A stretch of 64,000 nt of DNA from Nitrospinaceae bacterium (GCA_965223665.1 OZ245011.1:3552001-3616000), one strand, 5' to 3'. Numbered from the stretch's first letter, positions 1 through 64,000 are shown. Made by a program: numbers and translations. Notes: generated by a model not told the origin, from the letters alone.

Positions 1-588
1 TTGATTAATACAATAATTATTCCGGTAGCAATGTTTTATTTACTGAGGGACTTTGATTTTATTGTGGAGAAGTTGAAAGGTCTGATTCCCCCACGATTTA
101 AAGAGCAAACTGTAGAAATCTTTAAGGATATTGACCAAGTACTATCACGTTTTGTGCGGGGTCAATTGATGGTAGCTACCTTAATGGGAGTTTTATATTC
201 TATCGGCCTGTTTATTTGTGGAACACCTATGAGTTTATTCATTGGTATGTTGGCAGGATATGCCAACCTAGTGCCTTACCTGGGATTGGTGGTTGGTTTT
301 GTGCCCGCCGCTTTACTAACATTTCTACAGTTTCAAGAACTTATGCCTTTGCTTGGAGTGGTGGCCGTTTTTGCGGTTGTTCAGGGATTAGAAGGAATGG
401 TAATCACTCCACGAGTGGTAGGAGATCAATTGGGATTGCATCCGGTAGCAATCATGCTGGCAGTTTTAATAGGGGCGGAGTTGTTTGGTTTTCTAGGTGT
501 CCTATTAGCCGTTCCTGTGGCCGCTGTCCTTAATGTTCTGTTACGAAGGGGTCTTGTAGTTTATAAAAAATCTTCTGTTTTTTCCTAA
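1..588 (+). CDS. AI-2E family (PerM/TqsA-like) transporter, 5'-truncated by the window edge
   Basis: Hydrophobic ORF with the family motifs RGQL, NLVPYLG, QGLEG..ITPRVVG..LGLHP and LLAVPVAA. Confidence 0.85.
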   Translation: MINTIIIPVAMFYLLRDFDFIVEKLKGLIPPRFKEQTVEIFKDIDQVLSRFVRGQLMVATLMGVLYSIGLFICGTPMSLFIGMLAGYANLVPYLGLVVGFVPAALLTFLQFQELMPLLGVVAVFAVVQGLEGMVITPRVVGDQLGLHPVAIMLAVLIGAELFGFLGVLLAVPVAAVLNVLLRRGLVVYKKSSVFS

Positions 589-1659
589 TTAGACATACTG
601 ATAACGCATATTGCGTCTTTTTGGCGCATTCCCACTATCTTCTATTAAACGACAAATTTCTTTTTCGTCCATGTAATGAACCGTTCCCGCGGCGGAAACA
701 ACATTTTCTTCCATCATAGTACTTCCCATATCATTAGCGCCAAAAAATAAAGCCATTTGTCCTATTTTCGGTCCCTGAGTGACCCACGATGATTGAATGT
801 TGTCTATATTGTCTAAAACGATTCTGCTAATGGCTAATGTTTTTAAATATTCCCAGCCAGTGGTGGTTTTAGGTCCAATTTGTTGGGTTAGTGCTGTGTT
901 TCCGGGTTGGAAGGGCCAGGGAATGAAGGCAGTGAATCCACCACTTTTATCCTGTTGATCGCGGAGACGAATCAGATGTTCTACGCGTTCTTCTAAAGTT
1001 TCAATATGTCCAAACATCATCGTTGCGGTAGTTGGCAGTCCCAATCTATGAGCAATATCCATAACTTCTAACCATTGATCCGAAGTGCACTTTGCCGGGC
1101 TAATAATTTTGCGAACACGATCAACCAATATTTCACCACCGCCACCGGGTATGGAATCCAGCCCGGCATTTTGAAGGCGTTTTAATGTTTCTTCTAAGCT
1201 GAGTTTGGATATTTTAGAAATATGAAAAATCTCGGGAGGAGAAAGAGCGTGCAGATGGATATCAAAGCGGCTTTTTATTTCTTTAAACAAATCTTCAAAA
1301 TATTCAATTTTTAAATCTTTATGATGACCACCCTGCATCAATATTTGCTGACCGCCAACCTCGACCAATTCTTCAATTTTTTGGGAAATGGTCTCAATCG
1401 GTAAAACGTAGGAACTAGAGTCTTCTTCCTTTCTATAAAATGCACAAAAAAGACAGTCTGTAACACAAACATTGGTGTAATTAATATTGCGGTCGATAAT
1501 ATAGGTAACTGTATTGTCTACCGCTCCACGGCGGGATTTAGATAAACGAGTTGCCACGTTTCCGAGCAGTGCCATGTCCTGACAAGAAAATAATTCAACG
1601 GCTTCATCGAATTGCAGACGATCACCCGCCAGCGCTTTTTGTATTACAGTTTCTAACAT
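589..1659 (-). CDS. mqnC: Cyclic dehypoxanthine futalosine synthase (radical SAM, futalosine menaquinone pathway)
   Basis: DRNINYTNVCVTDCLFCAF (CxxxCxxC), SIPGGGGEIL, FTAFIPW, QSSWVTQG and GANDMGSTMMEENVV. Confidence 0.9.
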   Translation of the reverse strand: MLETVIQKALAGDRLQFDEAVELFSCQDMALLGNVATRLSKSRRGAVDNTVTYIIDRNINYTNVCVTDCLFCAFYRKEEDSSSYVLPIETISQKIEELVEVGGQQILMQGGHHKDLKIEYFEDLFKEIKSRFDIHLHALSPPEIFHISKISKLSLEETLKRLQNAGLDSIPGGGGEILVDRVRKIISPAKCTSDQWLEVMDIAHRLGLPTTATMMFGHIETLEERVEHLIRLRDQQDKSGGFTAFIPWPFQPGNTALTQQIGPKTTTGWEYLKTLAISRIVLDNIDNIQSSWVTQGPKIGQMALFFGANDMGSTMMEENVVSAAGTVHYMDEKEICRLIEDSGNAPKRRNMRYQYV

Positions 1660-1677
1660 CAGTCTTTTTTTGTGAAA

Positions 1678-2025
1678 TTATCTCAGGGAAGGGGCGTGAA
1701 TGCCATCGACACCAGTATCGCCCATTTGTTCTTCTTCTGTAATCATAAAAACGTGATATCCAAACTTGCTTTGGATGGGTCCACCGATTTGTCCCAAGGG
1801 AGTTGCCATAGCAGCCTCTTCTAATTCTTTGGCGTTGGTATTAAATTCTAAAAACCCTAAATCACCACCCTGTTTTCGGGAAGCACAGGCGCTATATTTT
1901 TTGGCAAGTTTCTCAAAGGTTTTCTTTTTTAATTCTGGTTCTTCTATGTCTTTTAGCATTTCGTAAATCATATTTGCTAAATCTTTGGTGGTTAAAACAA
2001 TATGGCTGACACGAATAGATCTCAC
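1678..2025 (-). CDS. ppiC: Small parvulin-type peptidyl-prolyl isomerase (PpiC-like)
   Basis: SHIV, LAKKYSACAS..QGGDLG and SKFGYH motifs; GTG start. Confidence 0.8.
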   Translation of the reverse strand: MRSIRVSHIVLTTKDLANMIYEMLKDIEEPELKKKTFEKLAKKYSACASRKQGGDLGFLEFNTNAKELEEAAMATPLGQIGGPIQSKFGYHVFMITEEEQMGDTGVDGIHAPSLR

Positions 2026-2250
2026 GGCCGAATTTCCTTATATGGCTTAATTGCGTTTCCCCATGAAATTTGATGGAGTTTCTACAGGAAATTGTACCTT
2101 TTTTGCTGGAATTGACAACCCTTATCGGAGGAAAGCCTTATGGAAAGTAGGAGGACTAAGGATATTTTGATTTATTTAGTTAATAGGGGATGGATATTAA
2201 TAACGTTTTAAAAAATAATGAATTTTGGAGAAAAGAATATTTTTGAGGAA

Positions 2251-3057
2251 TTAAAAGAAATATCGCAAAAATCCCATCAGGTGCGGGACAAGTTTAGGGC
2301 GGATCAATCTAGGGTCATAGGGGGTTAAATATTTTTTATTCTCTTTGAGACTGGTTTCAATGAATTCACGAAATCCTATATTAGAGTATTTCAGGTATCG
2401 TTTAACAAGGAAAAGGGGAATCTTACTCTCGTTTTTTGCCTGATCCCAAAGTCGTATTTTACTGGCTAATCCAAATGCCCAAAGATTTTGAAGAAAATGA
2501 TAAAACTGTTGATGCATGGATCGTTGATAACGGTGATGAATAATCCAGTTTTGAAAAAACAATAGGTGCCGGGCTTTTTCTTCTTTAAGGGCTGAAACCA
2601 GTTTTAAAAATTCGCGCGGGAATTCTTTTGTTGCTTGAACCACCAGAGGCAATCCCAGTCCAAAAAAAATGTCAATTGTCTGACCGGACCCGTATTTGAA
2701 AAACTCCCATCTCAAGTTTTCGGGGATAGATTCCTCTTTTTTGTCTGAATTTAAAGGAATTTTATAGACATTTAAAAAGTCTTCTAAAATTTCTGCTTGT
2801 CTACCTTCTTCATAAGCTAATAGGGAAACGGCTTCTCTGGCCAAGGGATCGGAAATTTTTTCTGAATAAGCTTTTATGAGCTTAGAGTTCCGGTGGCCCG
2901 TTTGAATCAATTGGTCCCAAACAGGTATTGCCTTCAAGGTTTCAATCATAGAGGAAGGTAAATCGGGCCAAGTAATGTCAGCGGGCTTAAACACTTTATG
3001 AGAGTAGATGAAAAACCGACAATATAAATTTTTATGCTCTGGAGAGCCCAGAATCAT
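2251..3057 (-). CDS. Ferritin-like domain protein with degenerate metal ligands
   Basis: N-terminal GSPEHK..CR.F..SH, WP.L, DPL.REA..L..EE.R and ARH..FF.NW resemble a ferritin-like family I recall from cyanobacteria and proteobacteria. Confidence 0.65.
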   Translation of the reverse strand: MILGSPEHKNLYCRFFIYSHKVFKPADITWPDLPSSMIETLKAIPVWDQLIQTGHRNSKLIKAYSEKISDPLAREAVSLLAYEEGRQAEILEDFLNVYKIPLNSDKKEESIPENLRWEFFKYGSGQTIDIFFGLGLPLVVQATKEFPREFLKLVSALKEEKARHLLFFQNWIIHHRYQRSMHQQFYHFLQNLWAFGLASKIRLWDQAKNESKIPLFLVKRYLKYSNIGFREFIETSLKENKKYLTPYDPRLIRPKLVPHLMGFLRYFF

Positions 3058-3240
3058 GGTTAGAAATCCTCTTTTAAAAACGGTGGGCTAGTAGAAAAGA
3101 CTACGGTAATACAATTACAGTTAAACAATATAAGGCTTTATAAAAAAAAATCCAGTACTTAAAATGGTTTGGGGTAGGAAGATTCCTATAAATTATTTGG
3201 TTTAAAGGAGTTGCTGGATTAAATTTTATTTAAAAAAAGT

Positions 3241-4788
3241 TTAGGAAAGAGTTTGATTTTCTTGATAAAAAGTTTCCAGAGTTTCAATTAGCCCTTCTAC
3301 GGTAAACTTTTCAGCAATCATATTTACATGGAGGCCATGGTCTTGAGCCGTTTTAGCGGTAATCGGGCCTATGCAGGCAATGGTGACCGAATCCAGAAGT
3401 TCCTTCGCATTTGTTCCCATTCCTTCCATGAAGTTATTGACCGTTGATGATGCAGTGAAGGTTATTATATCAATAGTTTTCTCCTTCAATCTATTTAGAA
3501 TCCTTTCAATTCCCTGTTCGGGTATTACAGTTTTGTAAGCAGGAACGACATCAATTTCAGCACCCAGTTTGCGTAAGTTTTCCGGCAAAATTTCCCTGGC
3601 CACCGAAGCCCGGGGAAGAAGAAACTTTTTACCTCGAATATTATCTTTTCCCAAGCTATCTAAAAGGGATTCAGCTACATATTTTTCCGGAACCAAATCT
3701 ACTTTAATTCCTAATTGGTTTACAGCCTCTGCGGTTTTTGGACCTATACAAAAAATTTTAAGTCCCTTGAGTTCGCGAATGTCCTTATCGTTTTCCTTTA
3801 AACGCTTTGTAAAAAACCTGACCCCGTTAGTACTTGTAAAAATCAGGTTGTCATATGTTTCCAGCCTATTTATCGCTTGATCCAAAGGTCCCCAGTTATC
3901 GGGAGCAATGGTTTCAATTACTGGACAATGAACAGGCTCTGCACCTTTTTCAATTAAAATATTAGTGAAATCATTCGACTGGTTTTCGGCACGGGTAATG
4001 ACAATTGCTTTTCCAAATAGGGGTGAGGTTTCATACCAGTTGATCAAGGGTTTAAGTTCCACCACTTCCCCAACAATTGTTAAAGCAGGGGGGCTAATTT
4101 TTTCTTTGTAGGCAATGTCTACAATGGTGCTCAATGTTCCTGTCCAGGTTTTTTGTTTAAAGGTGGTTCCCCATTGGATTACGGCAATCGGTGTGTTCGG
4201 GTCTTTACCAAATTTAATAAGATTTTCGGTAATGCGACCCAGTTTGCGGGCGCCCATTAGGAAGACTAAGGTCCCTGAACGGCTGGCAATCTTTTCCCAA
4301 TCAATATGTAAATCTTCTTTTCCTTTTTCGTTACTGCCGGTGACGATAGTAATCATCGAGGAAAAATCACGGTGTGTGAGTGGAATCCCTGAATAAGCAG
4401 AGACCCCCATTGGAGAAGGCACACCCGGAACCACAGCAAAAGGGATTCCTTCTTTATTCAGAGCTACAGTTTCTTCGCCACCACGCCCAAATAAAAATGG
4501 ATCTCCTCCTTTTAATCTTATTACCGTTTTGCCTTGTTTAGCTTTTTGAATGAGAAGTTTATTTATGTCTTCTTGTTTTAAGGTATATTGTCCCTCTTTT
4601 TTGCCCGCATAAATAATTTCTGCTTTTTCCCGGGCAAATTGTAGTAACTGAACATTCGCTAAATAATCATAAACAATTACATCAGCCCGCTCTAACCAAG
4701 ACTTCCCTTTTACGGTTATTAAACCTGGGTCTCCAGGCCCTGCTCCAACCAGAATCACTTTTCCAGTATTTTTATTGGGGTTGGTCAT
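3241..4788 (-). CDS. cobA: Uroporphyrinogen-III C-methyltransferase / uroporphyrinogen-III synthase fusion (CobA-HemD)
   Basis: N-terminal LVGAGPGDPGLITVKG and RLKGGDPFLFGRGGEE; C-terminal HemD motifs ITRA, FTSTNGV, IGPKTA and CIGPITA. Confidence 0.93.
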   Translation of the reverse strand: MTNPNKNTGKVILVGAGPGDPGLITVKGKSWLERADVIVYDYLANVQLLQFAREKAEIIYAGKKEGQYTLKQEDINKLLIQKAKQGKTVIRLKGGDPFLFGRGGEETVALNKEGIPFAVVPGVPSPMGVSAYSGIPLTHRDFSSMITIVTGSNEKGKEDLHIDWEKIASRSGTLVFLMGARKLGRITENLIKFGKDPNTPIAVIQWGTTFKQKTWTGTLSTIVDIAYKEKISPPALTIVGEVVELKPLINWYETSPLFGKAIVITRAENQSNDFTNILIEKGAEPVHCPVIETIAPDNWGPLDQAINRLETYDNLIFTSTNGVRFFTKRLKENDKDIRELKGLKIFCIGPKTAEAVNQLGIKVDLVPEKYVAESLLDSLGKDNIRGKKFLLPRASVAREILPENLRKLGAEIDVVPAYKTVIPEQGIERILNRLKEKTIDIITFTASSTVNNFMEGMGTNAKELLDSVTIACIGPITAKTAQDHGLHVNMIAEKFTVEGLIETLETFYQENQTLS

Positions 4789-5569
4789 GATTTTCTACAA
4801 TTAAATTTGATAAGTTTGCAAAATCTTGAAGTGTCATAGTCTCTCCACGTCTCGAGAGGTCAATCCCCTCACGTTCAATTTTCTTCAAGTCTAGTTTATA
4901 GTGTTTGTTCATAGTTTTAAGATTATTTTTTAATGTTTTTCGCTTGTGAAGGAATGCAGAGTGAACCAGTTGAAAAAATGTTTTTAGGTGATTAACTGAA
5001 ACGGGAGGGGCAGGTCGTGGAGTTACTCTAATGACGGCAGAATTAATTTTTGGTGGAGGGGAGAAAGCATCCTTTTTGACATTTAACAAATGTTGAACCT
5101 CACAATGAAATTGAGTAAACACTGTAAGTGAACCGTATTCCTTTGTGCAAGGTTTGGCTGTTAATCGATCGACCACTTCTTTTTGGAACATTAGAGTCAT
5201 GTTTTTTATATAGGATTTGAACTCGATCAATCGCTTTAAAATTGGGGTGGCCGCATAATAAGGCAGGTTTGATATTACCTGATAGCCATGACCATTTGAA
5301 CTGTAATCAAATTTTAAAGCATCCTGATTGACTAAATTAAATGCGGAATTTTTCCCAAACTTTTTTTTTAATTCTTGGCACAATCTCGGGTCGATTTCTA
5401 ATGCTAGTAGAGATTTAGAACGATCTAGAATTCTACCAGTGAGAATCCCTTTTCCTGGACCAATTTCCAATACATGGCCATTTTCCTCAATATGGGCAAG
5501 ATTAATGATTTCATCTGCAATGGAAGGGTCACACAGAAAATTTTGTCCCAGAGGTCTACGTTTTTTCAT
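4772..5569 (-). CDS. rsmA: 16S rRNA m6,2A dimethyltransferase KsgA/RsmA
   Basis: LGQNFL, VLEIGPGKG, NLPY and F.PPPK.NSA motifs. Confidence 0.95.
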   Translation of the reverse strand: MKKRRPLGQNFLCDPSIADEIINLAHIEENGHVLEIGPGKGILTGRILDRSKSLLALEIDPRLCQELKKKFGKNSAFNLVNQDALKFDYSSNGHGYQVISNLPYYAATPILKRLIEFKSYIKNMTLMFQKEVVDRLTAKPCTKEYGSLTVFTQFHCEVQHLLNVKKDAFSPPPKINSAVIRVTPRPAPPVSVNHLKTFFQLVHSAFLHKRKTLKNNLKTMNKHYKLDLKKIEREGIDLSRRGETMTLQDFANLSNLIVENHDQPQ

Positions 5570-6564
5570 TCTGATAGTACTGCTGAACGGGATAATTGCG
5601 TAGCAACGTTAATGGCTTCCAACAAACTATTGGGAGAGGCCTCTCCTTTTCCAGCAATATCGAAGGCTGTTCCGTGGTCAACGGAGGTTCGAATAATAGG
5701 CAGTCCCAAGGTGATATTTACTGCGTGACCCATGGAAGCCATTTTAATGGGAATCATACCTTGGTCATGATACATGGTGATTACAGCATCAAATTGGTAA
5801 TCATTAATTCGACCAAATAATGCATCTGCCGAAAAGGGTCCTTTTACATCAATTTGGATATTTTGGGAAGATTCAATGGCAGGTTGAATAATATCTTTTT
5901 CTTCATTGCCAAAGATTCCTCCATCCCCGCTGTGTGGATTCAACCCGGTAACTGCTAATTTGGGATTATCAATCCCAATTTGCTTAAGCCAATGGTCAGT
6001 TAAGCGAATAGTCTTCTCCACTTTTTCTCTAGTGATAAGACTTTTTACTTGCTCAAGTGCGACGTGAGTTGTTGTTAGAACAACACGCAAGTTTTTTCCG
6101 GCCAGCATTAAAGCGACTTCGGGTGTATTTGTTAAATCAGCTAAAAGTTCAGTGTGGCCGGGGTATTTAAATCCCGCTAGATGCATACTGTTTTTGTTAA
6201 TAGGGGCCGTTGTGATTGCTTGAACATCCTGACTAATAGCCAGGTCAACAGCGCGCTTTATATAGTCAACGGAAGCTTGGCCTCCCTCCGCCGAAGATTT
6301 TCCATAAGTAAGGTTATCAGGAACATTTTTTAAATCAAAAACCGCTATTTGATTTTTCAAAACTTTAGCTTCTGCAACTGAATTTACTGGTGTAAAGTTT
6401 AGATTGGAACTCAATTTGGAAGCAACTTTCTTGAGATGGGTTCCATCGCCAATAATAAGAATGTGGCAATTATCCGGTAAACTTTGCAAGCCTTTAACGA
6501 TAATTTCAGGCCCAATTCCGGCTGGGTCTCCCATGGTAACTGCAATGCAAGGACGGTTTCCCAA
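5566..6564 (-). CDS. pdxA: 4-hydroxythreonine-4-phosphate dehydrogenase
   Basis: TMGDPAGIGPE, GHTE, GLNPH.G, MYHDQG and RTSVDHGTA; the pdxA-rsmA order is the classic one. Confidence 0.95.
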   Translation of the reverse strand: MGNRPCIAVTMGDPAGIGPEIIVKGLQSLPDNCHILIIGDGTHLKKVASKLSSNLNFTPVNSVAEAKVLKNQIAVFDLKNVPDNLTYGKSSAEGGQASVDYIKRAVDLAISQDVQAITTAPINKNSMHLAGFKYPGHTELLADLTNTPEVALMLAGKNLRVVLTTTHVALEQVKSLITREKVEKTIRLTDHWLKQIGIDNPKLAVTGLNPHSGDGGIFGNEEKDIIQPAIESSQNIQIDVKGPFSADALFGRINDYQFDAVITMYHDQGMIPIKMASMGHAVNITLGLPIIRTSVDHGTAFDIAGKGEASPNSLLEAINVATQLSRSAVLSE

Positions 6565-6634
6565 GTCAAATTTCCCTATTTATAGATTAATATTCTTTTG
6601 GAAGAGGAAATGCGTAAACTAAATGAGGTAAACG

Positions 6635-6653
6635 GGGTGGGCATTGCCCACCC
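6635..6653 (-). terminator. GC-rich hairpin downstream of pckA (terminator-like or REP-like)
   Basis: GGGTGGGC-ATT-GCCCACCC, a perfect 8-bp stem just after the pckA stop, with only a weak U tract. Confidence 0.5.
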
Positions 6654-6658
6654 AAACG

Positions 6659-8314
6659 TTATTTTATTTTCTTAATATTGGCCTTTTGGATCGGAGGAAT
6701 TTGCGGTCCTGCGGCGATTATTTCAGGACCCACACTTGGTTCATATTCCTTGAAGTTTTCAATAAATTGAGCAGCAAGTTCTTTTGCTTTTTCATCGTAG
6801 GCTTCAGGATTTTTCCAGGTTTTTCTTGGGTCCAATACATCCTCCGAAACATTTGGACAGGATGTGGGTACATTCAAACCAAAAATAGGATCTAATCTTG
6901 TTTCCGCTTTATTTAAGGTCCCATCGAGAATAGCGTTGATCATTGCACGAGTGTGACTAATTTTCATTCGATTTCCGACACCATAAGGACCGCCTGTCCA
7001 ACCTGTGTTTACCAGCCAACAGTTCACATTATGTTTGGCTATTTTTTCTCCCAATAAATTAGCGTAAACAGATGGATGCAATGCCATAAAAGGTGCACCA
7101 AAACAGGTACTAAAAATGGCAGAAGGTTCTCGACTCATTCCTCTTTCAGTCCCGGCAACTTTGGCAGTGTAACCTGATAAGAAATGGTACATGGCCTGCT
7201 CCGGACTAAGCTTTGATACTGGGGGCATAATCCCATAAGCATCACAAGTGAGCATGATAACGTTTTTTGGATGCCCACCGCGTCGCTCAGGAACGTAATT
7301 GCTAATATGTGTCAAAGGATAAGCAGCACGAGTATTTTCAGTGAGACTGGCATCATCTAAATCTAAACGCCGAGTGCTTCGATCAATGACCACGTTTTCC
7401 AGAACGGTCCCAAACCTTCGGGTGCACTGAAAGATTTCCGGTTCGGATTCTGGATTCAACTTAATGACTTTTGCGTAACAACCTCCTTCAAAATTAAAAA
7501 CTCCCTTGTCGCTCCAGCCATGTTCATCATCACCAATGAGTTTTCTTCTTGGGTCTGTAGATAGAGTTGTTTTTCCAGTTCCAGAGAGTCCAAAAAATAT
7601 AGCGGACTCGTCATTCTTCCCAATATTTGCGGAACAGTGCATAGAAAGCACTTGGTGTTTGCTGGGTAAAATGTAATTCAGTACGGAGAAAACAGATTTT
7701 TTAATTTCCCCAGCATACTTAGTCCCCCCGATTAAAACTAACTGTTTGCTGAAATCTACAATAATAAAGGTATCTGAATTGGTTCCATCAATCTGAGGAA
7801 CTGCTTTGAAGTTGGGCAGATTAATAATAGTGAAAGCAGGTGTATGGTTTTCAAGCTTTTCTCGGTCATTAATCTGAATGAACATATTTCGAGCAAATAA
7901 GCTATGCCAAGCAGTTTCAGTGATCACTCGTATATGCAGTTGATAATCCGGGTCGGCTCCTGCTAAACAATCTTGAACAAAAAGTCTTCTTCCTTGAAGA
8001 TATGCAAGAACACGAGCATATAGTGCATCGAATTTATCAACGGGGAAATCTTTATTCACTTTTCCCCACCAAATATTATCTTGGCTAGTCGGCTCTTTTA
8101 CAATGAATTTATCGTTAGGGGATCGACCCGTATGTTCCCCGGTAGTAACACACAAGGGACCAAGATGAGAGATAATTCCTTCCTGATTACGAATGCTGTG
8201 CTCGTAGAGTTCAGAGGTAGTCAGGTTCCAATAGATTTCTTTTACATTTTTAATTCCATGGTGTTCCAGACCCACTTTATGTTTCAAAACTCTTTTCTCA
8301 GGTTTCTCAGGCAT
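6659..8314 (-). CDS. pckA: Phosphoenolpyruvate carboxykinase (ATP)
   Basis: TGRSP.DK, YAGEIKK, MHCSAN, GLSGTGKTTLS, IGDDEHGW and NFEGGCYAK. Confidence 0.97.
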   Translation of the reverse strand: MPEKPEKRVLKHKVGLEHHGIKNVKEIYWNLTTSELYEHSIRNQEGIISHLGPLCVTTGEHTGRSPNDKFIVKEPTSQDNIWWGKVNKDFPVDKFDALYARVLAYLQGRRLFVQDCLAGADPDYQLHIRVITETAWHSLFARNMFIQINDREKLENHTPAFTIINLPNFKAVPQIDGTNSDTFIIVDFSKQLVLIGGTKYAGEIKKSVFSVLNYILPSKHQVLSMHCSANIGKNDESAIFFGLSGTGKTTLSTDPRRKLIGDDEHGWSDKGVFNFEGGCYAKVIKLNPESEPEIFQCTRRFGTVLENVVIDRSTRRLDLDDASLTENTRAAYPLTHISNYVPERRGGHPKNVIMLTCDAYGIMPPVSKLSPEQAMYHFLSGYTAKVAGTERGMSREPSAIFSTCFGAPFMALHPSVYANLLGEKIAKHNVNCWLVNTGWTGGPYGVGNRMKISHTRAMINAILDGTLNKAETRLDPIFGLNVPTSCPNVSEDVLDPRKTWKNPEAYDEKAKELAAQFIENFKEYEPSVGPEIIAAGPQIPPIQKANIKKIK

Positions 8315-8578
8315 TCTTTAAACTCCGTTTTATAGGGGTTTGATTTTTAATTTAAAATTTACGAGGTATTCCTCTAAATTTTTGGAACTTTAACCAAAAT
8401 TTTGATTAAGCACCATGTTATCATATTAGTCGTTTATTTTGTACCGTTTGTACAGATTCGATCTCCTAATTAGGCTATTTTCCTGCAATTCAAAGTTTCT
8501 GCAAATCTAAAGAACTTTTGAATCCAATATAGGTTTATCAAGACGGCATTCTAATTATTCTAAAGAGAGTGAGTAAGG

Positions 8579-9505
8579 ATGGCAAAAACCTCTCAGTCTA
8601 CAATCCCCAATAATCCCCAAAATCTAAAAATACTTGCTCGCTCTAAAACATCTTTTAACGATATTTTAGTAATTCAGGAAAAGAATTTGCGGGCTCTATG
8701 GTTCAATGGTAACGATGGGGTATTTCTTCAAAGTCGGATTAATAAGGATAATCTATCGACCTTGGAATTGGTTTATTCACGAATGAGTTTAGCCGCACTT
8801 CTTTTTAATCCTTTTCCTCATAAAATATTAATTATTGGATTGGGTGCTGGTGTTTTCCCCAGGGCCTTGTCGCAGATATTTCCTGGAGCTCAAATTGATG
8901 TGGTGGAGATAGATAACAAGGTAGTCGATTTTGCAAAAAAATTTTTCTATTTTAAAGAATCTAAGAAATGCAAAGTATTTGTGGATGATGGTCGATGGTT
9001 TTTAAATAAAAATGAGGAGAAATACGACATAATTTTTTTGGATGCTTTTAAAAGTGGGTCAGTTCCTTTTCATTTAAAAACCCTACAGTTTTATCAAGAA
9101 ATAAAATCCGCTTTAACAGATCAAGGGGTTGTGGGTTCAAATCTTTATGGAAAAAGTAACTCTCTAAAATCCAGTGATGATAAAACTCTGAGAAAAGTAT
9201 TTCCGCAATTATATTATTTTCAAGACTCTGATCAAGTGGCAACGGTTTCCATAGCAACATTAGAAAAGGAAAGATTGTCCAAAGAGAAAATGAAACAGAA
9301 ATCCAAAGAAATATCTATTCCTCCAGATTTTAATTTTTCTTTTGATGAGGTGATAAATTTTTACCGTGATGGTTTAATTCCAACCGATGAGGGAAGAGTG
9401 TTTCAGGATGAATTTGGAAAAGAAGATTTGAGAAAAAAAATTGATGAAAATAACTTGAATGATAATTTACTGTCCAGAAAATATCCTATTAAGCCAGTCA
9501 GTTGA
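8579..9505 (+). CDS. Spermidine-synthase-like SAM-dependent transferase
   Basis: ILIIGLGAG, VVEID, DGR.F, YDIIFLDAF and PFHL.T.QFY motifs. Confidence 0.75.
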   Translation: MAKTSQSTIPNNPQNLKILARSKTSFNDILVIQEKNLRALWFNGNDGVFLQSRINKDNLSTLELVYSRMSLAALLFNPFPHKILIIGLGAGVFPRALSQIFPGAQIDVVEIDNKVVDFAKKFFYFKESKKCKVFVDDGRWFLNKNEEKYDIIFLDAFKSGSVPFHLKTLQFYQEIKSALTDQGVVGSNLYGKSNSLKSSDDKTLRKVFPQLYYFQDSDQVATVSIATLEKERLSKEKMKQKSKEISIPPDFNFSFDEVINFYRDGLIPTDEGRVFQDEFGKEDLRKKIDENNLNDNLLSRKYPIKPVS

Positions 9506-9520
9506 AAAATTTTGGAAGAA

Positions 9521-12500
9521 TTAAGCAAGATTAAAAACCTGGAGGCGATGGTTGTCAAAGTCTGATACGACTAGCTGGTCCTGAAATATTGAAAGATTCC
9601 CAGTCCTAAGCATTTGCCCATTGCGTGTGCCTTGGTTTTGATAAATTTGTTGAGGCTCTAATTTTTCATTGTATTGAATCACGCGGCAATTCCATGCATC
9701 TGATACAAAAATTCCCCATTTAGGATCGTAGTTAATGAACAAGAACTCATCTAATGAGTAATTTCTCTGATCAGCCGAAAATAATATATTTCCCTTAGAA
9801 TCAAAAATTTTTAATCTATCCTCCGATTGATCCCCCACTACAAATTTCCCATTTGGTAAGCAGTAGATGGCCATAGGATTTTTAATTTTCAGCGTGGGAT
9901 TTTGGGAAGCATCAAGAGTTCTAATCCATTGACCAGTATTTTTGTAGACCACGATTCGATTATTGGAAAAGTCAGCAACCCAAACATCTCCCTCCGTATC
10001 AACTGAACAGGAATATACGGTCCCAAGAGAGTGTTCTGGAGAATTTCCCTGTCCAATAGAGTTTAAAAACTTTCCGTTCGAATCATATCTTTGTATTCGC
10101 TGGTTACCATGATCCACAACTAGAGCCGTATTGTCACTCCCTTGCGTAATTGAATATGGTTTGCTCAATGCACCTGGTCCATTTCCAAACCTTCCAAAAG
10201 AATTTAGAAATAACCCTGATTGAGAAAATTGAATTAATTCATGTTTCGCATGATCTGCAACCAAAAAATTGCCATTGTTAAAATGAGTAACTCCAAAAGG
10301 CAGTATTAACGAACCTGGAGAGTGTCCGAAAGATCCAAAAGAAAAGTTCCAATTCCATGGAACTGAATATTTATTTGTTGAGGTAGAGGATAGACTCTTT
10401 TTATCCAAGAAAGAATTAAATTTGTTAAATAAGTTAATAATGTTAGAGAGGCGAAAAATCATTTTTTCTGCCTGTAAATGACTCGTATTGGTTTCCATTA
10501 ATTCTTTCTGTAAGTTTTGCATTTCTCCGATTTGGTTTATATCATTTGATTGAGAAGCCTGGACAAATTTGCTATCTAGTTCAACTTTTTTGAGCCCGGT
10601 AGTTTTCCAAACTTGAGAATATTTTTTGAGCTTTTCAAGAAAAAATGATTTCTTTTTATTTAAATGATTGATCCAATCAGAGGATAATTTTTGATTAGGA
10701 TCCTCAGAAGTAAGTAGAGCGCATCCGGCTATTAACCCATTCAAGTTGTTTAGTTCGTTTACTTCTAGGGTATGGAACATGCGCAAAAGTATTTGAGCTT
10801 GAAAATCCAGGATGAGAATATTATTTCTTACTAAAATGGGTGTTTTGGAATCCCGAACATCTACCCGGAGAGCCTTTTCTTCTAAATCGGGCTTCTGTGC
10901 AATGATTTCTGTGTATTGGGGGAAAATGGATTCCATTTGCTCTTGAAAAGTATCCAAATTCCTAAGCATTTCTTCTAACTTAGATAAAAATTCATTTTTT
11001 TTATTTAATAAAGTTTTTGGGAAAAAGTTTTTTCCCCATTGAATTCCATTGTCAAGAGTTTGAATAGGCATTTCCCCATTTAGCTGGGAATACATGTACT
11101 TTTGTGGTTCTAATGATTCTGTATCGTAGGGTATGGGGACAAATTGAGATTCAGGTATCTCTTTTAAATTTATAGAAAATTCTTCTCTCCAATTTTTTAT
11201 CCATACATCGAGAAGGTTTCTATAATTGCCGCAAAGAAGCCTTTGTGTTTCTGGAATTTCTTGAGTACCTAAAATAATTCTGGGAATTAAAGTAGAGCTT
11301 TCGGATTCTAATAGTAAATTTTTTAACCATTCTCCTACAAAATTTTTATCACTGTAATTTTGGGCTATGGTAAAGATGTTTTTAGATGTAATTTGAAATT
11401 CAAAAAGGAAATATTTTATTACTTCACTAATTTTATAATTGAGTTCAGTGTGGGTATGGAAATCAATTAACTTTTGGTTGTCCTCATTAATATTTTGAAG
11501 AGAGTAGACTAGTTTTTCTTCATTGGTTTCTTTTTCTTTTAATAGATTTTTTATAAGAGCTCCTGTGACTCGAAAGTTGTTTCCTATTTCTTCTAAAATA
11601 TTTTTTATACTTGTGTCTGTTAGATCTAACTCAATGATTTGAAGATATACTCTATTAAATTTTTGAACCTGGTCTCGATAATTAAAAAATAATTCCCGTG
11701 ATTTGTAAAAAAGCTTTTTACTTTTGTTTTTTAAATCATGTAATTTTTCGTTATAGGACAAAGGGTCTAAACGATCCTCTAGGACCAATTTATTTTTTAA
11801 TTGTTCTTCTTGTACTAAGTTTAGAGTTAATTCCGAGACCTCATTTTTATAATCCAAAATCTTATCTCGTAAAGTATCTAAGGATGTATTCCATAGATTC
11901 TGTAACTCTGAATATAGCGTCTCATTTTCTCTAGCATTGCCCAAATTTGTGGTCAAATGGATTAGGTTCTCAGAATAAAGGTGTAGATCATTTATGCTTT
12001 TTGAACTATCTGCCAACTCAGGCCCATTTATGAGGGAAAGACATGTATTGCGAATTACTTCATAGGATTTTTGAGGATTTTGATTTTCAAGAAAGCATTG
12101 ACTCCATCCAAGTTGGAATTTTGGATTCTTGGGCTGAAGTAAGGCCAAACTTTGGTAAATTTCAGTAAGAGGTTTTGAAGAAATTTGAAATTTGAAAAGT
12201 GTTGTATTGAAAGTCAACCCTACTATTAGGTATCCATTAGAGTCAACTAATAAATTGCTTGGCATTTTTAGGGGAGTTTCTTTTTCGCCGTATTTAAAAG
12301 ATCTTACCCAATGGCCTTGTCGAGTAAAAACTTGAATACGATCATTGTTTTGGTCTGCAATATACAGTAACCCGCTCGGACAACAAACAATGCTCATTGG
12401 ATAAAGAAATTGACCTTCGCCCTGACCTTTTTCTCCAATAGTTAAAATATTACGCCACTCAGAATCAAATTTGAGGACTCGGTGATTGCTGCTATCGGTT

Positions 12501-13321
12501 ATGTAGTAGTTTCCTGAGGAGTCCTGAGCAATACTGGAAGGAAATTCCAATGTGGGTCTAGAAAAAATCTCTAAAGGAGTTTCGTATATAGTTGCTAATT
12601 GATGTTCTATGATGCTTCCACGTGAACCAAGCCATCCTAAAGAGGATCCATCGTTACGAAAAAATTGCACTCTATGGTTTGATCGTTCTACGATAATTAA
12701 TAAAGACTTAGCCTCATCAATTGCAATATCATAGGGTTCATTTAATTGACCCTTTTCTTCTCCGTACTTTCCAAAAGTGAATTGAAATTGTCCCTGTCTA
12801 TTAAATTTTTGGATCCGATGGTTCCAACTATCAGCAACATAAATATTTCCCTCACGATCAACTGCCACACCTTTGGGATATAAAAATTGTCCTTCTTGCT
12901 TCCCTTTATTACCAAAAGTTGTTTTCAAATTGTGTTGGGAATCATAAATTTGAACTCTGTGATTGAAGTCATCCACCACCACCAAGTCTCCTTCGGGAGT
13001 TTCTGCTATTCCCGAAGCAGGAGACAGAGACTCCTTAGGGTCTTGATCTCTAAAAGATTCCAGAGGTAGGATCGAAAAAATATTTTTAATCGCATCTAAC
13101 TTGGACTTGGCTGAAGATTTCTCTTCTTCATTTAAGTTTTGTAAAAGGTCATCTAGTTTTTTTATAAACTTTTGAGATTGAGGTCCCGTGATATTTTTAA
13201 GGTGTTCATCAAGGTTAGATTCAATGGTTTTAATAAAAGATTGGAAAGTTGAGGAAGAGCCAGGGGAAGGCATATTGACAAGGGTTTGAGATGAGTTTTC
13301 CGTATAAACTTGCTGTGTCAT
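9521..13321 (-). CDS. Large protein with N- and C-terminal six-bladed NHL beta-propellers joined by a helical/coiled-coil region
   Basis: Six NHL blades near the N-terminus (e.g. FLYPKGVAVDREGNIYVADSWNHRIQKF) and six at the C-terminus (e.g. DVWVADFSNNRIVVY). No signal peptide visible. Confidence 0.85.
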   Translation of the reverse strand: MTQQVYTENSSQTLVNMPSPGSSSTFQSFIKTIESNLDEHLKNITGPQSQKFIKKLDDLLQNLNEEEKSSAKSKLDAIKNIFSILPLESFRDQDPKESLSPASGIAETPEGDLVVVDDFNHRVQIYDSQHNLKTTFGNKGKQEGQFLYPKGVAVDREGNIYVADSWNHRIQKFNRQGQFQFTFGKYGEEKGQLNEPYDIAIDEAKSLLIIVERSNHRVQFFRNDGSSLGWLGSRGSIIEHQLATIYETPLEIFSRPTLEFPSSIAQDSSGNYYITDSSNHRVLKFDSEWRNILTIGEKGQGEGQFLYPMSIVCCPSGLLYIADQNNDRIQVFTRQGHWVRSFKYGEKETPLKMPSNLLVDSNGYLIVGLTFNTTLFKFQISSKPLTEIYQSLALLQPKNPKFQLGWSQCFLENQNPQKSYEVIRNTCLSLINGPELADSSKSINDLHLYSENLIHLTTNLGNARENETLYSELQNLWNTSLDTLRDKILDYKNEVSELTLNLVQEEQLKNKLVLEDRLDPLSYNEKLHDLKNKSKKLFYKSRELFFNYRDQVQKFNRVYLQIIELDLTDTSIKNILEEIGNNFRVTGALIKNLLKEKETNEEKLVYSLQNINEDNQKLIDFHTHTELNYKISEVIKYFLFEFQITSKNIFTIAQNYSDKNFVGEWLKNLLLESESSTLIPRIILGTQEIPETQRLLCGNYRNLLDVWIKNWREEFSINLKEIPESQFVPIPYDTESLEPQKYMYSQLNGEMPIQTLDNGIQWGKNFFPKTLLNKKNEFLSKLEEMLRNLDTFQEQMESIFPQYTEIIAQKPDLEEKALRVDVRDSKTPILVRNNILILDFQAQILLRMFHTLEVNELNNLNGLIAGCALLTSEDPNQKLSSDWINHLNKKKSFFLEKLKKYSQVWKTTGLKKVELDSKFVQASQSNDINQIGEMQNLQKELMETNTSHLQAEKMIFRLSNIINLFNKFNSFLDKKSLSSTSTNKYSVPWNWNFSFGSFGHSPGSLILPFGVTHFNNGNFLVADHAKHELIQFSQSGLFLNSFGRFGNGPGALSKPYSITQGSDNTALVVDHGNQRIQRYDSNGKFLNSIGQGNSPEHSLGTVYSCSVDTEGDVWVADFSNNRIVVYKNTGQWIRTLDASQNPTLKIKNPMAIYCLPNGKFVVGDQSEDRLKIFDSKGNILFSADQRNYSLDEFLFINYDPKWGIFVSDAWNCRVIQYNEKLEPQQIYQNQGTRNGQMLRTGNLSIFQDQLVVSDFDNHRLQVFNLA

Positions 13322-13433
13322 TTAAACATAACCCTTTATTTAAAACAATTTAATATTAGAACTTATTTAATATAATCTGAACTAAGTTTTTCTCCTAAAT
13401 CTAAGGAGAAATTTAAATACACCTCTAAAGGTT

Positions 13434-13463
13434 GTATCGGATTTTAAAAATGAAATATTTAGA
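13434..13463 (-). promoter_or_regulatory. Putative sigma28-like promoter for the NHL gene
   Basis: Minus strand reads TCTAAAT-N15-TCCGATAC; the spacer is one base longer than consensus. Confidence 0.4.
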
Positions 13464-13542
13464 ACTTACTAAAGAGCTTAAAATTTGAAATGTAATCTTC
13501 CATCATATATTTTGATGATAGACATTTTTAATAAACCAAACT

Positions 13543-15066
13543 TTAATTAGCAACTTCACTTTTTAATTTTACTGAAGATTGGGATGTTTTCTTTTGTAAT
13601 AGTTCTTCAGGTTTGACTATTCTTGTTAAGGATCGACTTTCTCGATAGGCTATTTCACAACCCAGGTAATTCATGTATTCGCACCAAGGAGAATAAACGA
13701 ATGCCCACAGGGGATTTCCTCCTTTTTTCTCAAAAATAAATTTTCGAAAAGATTCTGCGCGTCCCGGTAATTGTTTTCTAGAAGACAATATTGATTCTTT
13801 AGCATGATTCCGAAACATACGTTGAAATAACATTTGTTGGAATTTTAGAGTTCTTGAAAAGCATTCTTTGATACTGAGATTGTGTGAGTGGAAAACAGGA
13901 CTTAGGGGCTGGTAATATGTTTTATATCCTTTTTTCTGCATTCGATGGACCCATTCTTGGTCTTCTCCCCAATCTACGTTTTGGTCAAACGGGTTTTCTA
14001 AAAGAAGGCTTTTAGGTATGGCAGAATTGGCGTTCGAGAAAAAAAAGTCATTGTGTCTAACGATTGGTTCAGAGGAAAATGTGTCATTTAATAACTTTTT
14101 CTCGAACCAACTAGACCAATTGGGAATGGGGAGTTCTCGGCCGAAAACGCCGCATAGGTCAGAATTTTCTTTTAAGGGTTCGATTAAATTTTTTAACCAG
14201 CTATCACTTGCGGGGACAGCGTGAGCACTTAGATTTATGAGAATTTCTGATTGGGCTAATTGTGCGCCAAGGTTTAAAACTGCGGCGTAATGGAACGATT
14301 CTTTTGTTATCTGATAAATTCGAACTGGAAAAGTCTGAGCAATTTCTATGGTTTTATCTGTAGAAGTTGAGTCAATTATGATAATTTCTGGATGAACCTC
14401 ATTTTGCTTTAATATCTTTTCGAGAGTTTGACCAATAAATTTTTCTTCATTAAATGTTCTAATAATAATAGATACTTCTGGAGGGATATTGGAAGTTATT
14501 TGTTTGAGTTCTTTAGGCTCCAATAAATTCTCTTTATTCTGCTGAGTTTTCAGTTCTTTGGGTTTTAACCAAAAATAAAAAAGTGGGAAAAATAAATCCA
14601 AAATTTTCATTAGACCAGAGTAAACAAATTCCTCAATATGAAATCCTTGGAAAAATTTTTTCCAAGTTAACAACCGTTTAGAGCCTTCCTTAGGAAATTC
14701 CCAAACCGCTTCCTTGGCCATTATTTGAGAGAAAAACCTTAAACAAAAGTATCCTTCTCCATTTTTATTGTTGAGCGGTAAAAGAATAGTATTCGGTTTG
14801 AATCCTTTTAAAGATTTAAATAATTGCAGACCGGTTTTAACCGTAAAAGGGCCTGATCCCCAGGAAGTAAATTCATGGGCTTCGCCACTCTTTAAAGGAG
14901 AAGAATCTGAGCCTACCAATACCCAATGGGTAGCAGGGCTTTCATTTTTAAATGATTCTAGAGAATTTAAAATTTGAGTTTCTGGAGCTGTGCAAAAAAT
15001 AAATCCCCAGCTATGATTCTTTAAAAAATCAGGCCACTGAACTTGTTTTTGGTTCTTGGATTTCAT
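13543..15066 (-). CDS. Family 2 glycosyltransferase (rhamnosyltransferase-like) with an N-terminal extension
   Basis: SIIIRTFNE, IIDSTSTD.T, NLSAHAVP, FSNANSA, ED.EW and V.HSH. Confidence 0.85.
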   Translation of the reverse strand: MKSKNQKQVQWPDFLKNHSWGFIFCTAPETQILNSLESFKNESPATHWVLVGSDSSPLKSGEAHEFTSWGSGPFTVKTGLQLFKSLKGFKPNTILLPLNNKNGEGYFCLRFFSQIMAKEAVWEFPKEGSKRLLTWKKFFQGFHIEEFVYSGLMKILDLFFPLFYFWLKPKELKTQQNKENLLEPKELKQITSNIPPEVSIIIRTFNEEKFIGQTLEKILKQNEVHPEIIIIDSTSTDKTIEIAQTFPVRIYQITKESFHYAAVLNLGAQLAQSEILINLSAHAVPASDSWLKNLIEPLKENSDLCGVFGRELPIPNWSSWFEKKLLNDTFSSEPIVRHNDFFFSNANSAIPKSLLLENPFDQNVDWGEDQEWVHRMQKKGYKTYYQPLSPVFHSHNLSIKECFSRTLKFQQMLFQRMFRNHAKESILSSRKQLPGRAESFRKFIFEKKGGNPLWAFVYSPWCEYMNYLGCEIAYRESRSLTRIVKPEELLQKKTSQSSVKLKSEVAN

Positions 15067-16843
15067 TCTGAACTAGTTCCCAATATTGTTTGCGAGCTTC
15101 CAGGTGGTCAGGATTTAAATGCATGCAACTCTTAAAATGTTGAAGTGCCTGGGTAGAGTTTCCCTCTTTTAGATTAATCATTCCTAGTCTATAGTGGGCT
15201 CCGTGACCAAATTGAAGGGCGTCATCATAATCCATTGCGGTTTGATAAATATATTCAAAAAGTTCTCGAGCTTTCTTTAATTGGCCCATTTGCATGAATA
15301 CTTTCCCCATTACATATCTTGAACTTAATACATTAGGAAATTGATCAACAATTTTCTGCCCCTCCTCAAGAGTTTTTTCATATTCACCTGATTCATAAAG
15401 TTCATTTAAGCTTTTAAGCATCTGATCTATTAGAGGCTTATCTTTTTTAAGAATAGCTGTTTTTTCAGAAATGATAGACCGCTTAGGTCGCAAAGTTTCA
15501 TAGGGAGCAGCCTCTCGAAACTCTTTAGCCATGGTTTTTACGGATTCCATTATTTGATCGCTGCTGTAGTTTGGATAACTAACCGTGGTTCCAAAACTAC
15601 CATTGAAATCTTCTAGATCATTGGTCTGAATCCACCCATGGTCCAAGGCTTTTTTATAGAAAGTAGTTCCCGGATGTGGAACAGAAATTGAAACTTGCCA
15701 GCTAGAAATTAATTCTTCTGAGATTAGTTTTTTACCATAATCGATGGTTTTTCTGTCCCCTTCCTTGGTAGACCCAGAGGCTCCAATCATAAAAGTTCCA
15801 TAAATTTCGATTCCCATTTTTTTTGCTGCTTTTAATAATTCATGTAGTCTATCTGCTTTAGTCTTACGGCCAATACTTTGGCCAGTGGCCTCATCCACAG
15901 TTTCAATGCCAAGTCGCAATTTGTAATACCCTGCCTTTTTAAGCATCTCTAGAATTTCTTCATCAATTCTTTGATGATTGGCCATGGCCTCATAATGAAG
16001 ATCATTATTTCCCGACTCAATCAGCGCATTACAAAAAGCCATAATGTCTTTTTTGCGTATGATATGAGTTTCTTCGTTAAACCAACATCCCTCCATTTCC
16101 GGATATTTGCGTCGTAAATTTTCAATCTCTGCAACAATTCGTTCAGGTTTTCGAAATCTCCAATTTTCTTTTTCATAATAAACGGTACCTGCTACACAGA
16201 AGTCGCAGGTGTAAGGACACCCTCGTGAGGCGTGGACTTCAATCTCTCGGTATTTTGTCCAGCGATGGCCTCCACAATAGCTATAATCAATGCGCCGAAT
16301 ATCTTCGTCTTCTGGATCAGGCAACCAATCAATATCCAAAACCTTGCGATATGAATTAGGATAAACTCCTGAAATCGTTTTTGGGTCCTTTCCATTCAAA
16401 ATGTCGCAAACCGCTTCTTCAAATTCTCCGATAAGAGCGTAATCCATTCCATCGGCAAGAACTTCTTGAGGAAATGCAGTGGGATATTGACCTGTGATGA
16501 TAATTCTAGTCCCTAATTTATATTTTATAGCTTTGGCAATGCGCAAAGTTTCCTGATAAGTAACCGTATCGACTTCAAAAATAATCCAATCAGGCTTTTC
16601 CATTTCTAGATATTGAATATAGTCTTCAGCTGTAAACCTCAAGTAAGTTCCGTCGACCATTTTGACGTAATCATTTGGAAATTCGCGCTTTAAAAGAGTA
16701 CTTAAATAAGCTAATTCATACGGATAATATATAAAAACCGGGTAGTTTTTGAACATACTGGTCCACCGGCTTGGAAAGGGACAAACGTAACGATTTCCTG
16801 GGAAACGACCAGGAGGGTTGCAGACTAAAATACGCATTTTCAA
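15029..16843 (-). CDS. B12-binding radical SAM protein with C-terminal TPRs
   Basis: N-terminal cobalamin-binding-type domain, SRGCPYTCDFC, LGIET and PHPGT; TPR-like helices in the last ~130 aa. Confidence 0.88.
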   Translation of the reverse strand: MKMRILVCNPPGRFPGNRYVCPFPSRWTSMFKNYPVFIYYPYELAYLSTLLKREFPNDYVKMVDGTYLRFTAEDYIQYLEMEKPDWIIFEVDTVTYQETLRIAKAIKYKLGTRIIITGQYPTAFPQEVLADGMDYALIGEFEEAVCDILNGKDPKTISGVYPNSYRKVLDIDWLPDPEDEDIRRIDYSYCGGHRWTKYREIEVHASRGCPYTCDFCVAGTVYYEKENWRFRKPERIVAEIENLRRKYPEMEGCWFNEETHIIRKKDIMAFCNALIESGNNDLHYEAMANHQRIDEEILEMLKKAGYYKLRLGIETVDEATGQSIGRKTKADRLHELLKAAKKMGIEIYGTFMIGASGSTKEGDRKTIDYGKKLISEELISSWQVSISVPHPGTTFYKKALDHGWIQTNDLEDFNGSFGTTVSYPNYSSDQIMESVKTMAKEFREAAPYETLRPKRSIISEKTAILKKDKPLIDQMLKSLNELYESGEYEKTLEEGQKIVDQFPNVLSSRYVMGKVFMQMGQLKKARELFEYIYQTAMDYDDALQFGHGAHYRLGMINLKEGNSTQALQHFKSCMHLNPDHLEARKQYWELVQNEIQEPKTSSVA

Positions 16844-16898
16844 TCTCTTTCGTGGAATTTGACAATCAAATTTTAGAATAATATTTAGCTATTTAGTT

Positions 16899-16925
16899 TT
16901 ATCGGTTTTTCTGGTTAAACCTTGA
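16899..16925 (-). promoter_or_regulatory. Putative sigma28 (FliA-type) promoter for the B12 radical SAM-GT2 pair
   Basis: Minus strand TCAAG-N14-ACCGATAA against consensus TAAAG/TCAAG-N14-GCCGATAA, 55 nt upstream of the ORF start. Confidence 0.55.
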
Positions 16926-19350
16926 GGGATGGCTGAGTTGCTTTACAAACGTCCCCATTATCATTCATTTTGTTCCACAGGGCTCTGGCTGAATTGTGGG
17001 ATGGATAATACTCAAGGCATTTTTTTAGCATTGTTTTTTTTTCCTCATTTTGAGAAAGGAGTGCCAATCGATACCATGCGCTTCCCAACAGGGATTTGGC
17101 TTTAAAAGTAGCTGTGCATTTTCGAAAAAGTAGTTTGGCCTCTTGGGATCTTCCTTGTTTTTCTAAAGACGAGGCGATGGCATAAGCCAATCTTTCGTTG
17201 TCAGGGTTTTCCTCTATCAAATAATTAAATGTTTCGATTTCGGGCCGCTTATCACTATCGATTTTCGCCAAAGCGAGGGCCGCTGAAACGCGGATCCATC
17301 CTTCGCCAGCAGTTTTGCCACTACGCTTCCAGGCTTTTTTATAAAACCTTTTTGCTTCTTTTATTTGGTTCTTTTTAAGCAGTAATTGGCCATCTTGTTC
17401 TACTTTTAGCGCAATGATCTGTGCCAATGTTTCATTTGTTGAGTCTTTGTTAAAATATAAATTCAATGTTTCTAATTCTGATCGTTTATCAGAATCTATT
17501 TTAGCTATCGCCTGAGCCGAACGGGTTCGGATCCATTCTTCACCCGAATGTGGACCGTTCTGAGAAGTTCTCCAGGCTTGAACATAAATTTTCCTGGCAT
17601 GAACTAATTTCTTTTGGGCAAGTAAAGTGTCGGCAATAGGAAGCCAAAATGCCACGTGTTCTGACATAGCTTTCGATACAAGCTTAAAAAGCTTAAGCGC
17701 TTTAGAATATTTTTTCATTTTTTGAAAGACTAGCCCCTTAATAAACTGTGATTCTAGACTTTGTCCGAATAAGGACTCCTCTTCTTTTATTAATTGATCG
17801 GCTTCTTGAAGCTTTTGATCATCTAATTTAAGTTTTGCTTTTAATAAATTTAGATGAGGGTGATTGGGGATGAGGTTAATGAGTTCTTTGAAATTGAATT
17901 CAGCATCTAAACCAAATAAAGGGTGGCGAAATAAATGAGAAGTTAAGCCAATGCCAAAAAGATCCATGTGGGTTTGTATATACTTAGCCGCTTTAGGTTT
18001 ATTGCCATTCTTAAATTGTTTAAGTGCTTTTTCTAATATTAGATGGGGGTGATTTGGCATCACTTCCAAAAGCTTTTCTGGTTGGTAAGTGAAAGAGTTT
18101 TGTTTTCGTATTTCACTAATTCCATCATGGTTGAAAAGGGAAGATGATATTTTAGGGTTTTTGCAAAATTGAATTAAAGGATCCAATACACGATCCCAAT
18201 AAAAGTTTTTCTTTTCCCTTGAAATATTCTTACGCATTTTTTTCATGGTTTTTGGGTTTGTGGCCATCCATTCAATCGCATCTGCCAACGCCTTATCATC
18301 CCCAAATGGAAAAACACATCCTAAATCCTTTTCTTTTACTAATTCGCTTTGAAAGTTTCCGGGATTGGTGAGTATTGGTAAATTAGCCCATAGATAGTCA
18401 ATCCCCCGGATACGAAAGCAAAAGTGATTTTCTATATGGTTAAAAAAGGTGGAAATTCCTGCGTCTGCTTCAGTTAGATAGTATTCGTGTTGATCATAAG
18501 GAACCCAATCTGAATAAATAAAAACATTTTTGTTGTAGATGCCTTTTTGTTTTGCTAGTTGAATAATTTCTTCGTAAGCGGGTGGAAGTTTATTCCAAAC
18601 AGGATGTTTTTTTCCGGTGAAAACCAACTTTGCATTTGGAAGGCGTTTTTTCAATCTTGCCATAGCCCGAATGGGAGTTAAACTGTCAAACCAATTGGCA
18701 AGTGACCCACCCCATACAATTAAAAAATCCTCTGATCCAACTCCAGGTATTTTATTTCGAAAAAGAGTCTTGCCCTTTTTGGGTTCGCGTCGAGGAAGTC
18801 CAAAATGGGCTACATCAATCAAATTTCGAAATTGAGGATCTTGGGGGTAATCATGGGGGCGCAATCGACCCAATTGAGTAAGCATACCCAGATAAAAATC
18901 TCGGATTTTTTCATTGGGGCATAAAAAAAAGTCTGCTGACGTAAGAAGTCGAGTGACTCTCGATATAGAGTTTGCAAATCGGTCAGATTTTTCTTGAGAG
19001 TTGAACTCTCCAATAGGCATGCTTTCCAGGTTTTCAAAATATTCAGGAACAAGTAAATCGGCGACTATAGGTTTATTATATTTCTTGGCTACAGGAATGA
19101 CAGATAAAGAAATGGAATATACAGTGTTTGCCCAACGAATATCTTTTTCAAAGGTTGATGTTTGCTCGTAGATAATTTGTTTAATAGGAAAATTTTCTTT
19201 GTGGATGTCAACATGAAAAGGAGTAAGCAACCGAACTTTAAAGTGTTTGTTCAGAGTACGTGCAACTTGTAATTGCCGAATTCCCAATCCACCAATCTTG
19301 CCAGTGACAGGTTCAGTAGCAAATATGACAACGCGGTTAGGTTTGGGCAT
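16915..19350 (-). CDS. GT-B (GT4-like) glycosyltransferase with C-terminal TPR region
   Basis: GGLGIR, VWGGSL.NWFD, DWVPY, EN.FCFRIR..DYLWA.LP and F.W..V..PL..FC, followed by TPR repeats. Confidence 0.8.
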   Translation of the reverse strand: MPKPNRVVIFATEPVTGKIGGLGIRQLQVARTLNKHFKVRLLTPFHVDIHKENFPIKQIIYEQTSTFEKDIRWANTVYSISLSVIPVAKKYNKPIVADLLVPEYFENLESMPIGEFNSQEKSDRFANSISRVTRLLTSADFFLCPNEKIRDFYLGMLTQLGRLRPHDYPQDPQFRNLIDVAHFGLPRREPKKGKTLFRNKIPGVGSEDFLIVWGGSLANWFDSLTPIRAMARLKKRLPNAKLVFTGKKHPVWNKLPPAYEEIIQLAKQKGIYNKNVFIYSDWVPYDQHEYYLTEADAGISTFFNHIENHFCFRIRGIDYLWANLPILTNPGNFQSELVKEKDLGCVFPFGDDKALADAIEWMATNPKTMKKMRKNISREKKNFYWDRVLDPLIQFCKNPKISSSLFNHDGISEIRKQNSFTYQPEKLLEVMPNHPHLILEKALKQFKNGNKPKAAKYIQTHMDLFGIGLTSHLFRHPLFGLDAEFNFKELINLIPNHPHLNLLKAKLKLDDQKLQEADQLIKEEESLFGQSLESQFIKGLVFQKMKKYSKALKLFKLVSKAMSEHVAFWLPIADTLLAQKKLVHARKIYVQAWRTSQNGPHSGEEWIRTRSAQAIAKIDSDKRSELETLNLYFNKDSTNETLAQIIALKVEQDGQLLLKKNQIKEAKRFYKKAWKRSGKTAGEGWIRVSAALALAKIDSDKRPEIETFNYLIEENPDNERLAYAIASSLEKQGRSQEAKLLFRKCTATFKAKSLLGSAWYRLALLSQNEEKKTMLKKCLEYYPSHNSARALWNKMNDNGDVCKATQPSLKV

Positions 19351-21724
19351 GAATAACCTCTAATGAATTTAACATTCGTCTTGCTTCCCTGTGATTTGAA
19401 TTTTGTTTTAAACACTTTTCAAACATTGATTTCTGTTCGTCTAGGGGGGATAAGCGCGCTCTTCGGAACCAAGCGGCTGCCGATAAGTGCCCTGGTTTTA
19501 ACTTATCGGTCAATTCGGTAAATATTTTTAGCGCCTCCTTGTTTTGGCCGTAACGTTCTAAAGCCGACCCTAGGGAGTACATTAAATTTTGATTTTCTAA
19601 ATCTTCTAAATAATAGTTTTGAAGAGATTCGTGTTCTGGGATGGTATCTGATTGCAATTGGGCTAATAAAATGCAAGCCTGATTACGAATACTAGAAAAA
19701 TTGGGACTGCTGGCTTCTTTTCGAATTTTTTCAAGAATCATTTGTCCCTGTAATCTATCTCCAATTTCTATTTTGGCTTTAGCTAAATAATAATATAAGT
19801 CCCAATTCTTTGTATTTTCTTTTAGTGCTATTTCAAAGTGGTTGGCAGCTTGATGAAAATTTTTGTTGGCTTGGAGAATTAGACCTTGGACAAAATGAGT
19901 GGTTGTATTGTAATTATATTTTTCAATTTCTTTTTGGATATAAAATTCTGCTTCTTCTAAATTTCCCAGTTTTATATATTGCTTGGCTATTAGGGCCAGG
20001 AGTCCAGGGGAATTGGGAGAGTTTTCCACTAAATCCTTAAAAATCCTGATTGATTGGTCGATTTCACCCGATTCAGATAAGAGTTCGGATAAAAATAATT
20101 TCCCTTCGATATCATATGGATTCAATCTTAACATTTTTTTGCACTCAGTTAGGGCTTTTTTTAGCCTTCCATTTTGGACGTCTAATGAGTTAAGGCCAAA
20201 AGGGTTAATGTTCCCTGTTAATTTTTCCATAAGCTGAAGCTTTTTATGACCGGGCAAATTTAAGGGGTTTGAAGTGGGTTGGTTAATAGAGCTTAAGCGA
20301 TAGATAGGATACCGTGTTAACCAAACTTTGATTAGCTTATAGTGTAATCCAGTTATTTCTTTTAAAACTTCAATATTCAAATTTTGATAATTTTGAATCA
20401 GAATTAGGGGTTGATGTTTTATTAAGCCCCCAATAAAAGTATCAAAAAAATTAGTTTGGACAATATGAGTCCAGGGCCCAGAACAAAAGTGAATAAATGC
20501 ATCACTAGATGGACAATCAGTGTAATGAAAAATTTGAATGAAGTTTCCCCAAACGCAGATTCTTTTTCCTTTTTGACCTTTGATTTGTAAATATTTTTTT
20601 AGAACTTTGCTTAAATAAGGAATGTAGATCATTTGCTGAAACTTTCCATATTGTGATAAAGATTTTGGGGACATGGGATGTTTATAATAGGGAAAGGATT
20701 TGCGTAAGGACAAAAATACAGTGATGATTCCAAATAAGAAAAATGCGATTTGCAAAGGTAATGGTAATTTTAGTATGGCATTTAAAATAGTTCCCGAACC
20801 AACTGATAATAAACTGATCAAGGGCAAGTAATGATAGCGAGAATTACTTTTTTGAAACCACAACATTGCAAATGTTGTAAAAATAATTCCAAATAAAAAA
20901 AGTAGATTTTCAGCCCATAGTGTTAACAATAAGGAGGGAATCCCTAAAATCCAAATTGGAAGGGTTTCTTTTGTGATTGTTTTTATATCTCCCTTAAAAC
21001 GATCCAAAGTTGGGTTTAAATTTGCACAATTTAAAGTTGAAATCATTCTTGTTTTCATTTGATTCAAGGAAGTCTTGTCAAAATATCCTAGAAATGCATC
21101 TAAAATTAGGGCAATTGTCATAGGGGCGATAGAAATGAGAGAAAAACTTAAGGCTTCGCTGACGCCCACCATAGAGGCAATAGAAATGAAAAATACTGGC
21201 ACGTAAATGAAGGTAGTAACCTTTGTAAATATGGTTAAACCAAGAAAAATGGCTGATAGTGAAAAGTAATTTGGACCTAACAAAAATGAAATAATTGATG
21301 CAAGTAAAAAAGGTAAATAACATTGCTCAAAATTTATTGAAGATGATTCTAAATTTGGTGAGGTTGCAAAAAATCCATAAAACATACCCGCTATTCCACT
21401 TGCCCAAACATTCTTTGTTAATAAAAAGGCTGTGAAATAAACTAAAACGGAAGTAACACCATGTTGACAGGCTAAAAATTTCCGGATTCTTTGAATTCCT
21501 TTTTCAGGAGAACTTTGATAAAAAAGATTAATTAGGATCATCCGCCATACGGGATGCAAGAATAAAAAAGCATCTTTTTTCCATTTTAATCCTTCTTTTT
21601 GAAATCGAGCAATATAAGTAAATGTTGCAAAATCTTCATCCATGGGGAGATCCAGGAAAGGAATTCGCGAAAGAATTGCTATTCCAAAAACAAAGATAGA
21701 AATTGACAGGAAAACTATATCCAT
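19337..21724 (-). CDS. GT-C fold (ArnT/PMT-like) membrane glycosyltransferase with C-terminal TPR region
   Basis: Acidic DED motif after the first TM helix, roughly 10-11 TM segments, then a soluble domain and TPRs. Confidence 0.7.
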   Translation of the reverse strand: MDIVFLSISIFVFGIAILSRIPFLDLPMDEDFATFTYIARFQKEGLKWKKDAFLFLHPVWRMILINLFYQSSPEKGIQRIRKFLACQHGVTSVLVYFTAFLLTKNVWASGIAGMFYGFFATSPNLESSSINFEQCYLPFLLASIISFLLGPNYFSLSAIFLGLTIFTKVTTFIYVPVFFISIASMVGVSEALSFSLISIAPMTIALILDAFLGYFDKTSLNQMKTRMISTLNCANLNPTLDRFKGDIKTITKETLPIWILGIPSLLLTLWAENLLFLFGIIFTTFAMLWFQKSNSRYHYLPLISLLSVGSGTILNAILKLPLPLQIAFFLFGIITVFLSLRKSFPYYKHPMSPKSLSQYGKFQQMIYIPYLSKVLKKYLQIKGQKGKRICVWGNFIQIFHYTDCPSSDAFIHFCSGPWTHIVQTNFFDTFIGGLIKHQPLILIQNYQNLNIEVLKEITGLHYKLIKVWLTRYPIYRLSSINQPTSNPLNLPGHKKLQLMEKLTGNINPFGLNSLDVQNGRLKKALTECKKMLRLNPYDIEGKLFLSELLSESGEIDQSIRIFKDLVENSPNSPGLLALIAKQYIKLGNLEEAEFYIQKEIEKYNYNTTTHFVQGLILQANKNFHQAANHFEIALKENTKNWDLYYYLAKAKIEIGDRLQGQMILEKIRKEASSPNFSSIRNQACILLAQLQSDTIPEHESLQNYYLEDLENQNLMYSLGSALERYGQNKEALKIFTELTDKLKPGHLSAAAWFRRARLSPLDEQKSMFEKCLKQNSNHREARRMLNSLEVIHAQT

Positions 21725-21793
21725 ATGAAAACTTAGGACCCGATGGGAAGTAGAGATTTTAGGATATGGGGATTGTGATCTCCCTTAATGGTA

Positions 21794-21823
21794 AATTCGG
21801 TTTTAAGCGATAATTTCTTTAGA
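21794..21823 (-). promoter_or_regulatory. Putative sigma28-like promoter for the GT-C/GT4 operon
   Basis: Minus strand TCTAAAG-N15-ACCGAATT, 69 nt upstream of the ATG at 21724. Confidence 0.4.
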
Positions 21824-22001
21824 TCACAGCTAAATGGGTATTTTTATTAAAAAAGAGCCCTGTACTTAATAGGTCGGTTCAAAAGCGTTGAAAGTTTGTA
21901 TAATAGAAACCCTAGAGTGTCTTTAGATTTAGTTTCTAATTATTAATTTAAGGAACCCTTGCTAAAAAGAAAAGTAAAAATTAGAAAAGGAGAGGTTTTT
22001 C

Positions 22002-23097
22002 ATGCTGGATGAATTTAAGAAGAATTTAAGTGACTTATCTCAGAGGATTGAACGGATTAGGGGGTTTCTTTGAAGTTGATAAAAAACAAAAAGAAATTGA
22101 AGCATTAGACCAAACAGTTTCAGGGGCTGATTTTTGGAATGATAATGAAGCGGCACAAAAAACCCTCCAAAAAAGAGCCTCATTGCAACGAAGTATTAAG
22201 CTTTGGAAAGATTTAGAAAAAGAAAGTGGAGATTTAGAGGCTTTGTTGATGTTAATTGAAGAGGAAAAGGACGATTCTCTTCTGGCAGAATGTGAGTCTT
22301 CACTACAGGCATTAGAAAAAAACCTTTCAGAAGTTGAACTCAAAGCAATGTTGTCTGGAGAAAATGATTCCAACAATGCGCTTTTAGCAATTAATGCTGG
22401 AGCCGGAGGTACTGAATCTCAAGATTGGGCAGATATGTTGTTACGCATGTACACTCGCTGGGGAGATCGTCAGGGATATAAATTTGAAATTTTGGATATG
22501 CAATATGGGGAAGAAGCAGGAATTAAAAGCGCACTGATTAACTTTGTTGGTGACTATGCTTACGGGTATCTAAAAGCCGAAAGTGGGGTTCACCGATTGG
22601 TTCGAATTTCTCCATTCGATGCGAATAAAAGGCGCCATACATCGTTTGCTTCTGTCTTTGTTTACCCGGAAATTGAAGAAGATATAGATGTAGATGTCAA
22701 AGAAGATGAATTAAGGATTGATGTATACCGTGCTTCAGGTCCGGGAGGGCAGGGGGTAAATACCACCGATTCAGCTGTGCGTATTACACATATCCCTACT
22801 GGAATTGTTGTGCAGTGTCAAAATGAGCGATCCCAGCACAAAAATAAATCCTCTTGCATGAAAGTATTAAAATCCCGGTTGCATGAGATTGAAAGGGAAA
22901 AAAAGGACGAGGAGCGAAAGTCCAAGGAGCAAGAAAAGAAAAAAATTGAGTGGGGCAGTCAAATTAGATCTTATGTTCTTCATCCATACAGAATGGTTAA
23001 AGATTTAAGGACCCAGGTGGAAAGTGGAAATGTAGATGCTGTTTTAGACGGTGATTTACAGAAATTTATTGAAGCCTATCTTTTAAAAGAAAATTAA
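22002..23097 (+). CDS. prfB: Peptide chain release factor 2, expressed via programmed +1 frameshift (about 364 aa)
   Basis: ATG at 22002 behind AAGGAGAGG; 23 codons to AGG GGG TTT CTT TGA; the +1 frame continues with the SPF and GGQ motifs. The ORF-track start at 22030 is an artefact. Confidence 0.96.
22059..22074 (+). promoter_or_regulatory. prfB +1 frameshift cassette (internal SD plus slippery CTT TGA)
   Basis: AGGGGG-TTT-CTT-TGA-A. Confidence 0.93.
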
Positions 23098-23129
23098 AAA
23101 AACATATCATTCAACTTAGTTCGAATAAC

Positions 23130-24140
23130 ATGAAAACTATTTTACATCCTTCTTTAGTTAATGATCCTTTAGGTGACCCAGGTCTTTTTGTGGATTTTCT
23201 CTATGAAAAAAGGGCTTTCTTATTTGATATGGGAGATTTGGCTGCTTTGACAAATGCACAACTTTTAAAAGTGAGTCATGTTTTTATAAGTCACACTCAT
23301 ATTGACCACTTTATTGGTTTTGACAGGTTCTTGCGGGTTGTGTTTGGTCGTGAAAAAACAATCCGCCTATATGGACCCAAAAATTTCATTAATAATGTCG
23401 AAGGAAAATTGGCTGGATTTACCTGGAATTTGGTCGAGAGGTACGATGAGTCCATTTCTCTATTGGTTACAGAAGTAAATGAAGATAGTAAAATTACAGC
23501 TACTTTTCGAGCAATTGATAGATTTAAAAGAACGAATGAATTTGAGGAATCTTTTGATGATGGACTTTTGTTTGAAGAACCCTCGTTGAAGGTTCATTGT
23601 GCCATTCTTCAACATAGAGTTCCATGCCTCGGGTTTTCCATTAATGAGAATTTCCATATAAATATTAATAAGGAAGAATTGTTGGCAAACGGTTGGCCTC
23701 CGGGGCCTTGGTTAGATGAGTTAAAGCGATGTGTTTTTGAAGAAGTCGAAAATGACCAATTGATTTCTGTTCCAGTAGAGCAAAATGAAAATCAATCCTT
23801 TCAGAAGATTTCTATGGGTAAATTAAAAGAAAAATTAATTACTATCACCCGTGGACAAAAAATCGCTTATATTGTGGACACCGTTTATACTGAAGAGAAC
23901 AATCGAAAGATTGTTGCTTTGATAAAGGGTGCGGATATTTTATTTTGTGAATCTCCGTTTATTGCTGAAGAAACAGAGCGTGCTCGAGACCGGTGCCACC
24001 TTACAACTGAACAGGCCGGTAACCTGGCCCGAATGGCAGGTGTCGGTCAACTCAAGATATTTCATTTTTCATCTCGGCATTCTCACCAAACTGAACGGCT
24101 TTATCAAGAAGCCGAGGCAGCCTTTCGAAATCAAGACTAA
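23130..24140 (+). CDS. Ribonuclease Z-like metallo-beta-lactamase-fold hydrolase
   Basis: SHTHIDH (HxHxDH), H.VPCLG, PPGPW, VDT, HLT and FHFS.R. Confidence 0.8.
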   Translation: MKTILHPSLVNDPLGDPGLFVDFLYEKRAFLFDMGDLAALTNAQLLKVSHVFISHTHIDHFIGFDRFLRVVFGREKTIRLYGPKNFINNVEGKLAGFTWNLVERYDESISLLVTEVNEDSKITATFRAIDRFKRTNEFEESFDDGLLFEEPSLKVHCAILQHRVPCLGFSINENFHININKEELLANGWPPGPWLDELKRCVFEEVENDQLISVPVEQNENQSFQKISMGKLKEKLITITRGQKIAYIVDTVYTEENNRKIVALIKGADILFCESPFIAEETERARDRCHLTTEQAGNLARMAGVGQLKIFHFSSRHSHQTERLYQEAEAAFRNQD

Positions 24141-24170
24141 TTAGTCCTAATTTAGACTCTAAATACTTAA

Positions 24171-25682
24171 ATGTTGATTTTTGATATTTGCCTTCATATT
24201 TTTTGGGCATATGGATTAATTTCGATATTAAAGGTGATCCCTACCTATGGCGAAAGATTGGGATTATCTTTTCTTTTTGCATTTGCTTTAAAAAGTATTG
24301 AGATATTCTTTCTCCTTATTTTGGGTTTAAAATTAAATCCTATAAATCAATTCTTGGTGGTGTGGGTTGGTTTAGGGTTTACTTTAATAGTCTATTTAAA
24401 AATTAGTAATAATTGGCGAAAATCAAATAATTATTTTTTGCAGCGGTATGCCTTAAGATATCTATTAATCACGATACTAATTTTAGGAGTATTAACCTTC
24501 TACAGTATAAAAAACGCTCTTTTCTTCCCTATCACGGAACCAGATGGAATTTGGTATCAACTTCGGGGAATTGTTTATTTTTACGAATCAGATTTTAATA
24601 GTAGTTTGATTAATCCACAATACAGAGCTTATCCTCCATTTTTATCATTGATTTATGTTTGGATATTATCTTTTAAGGGTCAACAATTCACATGGTTATT
24701 CCCGATCTTTTATTTGTTGCTCCTAATAATATTTTTTTACAGGGTAAGGGCAAGCAGTTCAAATTTTAAGTTAGCAAGTGTTTTGGTACTCGTATTAGGA
24801 ACTACACCATACTTTTGGTGGCATAGTGTCCAGCCTGTTTTGAATTTAATTGCGGGGACTTTTTATGCTTTAGGACTGGTCTATTTTTTTGAATTGGTAG
24901 AGGCATGCTTTGGTGAATACTCTTTCAATTTGAAAAAAAATAATTTTGCGATAATTAGTGGAATTTGTTTTGGAATGTCTGCATGGACTAGACCGGAGTT
25001 TATTTTGTATTCAGCATTACCTATGGCCATTTTGATTTATTTAGTAACCCAATCAAAGAATTTTTTACAAAAAGAAAGATCTGAAATACTCCCAAAATTT
25101 ATGGTTCCCGGTTTAGGAATTCCTTCAATCTGGTATTTATGGATGAACGCCTTTATAGAAGAAATTCCCTTTTCTTCGCTGGGAATGTCAATTTTGTGTT
25201 TATCAATGTGGTTTTTGTTTGTTGCTGCCTTATTAAATTTAGTTCCTAAATCAAAAAATTTTTGGTTAGGGGGGATTGTATTTTCAGGATTTAGTTTTTT
25301 TGTTGCTTTATGGTTTCCTTCAAAAACTGAATTGACTCCATTTTCAGCATTAGGGATGGGAATTTTCAGAACAATTGGCTTTCAAATATTTTTTATGTTC
25401 ACAAGTGGGCTATTGGCTTTAATATTCATCCAAAAGTGGAGTGAATTAAGTATTTCAGTAAAAATGTTTTGCTGGCTTCTGCTTGGATATATAACCCTTC
25501 ACTTTGTCCTTTATACCTTGTTGCCAATGAGATCAGGAACAGTTGTTCAATACTTTGACAACCCTTTTATTTCACTTGGAGATGCTGTCAATAGTCCGGA
25601 TACCCGTGAACTATTGGCCATTTATCCTGCTTTTCTTTTTTTAATCAGCTTATTTCCCAGTGTGCGAAGGTCTTTTAAATGA
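24171..25682 (+). CDS. Polytopic membrane protein, probable GT-C fold glycosyltransferase
   Basis: Many TM helices; P...PDG.W and YPP loop motifs and AWTRPE are typical of GT-C-like proteins. Confidence 0.55.
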   Translation: MLIFDICLHIFWAYGLISILKVIPTYGERLGLSFLFAFALKSIEIFFLLILGLKLNPINQFLVVWVGLGFTLIVYLKISNNWRKSNNYFLQRYALRYLLITILILGVLTFYSIKNALFFPITEPDGIWYQLRGIVYFYESDFNSSLINPQYRAYPPFLSLIYVWILSFKGQQFTWLFPIFYLLLLIIFFYRVRASSSNFKLASVLVLVLGTTPYFWWHSVQPVLNLIAGTFYALGLVYFFELVEACFGEYSFNLKKNNFAIISGICFGMSAWTRPEFILYSALPMAILIYLVTQSKNFLQKERSEILPKFMVPGLGIPSIWYLWMNAFIEEIPFSSLGMSILCLSMWFLFVAALLNLVPKSKNFWLGGIVFSGFSFFVALWFPSKTELTPFSALGMGIFRTIGFQIFFMFTSGLLALIFIQKWSELSISVKMFCWLLLGYITLHFVLYTLLPMRSGTVVQYFDNPFISLGDAVNSPDTRELLAIYPAFLFLISLFPSVRRSFK

Positions 25683-26152
25683 TTCAATTGAACAAGGTCA
25701 CGGCTTATATGGGAATTGTGATTTTATTCAATTTAGTGGTGCTCTATACAATGTTTTTAAAACCAAGAGATGAATATATGAAAACACATTCCAATTGGAG
25801 TGAACGGGAAATTAAAGAAGATTCCGGAACGAGTGATCTCCCAAACATATTTGTTAATGATTATCAATTGGCCTACAAAATTAAAGATTGGACTCCCGAA
25901 AATTCCATTATTTGGATTGAGTCAAAAGAAAAAAAACCAATCAATAAATCAGTGGCAGGACAAGTTCTTTATCCGAGAAAAATAGTTTGGAACAATAAAA
26001 ATTTTTCAAATAACTATAAAAAACAAAAACATGCTCAAAGCAGAAACTATCTTATTTCTCATAAAATTTATATGCAAAAATGTAATCCTGAATTTAAAAT
26101 TAGGTACTTAAAAAATGAGTGGATACTCTGTGAAATTCCATATTTACAATAA
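25679..26152 (+). CDS. Membrane-anchored hypothetical protein coupled to the upstream GT-C gene
   Basis: ATGA overlap; N-terminal TM; IKDWTPENSIIW resembles C-terminal soluble domains of GT-C enzymes. Confidence 0.6.
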   Translation: MIQLNKVTAYMGIVILFNLVVLYTMFLKPRDEYMKTHSNWSEREIKEDSGTSDLPNIFVNDYQLAYKIKDWTPENSIIWIESKEKKPINKSVAGQVLYPRKIVWNNKNFSNNYKKQKHAQSRNYLISHKIYMQKCNPEFKIRYLKNEWILCEIPYLQ

Positions 26153-27282
26153 GGATTTGTAAAGGTCTATGTATTGATCAATGATAGGTCCCCATCCAAA
26201 ATTTTGGCGAACCCGTTCGCGAAGCCTTGATCCAAAATCCAATCGAGTGTGTTTATCATTCAATTTCATTATTCGATCACAAATAGCATGGGGATCAGCC
26301 GGAATGGTATATCCAGTTTCCCCGGAAGTGACTAGTTCCAAAGCTACACCTACGGGAGTTGAAATGATGGGCAACCCATAAGCAGCGGCTTCTAGAAGAG
26401 GTTGTCCAAAATTTTCATAGGTCGAGGGGTAAACAAATACATCCGCATTTTTGTAATAACTCTGCATTTCTTCTCTTGATTTTTTCCCAGCAAAGACCAC
26501 ATTACTTTCAATGCCTGATTTCTGAACCAGACGGATTAATTCCATCATATAACCTTTTTTAGATGTACTGGAAGTAGTTTCCTCTCCGCCTACTATGGTT
26601 AATATAAAGGGTAGGGTCAATTTGCAAACAGCTCTTAGGATTAATTCGACACGTCGGACTCTAGCAATTCGTCCAGCAAATAATATTCGTAGAGGTCCAT
26701 CATGATTAAACTGCTTTTCCAGGGAATGGTTTGAAACATCTATACCCATAGGAATGATTCGGATTTTATGTTTGTTCACTCCAAATTCAACCGCATCCTC
26801 ATATTCCGCTTTGGATGAAACAACAATCGCATGGGCTTTTTTAACAGAGCGTCGCATAGTAAGGATATCGTAAAGTTTATAGGGAATTTGCGGCCATCCT
26901 GAAGGTAAATAACGCTTGTATCCTAGTAAAGAGCCATGAGAATTTAAAACTAAAGGTTTATTTTTTAAATGGGCAAAAAAAAAGCGTAGTCAGTTTGAAA
27001 GTTCCGATAATTATGACAGTGCATTATTTCGTAACGTCGGAGTTGGAAGAACATAGATAAACTGATGGCATAACGCATGATACGAAATTGAATCGGGACT
27101 CGTTTTATTGAAACAGGACCAATCATCTCTTTTTTGGGAAGAGATTTATCTACATCAAGATAAGTAGTAACAACCGGTGATGAAATTCCACGCAGCTCTA
27201 AATGTTTCGAGATTTCGTATGCCTGGTTGGATGGTCCGGTAATATTCGGTAAAAAAGTTTCAATTGTTCTTAATATTCTCAA
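26144..27282 (-). pseudogene. GT4 glycosyltransferase frameshifted in a T9 tract (phase-variable, slippage-rescued or a sequence error)
   Basis: ORFs 26965-27282 and 26144-26857 join into one 379-aa GT4 if one T is added to the run at 26975-26983. C-terminal EX7E motif is ENFGQPLLE. Confidence 0.85.
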
Positions 27283-27676
27283 GAGGCTTTATTTTGGTAG
27301 GAGTTTTTGGTAGATCCCTTGATTGGGTTTTTTGTTTAAATTCTGATTTTTGATGGTACAGGATTCCTATATGTTGGGTCAAGGATCGAACCTGATTCGT
27401 TAAAGAAGAAATTCGAATTGAAAAATGAAGGCAAATCACAACAAGAAACAATAAACCGAAGAAAAATAAAGTGGAAGTGGGTAAAGTGGCTCCAACGATA
27501 CTTGAAATCCCTTGTAGTATTTCGTCAGAAATGGATAGGGTTAACATAAGAACCCCTGTGATCAGCCAAGTAAATGAGTATTCTTCATTAAGATACCGTC
27601 TTCGAACCAATTCAAAAACATAGGCAACTAGAAATATACAGATTAAAATTGAAATGATTTGAATTTTTGGAGGCAT
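27260..27676 (-). CDS. DUF2304 family membrane protein
   Basis: ELVRRR.L.EEYS..W, three TM helices and SIRISSL..QVR.LTQ.I; lies directly downstream of a GT2. Confidence 0.85.
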   Translation of the reverse strand: MPPKIQIISILICIFLVAYVFELVRRRYLNEEYSFTWLITGVLMLTLSISDEILQGISSIVGATLPTSTLFFFGLLFLVVICLHFSIRISSLTNQVRSLTQHIGILYHQKSEFKQKTQSRDLPKTPTKIKPLENIKNN

Positions 27677-27678
27677 AC

Positions 27679-28506
27679 TTAAAAGCTTTTGGGTTTTTGT
27701 CGAAGTAACGTTATGAATATTGATAAAAACATTTTAAAAATGTAATACATTGGTTTGGAACCATTGTGCATAGATTTATGCTTAGGACCCGAGTGCATTT
27801 TCACCGGTACCTCTTGTATACGAAAACCACATTTATGCAAAAGGATAATGAAATCTGCGTCAGGATAATCTGGTGGATACCAATCGCTTGCTACGAATCG
27901 AATAGCATCATTTTTTAAAACTTGATAACCGGAAGTAGGGTCAGTAATTTTTTGCCTTATTATTATTGAGGCTAAAAGAGCAAAGAATTTTATTCCAAGC
28001 CTCCGAGGAAGCGAAGGTTTGTAACTTTCATTAGTCAAAAATCTGGACCCAATTACAACGTCTATGGGGTTATTAATAATTTCTTTAAGTAAATACTTAA
28101 TACTTTTAGGGTCATGTTGGCCGTCTGCGTCCATTTGAACAACCAGATTGTAATCATTGTTCATTGCATATCGAAAACCGGTTTGAATAGCCACCCCATA
28201 ACCGCAGTTGAATGGTAAGGAAATCACTTTTGCGCCTAATTTTTTTGCAGTTTTCACGGTAGTATCTTGCGAACCATCGTCAACAACTAGAATGGGAAAA
28301 CCTGGAGCTTCCTTCTGAATTCCCCTAATTACCTTATCTAAATATAATCCTTCGTTATAAGCCGGTAATAAAATTAGTGGTTTATAAGGGCGTTTTTCAG
28401 GTAATTTGGATGAAGAATGATTTATATTTTTTTTAATGGGGTTTCCCATTAAGTCTTTTTTTTGAACCGAGGGAGTGCTCATTGACTTTGAAATCTTTGC
28501 CTCCAA
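27679..28506 (-). CDS. Family 2 glycosyltransferase, polyprenol-phosphate glycosyltransferase type (true start probably downstream of the TTG)
   Basis: LPAYNE, VVDDGS.D.T, N.GYG.A.QTG, QMDADGQH, VIGSRF and DPTSG. Confidence 0.88.
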   Translation of the reverse strand: MEAKISKSMSTPSVQKKDLMGNPIKKNINHSSSKLPEKRPYKPLILLPAYNEGLYLDKVIRGIQKEAPGFPILVVDDGSQDTTVKTAKKLGAKVISLPFNCGYGVAIQTGFRYAMNNDYNLVVQMDADGQHDPKSIKYLLKEIINNPIDVVIGSRFLTNESYKPSLPRRLGIKFFALLASIIIRQKITDPTSGYQVLKNDAIRFVASDWYPPDYPDADFIILLHKCGFRIQEVPVKMHSGPKHKSMHNGSKPMYYIFKMFLSIFITLLRQKPKSF

Positions 28507-28666
28507 ACTTATTTAAAGCTTTTGTTTTTATTGAGATAGCCCTGAAAAACCCTGACTATACCAACGGCTGTTTTCATAAAAAACTTGAACATTCAAAGGA
28601 GTTTTATTTTTTTGGGCGGATGAAGGGAGAGCAAATTTAAAATGATTTCTATTATAAAAAAATCAT

Positions 28667-29038
28667 TCATTTTTTAAATTCAAAATTTTTTAAGTTTACC
28701 GAACGCCCCAATCGTTTGGAGCAGTTTTTCATTATTTGCTGGACTCCATTGGGTTCTTTTTTTATAAAAGTTATTAAATGATTTTTATCAAATATTCTCA
28801 CTTTACTAGTTTCCAAGGCTTTTACGGAAGCGATTCGTGGTCTTCCAAATAAAAGCCCAATTTCTCCAAAATAATCATTGGTTTTTAAAACGTTCAAAAC
28901 TTCTTTATTCCCATTCTTTGTCAATCGGTAGACTTCAAATTGGCCTTTTTCAATGAAAAACGCGAAGTCACTGTGGCGTCCTTCATGAATAATAACTTGC
29001 CCGGAGGCTATAAATTGTAATCCAACACACACACTCAT
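28667..29038 (-). CDS. Stand-alone cyclic-nucleotide-binding domain protein
   Basis: II.EG, F.IEKG..EV and the phosphate-binding cassette FGEIGLL..PRIAS. Confidence 0.85.
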   Translation of the reverse strand: MSVCVGLQFIASGQVIIHEGRHSDFAFFIEKGQFEVYRLTKNGNKEVLNVLKTNDYFGEIGLLFGRPRIASVKALETSKVRIFDKNHLITFIKKEPNGVQQIMKNCSKRLGRSVNLKNFEFKK

Positions 29039-29087
29039 AATGCAGAGCCTTTTTAAAAATTAAGATTTTGGGTTTACCTTTTTTGGG

Positions 29088-29104
29088 TGCAAAAAGTTTT
29101 CCAA
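29088..29104 (-). promoter_or_regulatory. Putative sigma54 -24/-12 promoter for the cNMP-binding gene
   Basis: Minus strand TTGGAAAACTTTTTGCA (GG-N10-GC), about 50 nt upstream of the ATG. Confidence 0.45.
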
Positions 29105-29274
29105 ATAAAGGAAAAGTGGAGATTTTTTTCTTAATGGACGTAAATTTAGAGGAAAACTTTGGATGAGATTACAAATTTTACCTCTGTTTTAGGGATAAGT
29201 TGCAACTATTTTTAAGATAAGTGAGTGAAAAAGGATAATTGCTAATTCAAGACCGTTTTTAAATGATTTTAGGA

Positions 29275-30309
29275 TTATACATTTTTATTCACCCATATAA
29301 TTAATTCGTTTAATCGCCCAAAGTGTTTTCTATCAGATTTAAAAATTAACCTTGGTAGATCCGTAAACTCTCGGTTGGTGACTTCGGTTTCCATAGCTTC
29401 TGAGCTCTCAAAATGGCCTTTTTTTAATAAGTCAGAAAAGTTTTCGTTTAAATATTGAACATGGGATTCTGTCAATTTCCTTTTTAATCGAATAACGGTA
29501 TGGTCGCCAACATAACGCAGTGAATGAAAGTTCTTGTAATAAAGTTTTATGTATTCTACAGCGTCTGGGATGGAATGGGCCACATAGAACAGGTTTAGAT
29601 CAAAATCTGAAATATATTTACCGCCTTGTAATTCTTTTTCAACATATTCTCTCCAGTGTTGCCAATAGGTACCATTCTCGGGCTCAATCATAACAATAGG
29701 ATGAGGTTTGCTTTTTCCAGTTTGAAATAAAGTCAAATTTTCAAATCCCTCATCTAATGTTCCAAATCCTCCTGGAAAAAGAATGGTGGCGTCTGATTCT
29801 TTAATTAGCATTAATTTGCGGGTGAAAAAATATTTAAATGTCATTAATTTGGAGTCACCTTTTATATAGTCATTTGCCAATTGTTCCTGTGGAAGCTTAA
29901 TATTAATCCCAAAACTATTTCCTTTTCCCGCACCCCTGTTAGCCGCTTCCATGATTCCACCCCCAGCCCCTGAAATTATCATGTATCCTTCGTCTACTAA
30001 GGCTTTCGCTAGCTCCTGAGCCATTATATAATTGGGTTCAGTGCTGGAGGTTCTTGCAGAACCAAACATAACCACTTTGGAGGTTTTTCTGTAAGGATAA
30101 AACACGCGGAATGCGTGTCTGAACTCTTTTAATGTTGTGTTGGTTAGTTTAAAATCGCCTCGATCCTTATGTTCACAACCCATTTTTACAATGGATGTAA
30201 AAATTTGATGGAGTAGATCAGAAACATTGGGATTTTCACAATATTCTACTAATTCGTGAATCAATTGCTCAGCTTTTGGATCTCCTACTGTATAATTCGA
30301 GTTGGGCAT
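29275..30309 (-). CDS. LOG family (TIGR00730-like) nucleotide phosphoribohydrolase
   Basis: FGSAR, GGGIMEAANRG, FFTRKLM and PGGFGTLDE. Confidence 0.88.
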   Translation of the reverse strand: MPNSNYTVGDPKAEQLIHELVEYCENPNVSDLLHQIFTSIVKMGCEHKDRGDFKLTNTTLKEFRHAFRVFYPYRKTSKVVMFGSARTSSTEPNYIMAQELAKALVDEGYMIISGAGGGIMEAANRGAGKGNSFGINIKLPQEQLANDYIKGDSKLMTFKYFFTRKLMLIKESDATILFPGGFGTLDEGFENLTLFQTGKSKPHPIVMIEPENGTYWQHWREYVEKELQGGKYISDFDLNLFYVAHSIPDAVEYIKLYYKNFHSLRYVGDHTVIRLKRKLTESHVQYLNENFSDLLKKGHFESSEAMETEVTNREFTDLPRLIFKSDRKHFGRLNELIIWVNKNV

Positions 30310-30361
30310 TAAGTAACTCCTGTTAGCCGTAAATTATTATTATTTTGAAAGAGTTTTTATA

Positions 30362-30580
30362 ATGAGTAATCCTGAACCACCCATTAATGAAAAACTATTA
30401 ATATATTCTATCATCGGGTTGTTGGCAGTTGGTTTTATCAGTGTATTGTTTATTGCAGTGCCTTGGCTTTTGCATGATGGGTCTCCCAGTTGGAAACAAA
30501 TTTTAATTGATGATTCCATCATTATTGCTGTTTTGGTTATGTTTGTTTATGGTTTTTATATGAATACCAAAATGCATTAA
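30362..30580 (+). CDS. Small two-TM membrane protein
   Basis: 72-aa ORF with two clear hydrophobic helices, upstream of yajQ. Confidence 0.6.
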   Translation: MSNPEPPINEKLLIYSIIGLLAVGFISVLFIAVPWLLHDGSPSWKQILIDDSIIIAVLVMFVYGFYMNTKMH

Positions 30581-30650
30581 TTTTTGTTAGTTTAGTTTGC
30601 TCAACAACCAAAATTATTGAATATTCCATTTTAATCATTTCGAGAGGCTT

Positions 30651-31148
30651 ATGGCAAAATCTTCTTCTTTTGATGTTGTATCCAATGTAGATATAAGTGA
30701 AGTAAAAAATGCGGTGAATCAAGCCACCATGGAAATCCGCCAAAGATTTGATTTTAAGAATAGTAAAAGCGAAATTTCGTTAGAAGAAAAAGATGGCAGT
30801 TTGTCTTTAATTTCTGATGATGAACATAAAATGAAATCTGTAGTTGATATTTTGCAGGGAAAATTAGTTAAGCGAGGTGTTGATTTAAAGTCATTAGATT
30901 ATGGAAAAGTGGAACCTGCTGCAGGTGGTACCGTGCGGCAAAATATTAAAATACAGCAAGGAATACCACAGGAAAAGGGAAAGGAAATTGTAAAATTTGT
31001 GAAGACGCTAAACTTCAAAGTGCAGGGACAAGTTATGGAGGATCAAGTTCGAATCACTGGAAAAAATAAGGATGATTTGCAAGGAGTGATTGGTGCACTG
31101 AAACAAAAAGATTTTGGTATTGCAATGTCCTTTACTAATTATCGTTAA
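30651..31148 (+). CDS. yajQ: YajQ family nucleotide-binding protein
   Basis: SFDVVS, RFDFK, KLVKRG, QVRITGK.KDDLQ and FTNYR. Confidence 0.95.
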
Positions 31149-31955
31149 TTATTTAAAAGTAAAAAAGCCGGGATTTTTTATTTTATATAGGACCAAACTT
31201 AACAAAATTAAAGTTAATAATGTCCCACATAGCCCTAGAATTACTTCGCCTATATAAAACGTAACCGCTAAATTAAATAATAAGACGCCAAAATATACTC
31301 CGGGTCCCAAAAGAGCCTGAGCGGGAACATCACGTTGACCCCAATCTTTAAATGAACTCATTAAAGTTAACCTTCGATTTATATGAGTCCAGCAGAATAG
31401 GATAGTGCTTCCTACCAAAAACCAGCCTCCAAAATTGGTTAGGGGAATGTTGAAGTATTCTCCTTTTTCCTGATAAGTATAAATTTTTCCTAGAAACCAG
31501 CGGTCTCCTAAAAATGCAATGGGATCTATAACAACATCCAAAAGCATAAAAAATGTGGCTCCGGTAAATACAACTTTTAACGAATTTTGAATTTCCTCTC
31601 TTTGTTCAATGCGAATATCCCACCCATTTTTTCTTAGAGGTGACCAGATTAATATAGCCATTGTGTAACTGAAAAAGGATAGAAATGAGTACGAAAGGGA
31701 ATCCATAAAAGGAACGTTAGAAATCCAAAGTTCTTGATTCCTGGTGCTATCAATGTAGCTGTAAAATCCGTAGGGGAATCCATTACGGGTCGAAGAAAAC
31801 TCTGAAAGAAAAGCAATGCTATAGGCTAGAAGAGTGAATAGCAGAGAGCGTTTAAGCCCCATTTGCCAGATTGCAATGGTTAAGTAACATGCCAGGAAAA
31901 CAAATACGTAGGGCCTAAGGAGAATGGTTCCCAAGAGTAAAGAAAAAAAATCCAT
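31149..31955 (-). CDS. CruF/DUF422-like (carotenoid 1,2-hydratase-like) membrane protein
   Basis: E..STRNGFPYG.Y.Y, VP, LDVVIDP.A and YFNIPLTNFGGW. Confidence 0.75.
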   Translation of the reverse strand: MDFFSLLLGTILLRPYVFVFLACYLTIAIWQMGLKRSLLFTLLAYSIAFLSEFSSTRNGFPYGFYSYIDSTRNQELWISNVPFMDSLSYSFLSFFSYTMAILIWSPLRKNGWDIRIEQREEIQNSLKVVFTGATFFMLLDVVIDPIAFLGDRWFLGKIYTYQEKGEYFNIPLTNFGGWFLVGSTILFCWTHINRRLTLMSSFKDWGQRDVPAQALLGPGVYFGVLLFNLAVTFYIGEVILGLCGTLLTLILLSLVLYKIKNPGFFTFK

Positions 31956-32960
31956 TTACAATGATCTCTGATTCGTTTTAACCATGTTATTTTCCCTCAT
32001 CCAATGGACTGCTTCTTTGAGGGCTAATTCAACCGGTCTTTGGGGTAAACCTAATTCCCTTACGGCTTTGGAAGCATCAAAATACATGTGATATTTTGCC
32101 ATTTTTACACCGTCAAGAGGGACAGCAGGGGGAGTTTGAGTTAATCGGGAAACCACTTCACAAAACCAGCCTGCGGTATAAGCAATGAAGTATGGCATTT
32201 TCACTGTAGGGGCGGGTAGACCAGAAATTTTTCCCAATGCATCCAATATTTCTTTTAAGGACATATTCTCATTGCCCAGAATATAGCGTTCTCCGACTTT
32301 ACCTTTTTTTTCTGCCAATAAATGGCCACGAGCACAATCATCAACATGTATTAAATTTAAACCAGTATCTAAAAAAGCAGGCATTTTACGGTTCAAAAAG
32401 TCTTGAATCAGTTTTCCCGTTGGGGTGGGTTTAATGTCACGAGGGCCTACGGGAGTGCTAGGATTGACTATCACCACCGGTAATCCATTTTTACTGAAGT
32501 CAAGAGCAACCTGCTCAGCTTGAAATTTGGACAGTTTATAATCGTTACATAAAATTGAAGGGTTCAAAGGAGTATCTTCATTTGAAGGTGTACTATCTGG
32601 ATTCAACCCAATGCAACCCACTGTGCTGGTATAAATTACTTTTGAAATATTGGATTCTTGCGCTGCTTGTAAGACATTTCGAGTTCCACCAACGTTGATA
32701 TCAAACATTAACTGCTTATCTTGGCTCCACAGGCTGTAAAAAGCCGCACAGTGATAAAGGGTGAGACAGCCTTTTAGAGCACTTCTAAGGGATTCTGGGT
32801 CTCGTAGATCGCCAAAGGAGACTTCAATATCCAATCCCTCGATGTTTGATAAATCGGCACCTTTCCGGACCAAAACTCTCACCGACCGATTATCTTTTAA
32901 CAATTCACGGACAATAGCGGATCCCAAAAAACCCGTTGATCCTGTAACTAGAGTTTTCAT
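31956..32960 (-). CDS. hpnA: Hopanoid-associated sugar epimerase / dihydroflavonol-reductase-like SDR
   Basis: VTGSTGFLGS, HCAA.YSLW, YKLSK, VNPSTPVGPRDIKPTPTG and GERYILG. Confidence 0.85.
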   Translation of the reverse strand: MKTLVTGSTGFLGSAIVRELLKDNRSVRVLVRKGADLSNIEGLDIEVSFGDLRDPESLRSALKGCLTLYHCAAFYSLWSQDKQLMFDINVGGTRNVLQAAQESNISKVIYTSTVGCIGLNPDSTPSNEDTPLNPSILCNDYKLSKFQAEQVALDFSKNGLPVVIVNPSTPVGPRDIKPTPTGKLIQDFLNRKMPAFLDTGLNLIHVDDCARGHLLAEKKGKVGERYILGNENMSLKEILDALGKISGLPAPTVKMPYFIAYTAGWFCEVVSRLTQTPPAVPLDGVKMAKYHMYFDASKAVRELGLPQRPVELALKEAVHWMRENNMVKTNQRSL

Positions 32961-33064
32961 ATTTAATAAAAGAGGTGTTGTTGCGGAAATGGTAACAACG
33001 AAATTTTCATTTTAAGGATTTAAGAGTGAAAACAAATTCCAAATTTTGAAGGTTTTTGGAGGAC

Positions 33065-34144
33065 TTATTGATAAAAAATTTCTATATTTGCTTCTTTTCT
33101 TAGCGTCTTTAATTGTTCTTCCCGCTTATTTGCAACGGCCTTTTTAAAAAGAATATTCAGTATGTCTGCTTTAACCTGGTCGAACTCTACCAAGCTTTCT
33201 GGAATTTTTTCTTTAAGTTTCAATATGTGATATCCATAGGAAGTTCTAACAATATCACTGGTTTCTCCGGATCTCATATTTACCATTACCTTGGCCATTT
33301 CGGGAAATACATCTTCAGGAGTAACAGATCCTAATAATCCACCATTTTTCCCGGACCGATCATCCTCAGATAGTTCCTTGGCCAAGGCTTCAAAATCACT
33401 CCCTTCCTTTAATTGAGCCTTAATCTTTTCAATTTTGGTTTTGGCATCCTCATCCATCAAGGCGTGAAAGGATTCCGCCTTTTTTCGTAGATCCGGGTCT
33501 TTTGGGAGTTCTTCGGGTTGTGGTTTTACCGAAACGACAAAAATATGATAAAGCGTAAACTTCTCTGGTTGTTGAAATTGGCTCGAATTTTTTTCATAAA
33601 ACTCTTTTGCTTCATTATCACTAACATTAACATTAGGGGCTACCTGTTTGCGTATATACTCTTCCTCAGCCAGCTGTCGCTCTAAACTTCTTCTTAATAG
33701 TGGAATATTTAAACCCTGTGCTTTGAGGGCAATTTGGAACATTTCTTCTGATGGAAATTGCTGAGTAATTTTTTGAATTTCATCGTCGATGTTTTTAGGT
33801 TCAATCTGAATTTTCATTTTTTGAGTTTCCTGAAAAACGAGTTCTTGATCGACCATTTTTGACAATGCTTCCTTGGCAAACTTGGCTTCTTCTTGTGAAG
33901 TGATTGCGTGACCGCGTTGGCTGGAAACTATACGATAGGTTTGCAGTTGATTTTTTAAAACGGCAGAATCGAGGTTTTTCCCATTAACTGTAGCAACTAC
34001 TTTCGGAACGGATTGACCATTTATAGAAAATGATTCTCCTGAGTCTGCAAATGCAAAAACGGGCAATGCAAATATTATCATCAATAAGTTAACTAGTCTC
34101 ACTGTCAAAACAACAACAGAAGAAACCCTTTTTTGAAAATCCAT
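33065..34144 (-). CDS. SurA/PrsA-like exported parvulin chaperone
   Basis: Signal peptide, VVATVNG, F..PE....HI, FEALAKELSED..SGKNGGLLG and YGYHILK. Confidence 0.88.
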   Translation of the reverse strand: MDFQKRVSSVVVLTVRLVNLLMIIFALPVFAFADSGESFSINGQSVPKVVATVNGKNLDSAVLKNQLQTYRIVSSQRGHAITSQEEAKFAKEALSKMVDQELVFQETQKMKIQIEPKNIDDEIQKITQQFPSEEMFQIALKAQGLNIPLLRRSLERQLAEEEYIRKQVAPNVNVSDNEAKEFYEKNSSQFQQPEKFTLYHIFVVSVKPQPEELPKDPDLRKKAESFHALMDEDAKTKIEKIKAQLKEGSDFEALAKELSEDDRSGKNGGLLGSVTPEDVFPEMAKVMVNMRSGETSDIVRTSYGYHILKLKEKIPESLVEFDQVKADILNILFKKAVANKREEQLKTLRKEANIEIFYQ

Positions 34145-34164
34145 CTAGGTTTTGCCTCCTTAAT

Positions 34165-34662
34165 TTATTGAGGGGGAGCAGGTAAAATTGAATTATACCA
34201 CTTTCCCCATTGAACGGAGGAGACATGGTGTTTAAAGCTTGGATAGGGTTCGTACCAAGCCAAATAATCTCCTGAATATCCTTTTAACCCTTTGTTGAAA
34301 GTCCATTGCTTGGGAGCAAACTGATCTATGTCTTCGATTATTACCGGAGAGTCGTCTTTTTTGTAAACGATTAAATAACCCTGGTTTTTTTCATGATTAT
34401 CCTGTCCGAATATCGTGACAGTAGTACCTGCTTTTCCTAACAAATGCATGTAATAAAAGCCAGTTTGGGAATGTAAGTTATAAGTAGTCAGGTCTTTCAG
34501 ATTTTTGTTTTCAGCTACCGAGAAAAGGTCAGTGCAAGGTTCACAAGGTCCCAATAAAAAAGGGTCTCTTTTAAATAGTTGCAGTTCAGCCTGATTATTG
34601 GCAAATGAGGGAGGAATAAAGAAAAGTATAAAAATTGAGGAAAGCACAAATTGTCTAGTCAT
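34165..34662 (-). CDS. Exported hypothetical protein (CxxC)
   Basis: AGGAG SD, signal-peptide-like N-terminus, CEPC motif. Confidence 0.6.
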   Translation of the reverse strand: MTRQFVLSSIFILFFIPPSFANNQAELQLFKRDPFLLGPCEPCTDLFSVAENKNLKDLTTYNLHSQTGFYYMHLLGKAGTTVTIFGQDNHEKNQGYLIVYKKDDSPVIIEDIDQFAPKQWTFNKGLKGYSGDYLAWYEPYPSFKHHVSSVQWGKWYNSILPAPPQ

Positions 34663-34767
34663 TTTGCTTTCTCCTTTAAGAAGTTAGTTTATAGAGTTGG
34701 TATCTCTTAATAACAACCATTATATGATGAGTCAAAGGAGAGAAACAATAAGGAGAGGTAAAAAGAC

Positions 34768-34801
34768 AAAAAAAACCGGAGCGGGGAAACCCCCGCTCCG
34801 G
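34768..34801 (-). terminator. Rho-independent terminator of the porin gene
   Basis: CCGGAGCGGGG-4nt-CCCCGCTCCGG, an 11-bp perfect stem followed by U8 on the minus strand. Confidence 0.9.
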
Positions 34802-34822
34802 AATAATTCTAAGTAAGAAATA

Positions 34823-36271
34823 TTAGAACTTAACAGTGAACATAACCCATGCCCAATCAGCATCTTGATTGTTTGGGTCGGCTGATCCACCACCAATATC
34901 AAAGCCACTCACTGCATAAAATAACTCGTTGGCAAAATAACGAGAATAACCAGCACTGATTGTAGTGTTGGCACTGTATTTGTAAACAGCGATTAAATCC
35001 AACTCATGGCCTAATGTTTGACCCGTAGATCCACCGAATGGACCAGCGGCAGCACCTATGGTAGCAGCTAATCCTGCATTTGCACTGTCACCTAAATCAG
35101 CGGCGGTTTGGAATAAATGCCAATGTGCTTTTAAGGTCAAGTTAGCCATAGGTTTAATAGACCCTTTAATGGCCCAGTCAATCAATCCTAAGAAAGCAGT
35201 GTTAGCTCCGGCAGGATTCAAATAAGTATCAATTAAACCGTAGAACTTATGGCCAGTATCAAATAGGGTATTAAAAGTTTTATTTGCACCTGCTGTACGG
35301 TCAGCTGCATCGGAACCTGAGAGGTAATCCCACCATAGGGTAATGTTTGGGGACCACATAACACTGGTAAAGGTTTTGCCTACACGAATACCAATTAAAT
35401 AGGCGCTTCGACCTGAACTTCCTGCTGGTGCAAATAGGGAACTGTTACCAAACTGGTAGTAAAATTCACCACGGTAGTCTATTCCTGCAACTTGACCTGC
35501 TTGGCGTACACCTATGGTCCAAATGTCATTATCTGCAACTGGTGGCCCGCCTGCAGTAGTTTGAGTAACATTTCCGGCAGCCCCATTGTCAATATCTGAA
35601 TAAACGAAATATAAGGAAGTAGATGAATTAGCTCCTGGAACAAGCCCTTGAAAATTAGCGAAAACAATCCAATTGGTGAAATCATTATTGTCATTTAACG
35701 ATGTTCCATTAAATGCACCTGGACCTTGACGCGCATTATCTACAGATTTGGAATAAATGGCATGAATAGTATGATTGCCATGTTTATGGGTCAACATAAC
35801 TAAATCATGAGATTGACCACCCTGTGTCCAAATGGTATTACCGAATAATCGATGTCCATCCAGAACCACTTCTTTTCTACCTACTAAAACGTCAATAGGC
35901 ATCCCAAAAAAATCCTTCAACAACATGTAAACCTGATGGAATCCCACATCGTTGGTAATTGAATTTGCTGATGTAGGGTTATGGTCAGTCGGATTAGCTG
36001 GCGTTGCTAACCCTGAACCAAACCGATGGTTGGATTGTAGTTGAAAAAATGCGTGAGTTTTGGAATCAACTTCAACTTTGGCATTGAGCCGCGCCCGCAC
36101 ATTAATAAAAGTAGACGCGTTAGAAGTAGTGTTAAAACCTCTTTGTTCCCAGAGTTCCCAACGGGGGCGAACTAAACCGCCAAATGTTACGTTTGCCGCT
36201 TGCGCTACAACGGTTCCTACCATTAGGAAGGAAACCACGGCCGCGACCACGGTAAAAAATCTCCTCTTCAT
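34823..36271 (-). CDS. Alginate-export (AlgE-like) family outer membrane porin
   Basis: Start MKRR behind GGAGGAGGT; signal peptide; GR.E...DGHRLFG...W.Q, TGHKFYG..D and LG.ELD; terminal Phe. Confidence 0.8.
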   Translation of the reverse strand: MKRRFFTVVAAVVSFLMVGTVVAQAANVTFGGLVRPRWELWEQRGFNTTSNASTFINVRARLNAKVEVDSKTHAFFQLQSNHRFGSGLATPANPTDHNPTSANSITNDVGFHQVYMLLKDFFGMPIDVLVGRKEVVLDGHRLFGNTIWTQGGQSHDLVMLTHKHGNHTIHAIYSKSVDNARQGPGAFNGTSLNDNNDFTNWIVFANFQGLVPGANSSTSLYFVYSDIDNGAAGNVTQTTAGGPPVADNDIWTIGVRQAGQVAGIDYRGEFYYQFGNSSLFAPAGSSGRSAYLIGIRVGKTFTSVMWSPNITLWWDYLSGSDAADRTAGANKTFNTLFDTGHKFYGLIDTYLNPAGANTAFLGLIDWAIKGSIKPMANLTLKAHWHLFQTAADLGDSANAGLAATIGAAAGPFGGSTGQTLGHELDLIAVYKYSANTTISAGYSRYFANELFYAVSGFDIGGGSADPNNQDADWAWVMFTVKF

Positions 36272-36426
36272 GCTTACCTCCTCCAATAATTCTAGATTAA
36301 ACTAACAAATTGCCAATTATTATATACCTAAAACTAATAAAATCAATAGCTTATTGCAGAATTTTTAAGAAAATAGGGCAGGATTGCGTTTGGCCCTCCT
36401 CCAAACTCCCTATTGGCTCAAGGGAT

Positions 36427-38271
36427 TTACCAAAAATAGGTAAAAATCGTCGTTAATTTTTTTCCTTTAAAAATACCACCAGCATCACTAACAGATGCTA
36501 AATGAAGCTTTTTAGAGTTTTCAGAATCCTGTAATAAAAAAGCGGCTAAATAGCCTTTTTGTTTTTTTGTTTCGTGAATTCTTTCTAAACCATCAGGATT
36601 AACGCTTAACACCACCAGACTACAGTTATTAATCACCACCAGACTGGATAATAAGGAGCCTCCAAACCGGTGATTTTTAGGGAGCAAAAGGAACTTTTGA
36701 TCCTGGTGGCGGGCTAATAGAATCCTTCCTTTAAAGCCAACAGGCTGGGGCTCATCGGGATGGTTGAAAGTGCCATCTACTTGATCCTTAATGGCTACAT
36801 TTATCATCCGCGGGTCATGCCCAAAATACTCGTCGGACTTTACAAGAAGCCTACCGCGGGAAGAATATACCCGCAACTTATAATCCTTGTCAAGCATTAT
36901 TATTTCAGGTCCTGGTTTTGGGTCTAAGTTACTCAAATTTAAACCGTAAACGTTAAAATCGACTCCTCGAATTTTAGGTAAAGGAAGCTCCTTATCCAGA
37001 GAGAATTTTTTGTCCTTATTTTTTACAAGGAACAGTCCTTTTCGGAAGGGGCCATCCATATTCGGCTTTTGAGCAATGAGTTTGGGAGGGCTATCCAAAG
37101 GACGCAACACGCGGAAATACAAATTAACTTCCTTCCATATCATAGAAAGTTTGCTTTGGCCGGGTAGAATTTCCAAAACAAATGAGCTTAATCTTTCGCT
37201 AACATCGTTGGTAACAAAAACTTCGGCTCTTCCATTTTTATTTATATCAGCAACATCTACAGACAAAAAGTTGTTGATTACGGGTTGAAAAACTTTTTGG
37301 CCAATTTTTCGAAATCGATTATTCTCAAAAGCGTAGATCATTACTCTATGATCATCAATAAATACAAAATCTTCTTTACCATCTCCGTTCAGGTCGCCCG
37401 AGTCCATATCAACTAACTCGAAATCAAACTCTTGTTTTGCCAAAAATTTAAAAAATTTATCTTTGGTTCTGAGATCTGTTTGAACACTTTGATCTCTTTT
37501 TGGAGTCGGTTCGAAATCTTTTGGAATGTCTGTTAAGACTTTTGCTTGTTTGGTGATAGTGCTGTCTTTTGTGGAAATTAATTTGTAAGAAAGCGCGGCT
37601 TTGTTTTTGATTTTTTCTATATTTGAAAAAAGAATGTAATCAGGATTGATTTCTCTTTTTAATTGAGACATAGCACTGGGATGTTCAAGGTCTCTGATGC
37701 TAATTCCTTTTTCCAACATCCAAAGTTCTAAATCAAAAGGTAACGCTTGGAGCCTGGGACTCTGGTCTAACAAGGATTCAATTTCTAATCCCAGTCCCTT
37801 AGTATTGATATTTTCATTTTTTCGGCTCTGAATGGGCGCAACGAGAATTTTGATTTTTTTAAATTGACTACGAACAACATCGCCCTTTAAAGGGGTTTGT
37901 TTGGAAGATAGAACTTTGGCTAGGGAGTAATCTCTGCGAATTTCCAAAACCTCAACTTGGCCAATATCAATTTCTTTTTTACCAATTACCTTCTTGGTGA
38001 CAGGGTGGGTTAAGGGTTTACCATAGCGAATTACTTTTAGTTGATCTTTAGGATTTATGGTTTGACCCTGGTTAAGGTCAATGGTCAAAATGTCTCCATC
38101 AACCGAGAGAACATATCCTTCTAAGTATGGAAATAAGGATTCAATTTGTTTTACCATCCGGGATAAATTAGCTTTCGTGGTATGGGACCCTTGTGCAGAA
38201 GACAGGGAGGTTACAAATAAAATAGAAAATATTATTAAGCACAAGGTAAAAAAAAGTGGTTTGGTTTTCAT
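36427..38271 (-). CDS. Exported FG-GAP/VCBS repeat protein
   Basis: Signal peptide; GDLNGDGKED, ADINKNGRAEVFV and NLDPKPGPEI repeats. Confidence 0.75.
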   Translation of the reverse strand: MKTKPLFFTLCLIIFSILFVTSLSSAQGSHTTKANLSRMVKQIESLFPYLEGYVLSVDGDILTIDLNQGQTINPKDQLKVIRYGKPLTHPVTKKVIGKKEIDIGQVEVLEIRRDYSLAKVLSSKQTPLKGDVVRSQFKKIKILVAPIQSRKNENINTKGLGLEIESLLDQSPRLQALPFDLELWMLEKGISIRDLEHPSAMSQLKREINPDYILFSNIEKIKNKAALSYKLISTKDSTITKQAKVLTDIPKDFEPTPKRDQSVQTDLRTKDKFFKFLAKQEFDFELVDMDSGDLNGDGKEDFVFIDDHRVMIYAFENNRFRKIGQKVFQPVINNFLSVDVADINKNGRAEVFVTNDVSERLSSFVLEILPGQSKLSMIWKEVNLYFRVLRPLDSPPKLIAQKPNMDGPFRKGLFLVKNKDKKFSLDKELPLPKIRGVDFNVYGLNLSNLDPKPGPEIIMLDKDYKLRVYSSRGRLLVKSDEYFGHDPRMINVAIKDQVDGTFNHPDEPQPVGFKGRILLARHQDQKFLLLPKNHRFGGSLLSSLVVINNCSLVVLSVNPDGLERIHETKKQKGYLAAFLLQDSENSKKLHLASVSDAGGIFKGKKLTTIFTYFW

Positions 38272-38291
38272 ACTGGAATGAATAAGTTTTA

Positions 38292-39506
38292 TTAAGTATT
38301 CAATAATTGGACTGTAACTTTTTCCCCGTTCTGAATTTCTTCTTTTTCCAGGGGAAAAACTAACAACCCATTTGCATATACAGTAGATTTTAACACGCCA
38401 GAACCTTGCTCTTGAGCTGGAGTGACAATATATTCTCCATTATCCCATGAAACTATAGAGCTAAGAAAGTGGAGGCGTCCAGGTTTTTTGCGGATGGTGC
38501 GGGTGAGTTGGGCTTGTACAGTCCTGGGTTCCAAGTTCGATGCGTGCATCATTTTCTTAAGGGAAGGGCGAACAAATTGTTCAAAGGAAACAAACGAAGA
38601 AACCGGATTCCCGGGTAGGCCAAAGATGGGGGTTTCACCAATTTTCCCAAAGGCTAAAGGTTTGCCAGGCTTCATAGCCACTTTCCAAAAAACCATATCA
38701 TTTCCCATTTTCTTTAAGCTGGCTTTAACCAGATCATAATCACCTACAGAAACTCCCCCGGAAGAAACGATGACATCGCATTGTAAAGCCCATTCAAATT
38801 TTTGCATTAGGTCTGCCTCATCGTCGGAAGCAATTCCCAGGTAGCTCGGAATTCCTCCAGCGGATTTTACTTGAGCGGAAAGCATGTGACCATTACTGTT
38901 ATAAATGCATGGTCCCTGGGGTTGTTCATCCAGTTCAGCAAGTTCATCTCCTGTGGATAAAATGGCAACAGTTGGCCTTTGACCAACAAACACATGAGAG
39001 CGGCCACATACAGCCATCATTCCAATATGAGAAGGCGTTATCGTTACCCCTTTTTCAATGACAGTCTCGCCTTCCTTAACATCCTCTCCAGCCAAACGAA
39101 TATTTTCACCTTCTTCGGCTTTATCTTTTGCAAGAATAAATTGGCCATTTTTTTCTGTATCTTCTTGCATGAGTACTGCATTGGCGCCGGGGGGTATGGG
39201 AGCACCCGTCATGATGCGAATGGTTTGCATTGACTGCAGTTGTTTTTGCGCGATTTCACCCGCCGCAACATTTTCCACTACTTCTAACTTTACTGGATTT
39301 TCCGGGGTCGCTGATTCAATGTCTTTTGCAATTACGGCGTACCCATCCATAGCGGAATTGTCCATAGGAGGATTGGCTCGACGAGCTTTTATGTCCTCGG
39401 CTAAAACTCGATATAGAGCCCTGTCCAAGGGAACTTTTTCAACTCCTTTGGGTTCAATTTTGGATAAAATAGTTTTCAAGGCCTCATCAACCGTAATCAA
39501 TCCCAT
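38292..39506 (-). CDS. moeA: Molybdopterin molybdenumtransferase
   Basis: NSAMDGYA, IMTGAPIP.GA, STGDEL, SGGVSVGD.D, KPGKP and GLPGNPVS. Confidence 0.96.
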   Translation of the reverse strand: MGLITVDEALKTILSKIEPKGVEKVPLDRALYRVLAEDIKARRANPPMDNSAMDGYAVIAKDIESATPENPVKLEVVENVAAGEIAQKQLQSMQTIRIMTGAPIPPGANAVLMQEDTEKNGQFILAKDKAEEGENIRLAGEDVKEGETVIEKGVTITPSHIGMMAVCGRSHVFVGQRPTVAILSTGDELAELDEQPQGPCIYNSNGHMLSAQVKSAGGIPSYLGIASDDEADLMQKFEWALQCDVIVSSGGVSVGDYDLVKASLKKMGNDMVFWKVAMKPGKPLAFGKIGETPIFGLPGNPVSSFVSFEQFVRPSLKKMMHASNLEPRTVQAQLTRTIRKKPGRLHFLSSIVSWDNGEYIVTPAQEQGSGVLKSTVYANGLLVFPLEKEEIQNGEKVTVQLLNT

Positions 39507-39511
39507 TCTAG

Positions 39512-40630
39512 TTAAACCTCCTGTTCTCGTTTTGCTTGGGCAATTTTATATTCTTCCGGGGTGTTTACATTTGTAAAGTTTTCCCGAAGTCCTTCCGGTA
39601 CAGTTACACGTTTGAACGCTAAGTCGGAAATAATTCGGGAAAGGGACAACTCCCGACGCGACATGGCTTCAAAAAGAGGCAAAATAAATTTGGGTTCGTA
39701 GATTGCGCACATGGGTTCCACGCCCAAACGTCCTTTTTTTAAGAAACAAGTTCCATAACGAAAAGGGTCGCGTTGCTCAATAATATATTGGACGTTATTT
39801 CCATCTAAAAAGGGCATATCACAGGCAGCAATTAACCAAGCTTTATCAGGGAATTTTCCCATTAAGGTCGCTAGACCTCCTACAGGCCCCAAACCGTAAT
39901 GCTCATCATTGATACGTTCGCACTGAATGGATAAAGGTTCCAAATCCTGCTCCGGTCTGGCCGAAATGAAAACTTCTTCACAATATTTATTTAAAAGATT
40001 GACCATACGTTCAGATTCGTTCTGACCATTGTAGGAAAGTGTAAATTTTGGGCGACCCATTCGTCGACTCTGCCCTCCAACAAAAACTCCACCGTATAAA
40101 GGGGAAGTTTTGTTATAGAAATATTGTTTTACAAAGTCATAAATTTTGGTGACTTCATCTCTATGAAAATGAGGTACGCCTGCTTCGATCAATTTTTTAT
40201 TATCCACTACGCCTTGGTGAATGATGGCTTGAATTCCCTTTTGGTCATCTGGAATGGGTAGTTTTCCATTGGCATCCAAAAAAACGATTTTATCAAAAGG
40301 GGATTGTTTGTAACCTTCGATAAGGATGCAATCGCATTGCTCCAGGGCATGGGTGATAGTTCTTTTTTTAAAAGGGTTTTCAGCAACCACTGCAAAATGG
40401 GCGGGATCATTAATAGTTACGACACCCGCTCCTGCTTGAGAGCCTCTGAAAGTATCCTTACCTTCTTTATCTATTTGAAAGCGATGGGCGTCATGTTTGT
40501 AATAGCCCACACGAATTTGATCCGCTTTGAACAATTTTATTAAATGTTCCAAAATTGTCGTTTTACCTACTCCTGAAAAACCGGCAAAGCATAAGAAAGG
40601 AGTTTTAAAACGCTCCCAATATCTATCCAT
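39512..40630 (-). CDS. mobAB: MobB-MobA fusion (molybdopterin-guanine dinucleotide biosynthesis)
   Basis: N-terminal GFSGVGKTT, KHDAH.F.ID.EGKD and IEGYK (MobB); C-terminal GGQSRRMG, GPVGG, ACDMPF and NVNTPEE (MobA). Confidence 0.9.
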   Translation of the reverse strand: MDRYWERFKTPFLCFAGFSGVGKTTILEHLIKLFKADQIRVGYYKHDAHRFQIDKEGKDTFRGSQAGAGVVTINDPAHFAVVAENPFKKRTITHALEQCDCILIEGYKQSPFDKIVFLDANGKLPIPDDQKGIQAIIHQGVVDNKKLIEAGVPHFHRDEVTKIYDFVKQYFYNKTSPLYGGVFVGGQSRRMGRPKFTLSYNGQNESERMVNLLNKYCEEVFISARPEQDLEPLSIQCERINDEHYGLGPVGGLATLMGKFPDKAWLIAACDMPFLDGNNVQYIIEQRDPFRYGTCFLKKGRLGVEPMCAIYEPKFILPLFEAMSRRELSLSRIISDLAFKRVTVPEGLRENFTNVNTPEEYKIAQAKREQEV

Positions 40631-40780
40631 GGCAAATATATGTTTTAGAAATAATTAGTTTTCTGAATGATTTTTTTCAAAGAAAACAAGTTAACTTATT
40701 AAATTTTCAAGAATTATTTGTATTATTTCTAATAAGGCCTAGGGTGTCAATAAAATTTACTTTAACCAAACCTTTCCCTA

Positions 40781-40826
40781 ATGCAACGTTGTAAAATTCA
40801 TTGCAATACCTTTTTGCAATACCTTT
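40781..40826. promoter_or_regulatory. Cluster of TTGCAA-type half sites (putative enhancer), including a 13-bp tandem repeat
   Basis: ATGCAAC-GTTGTAA-AATTCA-(TTGCAATACCTTT)x2; resembles the inverted repeat at 43422-43451. Confidence 0.5.
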
Positions 40827-40913
40827 TAATTCGATCCAATAAACCTCTCATTCGGGTAGAGGCCCAACGCCAATAAAAATAGAGTGTTTCTAAGTTTTAT
40901 CTGTGATGTGAAA

Positions 40914-40930
40914 TAGGTATGAAAATTGAA
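40914..40930 (+). promoter_or_regulatory. Putative sigma54 -24/-12 promoter of nirK
   Basis: TAGGTATGAAAATTGAA against YTGGCACGNNNNTTGCW (GG-N10-GA, deviant at -12), 33 nt before the ATG. Confidence 0.4.
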
Positions 40931-40963
40931 ATAGATATTGTTTTTTTTGGGGAGAATTTTTGA

Positions 40964-41938
40964 ATGAATTTAAGACGTCTGATGATTGGAATTATAGGTT
41001 TTTCATTTTTTTGGGTAAACTCTCTTTATGCGGACTCAGTTTCTTTGACTACGGCTCCAAATGTTCCTCCTCCTCTGAGCCGTTCAGAAGCTAAGACCGT
41101 TGTTATTAAGTTTGAAGCCAAAGAATTTGAGGGCGAGATTGAAGAGGGAGTAAAATATCAATTTTGGAGCTATAATGGGACGGTTCCTGGACCAATGGCA
41201 CGCGTTCGGGTGGGAGACACCGTTGAATTTCACTTATCTAACCCAGAAAGTAATACTCAACCACATAATATAGATATCCATGCTGTAAATGGCCCTGGTG
41301 GGGGTGCGGCAGTCAGTACCGTTTCACCTGGTCAATCCAAGGTTTTTACTTTTAAAGCGCTTTCTCCGGGATTGTATATCTATCATTGCGCCGCAGGTTC
41401 TATCGTGGATCATATATCGAATGGAATGTATGGACTGGTTTTAGTGGAACCCCAAAAAGGCCTTCCCAAAGTTGACCGTGAATTTTATGTAATGCAAAGT
41501 GAGTTTTTTACGACTGAACCCAAAGATGGAGCGGCAGCATTTGATATTACCCGGGGATTAAATGAAAATCCAAGCTATGTTGTATTTAATGGTAAGAAAG
41601 ATGCGCTAATGGGAAAAAACGTTTTGAAGGCAAAAGTGGGAGAAACCATTCGGATGTATTTTGGAAATATTGGCCCTAATAGTGTTTCCTCATTTCATAT
41701 TATTGGAGAAATTTTTGACAAGGTTTTTGTTGAGGGTGGAATTGGCGGAACCATCAATACAGGAATTCAAACAACATTGGTACCATCGGCGGGTTCAACC
41801 ATAGTTGAGTTTAAAGTAGATGTTCCCGGAGCATATACTTTGGTGGATCATAGTATTTTCCGTGTTGCAAAAGGTGCCATTGGCCAATTAGTAGTTGAAG
41901 GAAAGGAAAATTCCGAGATTTATAAATCTGTAAAATAA
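40964..41938 (+). CDS. nirK: Copper-containing nitrite reductase
   Basis: Signal peptide; PHNIDIH, YHCA, HISNGM, FHIIG and VDH supply all type-1/type-2 Cu ligands and the catalytic Asp/His. Confidence 0.95.
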   Translation: MNLRRLMIGIIGFSFFWVNSLYADSVSLTTAPNVPPPLSRSEAKTVVIKFEAKEFEGEIEEGVKYQFWSYNGTVPGPMARVRVGDTVEFHLSNPESNTQPHNIDIHAVNGPGGGAAVSTVSPGQSKVFTFKALSPGLYIYHCAAGSIVDHISNGMYGLVLVEPQKGLPKVDREFYVMQSEFFTTEPKDGAAAFDITRGLNENPSYVVFNGKKDALMGKNVLKAKVGETIRMYFGNIGPNSVSSFHIIGEIFDKVFVEGGIGGTINTGIQTTLVPSAGSTIVEFKVDVPGAYTLVDHSIFRVAKGAIGQLVVEGKENSEIYKSVK

Positions 41939-41979
41939 TAAATGGCTGCACGGGAAGCCCCTCCTTGTGCATGCCGGAG

Positions 41980-42018
41980 GAAGAGGCTTGGAATTTTCCA
42001 AGTCTCTTCTCTTTTTTT
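41980..42018 (+). terminator. Rho-independent terminator of nirK
   Basis: GAAGAGGCTTGGA-ATTT-TCCAAGTCTCTTC stem followed by TCTTTTTTT. Confidence 0.8.
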
Positions 42019-42040
42019 GGTTGGAATTAATTATTGGTTT

Positions 42041-43372
42041 TTATGAAGCTTTTAAGGGAATCTTAAATTCTTTCATCTTACGCCAAAGTGTGATGCGATG
42101 AATATCTAAAACTTTAGCCGCCTGGGATTGGTTTTGACTGCATTGTTCCAGAGCTTCTAGAATTAATTGTTTGTTCAGCCATTTTCGTTTTTTCTTCCTT
42201 TTGGTCACACTTCCCTGCCAGACTTGAAGTGGCAAGGGTAAATCTTCAATTTCAATTAAGGTATTCATACATTTTACGCTGGCATGTTCTATTACGTTCT
42301 CTAATTCACGAACATTTCCCGGCCAATTATAATCCATCAATTTGCGAAGAACTGAATCGCTTAAATTTTTAATGGTTTTAGAATTATTTTGGGTCCATAC
42401 CTTAATAAAATGATCTGCCAATAGGGGAATATCCAGCTTTCTTTCTCTTAAAGGAGAGAGGTAAATAGGAATTACGTTTAGACGGTAAAACAGATCTTCA
42501 CGAAATAATCCTTTTTTAATTTGATGGGAGATATTTTTATTTGTGGCCGCCACAATTCGAATATCCACTTTTCGCGTTTTATTTTCACCCACTCTTTCAA
42601 TCTCTTTTTCTTGTAGAACTCGAAGTAACTTGACCTGAATGTTCAAACTCAAATCTCCCACCTCATCAAGGAATAGGGTACCTCCATTTGCTTCTTCAAA
42701 TCTTCCCACTCGATCTCGAACTGCTCCCGTAAAGGCACCACGGACATGACCAAATAACTCGCTTTCCAGCAAACTATCTGAAAAGGATGAACAGTTTACC
42801 TTTACAAAGTTTTGTTTAGCCCTTGGACTTTCATTATGGATAGCTTGAGCTACCAGTTCTTTTCCAGTACCACTTTCTCCTTGAATGAAAACTGTGGAGT
42901 CATAAAGAGCAACATTTTGAATGGTTTGGAATAGTTCCTTCATTGGCTGACTTTTTCCAATAATTTTTCTGAAAGAGTAATTTTCTTGAACTTTTTTTCT
43001 TAAATCCATTAACTCCGTAATATCCGTTATAGAAACCAGTACTTTGACTTGACCATTTTTATTTCTGCTTAAAAGTCCTCCCCGAAAAAGCCCTATTTTT
43101 CTTTTTCCCTCCTTAGTAAGGAAAGGAGATTGAAATTGAATTTCTTCATTTAAACCTTGTTTCACGGTGAGACACAATTCACAGTTGTTTAGGCATATAG
43201 ATTTATCAAAAATGGACACACATTTTTCCCCCAGTACACTTTCTTTTAATAAACCAGTGGTCCTTTCCGCAGCTTTGTTGAAATAAATTATTTCCATGTC
43301 CTGGTTATAAACGAATACGGCTTCATTCAAGATATTAAGAGCTTGATCTAGGCGATTTAATGGCTGGCTCAT
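42041..43372 (-). CDS. Sigma54-dependent enhancer-binding protein (Cys-rich PAS - AAA+ - Fis HTH)
   Basis: PAS domain with C51-x8-C60-x3-C64-x2-C67; [35 protein letters not shown] and WPGNVREL; C-terminal HTH. Confidence 0.93.
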
Positions 43373-43421
43373 AATAAAATTATTTAGGAAAAAGTTTTTG
43401 AATGATTTTTGGGGGCATAAT

Positions 43422-43451
43422 ATATTGTTGCAATAAGTTTTGCAACAATAT
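43422..43451. promoter_or_regulatory. Perfect 12-bp inverted repeat, putative operator upstream of the sigma54 activator
   Basis: ATATTGTTGCAA-TAAGTT-TTGCAACAATAT. Confidence 0.7.
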
Positions 43452-43523
43452 GGTGTTTTTTTTTAATTAATTTATTCTAAATTTGATGAAATTATTCTTT
43501 AAATTCGGGTTTTTTCTACTCCC

Positions 43524-44630
43524 TTAATTCATGGGTAAAGTAACAACTATTCCACCCATTACATCGAAAAGTTTATAGTTTTTTTTGGGACTGTTGGGAT
43601 GGGAATTATGACAAGTTACACATGAATCTGTTATGGCCAAATCAGGATAAACTGCCTGAAAAAATTGATTCCTTCCAACACGAATTTTTCCAATATAAGG
43701 TCTGACGGAATGGAAACTTATTGTTTCCAGCCCATTACGTTCAAACTCGTTGGCAGGTCCATTTCTCGAATTAATGGGCCATAGGCTGATTAATTGGAAA
43801 TCTAACCCCAGTTTTTTATTTCGAATAAATTCACTTGTGGTCATTAGAAATTGAGCCGGTAGCATTAAAGAGTTTTCCTTTTTCCAATGCTCCTTTGCTT
43901 GAAGAATAGCCAGGTCTTTAAAGCGATCTACTATGTATTTTGAATAAACAGTCCTGTCGGATTCCAAAATTGAATGAATGTAATCAGCTACCACTTCTGG
44001 TGGAAGGGTAATTTTGGAGTGGTCTTTTTTTTGATAACGCCTTCCCAGTGGAAAATCTATAACAATCCCTCCCATGACATCACCTAATTTAAAATCTGTT
44101 TTTGGGCTTTTGGGATGGGAGTTGTGGCATTCAATGCAGGACTCTGTTACGGCCATGTCAGGGTAAATGGCTTGAAAATACCAAAGACCTTCTGTTTGTG
44201 TGATCCAGGTAAAAGGCTCTTCAGGGTTTTTTGCAACGACTTCTAAACCTCTTTTTTCATTTTCGGAGATAGCTCGATTATTTTCATTAATTGGCCAAAG
44301 GCTCATCAATCGATACCTCATGCCTATACCGCGATTATTAGATATTTCCGAAGATTTTCGGAGAAACTCGGCAGGAAGTAACAAAGAGTTTTCTTTTTGC
44401 CAATTTTCTGAAGCGGAAATATGTTTATTTTTTTTAAGTCTATCCACAATTAGTTTGGAGTAGGTGTTTCTTCCTGCTTCGATAACTCCATGAATATATT
44501 CTGCAGCAAGATGTGCGGGAATACCTTCCGGTTTATTAAAGTGATTGGCAAAAGTGTGTGTGGTCAGGAAAAAGTTTAAATTTAAAAATATAAGAGAAAA
44601 AATTTGAAATTTTGTACGGAAAGTTAACAT
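43524..44630 (-). CDS. Periplasmic diheme protein with two tandem DUF3365/Tll0287-like domains
   Basis: Start MLTF behind GGAGGT; signal-peptide-like N-terminus; duplicated domain with SLWPIN..N, and CIECHNSHP / CVTCHNSHP each followed by DVMGGIV. Confidence 0.8.
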   Translation of the reverse strand: MLTFRTKFQIFSLIFLNLNFFLTTHTFANHFNKPEGIPAHLAAEYIHGVIEAGRNTYSKLIVDRLKKNKHISASENWQKENSLLLPAEFLRKSSEISNNRGIGMRYRLMSLWPINENNRAISENEKRGLEVVAKNPEEPFTWITQTEGLWYFQAIYPDMAVTESCIECHNSHPKSPKTDFKLGDVMGGIVIDFPLGRRYQKKDHSKITLPPEVVADYIHSILESDRTVYSKYIVDRFKDLAILQAKEHWKKENSLMLPAQFLMTTSEFIRNKKLGLDFQLISLWPINSRNGPANEFERNGLETISFHSVRPYIGKIRVGRNQFFQAVYPDLAITDSCVTCHNSHPNSPKKNYKLFDVMGGIVVTLPMN

Positions 44631-44895
44631 AGCTATTTCAACCTCCAATGAGTATGTCGATTGATTCAACCCCAATGGGAAAAAGAAAAAGCCATGATTT
44701 TCTATTGAGGTTTGCCTCAACAAAATAGCTAAAAATCTTATACAATAAAAATAATGAACCTTTTTAAATATAGGTCTTTAATTTAAATCTATCAATGATT
44801 GTGGAAAGGAACCCTTAAAAAAATTTGAATTTAAAAGATCTATAGGACAGGATTGGGTAGTGATTGAAAAGATTAATTATATTTACCGCATAAAA

Positions 44896-45573
44896 TTAAA
44901 ATTGGTATCGCACCCCAAAATTTAATTCGTGTGCCTCAAATGAAACGTCCACGAACTGCCCTCCAGCAGTAAATGGGGCAGCAGCAGTAGGTGTAATGGA
45001 GAAGTCTCCATTGGCTGTATTAAAATAACGGTAACCAAATGAAAAAATCAAATTTGGATTGCTATCAAAACTGGAAGATAACCCTCCCATAAACTGATAG
45101 GAAAAGACGTCATCTTTATCATCGATGGTTTTGATAGAAGTAGGTGTTACATCGAAGAACTTTAAATCCACTCGGGTTACTCCAGCCCCACCACCCAAAT
45201 ATATAGCAAGATTTTTATTTAATTGATGATCGTAAAAAAGATTTCCCATTATGGAGAATGTTTGCAATTCACCATTAGCTGCAAAGTTGCCTCCTAATGG
45301 GACTGGTTGATTGGATCTTATAACTCTATTTAGTTTGTAGTGAAATTCTCCTTCAGCTCGGAAGGCCCCTATTTTAAAGCCTAAAGATGCGGCAGCATTT
45401 ACATTAGACTCGAATTCTAAACTATGGGTTACACCGGAACCGGTATCCAAAAGATCAGAATCAGAAAACTTTGTCATTCCTCCATTAATTGCTATATAAG
45501 GCCCATCTGCAAATGACACTGCAGGGTAAAATCCAAAAAGGGCAACAAGAAGCACAAGGGCTGCCTTTTTCAT
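44896..45573 (-). CDS. Small outer-membrane beta-barrel protein (OmpA-TM/OmpW-like), paralog 1
   Basis: Start MKKAA behind AGGAG; signal peptide; FRAEGE, MGNLFYD, YLGGGAG, FSYQ..G and GYRYF; terminal Phe. Confidence 0.85.
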   Translation of the reverse strand: MKKAALVLLVALFGFYPAVSFADGPYIAINGGMTKFSDSDLLDTGSGVTHSLEFESNVNAAASLGFKIGAFRAEGEFHYKLNRVIRSNQPVPLGGNFAANGELQTFSIMGNLFYDHQLNKNLAIYLGGGAGVTRVDLKFFDVTPTSIKTIDDKDDVFSYQFMGGLSSSFDSNPNLIFSFGYRYFNTANGDFSITPTAAAPFTAGGQFVDVSFEAHELNFGVRYQF

Positions 45574-45742
45574 AAATTCTCCTAAGGTTATAATTAAGTA
45601 TATTAAAAATATTAATTTAATATACATTGAATGTCAATGTAGTCTATTTTGGGTAGTATTTTTAGTTGGATGGGTTGAAGGTAATCGGGGTTAAAGAGGA
45701 AATTAGGTTAAAATTATTTTTTGGTGTAGCATTATTTTTTGT

Positions 45743-46357
45743 TTAAAACTTGAGCCTGCCACCTATCAATATTTCACTGCTCCCAAATTCAGTATCTACT
45801 CTTAAACCGGCAAAACTGAATGAAGGATCCGTAGTGGATATATGGCGGTAATCCAGGAAAACGTCAACCGTTGGGCTAATGGGTTTGGATACTCCCAAAA
45901 AGAATTGATAAGCAAACACAATATCACTATCACTATTTAAGGCTCCATCCGGGGCTAAGGCCAACCTGGCAAAACCGATTCCAAAACCAACGTAAGGGGT
46001 GAATTCTTTTCTAATATTTATGTCGTAGAAACCGTTTACCATAAAAGCCAATGCACTTAATCCACTGCCAAGAGGTAACCCTGGGACCGGATCAATCGAG
46101 TTGTCTCGAAAAGAAATTTCTCCCTCTACCCTAAAATCATTTAGGAAAGTTCCCACCGCTCCACCCAGTACGTAACCGATATCTGGATCTAATTCTGTAC
46201 CTATTCTTCCAGGTACGGCGGCACCTGAAAGAATGGCATCTGAATTGGCTCTAAAGTTTGGACCAACATGGGCAGAAAAGTACATACCTTGTGCAAAGGC
46301 ATTTTTGGATAAAAATAATAACAAAAATAAAAGTAGGATCTTAGGTGCTTTTTTCAT
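45743..46357 (-). CDS. Small outer-membrane beta-barrel protein, paralog 2
   Basis: Start MKKAPK behind GGGGGA; FRVEGE, MVNGFYD, PYVGFGIG and FAYQ..G; terminal Phe. Confidence 0.85.
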   Translation of the reverse strand: MKKAPKILLLFLLLFLSKNAFAQGMYFSAHVGPNFRANSDAILSGAAVPGRIGTELDPDIGYVLGGAVGTFLNDFRVEGEISFRDNSIDPVPGLPLGSGLSALAFMVNGFYDINIRKEFTPYVGFGIGFARLALAPDGALNSDSDIVFAYQFFLGVSKPISPTVDVFLDYRHISTTDPSFSFAGLRVDTEFGSSEILIGGRLKF

Positions 46358-46477
46358 ATATCCCCCGATGGATGAAGGTGAAATTGTAAGGAGGCCTTTA
46401 TTAGAAAATATTTCATCCCATCTTGTCAATATAGAAGTACCTCTAAATGGTTATAAAAGGATAGAATAGAAAAAATA

Positions 46478-47089
46478 TTATTCGAATAGAAAACGAAACC
46501 CGCCATTGATTTGATGACTTTCAAATTCTGCTTCCATTAGGCCTGTAGGGGTCATAAACTCTGGTTCAGAAGTACCAAAATAGCGATATCCCAAAGTAAG
46601 TGAGAAACCATTCCAGACCGGAATTATGAACCCCCCACTTATCTGGTAGGCTAAAACAGTGTCATCCTGGTTTAAAAGGGTTCCAAACACCAAAGCATCC
46701 AGGTTTACTCTGGAAAAACCCACCCCTAATCCCACATAAGGTATTATTGGCCATTCCACATCAAAATCAGTCCATAAATTGAATAAAACATTAGAGGCAT
46801 TCATGGTTGACCTCCCCCCAATTGCAGGATCAAATGAATTTTTTTGAAACCCAATTTCTGTTTCCAGGCGGAGATTATTTTCAAACTTATAGCCTACTGC
46901 AACCCCAAAATTATAGCCTGGATTAAAACTTTGTTGAATAACTGCCATGGTGGAATTATTAGTGATATCAGTTGAAGGACGAACCGATAGACCAATTTGT
47001 CCGGCAATATAAATTCCCCTCTCTGCAAAAAGCACATTTGGAGAGAGTAAAGTTATTAAGAGAAAGAAAATAGGAAGGAAACGATTCAT
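46478..47089 (-). CDS. Small outer-membrane beta-barrel protein, paralog 3
   Basis: Signal peptide; GYKF, LRLETE, PYVGLGVG, LAYQ..G and GYRYFGT. Confidence 0.85.
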   Translation of the reverse strand: MNRFLPIFFLLITLLSPNVLFAERGIYIAGQIGLSVRPSTDITNNSTMAVIQQSFNPGYNFGVAVGYKFENNLRLETEIGFQKNSFDPAIGGRSTMNASNVLFNLWTDFDVEWPIIPYVGLGVGFSRVNLDALVFGTLLNQDDTVLAYQISGGFIIPVWNGFSLTLGYRYFGTSEPEFMTPTGLMEAEFESHQINGGFRFLFE

Positions 47090-47119
47090 AGAAGTAGATT
47101 CAACAATTTGGCCTTTGGA

Positions 47120-47148
47120 ATCATAAATATTAAGTTTAAGATTGTCAA
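47120..47148 (-). promoter_or_regulatory. Sigma70-type promoter for OMP paralog 3
   Basis: Minus strand TTGACA-N17-TATGAT. Confidence 0.6.
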
Positions 47149-47180
47149 TAATTTCAAAGGTATTTAAAACAATTTTGGAG

Positions 47181-49250
47181 TCAAATTTGGTTTACCAGTT
47201 TTACAATATGTTGCTTCTCGGAGGAAGAAATAGAATAGGTACCAAATCGATTCCTTTCATAAAATTGACCAATTTCCTTAACTATTTGAAGTTTTTCCAG
47301 AGGTAGTTTGCTTAGATGAAATAAATACTCATGGTGTGTCCAGTTTTGTTTTTTGGGAAATCCTTGTTTTTCTAATTTATATAGCATCTTCTTATAGGCT
47401 CTTACAGAAAAGGGTGTTGAAGAGTTATCCCAATAGAATTTCCAGAAAGAACTTTTTTTGAGAACCCAAAAAAGGATTAATAAAATTACAAGGACAATGA
47501 TAAAAAAACTAGGGTTACCTAATATTTTTTGAATCCCTTCCTTTTTAAAGGGATCCATTGAATGAAAATCTTTTACAATTTGATTTGTTTTTTCATCAAA
47601 AAACTTAACAATTTTTAATTGGTCGTTAAATGAATATTTTAAAACGTATTTTTGCCAAAGGAACTTAATCCTGTCAAAGTTATGTTCTAAAGAGCTAATT
47701 TCTTCATCAAAGGTACTACCGGCAGAGGGGGTAGGATCAAATACAATCCATCCTTTTCCAGAAATATAAGCTTCCACCCAAGAATGTGCATGAGCTTGTC
47801 TCACCACCATGTAATTTCCCAACTCGTTTCTTTCCACTCCAAGGAAACCGTTTACAATTCTTGCCGGAATACCATTTAGTCTTAAAAGAATTACCATGGC
47901 AGAGGCAAAGTATTCACAATGGCCTTCTTTGTTTACAAAAAGAAACTCATCTAAAGGAGAAAGTTTTGTATGCTTTTTCATATTTAAGGTGTAGCCAAAC
48001 TTGGTTTTGAAAAACTTAAGAATTTTTTCACCTTTTGTATATTCGGAATCTTGAAGCTTCACTAATTTTTTTGCCAGCGTTTTAATTTGGGGGCTTAAGT
48101 TGGGTAATTGCAAATATCGATTTGGAAATAGATGAGTTGAGGGTTTTGGAGTTGTTCTAATAAAACTCTGATTAGTAGAATTTAATTGTGACTTAAAAAT
48201 CCATTTTTGGGGTCCTGAAATAGGTTCGGGAATTTTCAAATTGTAAGATTGATCTCTATTTAACCAACGGATGGGGCCATTAATATAGCTGGGAATTCCT
48301 AGAGTAAAAATAATGGGAGTGTTATGAGATTCAACAAAGACTTCTTGCTCCACTATAGTTTCGGGATCTTGAGGATTGAAAAATACAATACCGTTTTGGT
48401 TTAAATTGATAAATGGATTTATCGAGGGAACAGTGGATAACCAAGATTGCCCATCATAATGATCCAGTGCAACTCCCCTCCAATAAACCTTAAATGGTGG
48501 ATAATAAGGTTTGCCGTTACGTTTAAACATTACTCTCATAACGACTTCATTATTTTGTTTAATACGACCGACATCTCCCAAATGAACATTACTCGAAAAC
48601 CCACTCATGGGACCTTTTGAATTAGAAAAATTAATGAATCCCATACCCAATCGAGGAAATGCTGTGAAGATAACTCCTGTAAGAATTAAGCTCAATAGGA
48701 CCACTCCAGTGGAGATACCAATTAGTGGGAATCCAATAGTTTCATTTTCACCAACGTTTCTAAAATCTTTTGGGGGACTGGAACTTCCCACTCTCTCAGC
48801 AAGTACGTTATAAAAAATGAAACTCCAGCAAAGGGAAAAATAAAACATTAAAAAAAGTGCACCAAAGAAAATATCCTGAACAAAAACGGCTCCCACCAAC
48901 AAACAAATTACTGAAACAAGATACCCATAAAGGTAATCATTGAATTCTGTTTTAAATATAAATCTTGTAATTAACAGAAATAGTGATATTCCGATCAAAA
49001 AACCAATAATAGGAGGCTGAAACAGATAATAGATTAAAGGAAGAATGACCAACCAAAGCTTCCAGGAAGTGAGTCCTATAGGAGGGTTCACTGGAATTTT
49101 TTTCAAAAGTTCTAAAACATAACATAATGCCAAAATTCCCAATAGTGCTAGCCCAGGGAAATAGGATAGAATTTCGGCCATGATGAGACAGGATATACCT
49201 AAACCTGCCAAAACATAGTTAAGTGATATAAAACTGGTCCTGAGGTTCAT
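47181..49250 (-). CDS. TgpA-like transglutaminase membrane protein (DUF3488 + transglutaminase core + DUF4129)
   Basis: TM region, FPR, GFS..V.LG, YWRG, GHCEYFASAM (Cys), AHSWVEAY (His) and FDPTP (Asp). Confidence 0.9.
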   Translation of the reverse strand: MNLRTSFISLNYVLAGLGISCLIMAEILSYFPGLALLGILALCYVLELLKKIPVNPPIGLTSWKLWLVILPLIYYLFQPPIIGFLIGISLFLLITRFIFKTEFNDYLYGYLVSVICLLVGAVFVQDIFFGALFLMFYFSLCWSFIFYNVLAERVGSSSPPKDFRNVGENETIGFPLIGISTGVVLLSLILTGVIFTAFPRLGMGFINFSNSKGPMSGFSSNVHLGDVGRIKQNNEVVMRVMFKRNGKPYYPPFKVYWRGVALDHYDGQSWLSTVPSINPFINLNQNGIVFFNPQDPETIVEQEVFVESHNTPIIFTLGIPSYINGPIRWLNRDQSYNLKIPEPISGPQKWIFKSQLNSTNQSFIRTTPKPSTHLFPNRYLQLPNLSPQIKTLAKKLVKLQDSEYTKGEKILKFFKTKFGYTLNMKKHTKLSPLDEFLFVNKEGHCEYFASAMVILLRLNGIPARIVNGFLGVERNELGNYMVVRQAHAHSWVEAYISGKGWIVFDPTPSAGSTFDEEISSLEHNFDRIKFLWQKYVLKYSFNDQLKIVKFFDEKTNQIVKDFHSMDPFKKEGIQKILGNPSFFIIVLVILLILFWVLKKSSFWKFYWDNSSTPFSVRAYKKMLYKLEKQGFPKKQNWTHHEYLFHLSKLPLEKLQIVKEIGQFYERNRFGTYSISSSEKQHIVKLVNQI

Positions 49251-49268
49251 ATTCCTAGGGTATGCGAA

Positions 49269-49298
49269 TTGACAATCTGGAAAACCTTTTTATACAAT
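49269..49298 (+). promoter_or_regulatory. Sigma70-type promoter for the cyclophilin pair
   Basis: TTGACA-N18-TACAAT. Confidence 0.45.
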
Positions 49299-49394
49299 GG
49301 CTACAAATTAACCATTCCACTGTTCATCACTTTTTTGACCCACGTCATAAAAGAGAACTGTTTCAATAGTTTAAATTAAATATGGAGAAGACAC

Positions 49395-49949
49395 ATGCGA
49401 AAACTGATTATTTTGGGATTTTCATTCTTTTTTGCGGCGTGGTTCAGTGCTTCAATAGTGTTAGCTAATGAAATCGCGGTCATTGAAACTAAATTTGGAA
49501 ATATTCAAATTGAGTTTTTCGAAGATAAGGCACCAGGGCATGTGAAAAACTTTAAAGATTTGGCCAAAAAAGGAGTTTATGATGGAACGACCTTTCACCG
49601 TGTTATTCCTGGATTTATGATCCAGGGAGGTGATCCTAATTCCAAAAGTGAAGATCGTTCTCAACATGGAATGGGAGGCCCTGGTTACACTATCAAAGCT
49701 GAATTTAATAATGTTCACCATGATAGAGGAATATTGTCTATGGCGAGAGCGGGACATCCTGATAGCGCTGGAAGCCAATTCTTTATTGTGGTAAAAGATG
49801 CTCACTTCCTGGATAAAAAATATACAGTATTTGGGCGTGTGACCCAGGGAATGGAAGTGGCAGATAAAATTGTAAATCAAAAGCGTGACCGCAATGACAA
49901 TCCGCTTGAGCGAATTGAAATGAAGGTTACCATTAAAAATGAAAAATAA
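49395..49949 (+). CDS. Cyclophilin-type PPIase, exported
   Basis: Signal peptide; FHRVIPGFMIQGGDP, LSMAR, SAGSQFFI and YTVFG. Confidence 0.93.
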   Translation: MRKLIILGFSFFFAAWFSASIVLANEIAVIETKFGNIQIEFFEDKAPGHVKNFKDLAKKGVYDGTTFHRVIPGFMIQGGDPNSKSEDRSQHGMGGPGYTIKAEFNNVHHDRGILSMARAGHPDSAGSQFFIVVKDAHFLDKKYTVFGRVTQGMEVADKIVNQKRDRNDNPLERIEMKVTIKNEK

Positions 49950-49970
49950 TGTCCCAGTGAGGAGAGTAAT

Positions 49971-50459
49971 ATGTCTAAAGAAATTGCGGTGATTGAAACC
50001 GTTCATGGAAATATAGAACTAGAGTTTTTTGAAGATAAAGCACCTGGCCATGTTAAAAACTTTAAGGACTTAGCAAATGATGGTTTTTATAATGGCACCA
50101 CATTTCATCGCGTTATTCCCGGGTTTATGATTCAAGGTGGGGATCCGAATTCTAAAAGTGAAGACAAATCTCAGCATGGGATGGGTGGACCGGGTTACAC
50201 AATTGATGCAGAATTTAACGACGTCAAACATGATAGAGGTGTGTTATCCATGGCACGGTCACAAGATCCGAACAGTGCGGGCTCACAGTTTTTTATTTGT
50301 GTCAAAGATGCCCATTTTTTAGATGGTCAATACACGGCTTTTGGAAGAGTGGTTAATGGGATGGATGTAGCCGACAAGATTGTAAACGAAGCACGAGACG
50401 GGAATGATAACCCTAATCAAAGAATGGAAATGGTTTCTGTCACTGTTAAAGAAGCTTAA
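49971..50459 (+). CDS. Cyclophilin-type PPIase, cytoplasmic
   Basis: Same motifs as the upstream paralog, without a signal peptide. Confidence 0.93.
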   Translation: MSKEIAVIETVHGNIELEFFEDKAPGHVKNFKDLANDGFYNGTTFHRVIPGFMIQGGDPNSKSEDKSQHGMGGPGYTIDAEFNDVKHDRGVLSMARSQDPNSAGSQFFICVKDAHFLDGQYTAFGRVVNGMDVADKIVNEARDGNDNPNQRMEMVSVTVKEA

Positions 50460-50515
50460 TGTTTACCTACGGAAAAAATTAAAAGAAAATTTTGGAATAT
50501 AAGGGAAATTTAAGG

Positions 50516-50875
50516 ATGGAAAGTGAATTGACCATTAGTGTTTATAAGTTTTTAGGTACTGATTATCCTCAAGGGAGGACTTCTGAAGATGGAAGTCCTT
50601 CCGCTGAAACTCTTAGGGTTCACATTTTAGAGAATTGGGATAAATATGAAAAACTCAACATATCATTAGATTCTATTGTCAAAATGACACGGACATTTGT
50701 GGATGAAGCATTTGCAAAAATTCTTGAGGCTCGGTCTTTAGAAGAGTTTAATAATAAAGTTTATTTTCCTGATGCGAAGGAAGCGATGGTAAAAGAACTG
50801 AATAATGCTGTAAAGCTTCGCCTCAAAATTATTTCATCCAAAAAAGAGCGGGAAAGGGATGAGCTTAGTATATAA
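50516..50875 (+). CDS. STAS-like / DUF4325-type protein
   Basis: R..G..LR, ISLD.I..MTRTFVDEAFAK pattern; ATG at 50516 preferred to the upstream TTG. Confidence 0.55.
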   Translation: MESELTISVYKFLGTDYPQGRTSEDGSPSAETLRVHILENWDKYEKLNISLDSIVKMTRTFVDEAFAKILEARSLEEFNNKVYFPDAKEAMVKELNNAVKLRLKIISSKKERERDELSI

Positions 50876-50895
50876 AGGAAGTTCATCAAATTAGA

Positions 50896-51141
50896 TTATT
50901 TCGTGGTGGGCAACTTTAGTTTTTGGTTTCTACTTAAACCTTTGATTTCGGCTTCGCGTTGGCAGGCAGCCGCTCTATTTTTCTGTTTTTCCTTGTAGAA
51001 TACCCGAAAGGGTCCGCGTCCTTTGGTGTATTTTGCTCCTTTACCCATTCTATGTGCTTCAAGACGCCGATCTAAATCCTTCGTTATTCCTGTATAAAGA
51101 CTCCCATCTGCACATTCTAAAATGTAGACAACCCAACTCAG
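50896..51141 (-). CDS. GIY-YIG nuclease family protein (UPF0213, YhbQ/YazA-like), 81 aa, probable CTG start; missing from the ORF track
   Basis: Manual translation: (M)SWVVYILECADGSLYTGITKDLDRRLEAHRMGKGAKYTKGRGPF...AACQREAEIKGLSRNQKLKL. Confidence 0.88.
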   Translation of the reverse strand: MSWVVYILECADGSLYTGITKDLDRRLEAHRMGKGAKYTKGRGPFRVFYKEKQKNRAAACQREAEIKGLSRNQKLKLPTTK

Positions 51142-51155
51142 AAAAGATCCCTTTA

Positions 51156-51755
51156 TTATTTTAATTTTGTTTCCGAAACAAGCTTGATGACCTCTTCCGC
51201 GAATTCTTCAATCGCTTCCCCACCTTTTGCAGTAACCATTCGTTCATGAACTACCACATCCTGGTCTGAGAGAACTCCAGCAGCTTTTTCAATGGCAGCC
51301 GTAGTGTGCTTGTCGTCTGCCGCGGCAACTTCGGTATTAGCAATTAAATCTGCTTCTCCGAGGCAGGGGGTCCCACTACCAATGGCCCCTACGACCATTT
51401 TACTTTTATATCTATCAGATATAAGAAGGCGGACCAACCGATCATCCCATAAATATTTTCGGGCTCCTTTACCACCTATAATGATGGTTCCATGAAATAC
51501 ACCTTTGACTTGACGTGTTCCTTTGCCAGCCGTTACATAGCTGTCTCCGGTAATACCTTCAATGGCATCCACAATCAGCATATCGGGCATATGTCTGCCT
51601 GTTTTCATTCCAACCGCTTCTTTAAACTTTGAAGAGGCCACTTTAACTTCGGCGCCCTCATTAATTAATATTTCTCTTAAAGGATCTAATTGGCTCTCGT
51701 CATAATAATCTTTAGGAATAATAAGGAGTATATTTTTATCTTCCAAGCGTGGCAT
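51156..51755 (-). CDS. DJ-1/PfpI superfamily protein lacking the usual catalytic Cys
   Basis: ILLII, GAEVKVAS, IIGG.GA, VGAIGSG..CL..A.L and VV...RMVTA.G...EEFA. Confidence 0.75.
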   Translation of the reverse strand: MPRLEDKNILLIIPKDYYDESQLDPLREILINEGAEVKVASSKFKEAVGMKTGRHMPDMLIVDAIEGITGDSYVTAGKGTRQVKGVFHGTIIIGGKGARKYLWDDRLVRLLISDRYKSKMVVGAIGSGTPCLGEADLIANTEVAAADDKHTTAAIEKAAGVLSDQDVVVHERMVTAKGGEAIEEFAEEVIKLVSETKLK

Positions 51756-51844
51756 GGGTTTTCCTTGTTGAAATTGGCTAAAAATTTTTTTTGTTAATTG
51801 TATAAGAGTTTTTTACTATTTGAAGAAAAAATTTTGAATAACCC

Positions 51845-53776
51845 CTATATTTGCGGAAGGTTGGGAGGATTGGGAAGAATCTCAAATAGAAATGACATGT
51901 TTTTTTCAGCCAATTTTTTTGTCCTTTGGTCCAGAAACTGCTTTAAAAGAGTTTGCTGTTCTATAGAAAACGCTGAATTTTTGCCCCATACATACCGAGA
52001 ATCGAACATGAGGTGGGTTACTCCCATTTTATTTAAATTTGCTGCCAAATCCTTGGTTGTGGATATTTCCTGAAGCAATTTCTGCAATGTATGTGCTTCA
52101 AAAACACTGTCACTGATGAAATTTCTTTCAGCTAAATAACCCAAATTTCGCATGAAAATAAATAATACTTTGCTGTTGAGTGGAGTTTTTTGGTTCATCT
52201 CCTGGTAAATGGGGAATCCAGAGATATTTCTTGTCAGATACTGCTCCTTGGTTTCTTTATCAGTCAGAAAGTTTGAAGGATTTATCTTCCACCACATTTC
52301 ACCCACTAAACTGCTATTGTATGAAATTCCAAGTATGATCAGAATATAAACTGTACTACGAATAATGGTCGAAAACTTAAAAAGGTTGACACTTCTAAGT
52401 GTACTTTCCATCCCATAAACCAAGATCAAAGTTAAGAAAGTAAAGGAAATGGTTAGAAATCGTACATATTGGAAATAGAAGAACCAAAAAATTATTAAGA
52501 CACCAAATACTGTTGCCAGTGATTTAATTTTTTGTGAATGGGTTCCCCATAAACCAAATAACATGGGAAAAAGTAAAAAATGTGCTTTACCCACCCAACC
52601 GTCAAACCTCAGGGAATTGGGTTCACTATGAAAGGTTAGGTTGTAAGGTAAAAGAAATAAATCAGTTAGCCCCCGCCCCATCCCAAATGACTTTACATAT
52701 TGATTCATCATTAAGGCACGGTTCGAATCCCAGTTAATATGGTCCGAGCCTCCGAAGAATTGCATAAAAAGTGGAGTAAAAGGATTTCCAGAGTAAAAAT
52801 AATTTCGCATCCACCAAGGGCCCATAAATACTATTACGATTCCTGCAAAGATTCCTATCTGGAATAATACTTTTTTGGGGTCCTGATGACTTTTCCCCTT
52901 CCAGGCAATTCCAAAAATAATTAAGGGTAGAACGATAACAGCCGTAAGTTTGGTGGCTAAAGCTGAGGCGCCAAAAATGATCATTAAATAAAACCATCCT
53001 TTTTGATCGGTAGACACCCAGCGATCCCAAGCATAAAAAGCAAAAAATATTAAAGCTGCTAAAGGGATATCTATATAGGCTGAAGCTGAGATTTCCCAAA
53101 AAGTTGGAATGCAAAAAAACAACACAGGAACCAGTAAATAGAACTTGCCTTTAAGGTGATTTTTATAATAAAGAGACAAACCCGCCAGTAATAAAAATCC
53201 TGCTCCCAAACCTAATAAGGCCGGAAGGCTTTCTACCTCAAAACTCATTGCAAATAGATAAACCATTGAAAACAACATGGGGAAAAAAGAATACATATTG
53301 TTTGGCAGATTAACGATGCCATGAAGTTCAAAGTATTTTTTAGGAATGGCTAAATGGTAGACCAAGGCATCGGTTTTTACTGGTGGGGCTAAAGCGAGGG
53401 TTATTGATAAAAATACAAGTAGAGATAATATGATCCAAAGAAAGCAACTTAAACTCAATGGGATTTTGAATATAGTTTCCCTTTGGAGGAAGGAATTTAG
53501 CCAACGCCGAGATTGGTGAAATAAATGATTAATGGATGGGATCGATGTAAGGAAGATTACTGAAAGTAATATCCAACCCGTTTGCGGAAAAATTAAATGG
53601 AGAAAAGCTAAAAGAGTGGTGATTAACCCTATGGCCACCACACCCAAAAGTGAGGAAAAAGTAAACTTTTCACCAAAGGTATGGAAATCGATATTAATGT
53701 AACTGACCCATTTTTCTCCTAAAAGAAAACAGGCTAAAAAAATAAATGCGGCTAAAACTAAGTCAAATAAAAACAA
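51845..53776 (-). CDS. GT-C fold (ArnT-like) polytopic membrane protein
   Basis: APP...DALVYHL.IPK, FP...SM.Y, A.ATK, PWW.RN...GNP..P and Q..RF; soluble C-terminal domain. Confidence 0.7.
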   Translation of the reverse strand: MFLFDLVLAAFIFLACFLLGEKWVSYINIDFHTFGEKFTFSSLLGVVAIGLITTLLAFLHLIFPQTGWILLSVIFLTSIPSINHLFHQSRRWLNSFLQRETIFKIPLSLSCFLWIILSLLVFLSITLALAPPVKTDALVYHLAIPKKYFELHGIVNLPNNMYSFFPMLFSMVYLFAMSFEVESLPALLGLGAGFLLLAGLSLYYKNHLKGKFYLLVPVLFFCIPTFWEISASAYIDIPLAALIFFAFYAWDRWVSTDQKGWFYLMIIFGASALATKLTAVIVLPLIIFGIAWKGKSHQDPKKVLFQIGIFAGIVIVFMGPWWMRNYFYSGNPFTPLFMQFFGGSDHINWDSNRALMMNQYVKSFGMGRGLTDLFLLPYNLTFHSEPNSLRFDGWVGKAHFLLFPMLFGLWGTHSQKIKSLATVFGVLIIFWFFYFQYVRFLTISFTFLTLILVYGMESTLRSVNLFKFSTIIRSTVYILIILGISYNSSLVGEMWWKINPSNFLTDKETKEQYLTRNISGFPIYQEMNQKTPLNSKVLFIFMRNLGYLAERNFISDSVFEAHTLQKLLQEISTTKDLAANLNKMGVTHLMFDSRYVWGKNSAFSIEQQTLLKQFLDQRTKKLAEKNMSFLFEILPNPPNLPQI

Positions 53777-53924
53777 TGTGTTGCGCTCGTTAATCCAGTT
53801 TGTTAAAAAAAATTAATTTTGAAGATCAAGCTTCAAGTGTATATTAGGGGAACTTTCTCTGAGGTTTGCTTCCATAAATTGTATTTAATTAAAATTAGAT
53901 AACCGACTAAGGTTGAAATTTCTA

Positions 53925-53952
53925 TTGACACAACCTAGAGAATGAATATAAT
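53925..53952 (+). promoter_or_regulatory. Consensus sigma70 promoter upstream of the cytochrome c gene
   Basis: TTGACA-N16-TATAAT. Confidence 0.65.
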
Positions 53953-54091
53953 TTGGCTCTTTTTTTGTCATATTTCCATTATAACGGGTGGATTGCGACT
54001 CGGAACCTGGAATTTGGAATTGATTTTTTACGGTATTTTTTTTGGAACCGTTTATCTTTCATATTAATGTCCTTAAGAAAGGAAAACCACA

Positions 54092-54526
54092 ATGAAGAGA
54101 TCAGTTATTTTTGTAGTATTCATGGTATTGACGTTCTTTTTGGCAAGTCACGCTTTTGCAGGCGCTAAATGTCCGCAACCGCGTAAAACCAAAAAGGCCC
54201 CTGCAAATATTTATAACGCTGACAAAACTGGAAGTGCTGATGCAGCAAAAGGTAAAGCAATTTTTACCAAAAAAGCTAAGCCAATGGCCTGTAAAATGTG
54301 TCATGGTGATAAAGGGGATGGAACTGGTAAATTAGGAAAAGCGTTGAAACCCGCTCCACGTAACTTTGCCTGTGCGGACACCATGAAAGATGTTACACCA
54401 GGACAAATGTTTTGGATTATTAAAAATGGTTCAAAAGGTACCGGTATGGCACCTTTCGGTAAAACTTTGAAAGATAATGATATTTGGGATGTAATCAAAT
54501 ACATCCGTTCTGACTTAATGAAGTAA
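54092..54526 (+). CDS. Periplasmic monoheme cytochrome c
   Basis: AAGGA SD, signal peptide, CKMCH, P.PRNF, distal Met in GTGMAPF, and W.VI.YIR. Confidence 0.92.
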   Translation: MKRSVIFVVFMVLTFFLASHAFAGAKCPQPRKTKKAPANIYNADKTGSADAAKGKAIFTKKAKPMACKMCHGDKGDGTGKLGKALKPAPRNFACADTMKDVTPGQMFWIIKNGSKGTGMAPFGKTLKDNDIWDVIKYIRSDLMK

Positions 54527-54546
54527 GTTTTTTAGTTAGCTTTCAT

Positions 54547-54584
54547 AAAAGGGATAAAGCGATTTTCGCTTTATCCCTTTTTTT
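54547..54584 (+). terminator. Rho-independent terminator
   Basis: AAAAGGGATAAAGCGA-TTT-TCGCTTTATCCCTTTT followed by further Ts. Confidence 0.9.
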
Positions 54585-54653
54585 GTGTTTTCTACATTTT
54601 TAAAATGTGGTTATGGTATTTTGGAAAAATTATTGATCCATTTGGAAATTATC

Positions 54654-55547
54654 ATGCCTCGAGTAATCATCGCAGTCTTTTATTTAATTTGTTCTTTAGG
54701 ATTTGTTGGTTCTGCTTCCTTCGCAATCACTGAAAATGAATTAGGAAGTAAAAACCACCCCATTCATATGATGTTTGTCCCCTCCGGTGAAGCACAAATA
54801 ATTTTAGAAGAGGGAGAGGCTATTGCTAAACTTTTGGAAACGGCCACTGGTCTTAAATTCAAATCCTCAATTGCTACTAGCTACTCCGCGGTCATTGAAG
54901 CGATGGGAGCGGAAAAAGTAGATATTGGTTGGTTGGCTTCTTTTTCGTATGTTCTTGCAAAAGATAAATATGATGTGGATTTGCTTTTAATTGTTTCGCG
55001 GTTTGGAAGTCCATTTTATAGAGGACAAATTGTGGCTCGCTCCGATTCTAAAATTAAGTCAATGTCAGACCTAAAAGGAAAACGATTTGCTTATGTAGAC
55101 CCTGCTTCCACATCGGGCCATTTATACCCTAAAGCCTTGTTGACTAAGAAAGGGATAGATCCTGAAAATTTATTTTCTCAAACCGTGTTTGCTGGATCGC
55201 ATAACGCTGTCATATTTTCAATATTAAAGGGTGAAGTTGATGCGGGAGCAACCTATGACGATGCAAGAGCCGCTGTGGCTAAAAGCTTCCCGGATGTATT
55301 TGAAAAAATAAAGGTGATTGCTTACACCCAAAATATCCCCAATGATACCGTTAGCGCCAGGAAAAATTTATCTCCCAAAATTAAAGCGAAAATTAAGCAC
55401 GGATTAAAAAAGGTAGTTAAATCTAAAGAAGGGGGTCGAATTTTGAAAAAACTTTATGGAATAAGTGATTTAATGGATTTAGATGCTTTTTATGATCCTG
55501 TCCGTGATGCAGGTCGATTGTTAAACCTTAATAACACCTCTCCTTAA
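54654..55547 (+). CDS. phnD: Phosphonate/phosphite/phosphate ABC transporter substrate-binding protein (PhnD/PtxB family)
   Basis: Signal peptide from ATG 54654; YSAVIEAM, DPASTSGHLYP, GSHNA and IPND. Confidence 0.85.
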   Translation: MPRVIIAVFYLICSLGFVGSASFAITENELGSKNHPIHMMFVPSGEAQIILEEGEAIAKLLETATGLKFKSSIATSYSAVIEAMGAEKVDIGWLASFSYVLAKDKYDVDLLLIVSRFGSPFYRGQIVARSDSKIKSMSDLKGKRFAYVDPASTSGHLYPKALLTKKGIDPENLFSQTVFAGSHNAVIFSILKGEVDAGATYDDARAAVAKSFPDVFEKIKVIAYTQNIPNDTVSARKNLSPKIKAKIKHGLKKVVKSKEGGRILKKLYGISDLMDLDAFYDPVRDAGRLLNLNNTSP

Positions 55548-55595
55548 ATATTTTTTGAGTAATAAGGTTGCTTAAAAGAATAAAGAGAATTATTT

Positions 55596-56333
55596 ATGCT
55601 GGAGTTGAAAAATATTTCAAAAATTTATCCCCCCGGAACTACCGCTTTAAATGATATTTCTTTTAAGGTCAGACCTGGAGAATTTATTGTAGTTTTGGGT
55701 AAAAGCGGCTCTGGAAAATCGACTCTATTAAGGTGTATTAATCGTTTGGTAGAACCAACAAAGGGAAAAATTTTTTTTGAAAGTAAAGATGTAACTCAAA
55801 TTGGATCTAAACCTTTAAGAAAACTTCGCCGTGATATTGGGATGGTTTTCCAAAATTTCAACTTGATTCCCCGAGCATCGGTTTTAACCAATGTTTTGAG
55901 TGGTAGACTGGGTTTTTGTTCTCCTTGGGCTGCCTTGTTGAATCATTTTTCAAAGGAGGACAGAGACAGCGCGTTTGAAAAACTGGAGCAATTAGAAATA
56001 TCTGATAAGGCCTTGGCACGAGCAGATAGTTTGAGCGGGGGGCAGCAACAAAGGGTTGGAATAGCCAGAGCATTATTGCAAAGACCAAAATTAATATTAG
56101 CAGATGAACCGATTTCAGCGTTAGATCCGGCTACCTCTAGAACCATTTTAAGTATTTTAAAAAAAATTAACGAGTCTGAAGGAATCACAATTATTTGCAA
56201 TTTGCATCTGCCCGATTTGGCATTGCAATACAGTAATCGCTTAATAGTATTGAAATCAGGGGAGTTAGCCTTCGACGGCTTTCCCAAGGAAATTACAGAG
56301 GAACGTCTTTTAAAATTTTATGGTAGTGACTGA
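55596..56333 (+). CDS. phnC: Phosphonate ABC transporter ATP-binding protein
   Basis: GKSGSGKSTLLR, NVLSGRLG, LSGGQQQRVGIARAL, LADEP..ALDP and NLH. Confidence 0.88.
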   Translation: MLELKNISKIYPPGTTALNDISFKVRPGEFIVVLGKSGSGKSTLLRCINRLVEPTKGKIFFESKDVTQIGSKPLRKLRRDIGMVFQNFNLIPRASVLTNVLSGRLGFCSPWAALLNHFSKEDRDSAFEKLEQLEISDKALARADSLSGGQQQRVGIARALLQRPKLILADEPISALDPATSRTILSILKKINESEGITIICNLHLPDLALQYSNRLIVLKSGELAFDGFPKEITEERLLKFYGSD

Positions 56334-56444
56334 AATTTTCCTGTTTTTTCTACCTAATTGTGTAATACAATCAGAAAGTAATTTCACCAACAAACTTTAT
56401 TCCTTAGATTTTTAGCGGACCGTCAATTTAAATGGGGGATATTT

Positions 56445-56738
56445 ATGGACGATCCTATACAAAAGATTTCCGGTGTATTAGCTTTCCTTGATTGGAATGA
56501 ATATACAGTTTTGGCATTTCTAATGTCAGTTAACCTTCTTATCTTATGGTTTATTTGGAGAAATAAAGTTTATTCTAAAAGAATCTATGAGCAACTATTG
56601 ATTCAAAACAGATATTTTCTTGCTACTCCAAAGGCTACAAGAACGGCTTTAGAGAAGCCTTCTCTCGAGAAAACTGCCCCAGAAAGTAAAGCACGTGAAG
56701 CTCCCACAAAAGAAAGAGCCTTCAATAAAACCTGGTGA
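56445..56738 (+). CDS. Small single-TM hypothetical protein
   Basis: GGGGGA SD, one TM helix and a charged tail. Confidence 0.5.
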   Translation: MDDPIQKISGVLAFLDWNEYTVLAFLMSVNLLILWFIWRNKVYSKRIYEQLLIQNRYFLATPKATRTALEKPSLEKTAPESKAREAPTKERAFNKTW

Positions 56739-57150
56739 ACGGTAGTCAAAGGGTCCTCGGCATCTCTTCTAATTTTAAAAGCTATTTTTTAATTTTGTTA
56801 GAATAATCGAGAAACCCTGATTTGTTTTAAAATAACTAAACTGTATTTAAAGTTTGGGACTTTGAAATTCAAACGCCGCCTATTTTTTTCAGCAAAATAT
56901 TCCCCAAAAATTTATGAGATTAAGAACGAAGGATATTTTGAGAAGAAGTTCTTATTGATATTTATAGAAAAAACTGATCAAGAACGAATATTTTTATTTA
57001 GAATAACGGATGTGGTGTATTTCAATGGTCAGTAGACTTATTTAACGGCCTTAATTTCTGGAATTTTGGTAATAATTAATACCTTTCCAATGTTTGTATA
57101 ATTATGATAGTTTAAAATAAGAAGATATTATTTAGGTTTCGCTATGGTGG

Positions 57151-57678
57151 GTGGACGGTTTAAATGAGGGCCTTATGAGGCGAACTGCTCCTTTGTTTCT
57201 ATGTGGAATTTTTCTAATTTTATCAGTGGTGTATAACCAGCCACTTCTGGCTGAAGGCTTTCCACAATTGGACCGTCTACCCGATGCCACAAGTAATTTA
57301 ATTCCTAAAGAACCTGGTTGGAAAGATCCCACTTATCGGGGTTGGGAGTTAGTCAGTATTCCAGGACTGATATCTACTTATTATGATTTAAATTTAGATG
57401 GCAAATTAGATTATCAGGTAATTCGAAAAATAATACGCAAGGCTTCTAATGAAGAATTAAGCATTAAGGAAGCAGTAAAAATAGCTAAATTTGACGATTT
57501 AGCAATTTATGTTTCTTATCCGGTAATTTATTTTACAAATAAGAATCCTCTTTTTTATTGTAAGGGTTTAGATTTCCGGAAAAACTGTAACCACATCTGG
57601 ATTGATATTGCAGAGGATGGCCTAAATGGCAATGAAACGTTATATACTTTATCCCGGCCTCGCCCTTTTGTCCGATAA
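57151..57678 (+). CDS. Exported hypothetical protein with a DxNxDG motif (start may be ATG 57175)
   Basis: Signal peptide MRRTAPLF...LLA; YDLNLDGKLD. Confidence 0.6.
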   Translation: MDGLNEGLMRRTAPLFLCGIFLILSVVYNQPLLAEGFPQLDRLPDATSNLIPKEPGWKDPTYRGWELVSIPGLISTYYDLNLDGKLDYQVIRKIIRKASNEELSIKEAVKIAKFDDLAIYVSYPVIYFTNKNPLFYCKGLDFRKNCNHIWIDIAEDGLNGNETLYTLSRPRPFVR

Positions 57679-59254
57679 AAAACCAATAATCTGGACATTC
57701 CAATTAATTATAATCTTTTGCGGATTCCTGGGATTCGTGGCAACCAATGGTTTTGCGCATTCTAATGAGGAATCAGTATTTAAAGAAGAAGCGACCTCTC
57801 AGGAAAATCATTCCGGACACAGTCATGGAAGTAGAGGAATCTCAAAAAACATAGGTGCAACCGTTTACAAGCATATGTGTGTCTTTTGTCATGGAGAAGA
57901 CGGTAATGGCGGGGGTAAGGCCATGGCTTATTTATATCCCTGGCCGCGAGATTTTCGAAAAGGAGTTTTTAAACATCGGTCCACTCCTTCTGGTTCACTC
58001 CCTTTAGATGAAGATATTATACGAACCATAGCTCGTGGAATTCCAGGAACTGCTATGCCTGCATGGGAAGGGGCTTTGACTGAAGATGAGATGGCTTCAG
58101 TGGTGAGTTATTTAAAAAGCTTCTCAAATCGGTTTGAAACAGAAAAACCAAAAAAACCCGTTGTTCCGGGTACACCTCCTTCTACCACAGATGATGCGAT
58201 TAAACATGGTGAGCAAATTTATAAAGAAATGCGTTGCGCCCGTTGTCATGGTACTGATTTAAAGGGAAGTGGCCCTATGGCTGGCAATCTTTACGATATT
58301 TGGGATCATCGGGCATTTGTCTATGATCTAACTAACCCAAATACCATAAAGTTTGGTTATGCTAAACAAGATATTTATATGACTCTTTCTACAGGCTTAG
58401 ATGGGACTCCTATGAAAGCCTATAGTCATTTGACCGATGAAGAAAGATGGGATCTTGCCACCTATGTGCATTCCAAAATAAAAATTGAAGAATTTCAAGA
58501 AGCAAAATATGAAACTGATTTGTATTCTAAAAAAGTGGATGCAGATGTAAAGATTGAACCTGATGATCCCATTTGGGCGGATGCGCCTAGTCAAAACGTT
58601 CAATTAATTGCTCTTAATGCTCGTAAACAGCAAATCAATCGAATAAAGTTTCAATCGTTGATTAACGATAAAAAAATATTTGTTCGTGTAGAATGGGACG
58701 ATCCTACCCCTAATAAATCTTCCAGCCGCCATCAGGATTTTAAAGATGCTGTTGCTTTGGAGTTTGCCCTTGGAGATGTTCTTCTCCATACCCATGGTCA
58801 CAATGAACCTTTTTTTGGAATGGGGAACCGTGCGAAACCCGTAAATATTTGGCAATGGCGGGCCGATTGGCAACAGGAAATAGAAACGAAAAAAGAATTA
58901 GAATATGCCACTAAAGGAATGGATATGGATGTGATGATTTTTGGTGGCGAAGTCAATCCGGTGGAATCTTTAAACCCTTTCCGAGAGGTTCCTATTGAAG
59001 AGCTCAACGCCGAAGGCTTTGGAACCCTGACTCCCCAACCTAAAACCAAGCAGAATATTACTGGAAAAGGTGTTTGGAAGGATGGCAAATGGAGCGTGGT
59101 TTTTGAAAGATCAATAAAGTCTCTCAATAAATGGGATGTGAAACTTTCCCAAAAACAACCCATATTGATCGCATTTGCGGTTTGGGATGGTGCCCACCAA
59201 GATCGGAATGGCCGAAAAATGGTTTCTATGTGGCAAAGACTTAATTTGCCTTGA
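57626..59254 (+). CDS. Diheme cytochrome c fused to an ethylbenzene-dehydrogenase gamma-type (DMSO reductase type II) heme b domain; NxrC-like candidate
   Basis: CVFCH and CARCH with distal Met residues (GTAMP, GTPMK); C-terminal EW.D.T, F.DAVALEF, PFFGMG, VNIWQW.A, W.VVF.R and AFAVWDG...RNGRK. Confidence 0.85.
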   Translation: MAMKRYILYPGLALLSDKKPIIWTFQLIIIFCGFLGFVATNGFAHSNEESVFKEEATSQENHSGHSHGSRGISKNIGATVYKHMCVFCHGEDGNGGGKAMAYLYPWPRDFRKGVFKHRSTPSGSLPLDEDIIRTIARGIPGTAMPAWEGALTEDEMASVVSYLKSFSNRFETEKPKKPVVPGTPPSTTDDAIKHGEQIYKEMRCARCHGTDLKGSGPMAGNLYDIWDHRAFVYDLTNPNTIKFGYAKQDIYMTLSTGLDGTPMKAYSHLTDEERWDLATYVHSKIKIEEFQEAKYETDLYSKKVDADVKIEPDDPIWADAPSQNVQLIALNARKQQINRIKFQSLINDKKIFVRVEWDDPTPNKSSSRHQDFKDAVALEFALGDVLLHTHGHNEPFFGMGNRAKPVNIWQWRADWQQEIETKKELEYATKGMDMDVMIFGGEVNPVESLNPFREVPIEELNAEGFGTLTPQPKTKQNITGKGVWKDGKWSVVFERSIKSLNKWDVKLSQKQPILIAFAVWDGAHQDRNGRKMVSMWQRLNLP

Positions 59255-59397
59255 TCCTTCCCTTTTAATAAGATACGGTATAGAATCAAATTCACAATTT
59301 AAGAATTTCTGGCAATGATGTTTTGAAGTTGAAAGAATTTAAAAATATTGTTTGCTAGATGGTATTGAATATTTTGATTGTTTGGGAGGTCCCTTAA

Positions 59398-60921
59398 ATG
59401 GCTCAAGACCAGTTCGAAAATGAAGACGAGATCATTAAGAATGAAGAAGCACTTGAAGTTGCTGAAAACGATGATCTTGAAGAAGAAATAGAAGAAGATG
59501 CTCTCACTGCAGAAGAAATGGATGAGGTGGATGAGGTTGAGGTGCAGGAAGAAGAACCTGAAGTGGGTGCGATAATGGTTCTAGGGCAAGGTGATTTTTC
59601 TATGCGGGAATCTAATAGAGGGGCGGATGACCCTGGAGATAATACTTTAAGCGAGCCACAATTTGTAACTCGTTTCGGTGATATGGTTTTTGTTTCTGAT
59701 CGTGGAAACCATAGAGTTTTGGTTTGGAATAGTCTTCCAGAAGAATTGGGAGAGCCTGCAAGTATAGTTCTTGGCCAAGAAGATTTTTCGGATTGTTTGG
59801 AGAATAGAGGGATTACTACCACACTGGATGAAATGACATCGGGCCTAGGAGATGAAAACCTGGAAGGTTTTACAATTAGTAAGCCTGAAGAAGATACCCT
59901 GGCTCAGCCTGCAGGAATCGAAGTGATAGATGGAAAGCTTTATGTTTCTGACAGTGGTAATCATCGAGTGTTACGTTGGAATGGATTACCTTCTGATGAT
60001 GGGGAAGAGCCGGGCTTGGTTTTAGGACAGGATAACCTGGAATGTGGTGAAGCTAATCGTCGCGGATTTGTAGGATCTGGTTCTTTATTTTTTCCGTTTG
60101 CTGTTCGTTCCGGAAATGATCAACATGTATTTGTCGCGGATAAAGACAATCATCGAATTTTGATTTGGAATAAAATTCCATTCAATAATGGATGGAATGC
60201 AGACGTTTGTTTAGGACAGGCTGGTTTTGATGAAAGAGAACCAAACCGTGGAGATTTTGATCATGTCACACCGGAAACTTTAAGTTTTCCCACCGGTGTA
60301 TTTTTTGATCCTGAAACAGAAAAAATATTTGCGGTCGATCAGGGAAACAATCGAGTGTTAATTTGGAATAAAATTCCCTCTAATAATGGTGCTCCAGCGG
60401 ATTTGGTTTTAGGGCAACCTGATTTTTATAGTAGGGAGGTAAATGCAGGATTGGGTGAAAAGCGTACCTCTGCAGAAGGAATGTATTTTCCCACCGATGT
60501 TGTTTTTGGTCGTAAAGGACTATTTGTTTCAGACACAGGCAACAGCCGTATATTAGTATGGAAAGAATTTCCTACTGAAAACGGCCAACCTGCTGATTTG
60601 GTTATAGGTCAGGTTAATTTTACAGAGACCAAATTCAATCGTGGTGGTGATTGTACACATGCGACTCTTAATGATCCTTATGGAATGTATTTAGAAGAAG
60701 ATCCAGAAGATGAAGAGGATCCTGGAAAACTCTATATTTGTGATCGGGGCAATTCGCGAGTAGTGGTTTGGCAGGACCTACCAGAACCAAAAGTAGAAGA
60801 GGATGATGTAGAGGAAGGTCAAGAGGTAGAAGATCCCGAACTTCTTATGGGATCCGATGACGACTTTATGGATGACTTTGAAGACGAAGAAGAGGAAGAA
60901 ACTCCGAAAGAAATTGCCTAA
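59398..60921 (+). CDS. Six-blade NHL repeat protein with highly acidic termini
   Basis: GGGAGG SD; six D..N.RVL.W blades linked by P..NG.PADLVLGQ.DF; D/E-rich N- and C-terminal tails. Confidence 0.85.
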   Translation: MAQDQFENEDEIIKNEEALEVAENDDLEEEIEEDALTAEEMDEVDEVEVQEEEPEVGAIMVLGQGDFSMRESNRGADDPGDNTLSEPQFVTRFGDMVFVSDRGNHRVLVWNSLPEELGEPASIVLGQEDFSDCLENRGITTTLDEMTSGLGDENLEGFTISKPEEDTLAQPAGIEVIDGKLYVSDSGNHRVLRWNGLPSDDGEEPGLVLGQDNLECGEANRRGFVGSGSLFFPFAVRSGNDQHVFVADKDNHRILIWNKIPFNNGWNADVCLGQAGFDEREPNRGDFDHVTPETLSFPTGVFFDPETEKIFAVDQGNNRVLIWNKIPSNNGAPADLVLGQPDFYSREVNAGLGEKRTSAEGMYFPTDVVFGRKGLFVSDTGNSRILVWKEFPTENGQPADLVIGQVNFTETKFNRGGDCTHATLNDPYGMYLEEDPEDEEDPGKLYICDRGNSRVVVWQDLPEPKVEEDDVEEGQEVEDPELLMGSDDDFMDDFEDEEEEETPKEIA

Positions 60922-60994
60922 AGTTGAATATAGCTAATTTAAATTAGTTTCGTCTTCGTCGCTATTCTTTGTTAAAATTTTTGCACTTTATAAG

Positions 60995-62014
60995 TTAAAT
61001 GCAATAGGGAGGAATTCCTTCCTCCACCCAACCCCCGGCTTGGTTATTTTGCAGATTATGCCGATTTTTTGCGATTCCAGACGCAATTATTTTTCGTGAT
61101 TCCTCAAAGCAGGCTGTTATTTTTTCCGGTGAATCCTTTAATAAATTACCAAAAGTGGGAACGCATTTGAGGTTGCCTACATCACAACAGGGTGTCATAT
61201 TTCCATTTTGTTGTACCGTCAATATATCAATCGATCCGCGAGCGGCCACACATTCTAATAAATAAGGATCGTTCGGAAACGGGTTCGATGTTAATGCCCG
61301 ATGACCGGCTTCATCCATTTTAAATGCAGGAAGAAGGTTAATACCAAAAATAAAGCCATTAGATTGTGCGAAAGCACCCGTATCTCCCATCCGCTGTGTA
61401 TATTGGTTTTCTCGGCAATCAGGTGAATCTTTAATCAAACCTATTATATTGGAATGATATTTCTTTAAGAGAGATAATACTTCAGCGTAACGGTTTCCTA
61501 ATTCTTGAAAACATTCAATTAGAATTTCCAATTGGGTTTTTAAATCCTCTATTGATTCAAAAACTACATTAACCAGCATTCTATTTTGCAGTTCAAGCAA
61601 TTTTATAAATAATGGTTTTTGACTTTTCTCCCATGCTTTAGGGTATAAAGTAATATCCACTCGTCCCTTTAGTTTTATTATTTCCAATAATCGTTTCCAT
61701 CTTGGTGAGTTCTCAGAAGAAATCTCAAGATTAGTATGAATGCAGACATTAGGGCTGATCTTTTGGAAAGCTTTAAATACGTTCACAATTTCAGGATTAA
61801 ATGTGGCTTCTCCCCCTGTCAGATTGATTTCTTGCGTGGCCAATTGTAAAAGTACGTCAACTTGTGAAATCTTTTCTGCCATGGTTTGGGCTTGTTCTGA
61901 GGTGATGTGCCAATCTGATTTTGGCATTTGAGTGAGGGGTTCAAAAACGTGGCAATAAAGGCATTCATCCCGCTCGTATCGATTGCAACTGGCTTCGACA
62001 AATATGCTGAGCAT
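60995..62014 (-). CDS. Radical SAM protein with non-canonical CX7CX2C motif and SPASM/twitch-like C-terminus
   Basis: CNRYERDECLYC, NLTGGEA, IHTN and C....TV..NGNMTPCCD...FGNL. Confidence 0.75.
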   Translation of the reverse strand: MLSIFVEASCNRYERDECLYCHVFEPLTQMPKSDWHITSEQAQTMAEKISQVDVLLQLATQEINLTGGEATFNPEIVNVFKAFQKISPNVCIHTNLEISSENSPRWKRLLEIIKLKGRVDITLYPKAWEKSQKPLFIKLLELQNRMLVNVVFESIEDLKTQLEILIECFQELGNRYAEVLSLLKKYHSNIIGLIKDSPDCRENQYTQRMGDTGAFAQSNGFIFGINLLPAFKMDEAGHRALTSNPFPNDPYLLECVAARGSIDILTVQQNGNMTPCCDVGNLKCVPTFGNLLKDSPEKITACFEESRKIIASGIAKNRHNLQNNQAGGWVEEGIPPYCI

Positions 62015-62099
62015 AGCCCAATAAGTGGTTGAAATTTAAATAATAGGTACTTGCGAATATACTAACATATTTCATAATGAGGCTGGAATTATCTACCAA

Positions 62100-63479
62100 T
62101 TATTGTAGGTTCATATAGCCAAATTGAATGGGAGAGGATGGGGTAAAGAAGGCTTGAGTTAAGTCTTTTTCGCGATATCCCAATTTTCGAAGGGGTTTTA
62201 ATGCCGAAAACACTTCCTCTTTAGTAACATAGGCTACTGTATCGGGGACACCTCGAGGACTGAGTTTTTCTGTAAGCTGCTTAATTAGTTTTCTGGGTTT
62301 CTTCGGAGTTCCTGGCATAGGAGGAAATACCATTTTTTGCAAATAAGGGTTTTTATAAATAGTATTTAACGCATGCAAAGTTTGCAACATGAGGATGTCC
62401 ACATCCCAAGGATCCAATCGAGTAATATTGGGGTGGTTTTGAACTAAATCGACAGCGCTTACTATTTTTTCCCCTAAGTATTTTTCAACAAAAGTTTGCT
62501 GTGATTCAAAGTGAATTTTATTGAAACCAACTTCTCCAGCTATTTCTGCAAGCAAGGGAAAGTTGACCATCGACGTATATTGACCACCATAAATCTTAAA
62601 ATATGGCCGGCCCACCTGGTTTAAATAATCAAGAGAAAGCATCCCGTAATCGAAGGAGCTGTAACCCTGGTTTTTCAAAATTAATAATTCTTTGGCCCAT
62701 TTTATGGTGTTAAAAGCTCCAACATTTATAGGTGTGGGTATTTCCTCTTCAATGTTTTCTAAATGACGGGAGATAGTCTTTGCAAAAGGCCAATCGGTAA
62801 TATCCACCCTTTGAAAGGTCCGCTCCCAATAAATTTGATCTAAAAATGGTGGGAGATTTTTTAAATACTCTAAATTTTTTGAGGAAAACATTTCTACAAA
62901 TTTTTCCCAATCAATATCAAATGGTTTGGGATCTATTAGCGGTTGAATATATTCCTCATATAGGAAACCTTGGTTTTTTAGCAGCACTTTAGTTGCCAGG
63001 TCATCCCAAATTTCATTAGAAATAATTTTAGATATTGAATTTGTCTTGAACCCTTTAAAATTCTCAGCATGAAGGCGGACGGTTTTAAATCGCTCTTTAT
63101 GAGCTTCAAGGTTTGGATTCGAATGGACACCCTTAATTATTTCATCGGAATAATCACAAAGGAGATACAAGACTCTAGGGTAAATATTGTTTTCAATATC
63201 CAACTCCTTTAAATGAGATAAAAACCGTGCCGCCAAATTACCATTACCTACGCCCCATTCCATAATATAAACGGGAGTGGTCTCAGTTTTATCTGCATTT
63301 TGAAAAAAATCATCGGCTAAGGTGTGTGCTAGACGATGGTCTAAGCTGACATAGGTTTGGAAATGATTGTGAATTTCAGGACCTTTAATTCCATAAAAGA
63401 TATCATTGACATGAGTTTGCCATTCGTCGGTGGGTAAAAAATCCCCTAAGGGCAACAATTGATTTTGGGGATATTTCAT
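62100..63479 (-). CDS. MidA/NDUFAF7-like SAM-dependent methyltransferase
   Basis: HFQT, IMEWGVGNGNLA, IISNEIWDDL, FDYG, YTS.VNF..L and Q..F. Confidence 0.75.
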   Translation of the reverse strand: MKYPQNQLLPLGDFLPTDEWQTHVNDIFYGIKGPEIHNHFQTYVSLDHRLAHTLADDFFQNADKTETTPVYIMEWGVGNGNLAARFLSHLKELDIENNIYPRVLYLLCDYSDEIIKGVHSNPNLEAHKERFKTVRLHAENFKGFKTNSISKIISNEIWDDLATKVLLKNQGFLYEEYIQPLIDPKPFDIDWEKFVEMFSSKNLEYLKNLPPFLDQIYWERTFQRVDITDWPFAKTISRHLENIEEEIPTPINVGAFNTIKWAKELLILKNQGYSSFDYGMLSLDYLNQVGRPYFKIYGGQYTSMVNFPLLAEIAGEVGFNKIHFESQQTFVEKYLGEKIVSAVDLVQNHPNITRLDPWDVDILMLQTLHALNTIYKNPYLQKMVFPPMPGTPKKPRKLIKQLTEKLSPRGVPDTVAYVTKEEVFSALKPLRKLGYREKDLTQAFFTPSSPIQFGYMNLQ

Positions 63480-63503
63480 TCTTTGTTGGAAGAGGACTCT
63501 GTA

Positions 63504-64000
63504 TTAACTATCCCCAATGGTTTTTCCTGAAGTCGAGACTCCACCTGGAATTCCTGCATGATCAGTTTTAGATTGAGAGGAAGGAGCTTTCGACAACTCA
63601 TTGTAAGTTTCAAATGCTTTAGCAGCGTCTTCATGCCGCCCAATGTCTTTGTAGCAATTATAAAGATTTAACCAGGCACTTGAATCCCCTGGGTTCAAAG
63701 ATGTAGCTTTCTTAAATTCTTTAATAGCAGACTCTACCTTACCCAATGAAGCATATAGACTCCCTAAATTGGTATGGGGTAAGGAAAACTCAGGTTCGAT
63801 TTCATTAGCTTTTTTGAATGCCTCGATGGCTTCTTCCACCATGTTTTTCCCGGCGAAAGCGCTTCCCAGGTTACACCAGGCTTGAGGATCTTTTTCATCC
63901 AATTCCACAACACATTGAGCGCAGGTCAGGGATTCATCAAATTGACCATCTCGAAAATAAGCGTTTCCCAGCGCGGCTCGCAATTCCTTATTTTCAGGAT
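63504..64000 (-). CDS. TPR repeat protein, 5'-truncated by the window edge
   Basis: Four TPR motifs (LGNAYF..G, AWCNLG, HTNLG.LY, AWLNL); the frame stays open to the window end. Confidence 0.85.
   Translation of the reverse strand, partial: PENKELRAALGNAYFRDGQFDESLTCAQCVVELDEKDPQAWCNLGSAFAGKNMVEEAIEAFKKANEIEPEFSLPHTNLGSLYASLGKVESAIKEFKKATSLNPGDSSAWLNLYNCYKDIGRHEDAAKAFETYNELSKAPSSQSKTDHAGIPGGVSTSGKTIGDS

Follow-up and report, generated by a model that had tools for sequence, protein, structure and literature searches.

The gene at positions 42041-43372 (minus strand) encodes a one-component sigma-54 enhancer-binding protein that is a variant of the OrpR kind, carrying a fourth cysteine in its PAS sensor domain, and nothing in the DNA of the window (by which we mean the whole 64-kb stretch that was analyzed) shows that this regulator controls the neighboring nitrite reductase gene, nirK. 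The open reading frame specifies 443 amino acids, and its PAS, AAA+ and helix-turn-helix (HTH) arrangement is the domain architecture of a sigma-54 activator. The N-terminal PAS sensor domain (residues 17-120; 43013-43324, minus strand) is matched by the Pfam families PAS_9 (E 1e-9) and PAS_4 (E 3e-5), the central sigma-54 interaction (AAA+) domain (residues 137-303; 42464-42964, minus strand) by Sigma54_activat (PF00158, E 8.5e-74), and the C-terminal Fis-type HTH (residues 401-436; 42065-42172, minus strand) by HTH_8 (PF02954, E 7.2e-11); AAA_lid_14 was also matched. The GAFTGA loop, the sigma-54-contacting element that the initial annotation described as intact, is read directly from the translation at residues 212-217 (42722-42739, minus strand).

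The regulator was aligned with relatives obtained in a word-seeded search limited to residues 1-125, which gave 14 proteins from 114 candidates: 12 close sequences (the window protein included), which are 53 to 100% identical in the PAS domain and one of which bears the name Nitrospinaceae, and two distant multi-PAS activators. Across all 14 aligned sequences, the stretch G165-L173, which spans the Walker A motif (GESGTGKE, residues 165-172), is invariant, as are the DE of Walker B and G212, A213, F214, T215 and A217 of the GAFTGA loop. The AF2 model of the protein has a mean pLDDT of 80.1, with a PAS-like order of strands and helices at the N-terminus, and its AAA+ core superposes on the structures of ZraR, FleQ and NtrC1 (Foldseek E ∼1e-30), with target-normalized TM-scores of at least 0.9 against the cores of all three. 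No NCBIfam equivalog model matched the regulator at or above its cut-off, and the models for NifA, PrdR, AtoC and NorR match it only from about residue 120. Among the window proteins scanned with Pfam, no sigma-54 (rpoN) family was found.

The PAS domain carries four cysteines, C51-x8-C60-x3-C64-x2-C67 (43172-43222, minus strand), at exactly the residues and coordinates given for them in the initial annotation, and based on sequence, conservation and register with OrpR, they form a putative Fe-S ligand set. The initial annotation had also named a lack of conservation of these residues as one result that would speak against its reading; instead, C60 and C64 proved invariant in the alignment (14/14 each) and C51 was present in 13 of the 14 proteins. 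The one departure at C51, an arginine in the close relative P0012, counts against an Fe-S role. The fourth cysteine, claimed as an addition to the motif, is real and conserved within the clade: C67 is found in 12/12 close relatives and in 0/2 of the distant ones, which have alanine at this position. This conservation in the 14-sequence alignment shows that the cysteines did not arise by chance. The model has a helix at residues 51-54 that contains C51 and a second one at residues 65-72 that contains C67; C64 immediately precedes the second helix, and C60 falls in a loop modeled with low confidence. The helix-loop-helix side of the PAS fold, here residues 51-72, lines the cofactor pocket in other PAS sensors. 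Model confidence is lowest at the cysteine loop, where residues 58-62 have pLDDT values below 50, and this too counts against the Fe-S reading. A PDB sequence search with the PAS domain gave a best E value of 0.012 and returned no Fe-S PAS structure and no NreB-like chain.

OrpR (DVU2106) from Desulfovibrio vulgaris Hildenborough, published in 2021 (PMC8359166), is a sigma-54 activator with an Fe-S PAS domain. Its PAS cysteines C52, C61, and C65 are fully conserved and needed for signal perception, and the protein purified anaerobically holds a [4Fe-4S]2+ cluster, seen by UV-visible and EPR spectroscopy, that is convertible to [3Fe-4S]1+; its PAS domain acts negatively, and its DNA binding is redox-independent (PMC8359166). 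A further cysteine of OrpR in this strain, C70, is not conserved and was mutated by the authors as well (Table S1, PMC8359166). The initial annotation gave C-x8-C-x3-C as the [4Fe-4S] motif of OrpR, and C52/C61/C65 in the paper bear this out. OrpR and the window regulator share the same three-domain architecture, and the window cysteines 51/60/64 are in the same local register as 52/61/65 of OrpR (...GRRCRDVFHSSVCDGACVL...) in the printed alignment of Figure S2, where the Thermodesulfobium homolog reads CLNNC (PMC8359166). The PAS domain of the regulator also matches that of an OrpR-like activator, L024 (motif CWEVFRSNMCESAC; 27.6% identity over residues 4-125, E 2e-11), where the E value is relative to the 80 fetched loci only and L024 serves as a stand-in, OrpR itself having been compared through the printed alignment.

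The two proteins part company at the position of a possible fourth ligand. An Asp or Glu at position 54 of OrpR is conserved and was put forward by the authors as a possible fourth ligand, and an acidic residue two positions after the first cysteine (+2) is present in 13/13 sequences of Figure S2 (PMC8359166). The window protein has S53, and the absence of the acid counts against the Fe-S reading. The 12 close relatives have S, T, L or V at +2, and in contrast to OrpR, the window clade has a conserved cysteine three positions after the third (+3). Among the unique motif instances that sit in a PAS-like context in the pooled proteins, the +2 residue is acidic for 2 of the 13 four-cysteine forms versus 43 of the 56 three-cysteine forms (Fisher p ∼7e-5), a contrast that is phylogenetically non-independent and close to a single event, with 11 of the 13 four-cysteine instances belonging to one clade. 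Four-cysteine forms that retain the acid do exist (P0137, L078, L030, and L045) and count against a swap of Fe-S ligands. From the sequence comparison, it is plausible that the cysteine has taken over from the acidic residue as fourth ligand, and a four-cysteine [4Fe-4S] sensor is likewise plausible for the window regulator. Further differences from OrpR concern the DNA and the host. The OrpR binding site, GGGCGYRTTTTGCGCCC, is without a match in the 64 kb at up to three mismatches; two divergent target operons flank orpR (PMC8359166), whereas the neighbors in the window are nirK, a Tll0287-like heme gene, and mobB-mobA with moeA; and the host of OrpR is a sulfate-reducing anaerobe, whereas that of the window belongs to a family of aerobic nitrite oxidizers.

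The motif extends well past these relatives. When the PAS domain by itself was searched exhaustively against 1.84 billion representatives, 1573 proteins were obtained at E ≤0.001, a list that is dominated by generic multi-PAS proteins and is of use for motif counts only. C-x8-C-x3-C was found in 51 of the 164 proteins examined, and many of these repeat it over two or three PAS domains in tandem; the fourth cysteine is present in 16 of the 51 triad carriers. Since the motif recurs across PAS domains, a cofactor site is favored over chance.

Other known sensors resemble the regulator in part. NreB of Staphylococcus carnosus is a PAS sensor with an O2-labile [4Fe-4S] cluster, for which four cysteines of the PAS domain are the presumed ligands, but it is a histidine kinase and not a sigma-54 activator, and its cysteine spacing presumably differs from that seen here. 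The consulted portion of a paper on PAS classification mentions NreB as the sole example of an Fe-S PAS domain, and the subfamily with the cysteine triad therefore looks under-described. The AAA+ and HTH parts of the regulator align with the models for NorR (342.8 bits) and NifA (381.4 bits), but neither score reaches its curated cut-off (476 and 528.85), and the matches begin only at about residue 125; the NorR match (NF003451) spans residues 128-438 only, while the N-terminus of the window protein is a PAS domain. The sensor domain of NorR and NifA is of the GAF type.

On the analogy with OrpR, we lean, at slightly better than even confidence, toward an OrpR-family activator in which a [4Fe-4S] cluster held by the PAS domain on four cysteines would gate the ATPase, with activity on when the cluster is intact and reduced. 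The domain architecture, the motif with its conservation and OrpR register, and the lack of a promoter core at nirK are established; that a cluster binds, which residues hold it, what it senses, which way it switches and that the gene regulates itself we infer in the following form. The regulator would be homo-oligomeric and would stay bound to DNA through its C-terminal HTH irrespective of the state of the cluster, which would be ligated by C51, C60, C64 and C67, compared with three cysteines and the conserved Asp/Glu proposed for OrpR. With the cluster intact and reduced, the PAS domain would not restrain the AAA+ ring, which could then remodel sigma-54 RNA polymerase; once the cluster was oxidized or damaged, whether by a rise in redox potential, by O2 or perhaps by NO, the PAS domain would hold the ATPase off. 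Binding to an inverted repeat over its own sigma-70-like promoter would result in autoregulation.

This inverted repeat (43422-43451) is perfect, with 12-nt arms that are 100% complementary, ATATTGTTGCAA-N6-TTGCAACAATAT, and is a candidate operator. It overlaps the -35 hexamer and the spacer of the regulator's own sigma-70-like promoter, TTGCAA-17-TATTAT (43417-43445, minus strand; 9/12 matches). The sole close genomic relative found, L001, is a Nitrospinaceae bacterium that is 91% identical, and footprinting against it is informative for the upstream regions of both nirK and the regulator: at the regulator, the inner arms of the repeat (TTGTTGCA / TGCAACAA) are kept with a changed spacer, and the -10 hexamer and 17-nt spacing of the promoter are also kept. 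Judged from the sequence, the repeat would be the best candidate for a binding site, implying autoregulation, which fits because the repeat overlaps the gene's own promoter, where an autoregulatory operator would sit.

On its other side, the regulator gene converges on nirK, as the initial annotation had stated, across a gap of 102 bp that holds a terminator-like hairpin (14 pairs and then a T-run; 41979-42010, plus strand). The nirK gene (40964-41938, plus strand) encodes a copper-containing, NO-forming nitrite reductase (TIGR02376, 336.3 bits versus a cut-off of 296.3) in which Cu-oxidase_2 and Cu-oxidase_3, two cupredoxin domains, were found. Two Mo-cofactor genes, a mobB-mobA fusion and moeA, run divergently from nirK; the strong sigma-70-like promoter ahead of them, TTGACA-17-AATAAT, accounts for the best-conserved block between nirK and mobB. 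Upstream of the regulator and co-directional with it is a Tll0287-like diheme gene (43524-44630, minus strand; PF11845, E 2e-36, in two stretches) for a predicted periplasmic protein with two Tll0287-like domains, each of which has one CxxCH heme c motif (CIECH and CVTCH). Its likely start is the ATG at 44630, with GGAGG ahead of it and a signal-peptide-like N-terminus following. The window as a whole has a G+C content of ∼37%, and an Rfam scan of its full length gave 0 matches. Among 80 fetched loci, NirK lies beside the matched regulator in one, which is L001; the other 79 are mostly from Thermodesulfobacteriota and other phyla, the set containing a single Nitrospinaceae locus. Because this sole locus is 91% identical, the adjacency carries little weight. 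The Tll0287-like gene is likewise beside the matched regulator in 1/80 loci, and the region upstream of the heme gene is 92% identical throughout to that of L001, so it is uninformative; the L001 locus ends within the upstream region of a tgpA-like gene.

A sigma-54 activator needs a -24/-12 promoter (GG-N10-GC), in which the C of the -12 GC is near-invariant. We searched for such promoters across the window. GG-N10-GC is absent on both strands from the 333 bp upstream of nirK (40631-40963), and it is absent as well upstream of the regulator, the Tll0287-like gene and three porin-like genes. The longer form TGGCAC-N5-TTGCW, allowing up to two mismatches, occurs 18 times in the window versus 22.4 expected, with none upstream of nirK, and neither a weighted scan nor an intergenic GG-N10-GC scan gave a promoter at nirK. 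A near-match, AGGTATGAAAATTGAA (AGGTAT-N5-TTGAA), is located 34 to 49 bp before the nirK ATG (40915-40930, plus strand) and is identical in L001; it reads GG-N10-GA where GC is expected, with A in place of the near-invariant C, and fails the GG-N10-GC test. The best intergenic sigma-54-like promoter in the 64 kb, TGGAAAACTTTTTGCA (29088-29103), is 13 kb off, upstream of a gene for a small cNMP-binding protein. Genes for enhancer-binding proteins usually adjoin their promoters (PMC8359166), and the finding that no canonical sigma-54 promoter adjoins the regulator gene counts against the mechanism that we prefer. The sigma-54 target is probably other than nirK, at least via a canonical -24/-12 promoter.

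The initial annotation reported a palindromic motif common to the sequences ahead of nirK and ahead of the regulator. What holds is that a close pair of TTGCAA hexamers is found in both; a shared palindrome does not, since the pair is inverted at the regulator and in tandem direct orientation at nirK, where a 13-bp direct repeat, TTGCAATACCTTT, occurs twice, 138 to 163 bp upstream of the ATG (40801-40826, plus strand), in a block conserved in L001. The pattern TTGCAA-N4-9-TTGCAA, which was defined after the sites had been seen, occurs twice in the 64 kb, once upstream of each of the two genes, versus 0.07 expected, and 0 of 100 shuffles reach two. Single TTGCAA hexamers are unenriched (38 versus 35.3 expected), and both pairs include a hexamer that is altered in L001 (ATGCAA and TTGCAT). 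Two further candidates for a shared element were rejected. An 18-mer common to the two upstream regions matches at 15/18 positions, but 10 of 60 shuffles gave at least 15, and a second, unrelated 15/18 match was found between the same two regions. The half-site TTGCAACAA, with up to one mismatch, occurs 33 times versus 32.6 expected, with no enrichment.

Against this background, we consider it unlikely that nirK is under direct activation by the Fe-S regulator, with O2, NO or redox state as the signal, and with the TTGCAA repeats bound and a sigma-54 promoter driven there. The adjacency of the two genes is kept in L001, the only two TTGCAA-N4-9-TTGCAA pairs in the 64 kb fall at nirK and the regulator, and the nirK repeat is ∼90 to 115 bp upstream of the conserved AGGTAT-N5-TTGAA, the usual distance from enhancer to promoter, in a region where no good plus strand sigma-70 promoter for nirK was found. 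Yet this near-match has A for C, the 333 bp are without GG-N10-GC, and the geometry of the repeats is unlike: direct with a 13-bp period at nirK, whereas the regulator has inverted arms 6 bp apart. The TTGCAA pattern is moreover post hoc, its single hexamers are not enriched, and each pair has an altered hexamer in L001. The initial annotation's view of the regulator as paired with or controlling nirK is thus not supported: a terminator-like hairpin divides the two genes, which converge as separate units, the canonical promoter is absent, and the synteny comes from one 91%-identical genome, in 1/80 loci. A more specific proposal, that nirK in Nitrospinaceae is switched according to O2, NO or redox state by an all-cysteine [4Fe-4S] PAS activator, acting via the TTGCAA repeats and the non-canonical GG-N10-GA (40915-40930) or independently of sigma-54 at a sigma-70 promoter, we regard as distinctly doubtful.

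We rate as very unlikely that the regulator instead forms a redox module with the Tll0287-like diheme gene, through control or co-transcription, leaving nirK as a bystander. Both genes lie on the minus strand, 151 bp apart, an arrangement kept in L001, and PF11845 is matched twice with a CxxCH in each domain, but a sigma-70-like promoter, TTGATA-17-TATATT, and no GG-N10-GC lies upstream of the heme gene, its product would be periplasmic judging from the signal-peptide-like start whereas the regulator is cytoplasmic, and such a neighbor was found in only one of the 80 loci. As for the cysteines themselves, a closely spaced set of four is characteristic of zinc sites and thiol switches too, and so they could bind zinc or form reversible disulfides, the PAS domain then being a thiol-based or structural module. 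The lack of confidence in the loop geometry of the model agrees with this, as does the host family, described as aerobic nitrite oxidizers, in which an O2-labile cluster might seldom survive. We nonetheless judge zinc or thiol chemistry to be distinctly improbable: C60-x3-C64-x2-C67 has the spacing of the radical-SAM [4Fe-4S] motif, and the recurrence of the motif in many PAS domains, often with Asp/Glu for the fourth cysteine, suits cluster ligation better. In OrpR, moreover, the three equivalent positions bind [4Fe-4S] by UV-visible and EPR spectroscopy (PMC8359166). We retain as our preferred reading the OrpR-family activator with a putative four-cysteine cluster.

The initial annotation called the regulator undescribed. 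This stands for the four-cysteine Nitrospinaceae form, of which we found no published description, and falls for the wider class, Fe-S PAS sigma-54 activators having been in print since 2021 (PMC8359166). We also found no paper on an Fe-S PAS activator in Nitrospinota or on sigma-54-dependent nirK. For the reductase itself, nirK has been reported in nitrite oxidizers in papers on Nitrospina gracilis, Nitrospinota, Nitrospira moscoviensis and Ca. Nitromaricola, and sequenced nitrite oxidizers generally carry it. The papers on N. gracilis and N. moscoviensis, in the sections consulted, describe the role of NirK in these bacteria as undetermined, in agreement with the annotation's statement on this point. 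The portions consulted of four genome and physiology papers on nitrite oxidizers name no regulator for nirK, and in the corresponding part of the Nitrospira paper among them, sigma-54-dependent regulators adjoin nxrAB, not nirK.

If the two were linked, having a redox- or gas-sensing activator next to nirK would open the role of NirK to test, by way of the signal under which NO formation is switched on, and were the proposed nirK switch true, nitrite oxidizers would own a dedicated sensor deciding when NO is made. For the sensor family, the finding means that the Fe-S PAS sensor known from a single description, in a sulfate reducer, is one member of a far larger PAS subfamily, most of which is undescribed. 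In an aerobic, nitrite-oxidizing lineage of this subfamily, a fourth cysteine appears to replace the acidic residue, and this could alter the response of the cluster to O2 or NO.

Immediately 5' of the ribosome-binding site of nirK, the copper nitrite reductase gene, lies a direct repeat on the + strand (40909-40938; TGAAATAGGTAT and TGAAATAGATAT, 18-bp spacing), which differs by a single base from its counterpart in L001, a Nitrospinaceae locus with a relative of the sigma-54 activator, and is otherwise identical. The sigma-54-like GG-N10-GA near-match upstream of nirK falls inside this repeat, and the repeat may be a site for a different regulator. The most conserved block of the nirK-mobB intergenic region is accounted for by a near-consensus sigma-70 promoter (TTGACA-17-AATAAT, 40722-40750), which precedes two molybdenum cofactor genes divergent from nirK, a MobB-MobA fusion gene (39512-40630, - strand) and moeA (38292-39506, - strand).

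Among the intergenic regions of the window, the top sigma-54-like promoter was TGGAAAACTTTTTGCA (29088-29103, - strand), situated about 50 bp upstream of a gene encoding a 123-aa cNMP-binding protein (28667-29038), with a 10-bp palindrome, AGTTGCAACT, roughly 100 bp farther upstream (about 29197-29206).

Immediately 5' of the activator gene, and in the same direction, we observed a gene for a two-domain Tll0287-like (PF11845) periplasmic protein with one CxxCH haem-c motif per domain (43524-44630, - strand). The order of this gene and the regulator is conserved in L001, the only one of the 80 loci in which a Tll0287-like relative adjoins the matched regulator. Three paralogous genes in a row for small outer-membrane beta-barrel proteins (PF13505; 44896-47089, - strand) are followed by a gene for a TgpA-like transglutaminase membrane protein (47181-49250). 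Two adjacent paralogues (49395-49949 and 49971-50459, + strand) encode, judging the translations by eye, putative cyclophilin-like peptidyl-prolyl isomerases, one with a signal-peptide-like start and the other without.

Searches with the PAS domain of the regulator returned many proteins of 132 to 802 aa, P0020, P0021, P0028 and P0035 among them, where PAS domains in tandem, two or three per protein, repeat the C-x8-C-x3-C motif; its +2 position is usually Asp or Glu. The C-x8-C-x3-C PAS subfamily looks far wider than its one characterised case, OrpR.

Also in the window, a separate gene (54092-54526, + strand) encodes a small cytochrome c, and another (57626-59254, + strand) encodes a product that combines two cytochrome-c domains with a haem domain of the ethylbenzene-dehydrogenase-gamma-like kind (PF09459). 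The latter domain is of the type found in NxrC-type subunits, and its presence here would fit a nitrite oxidiser.
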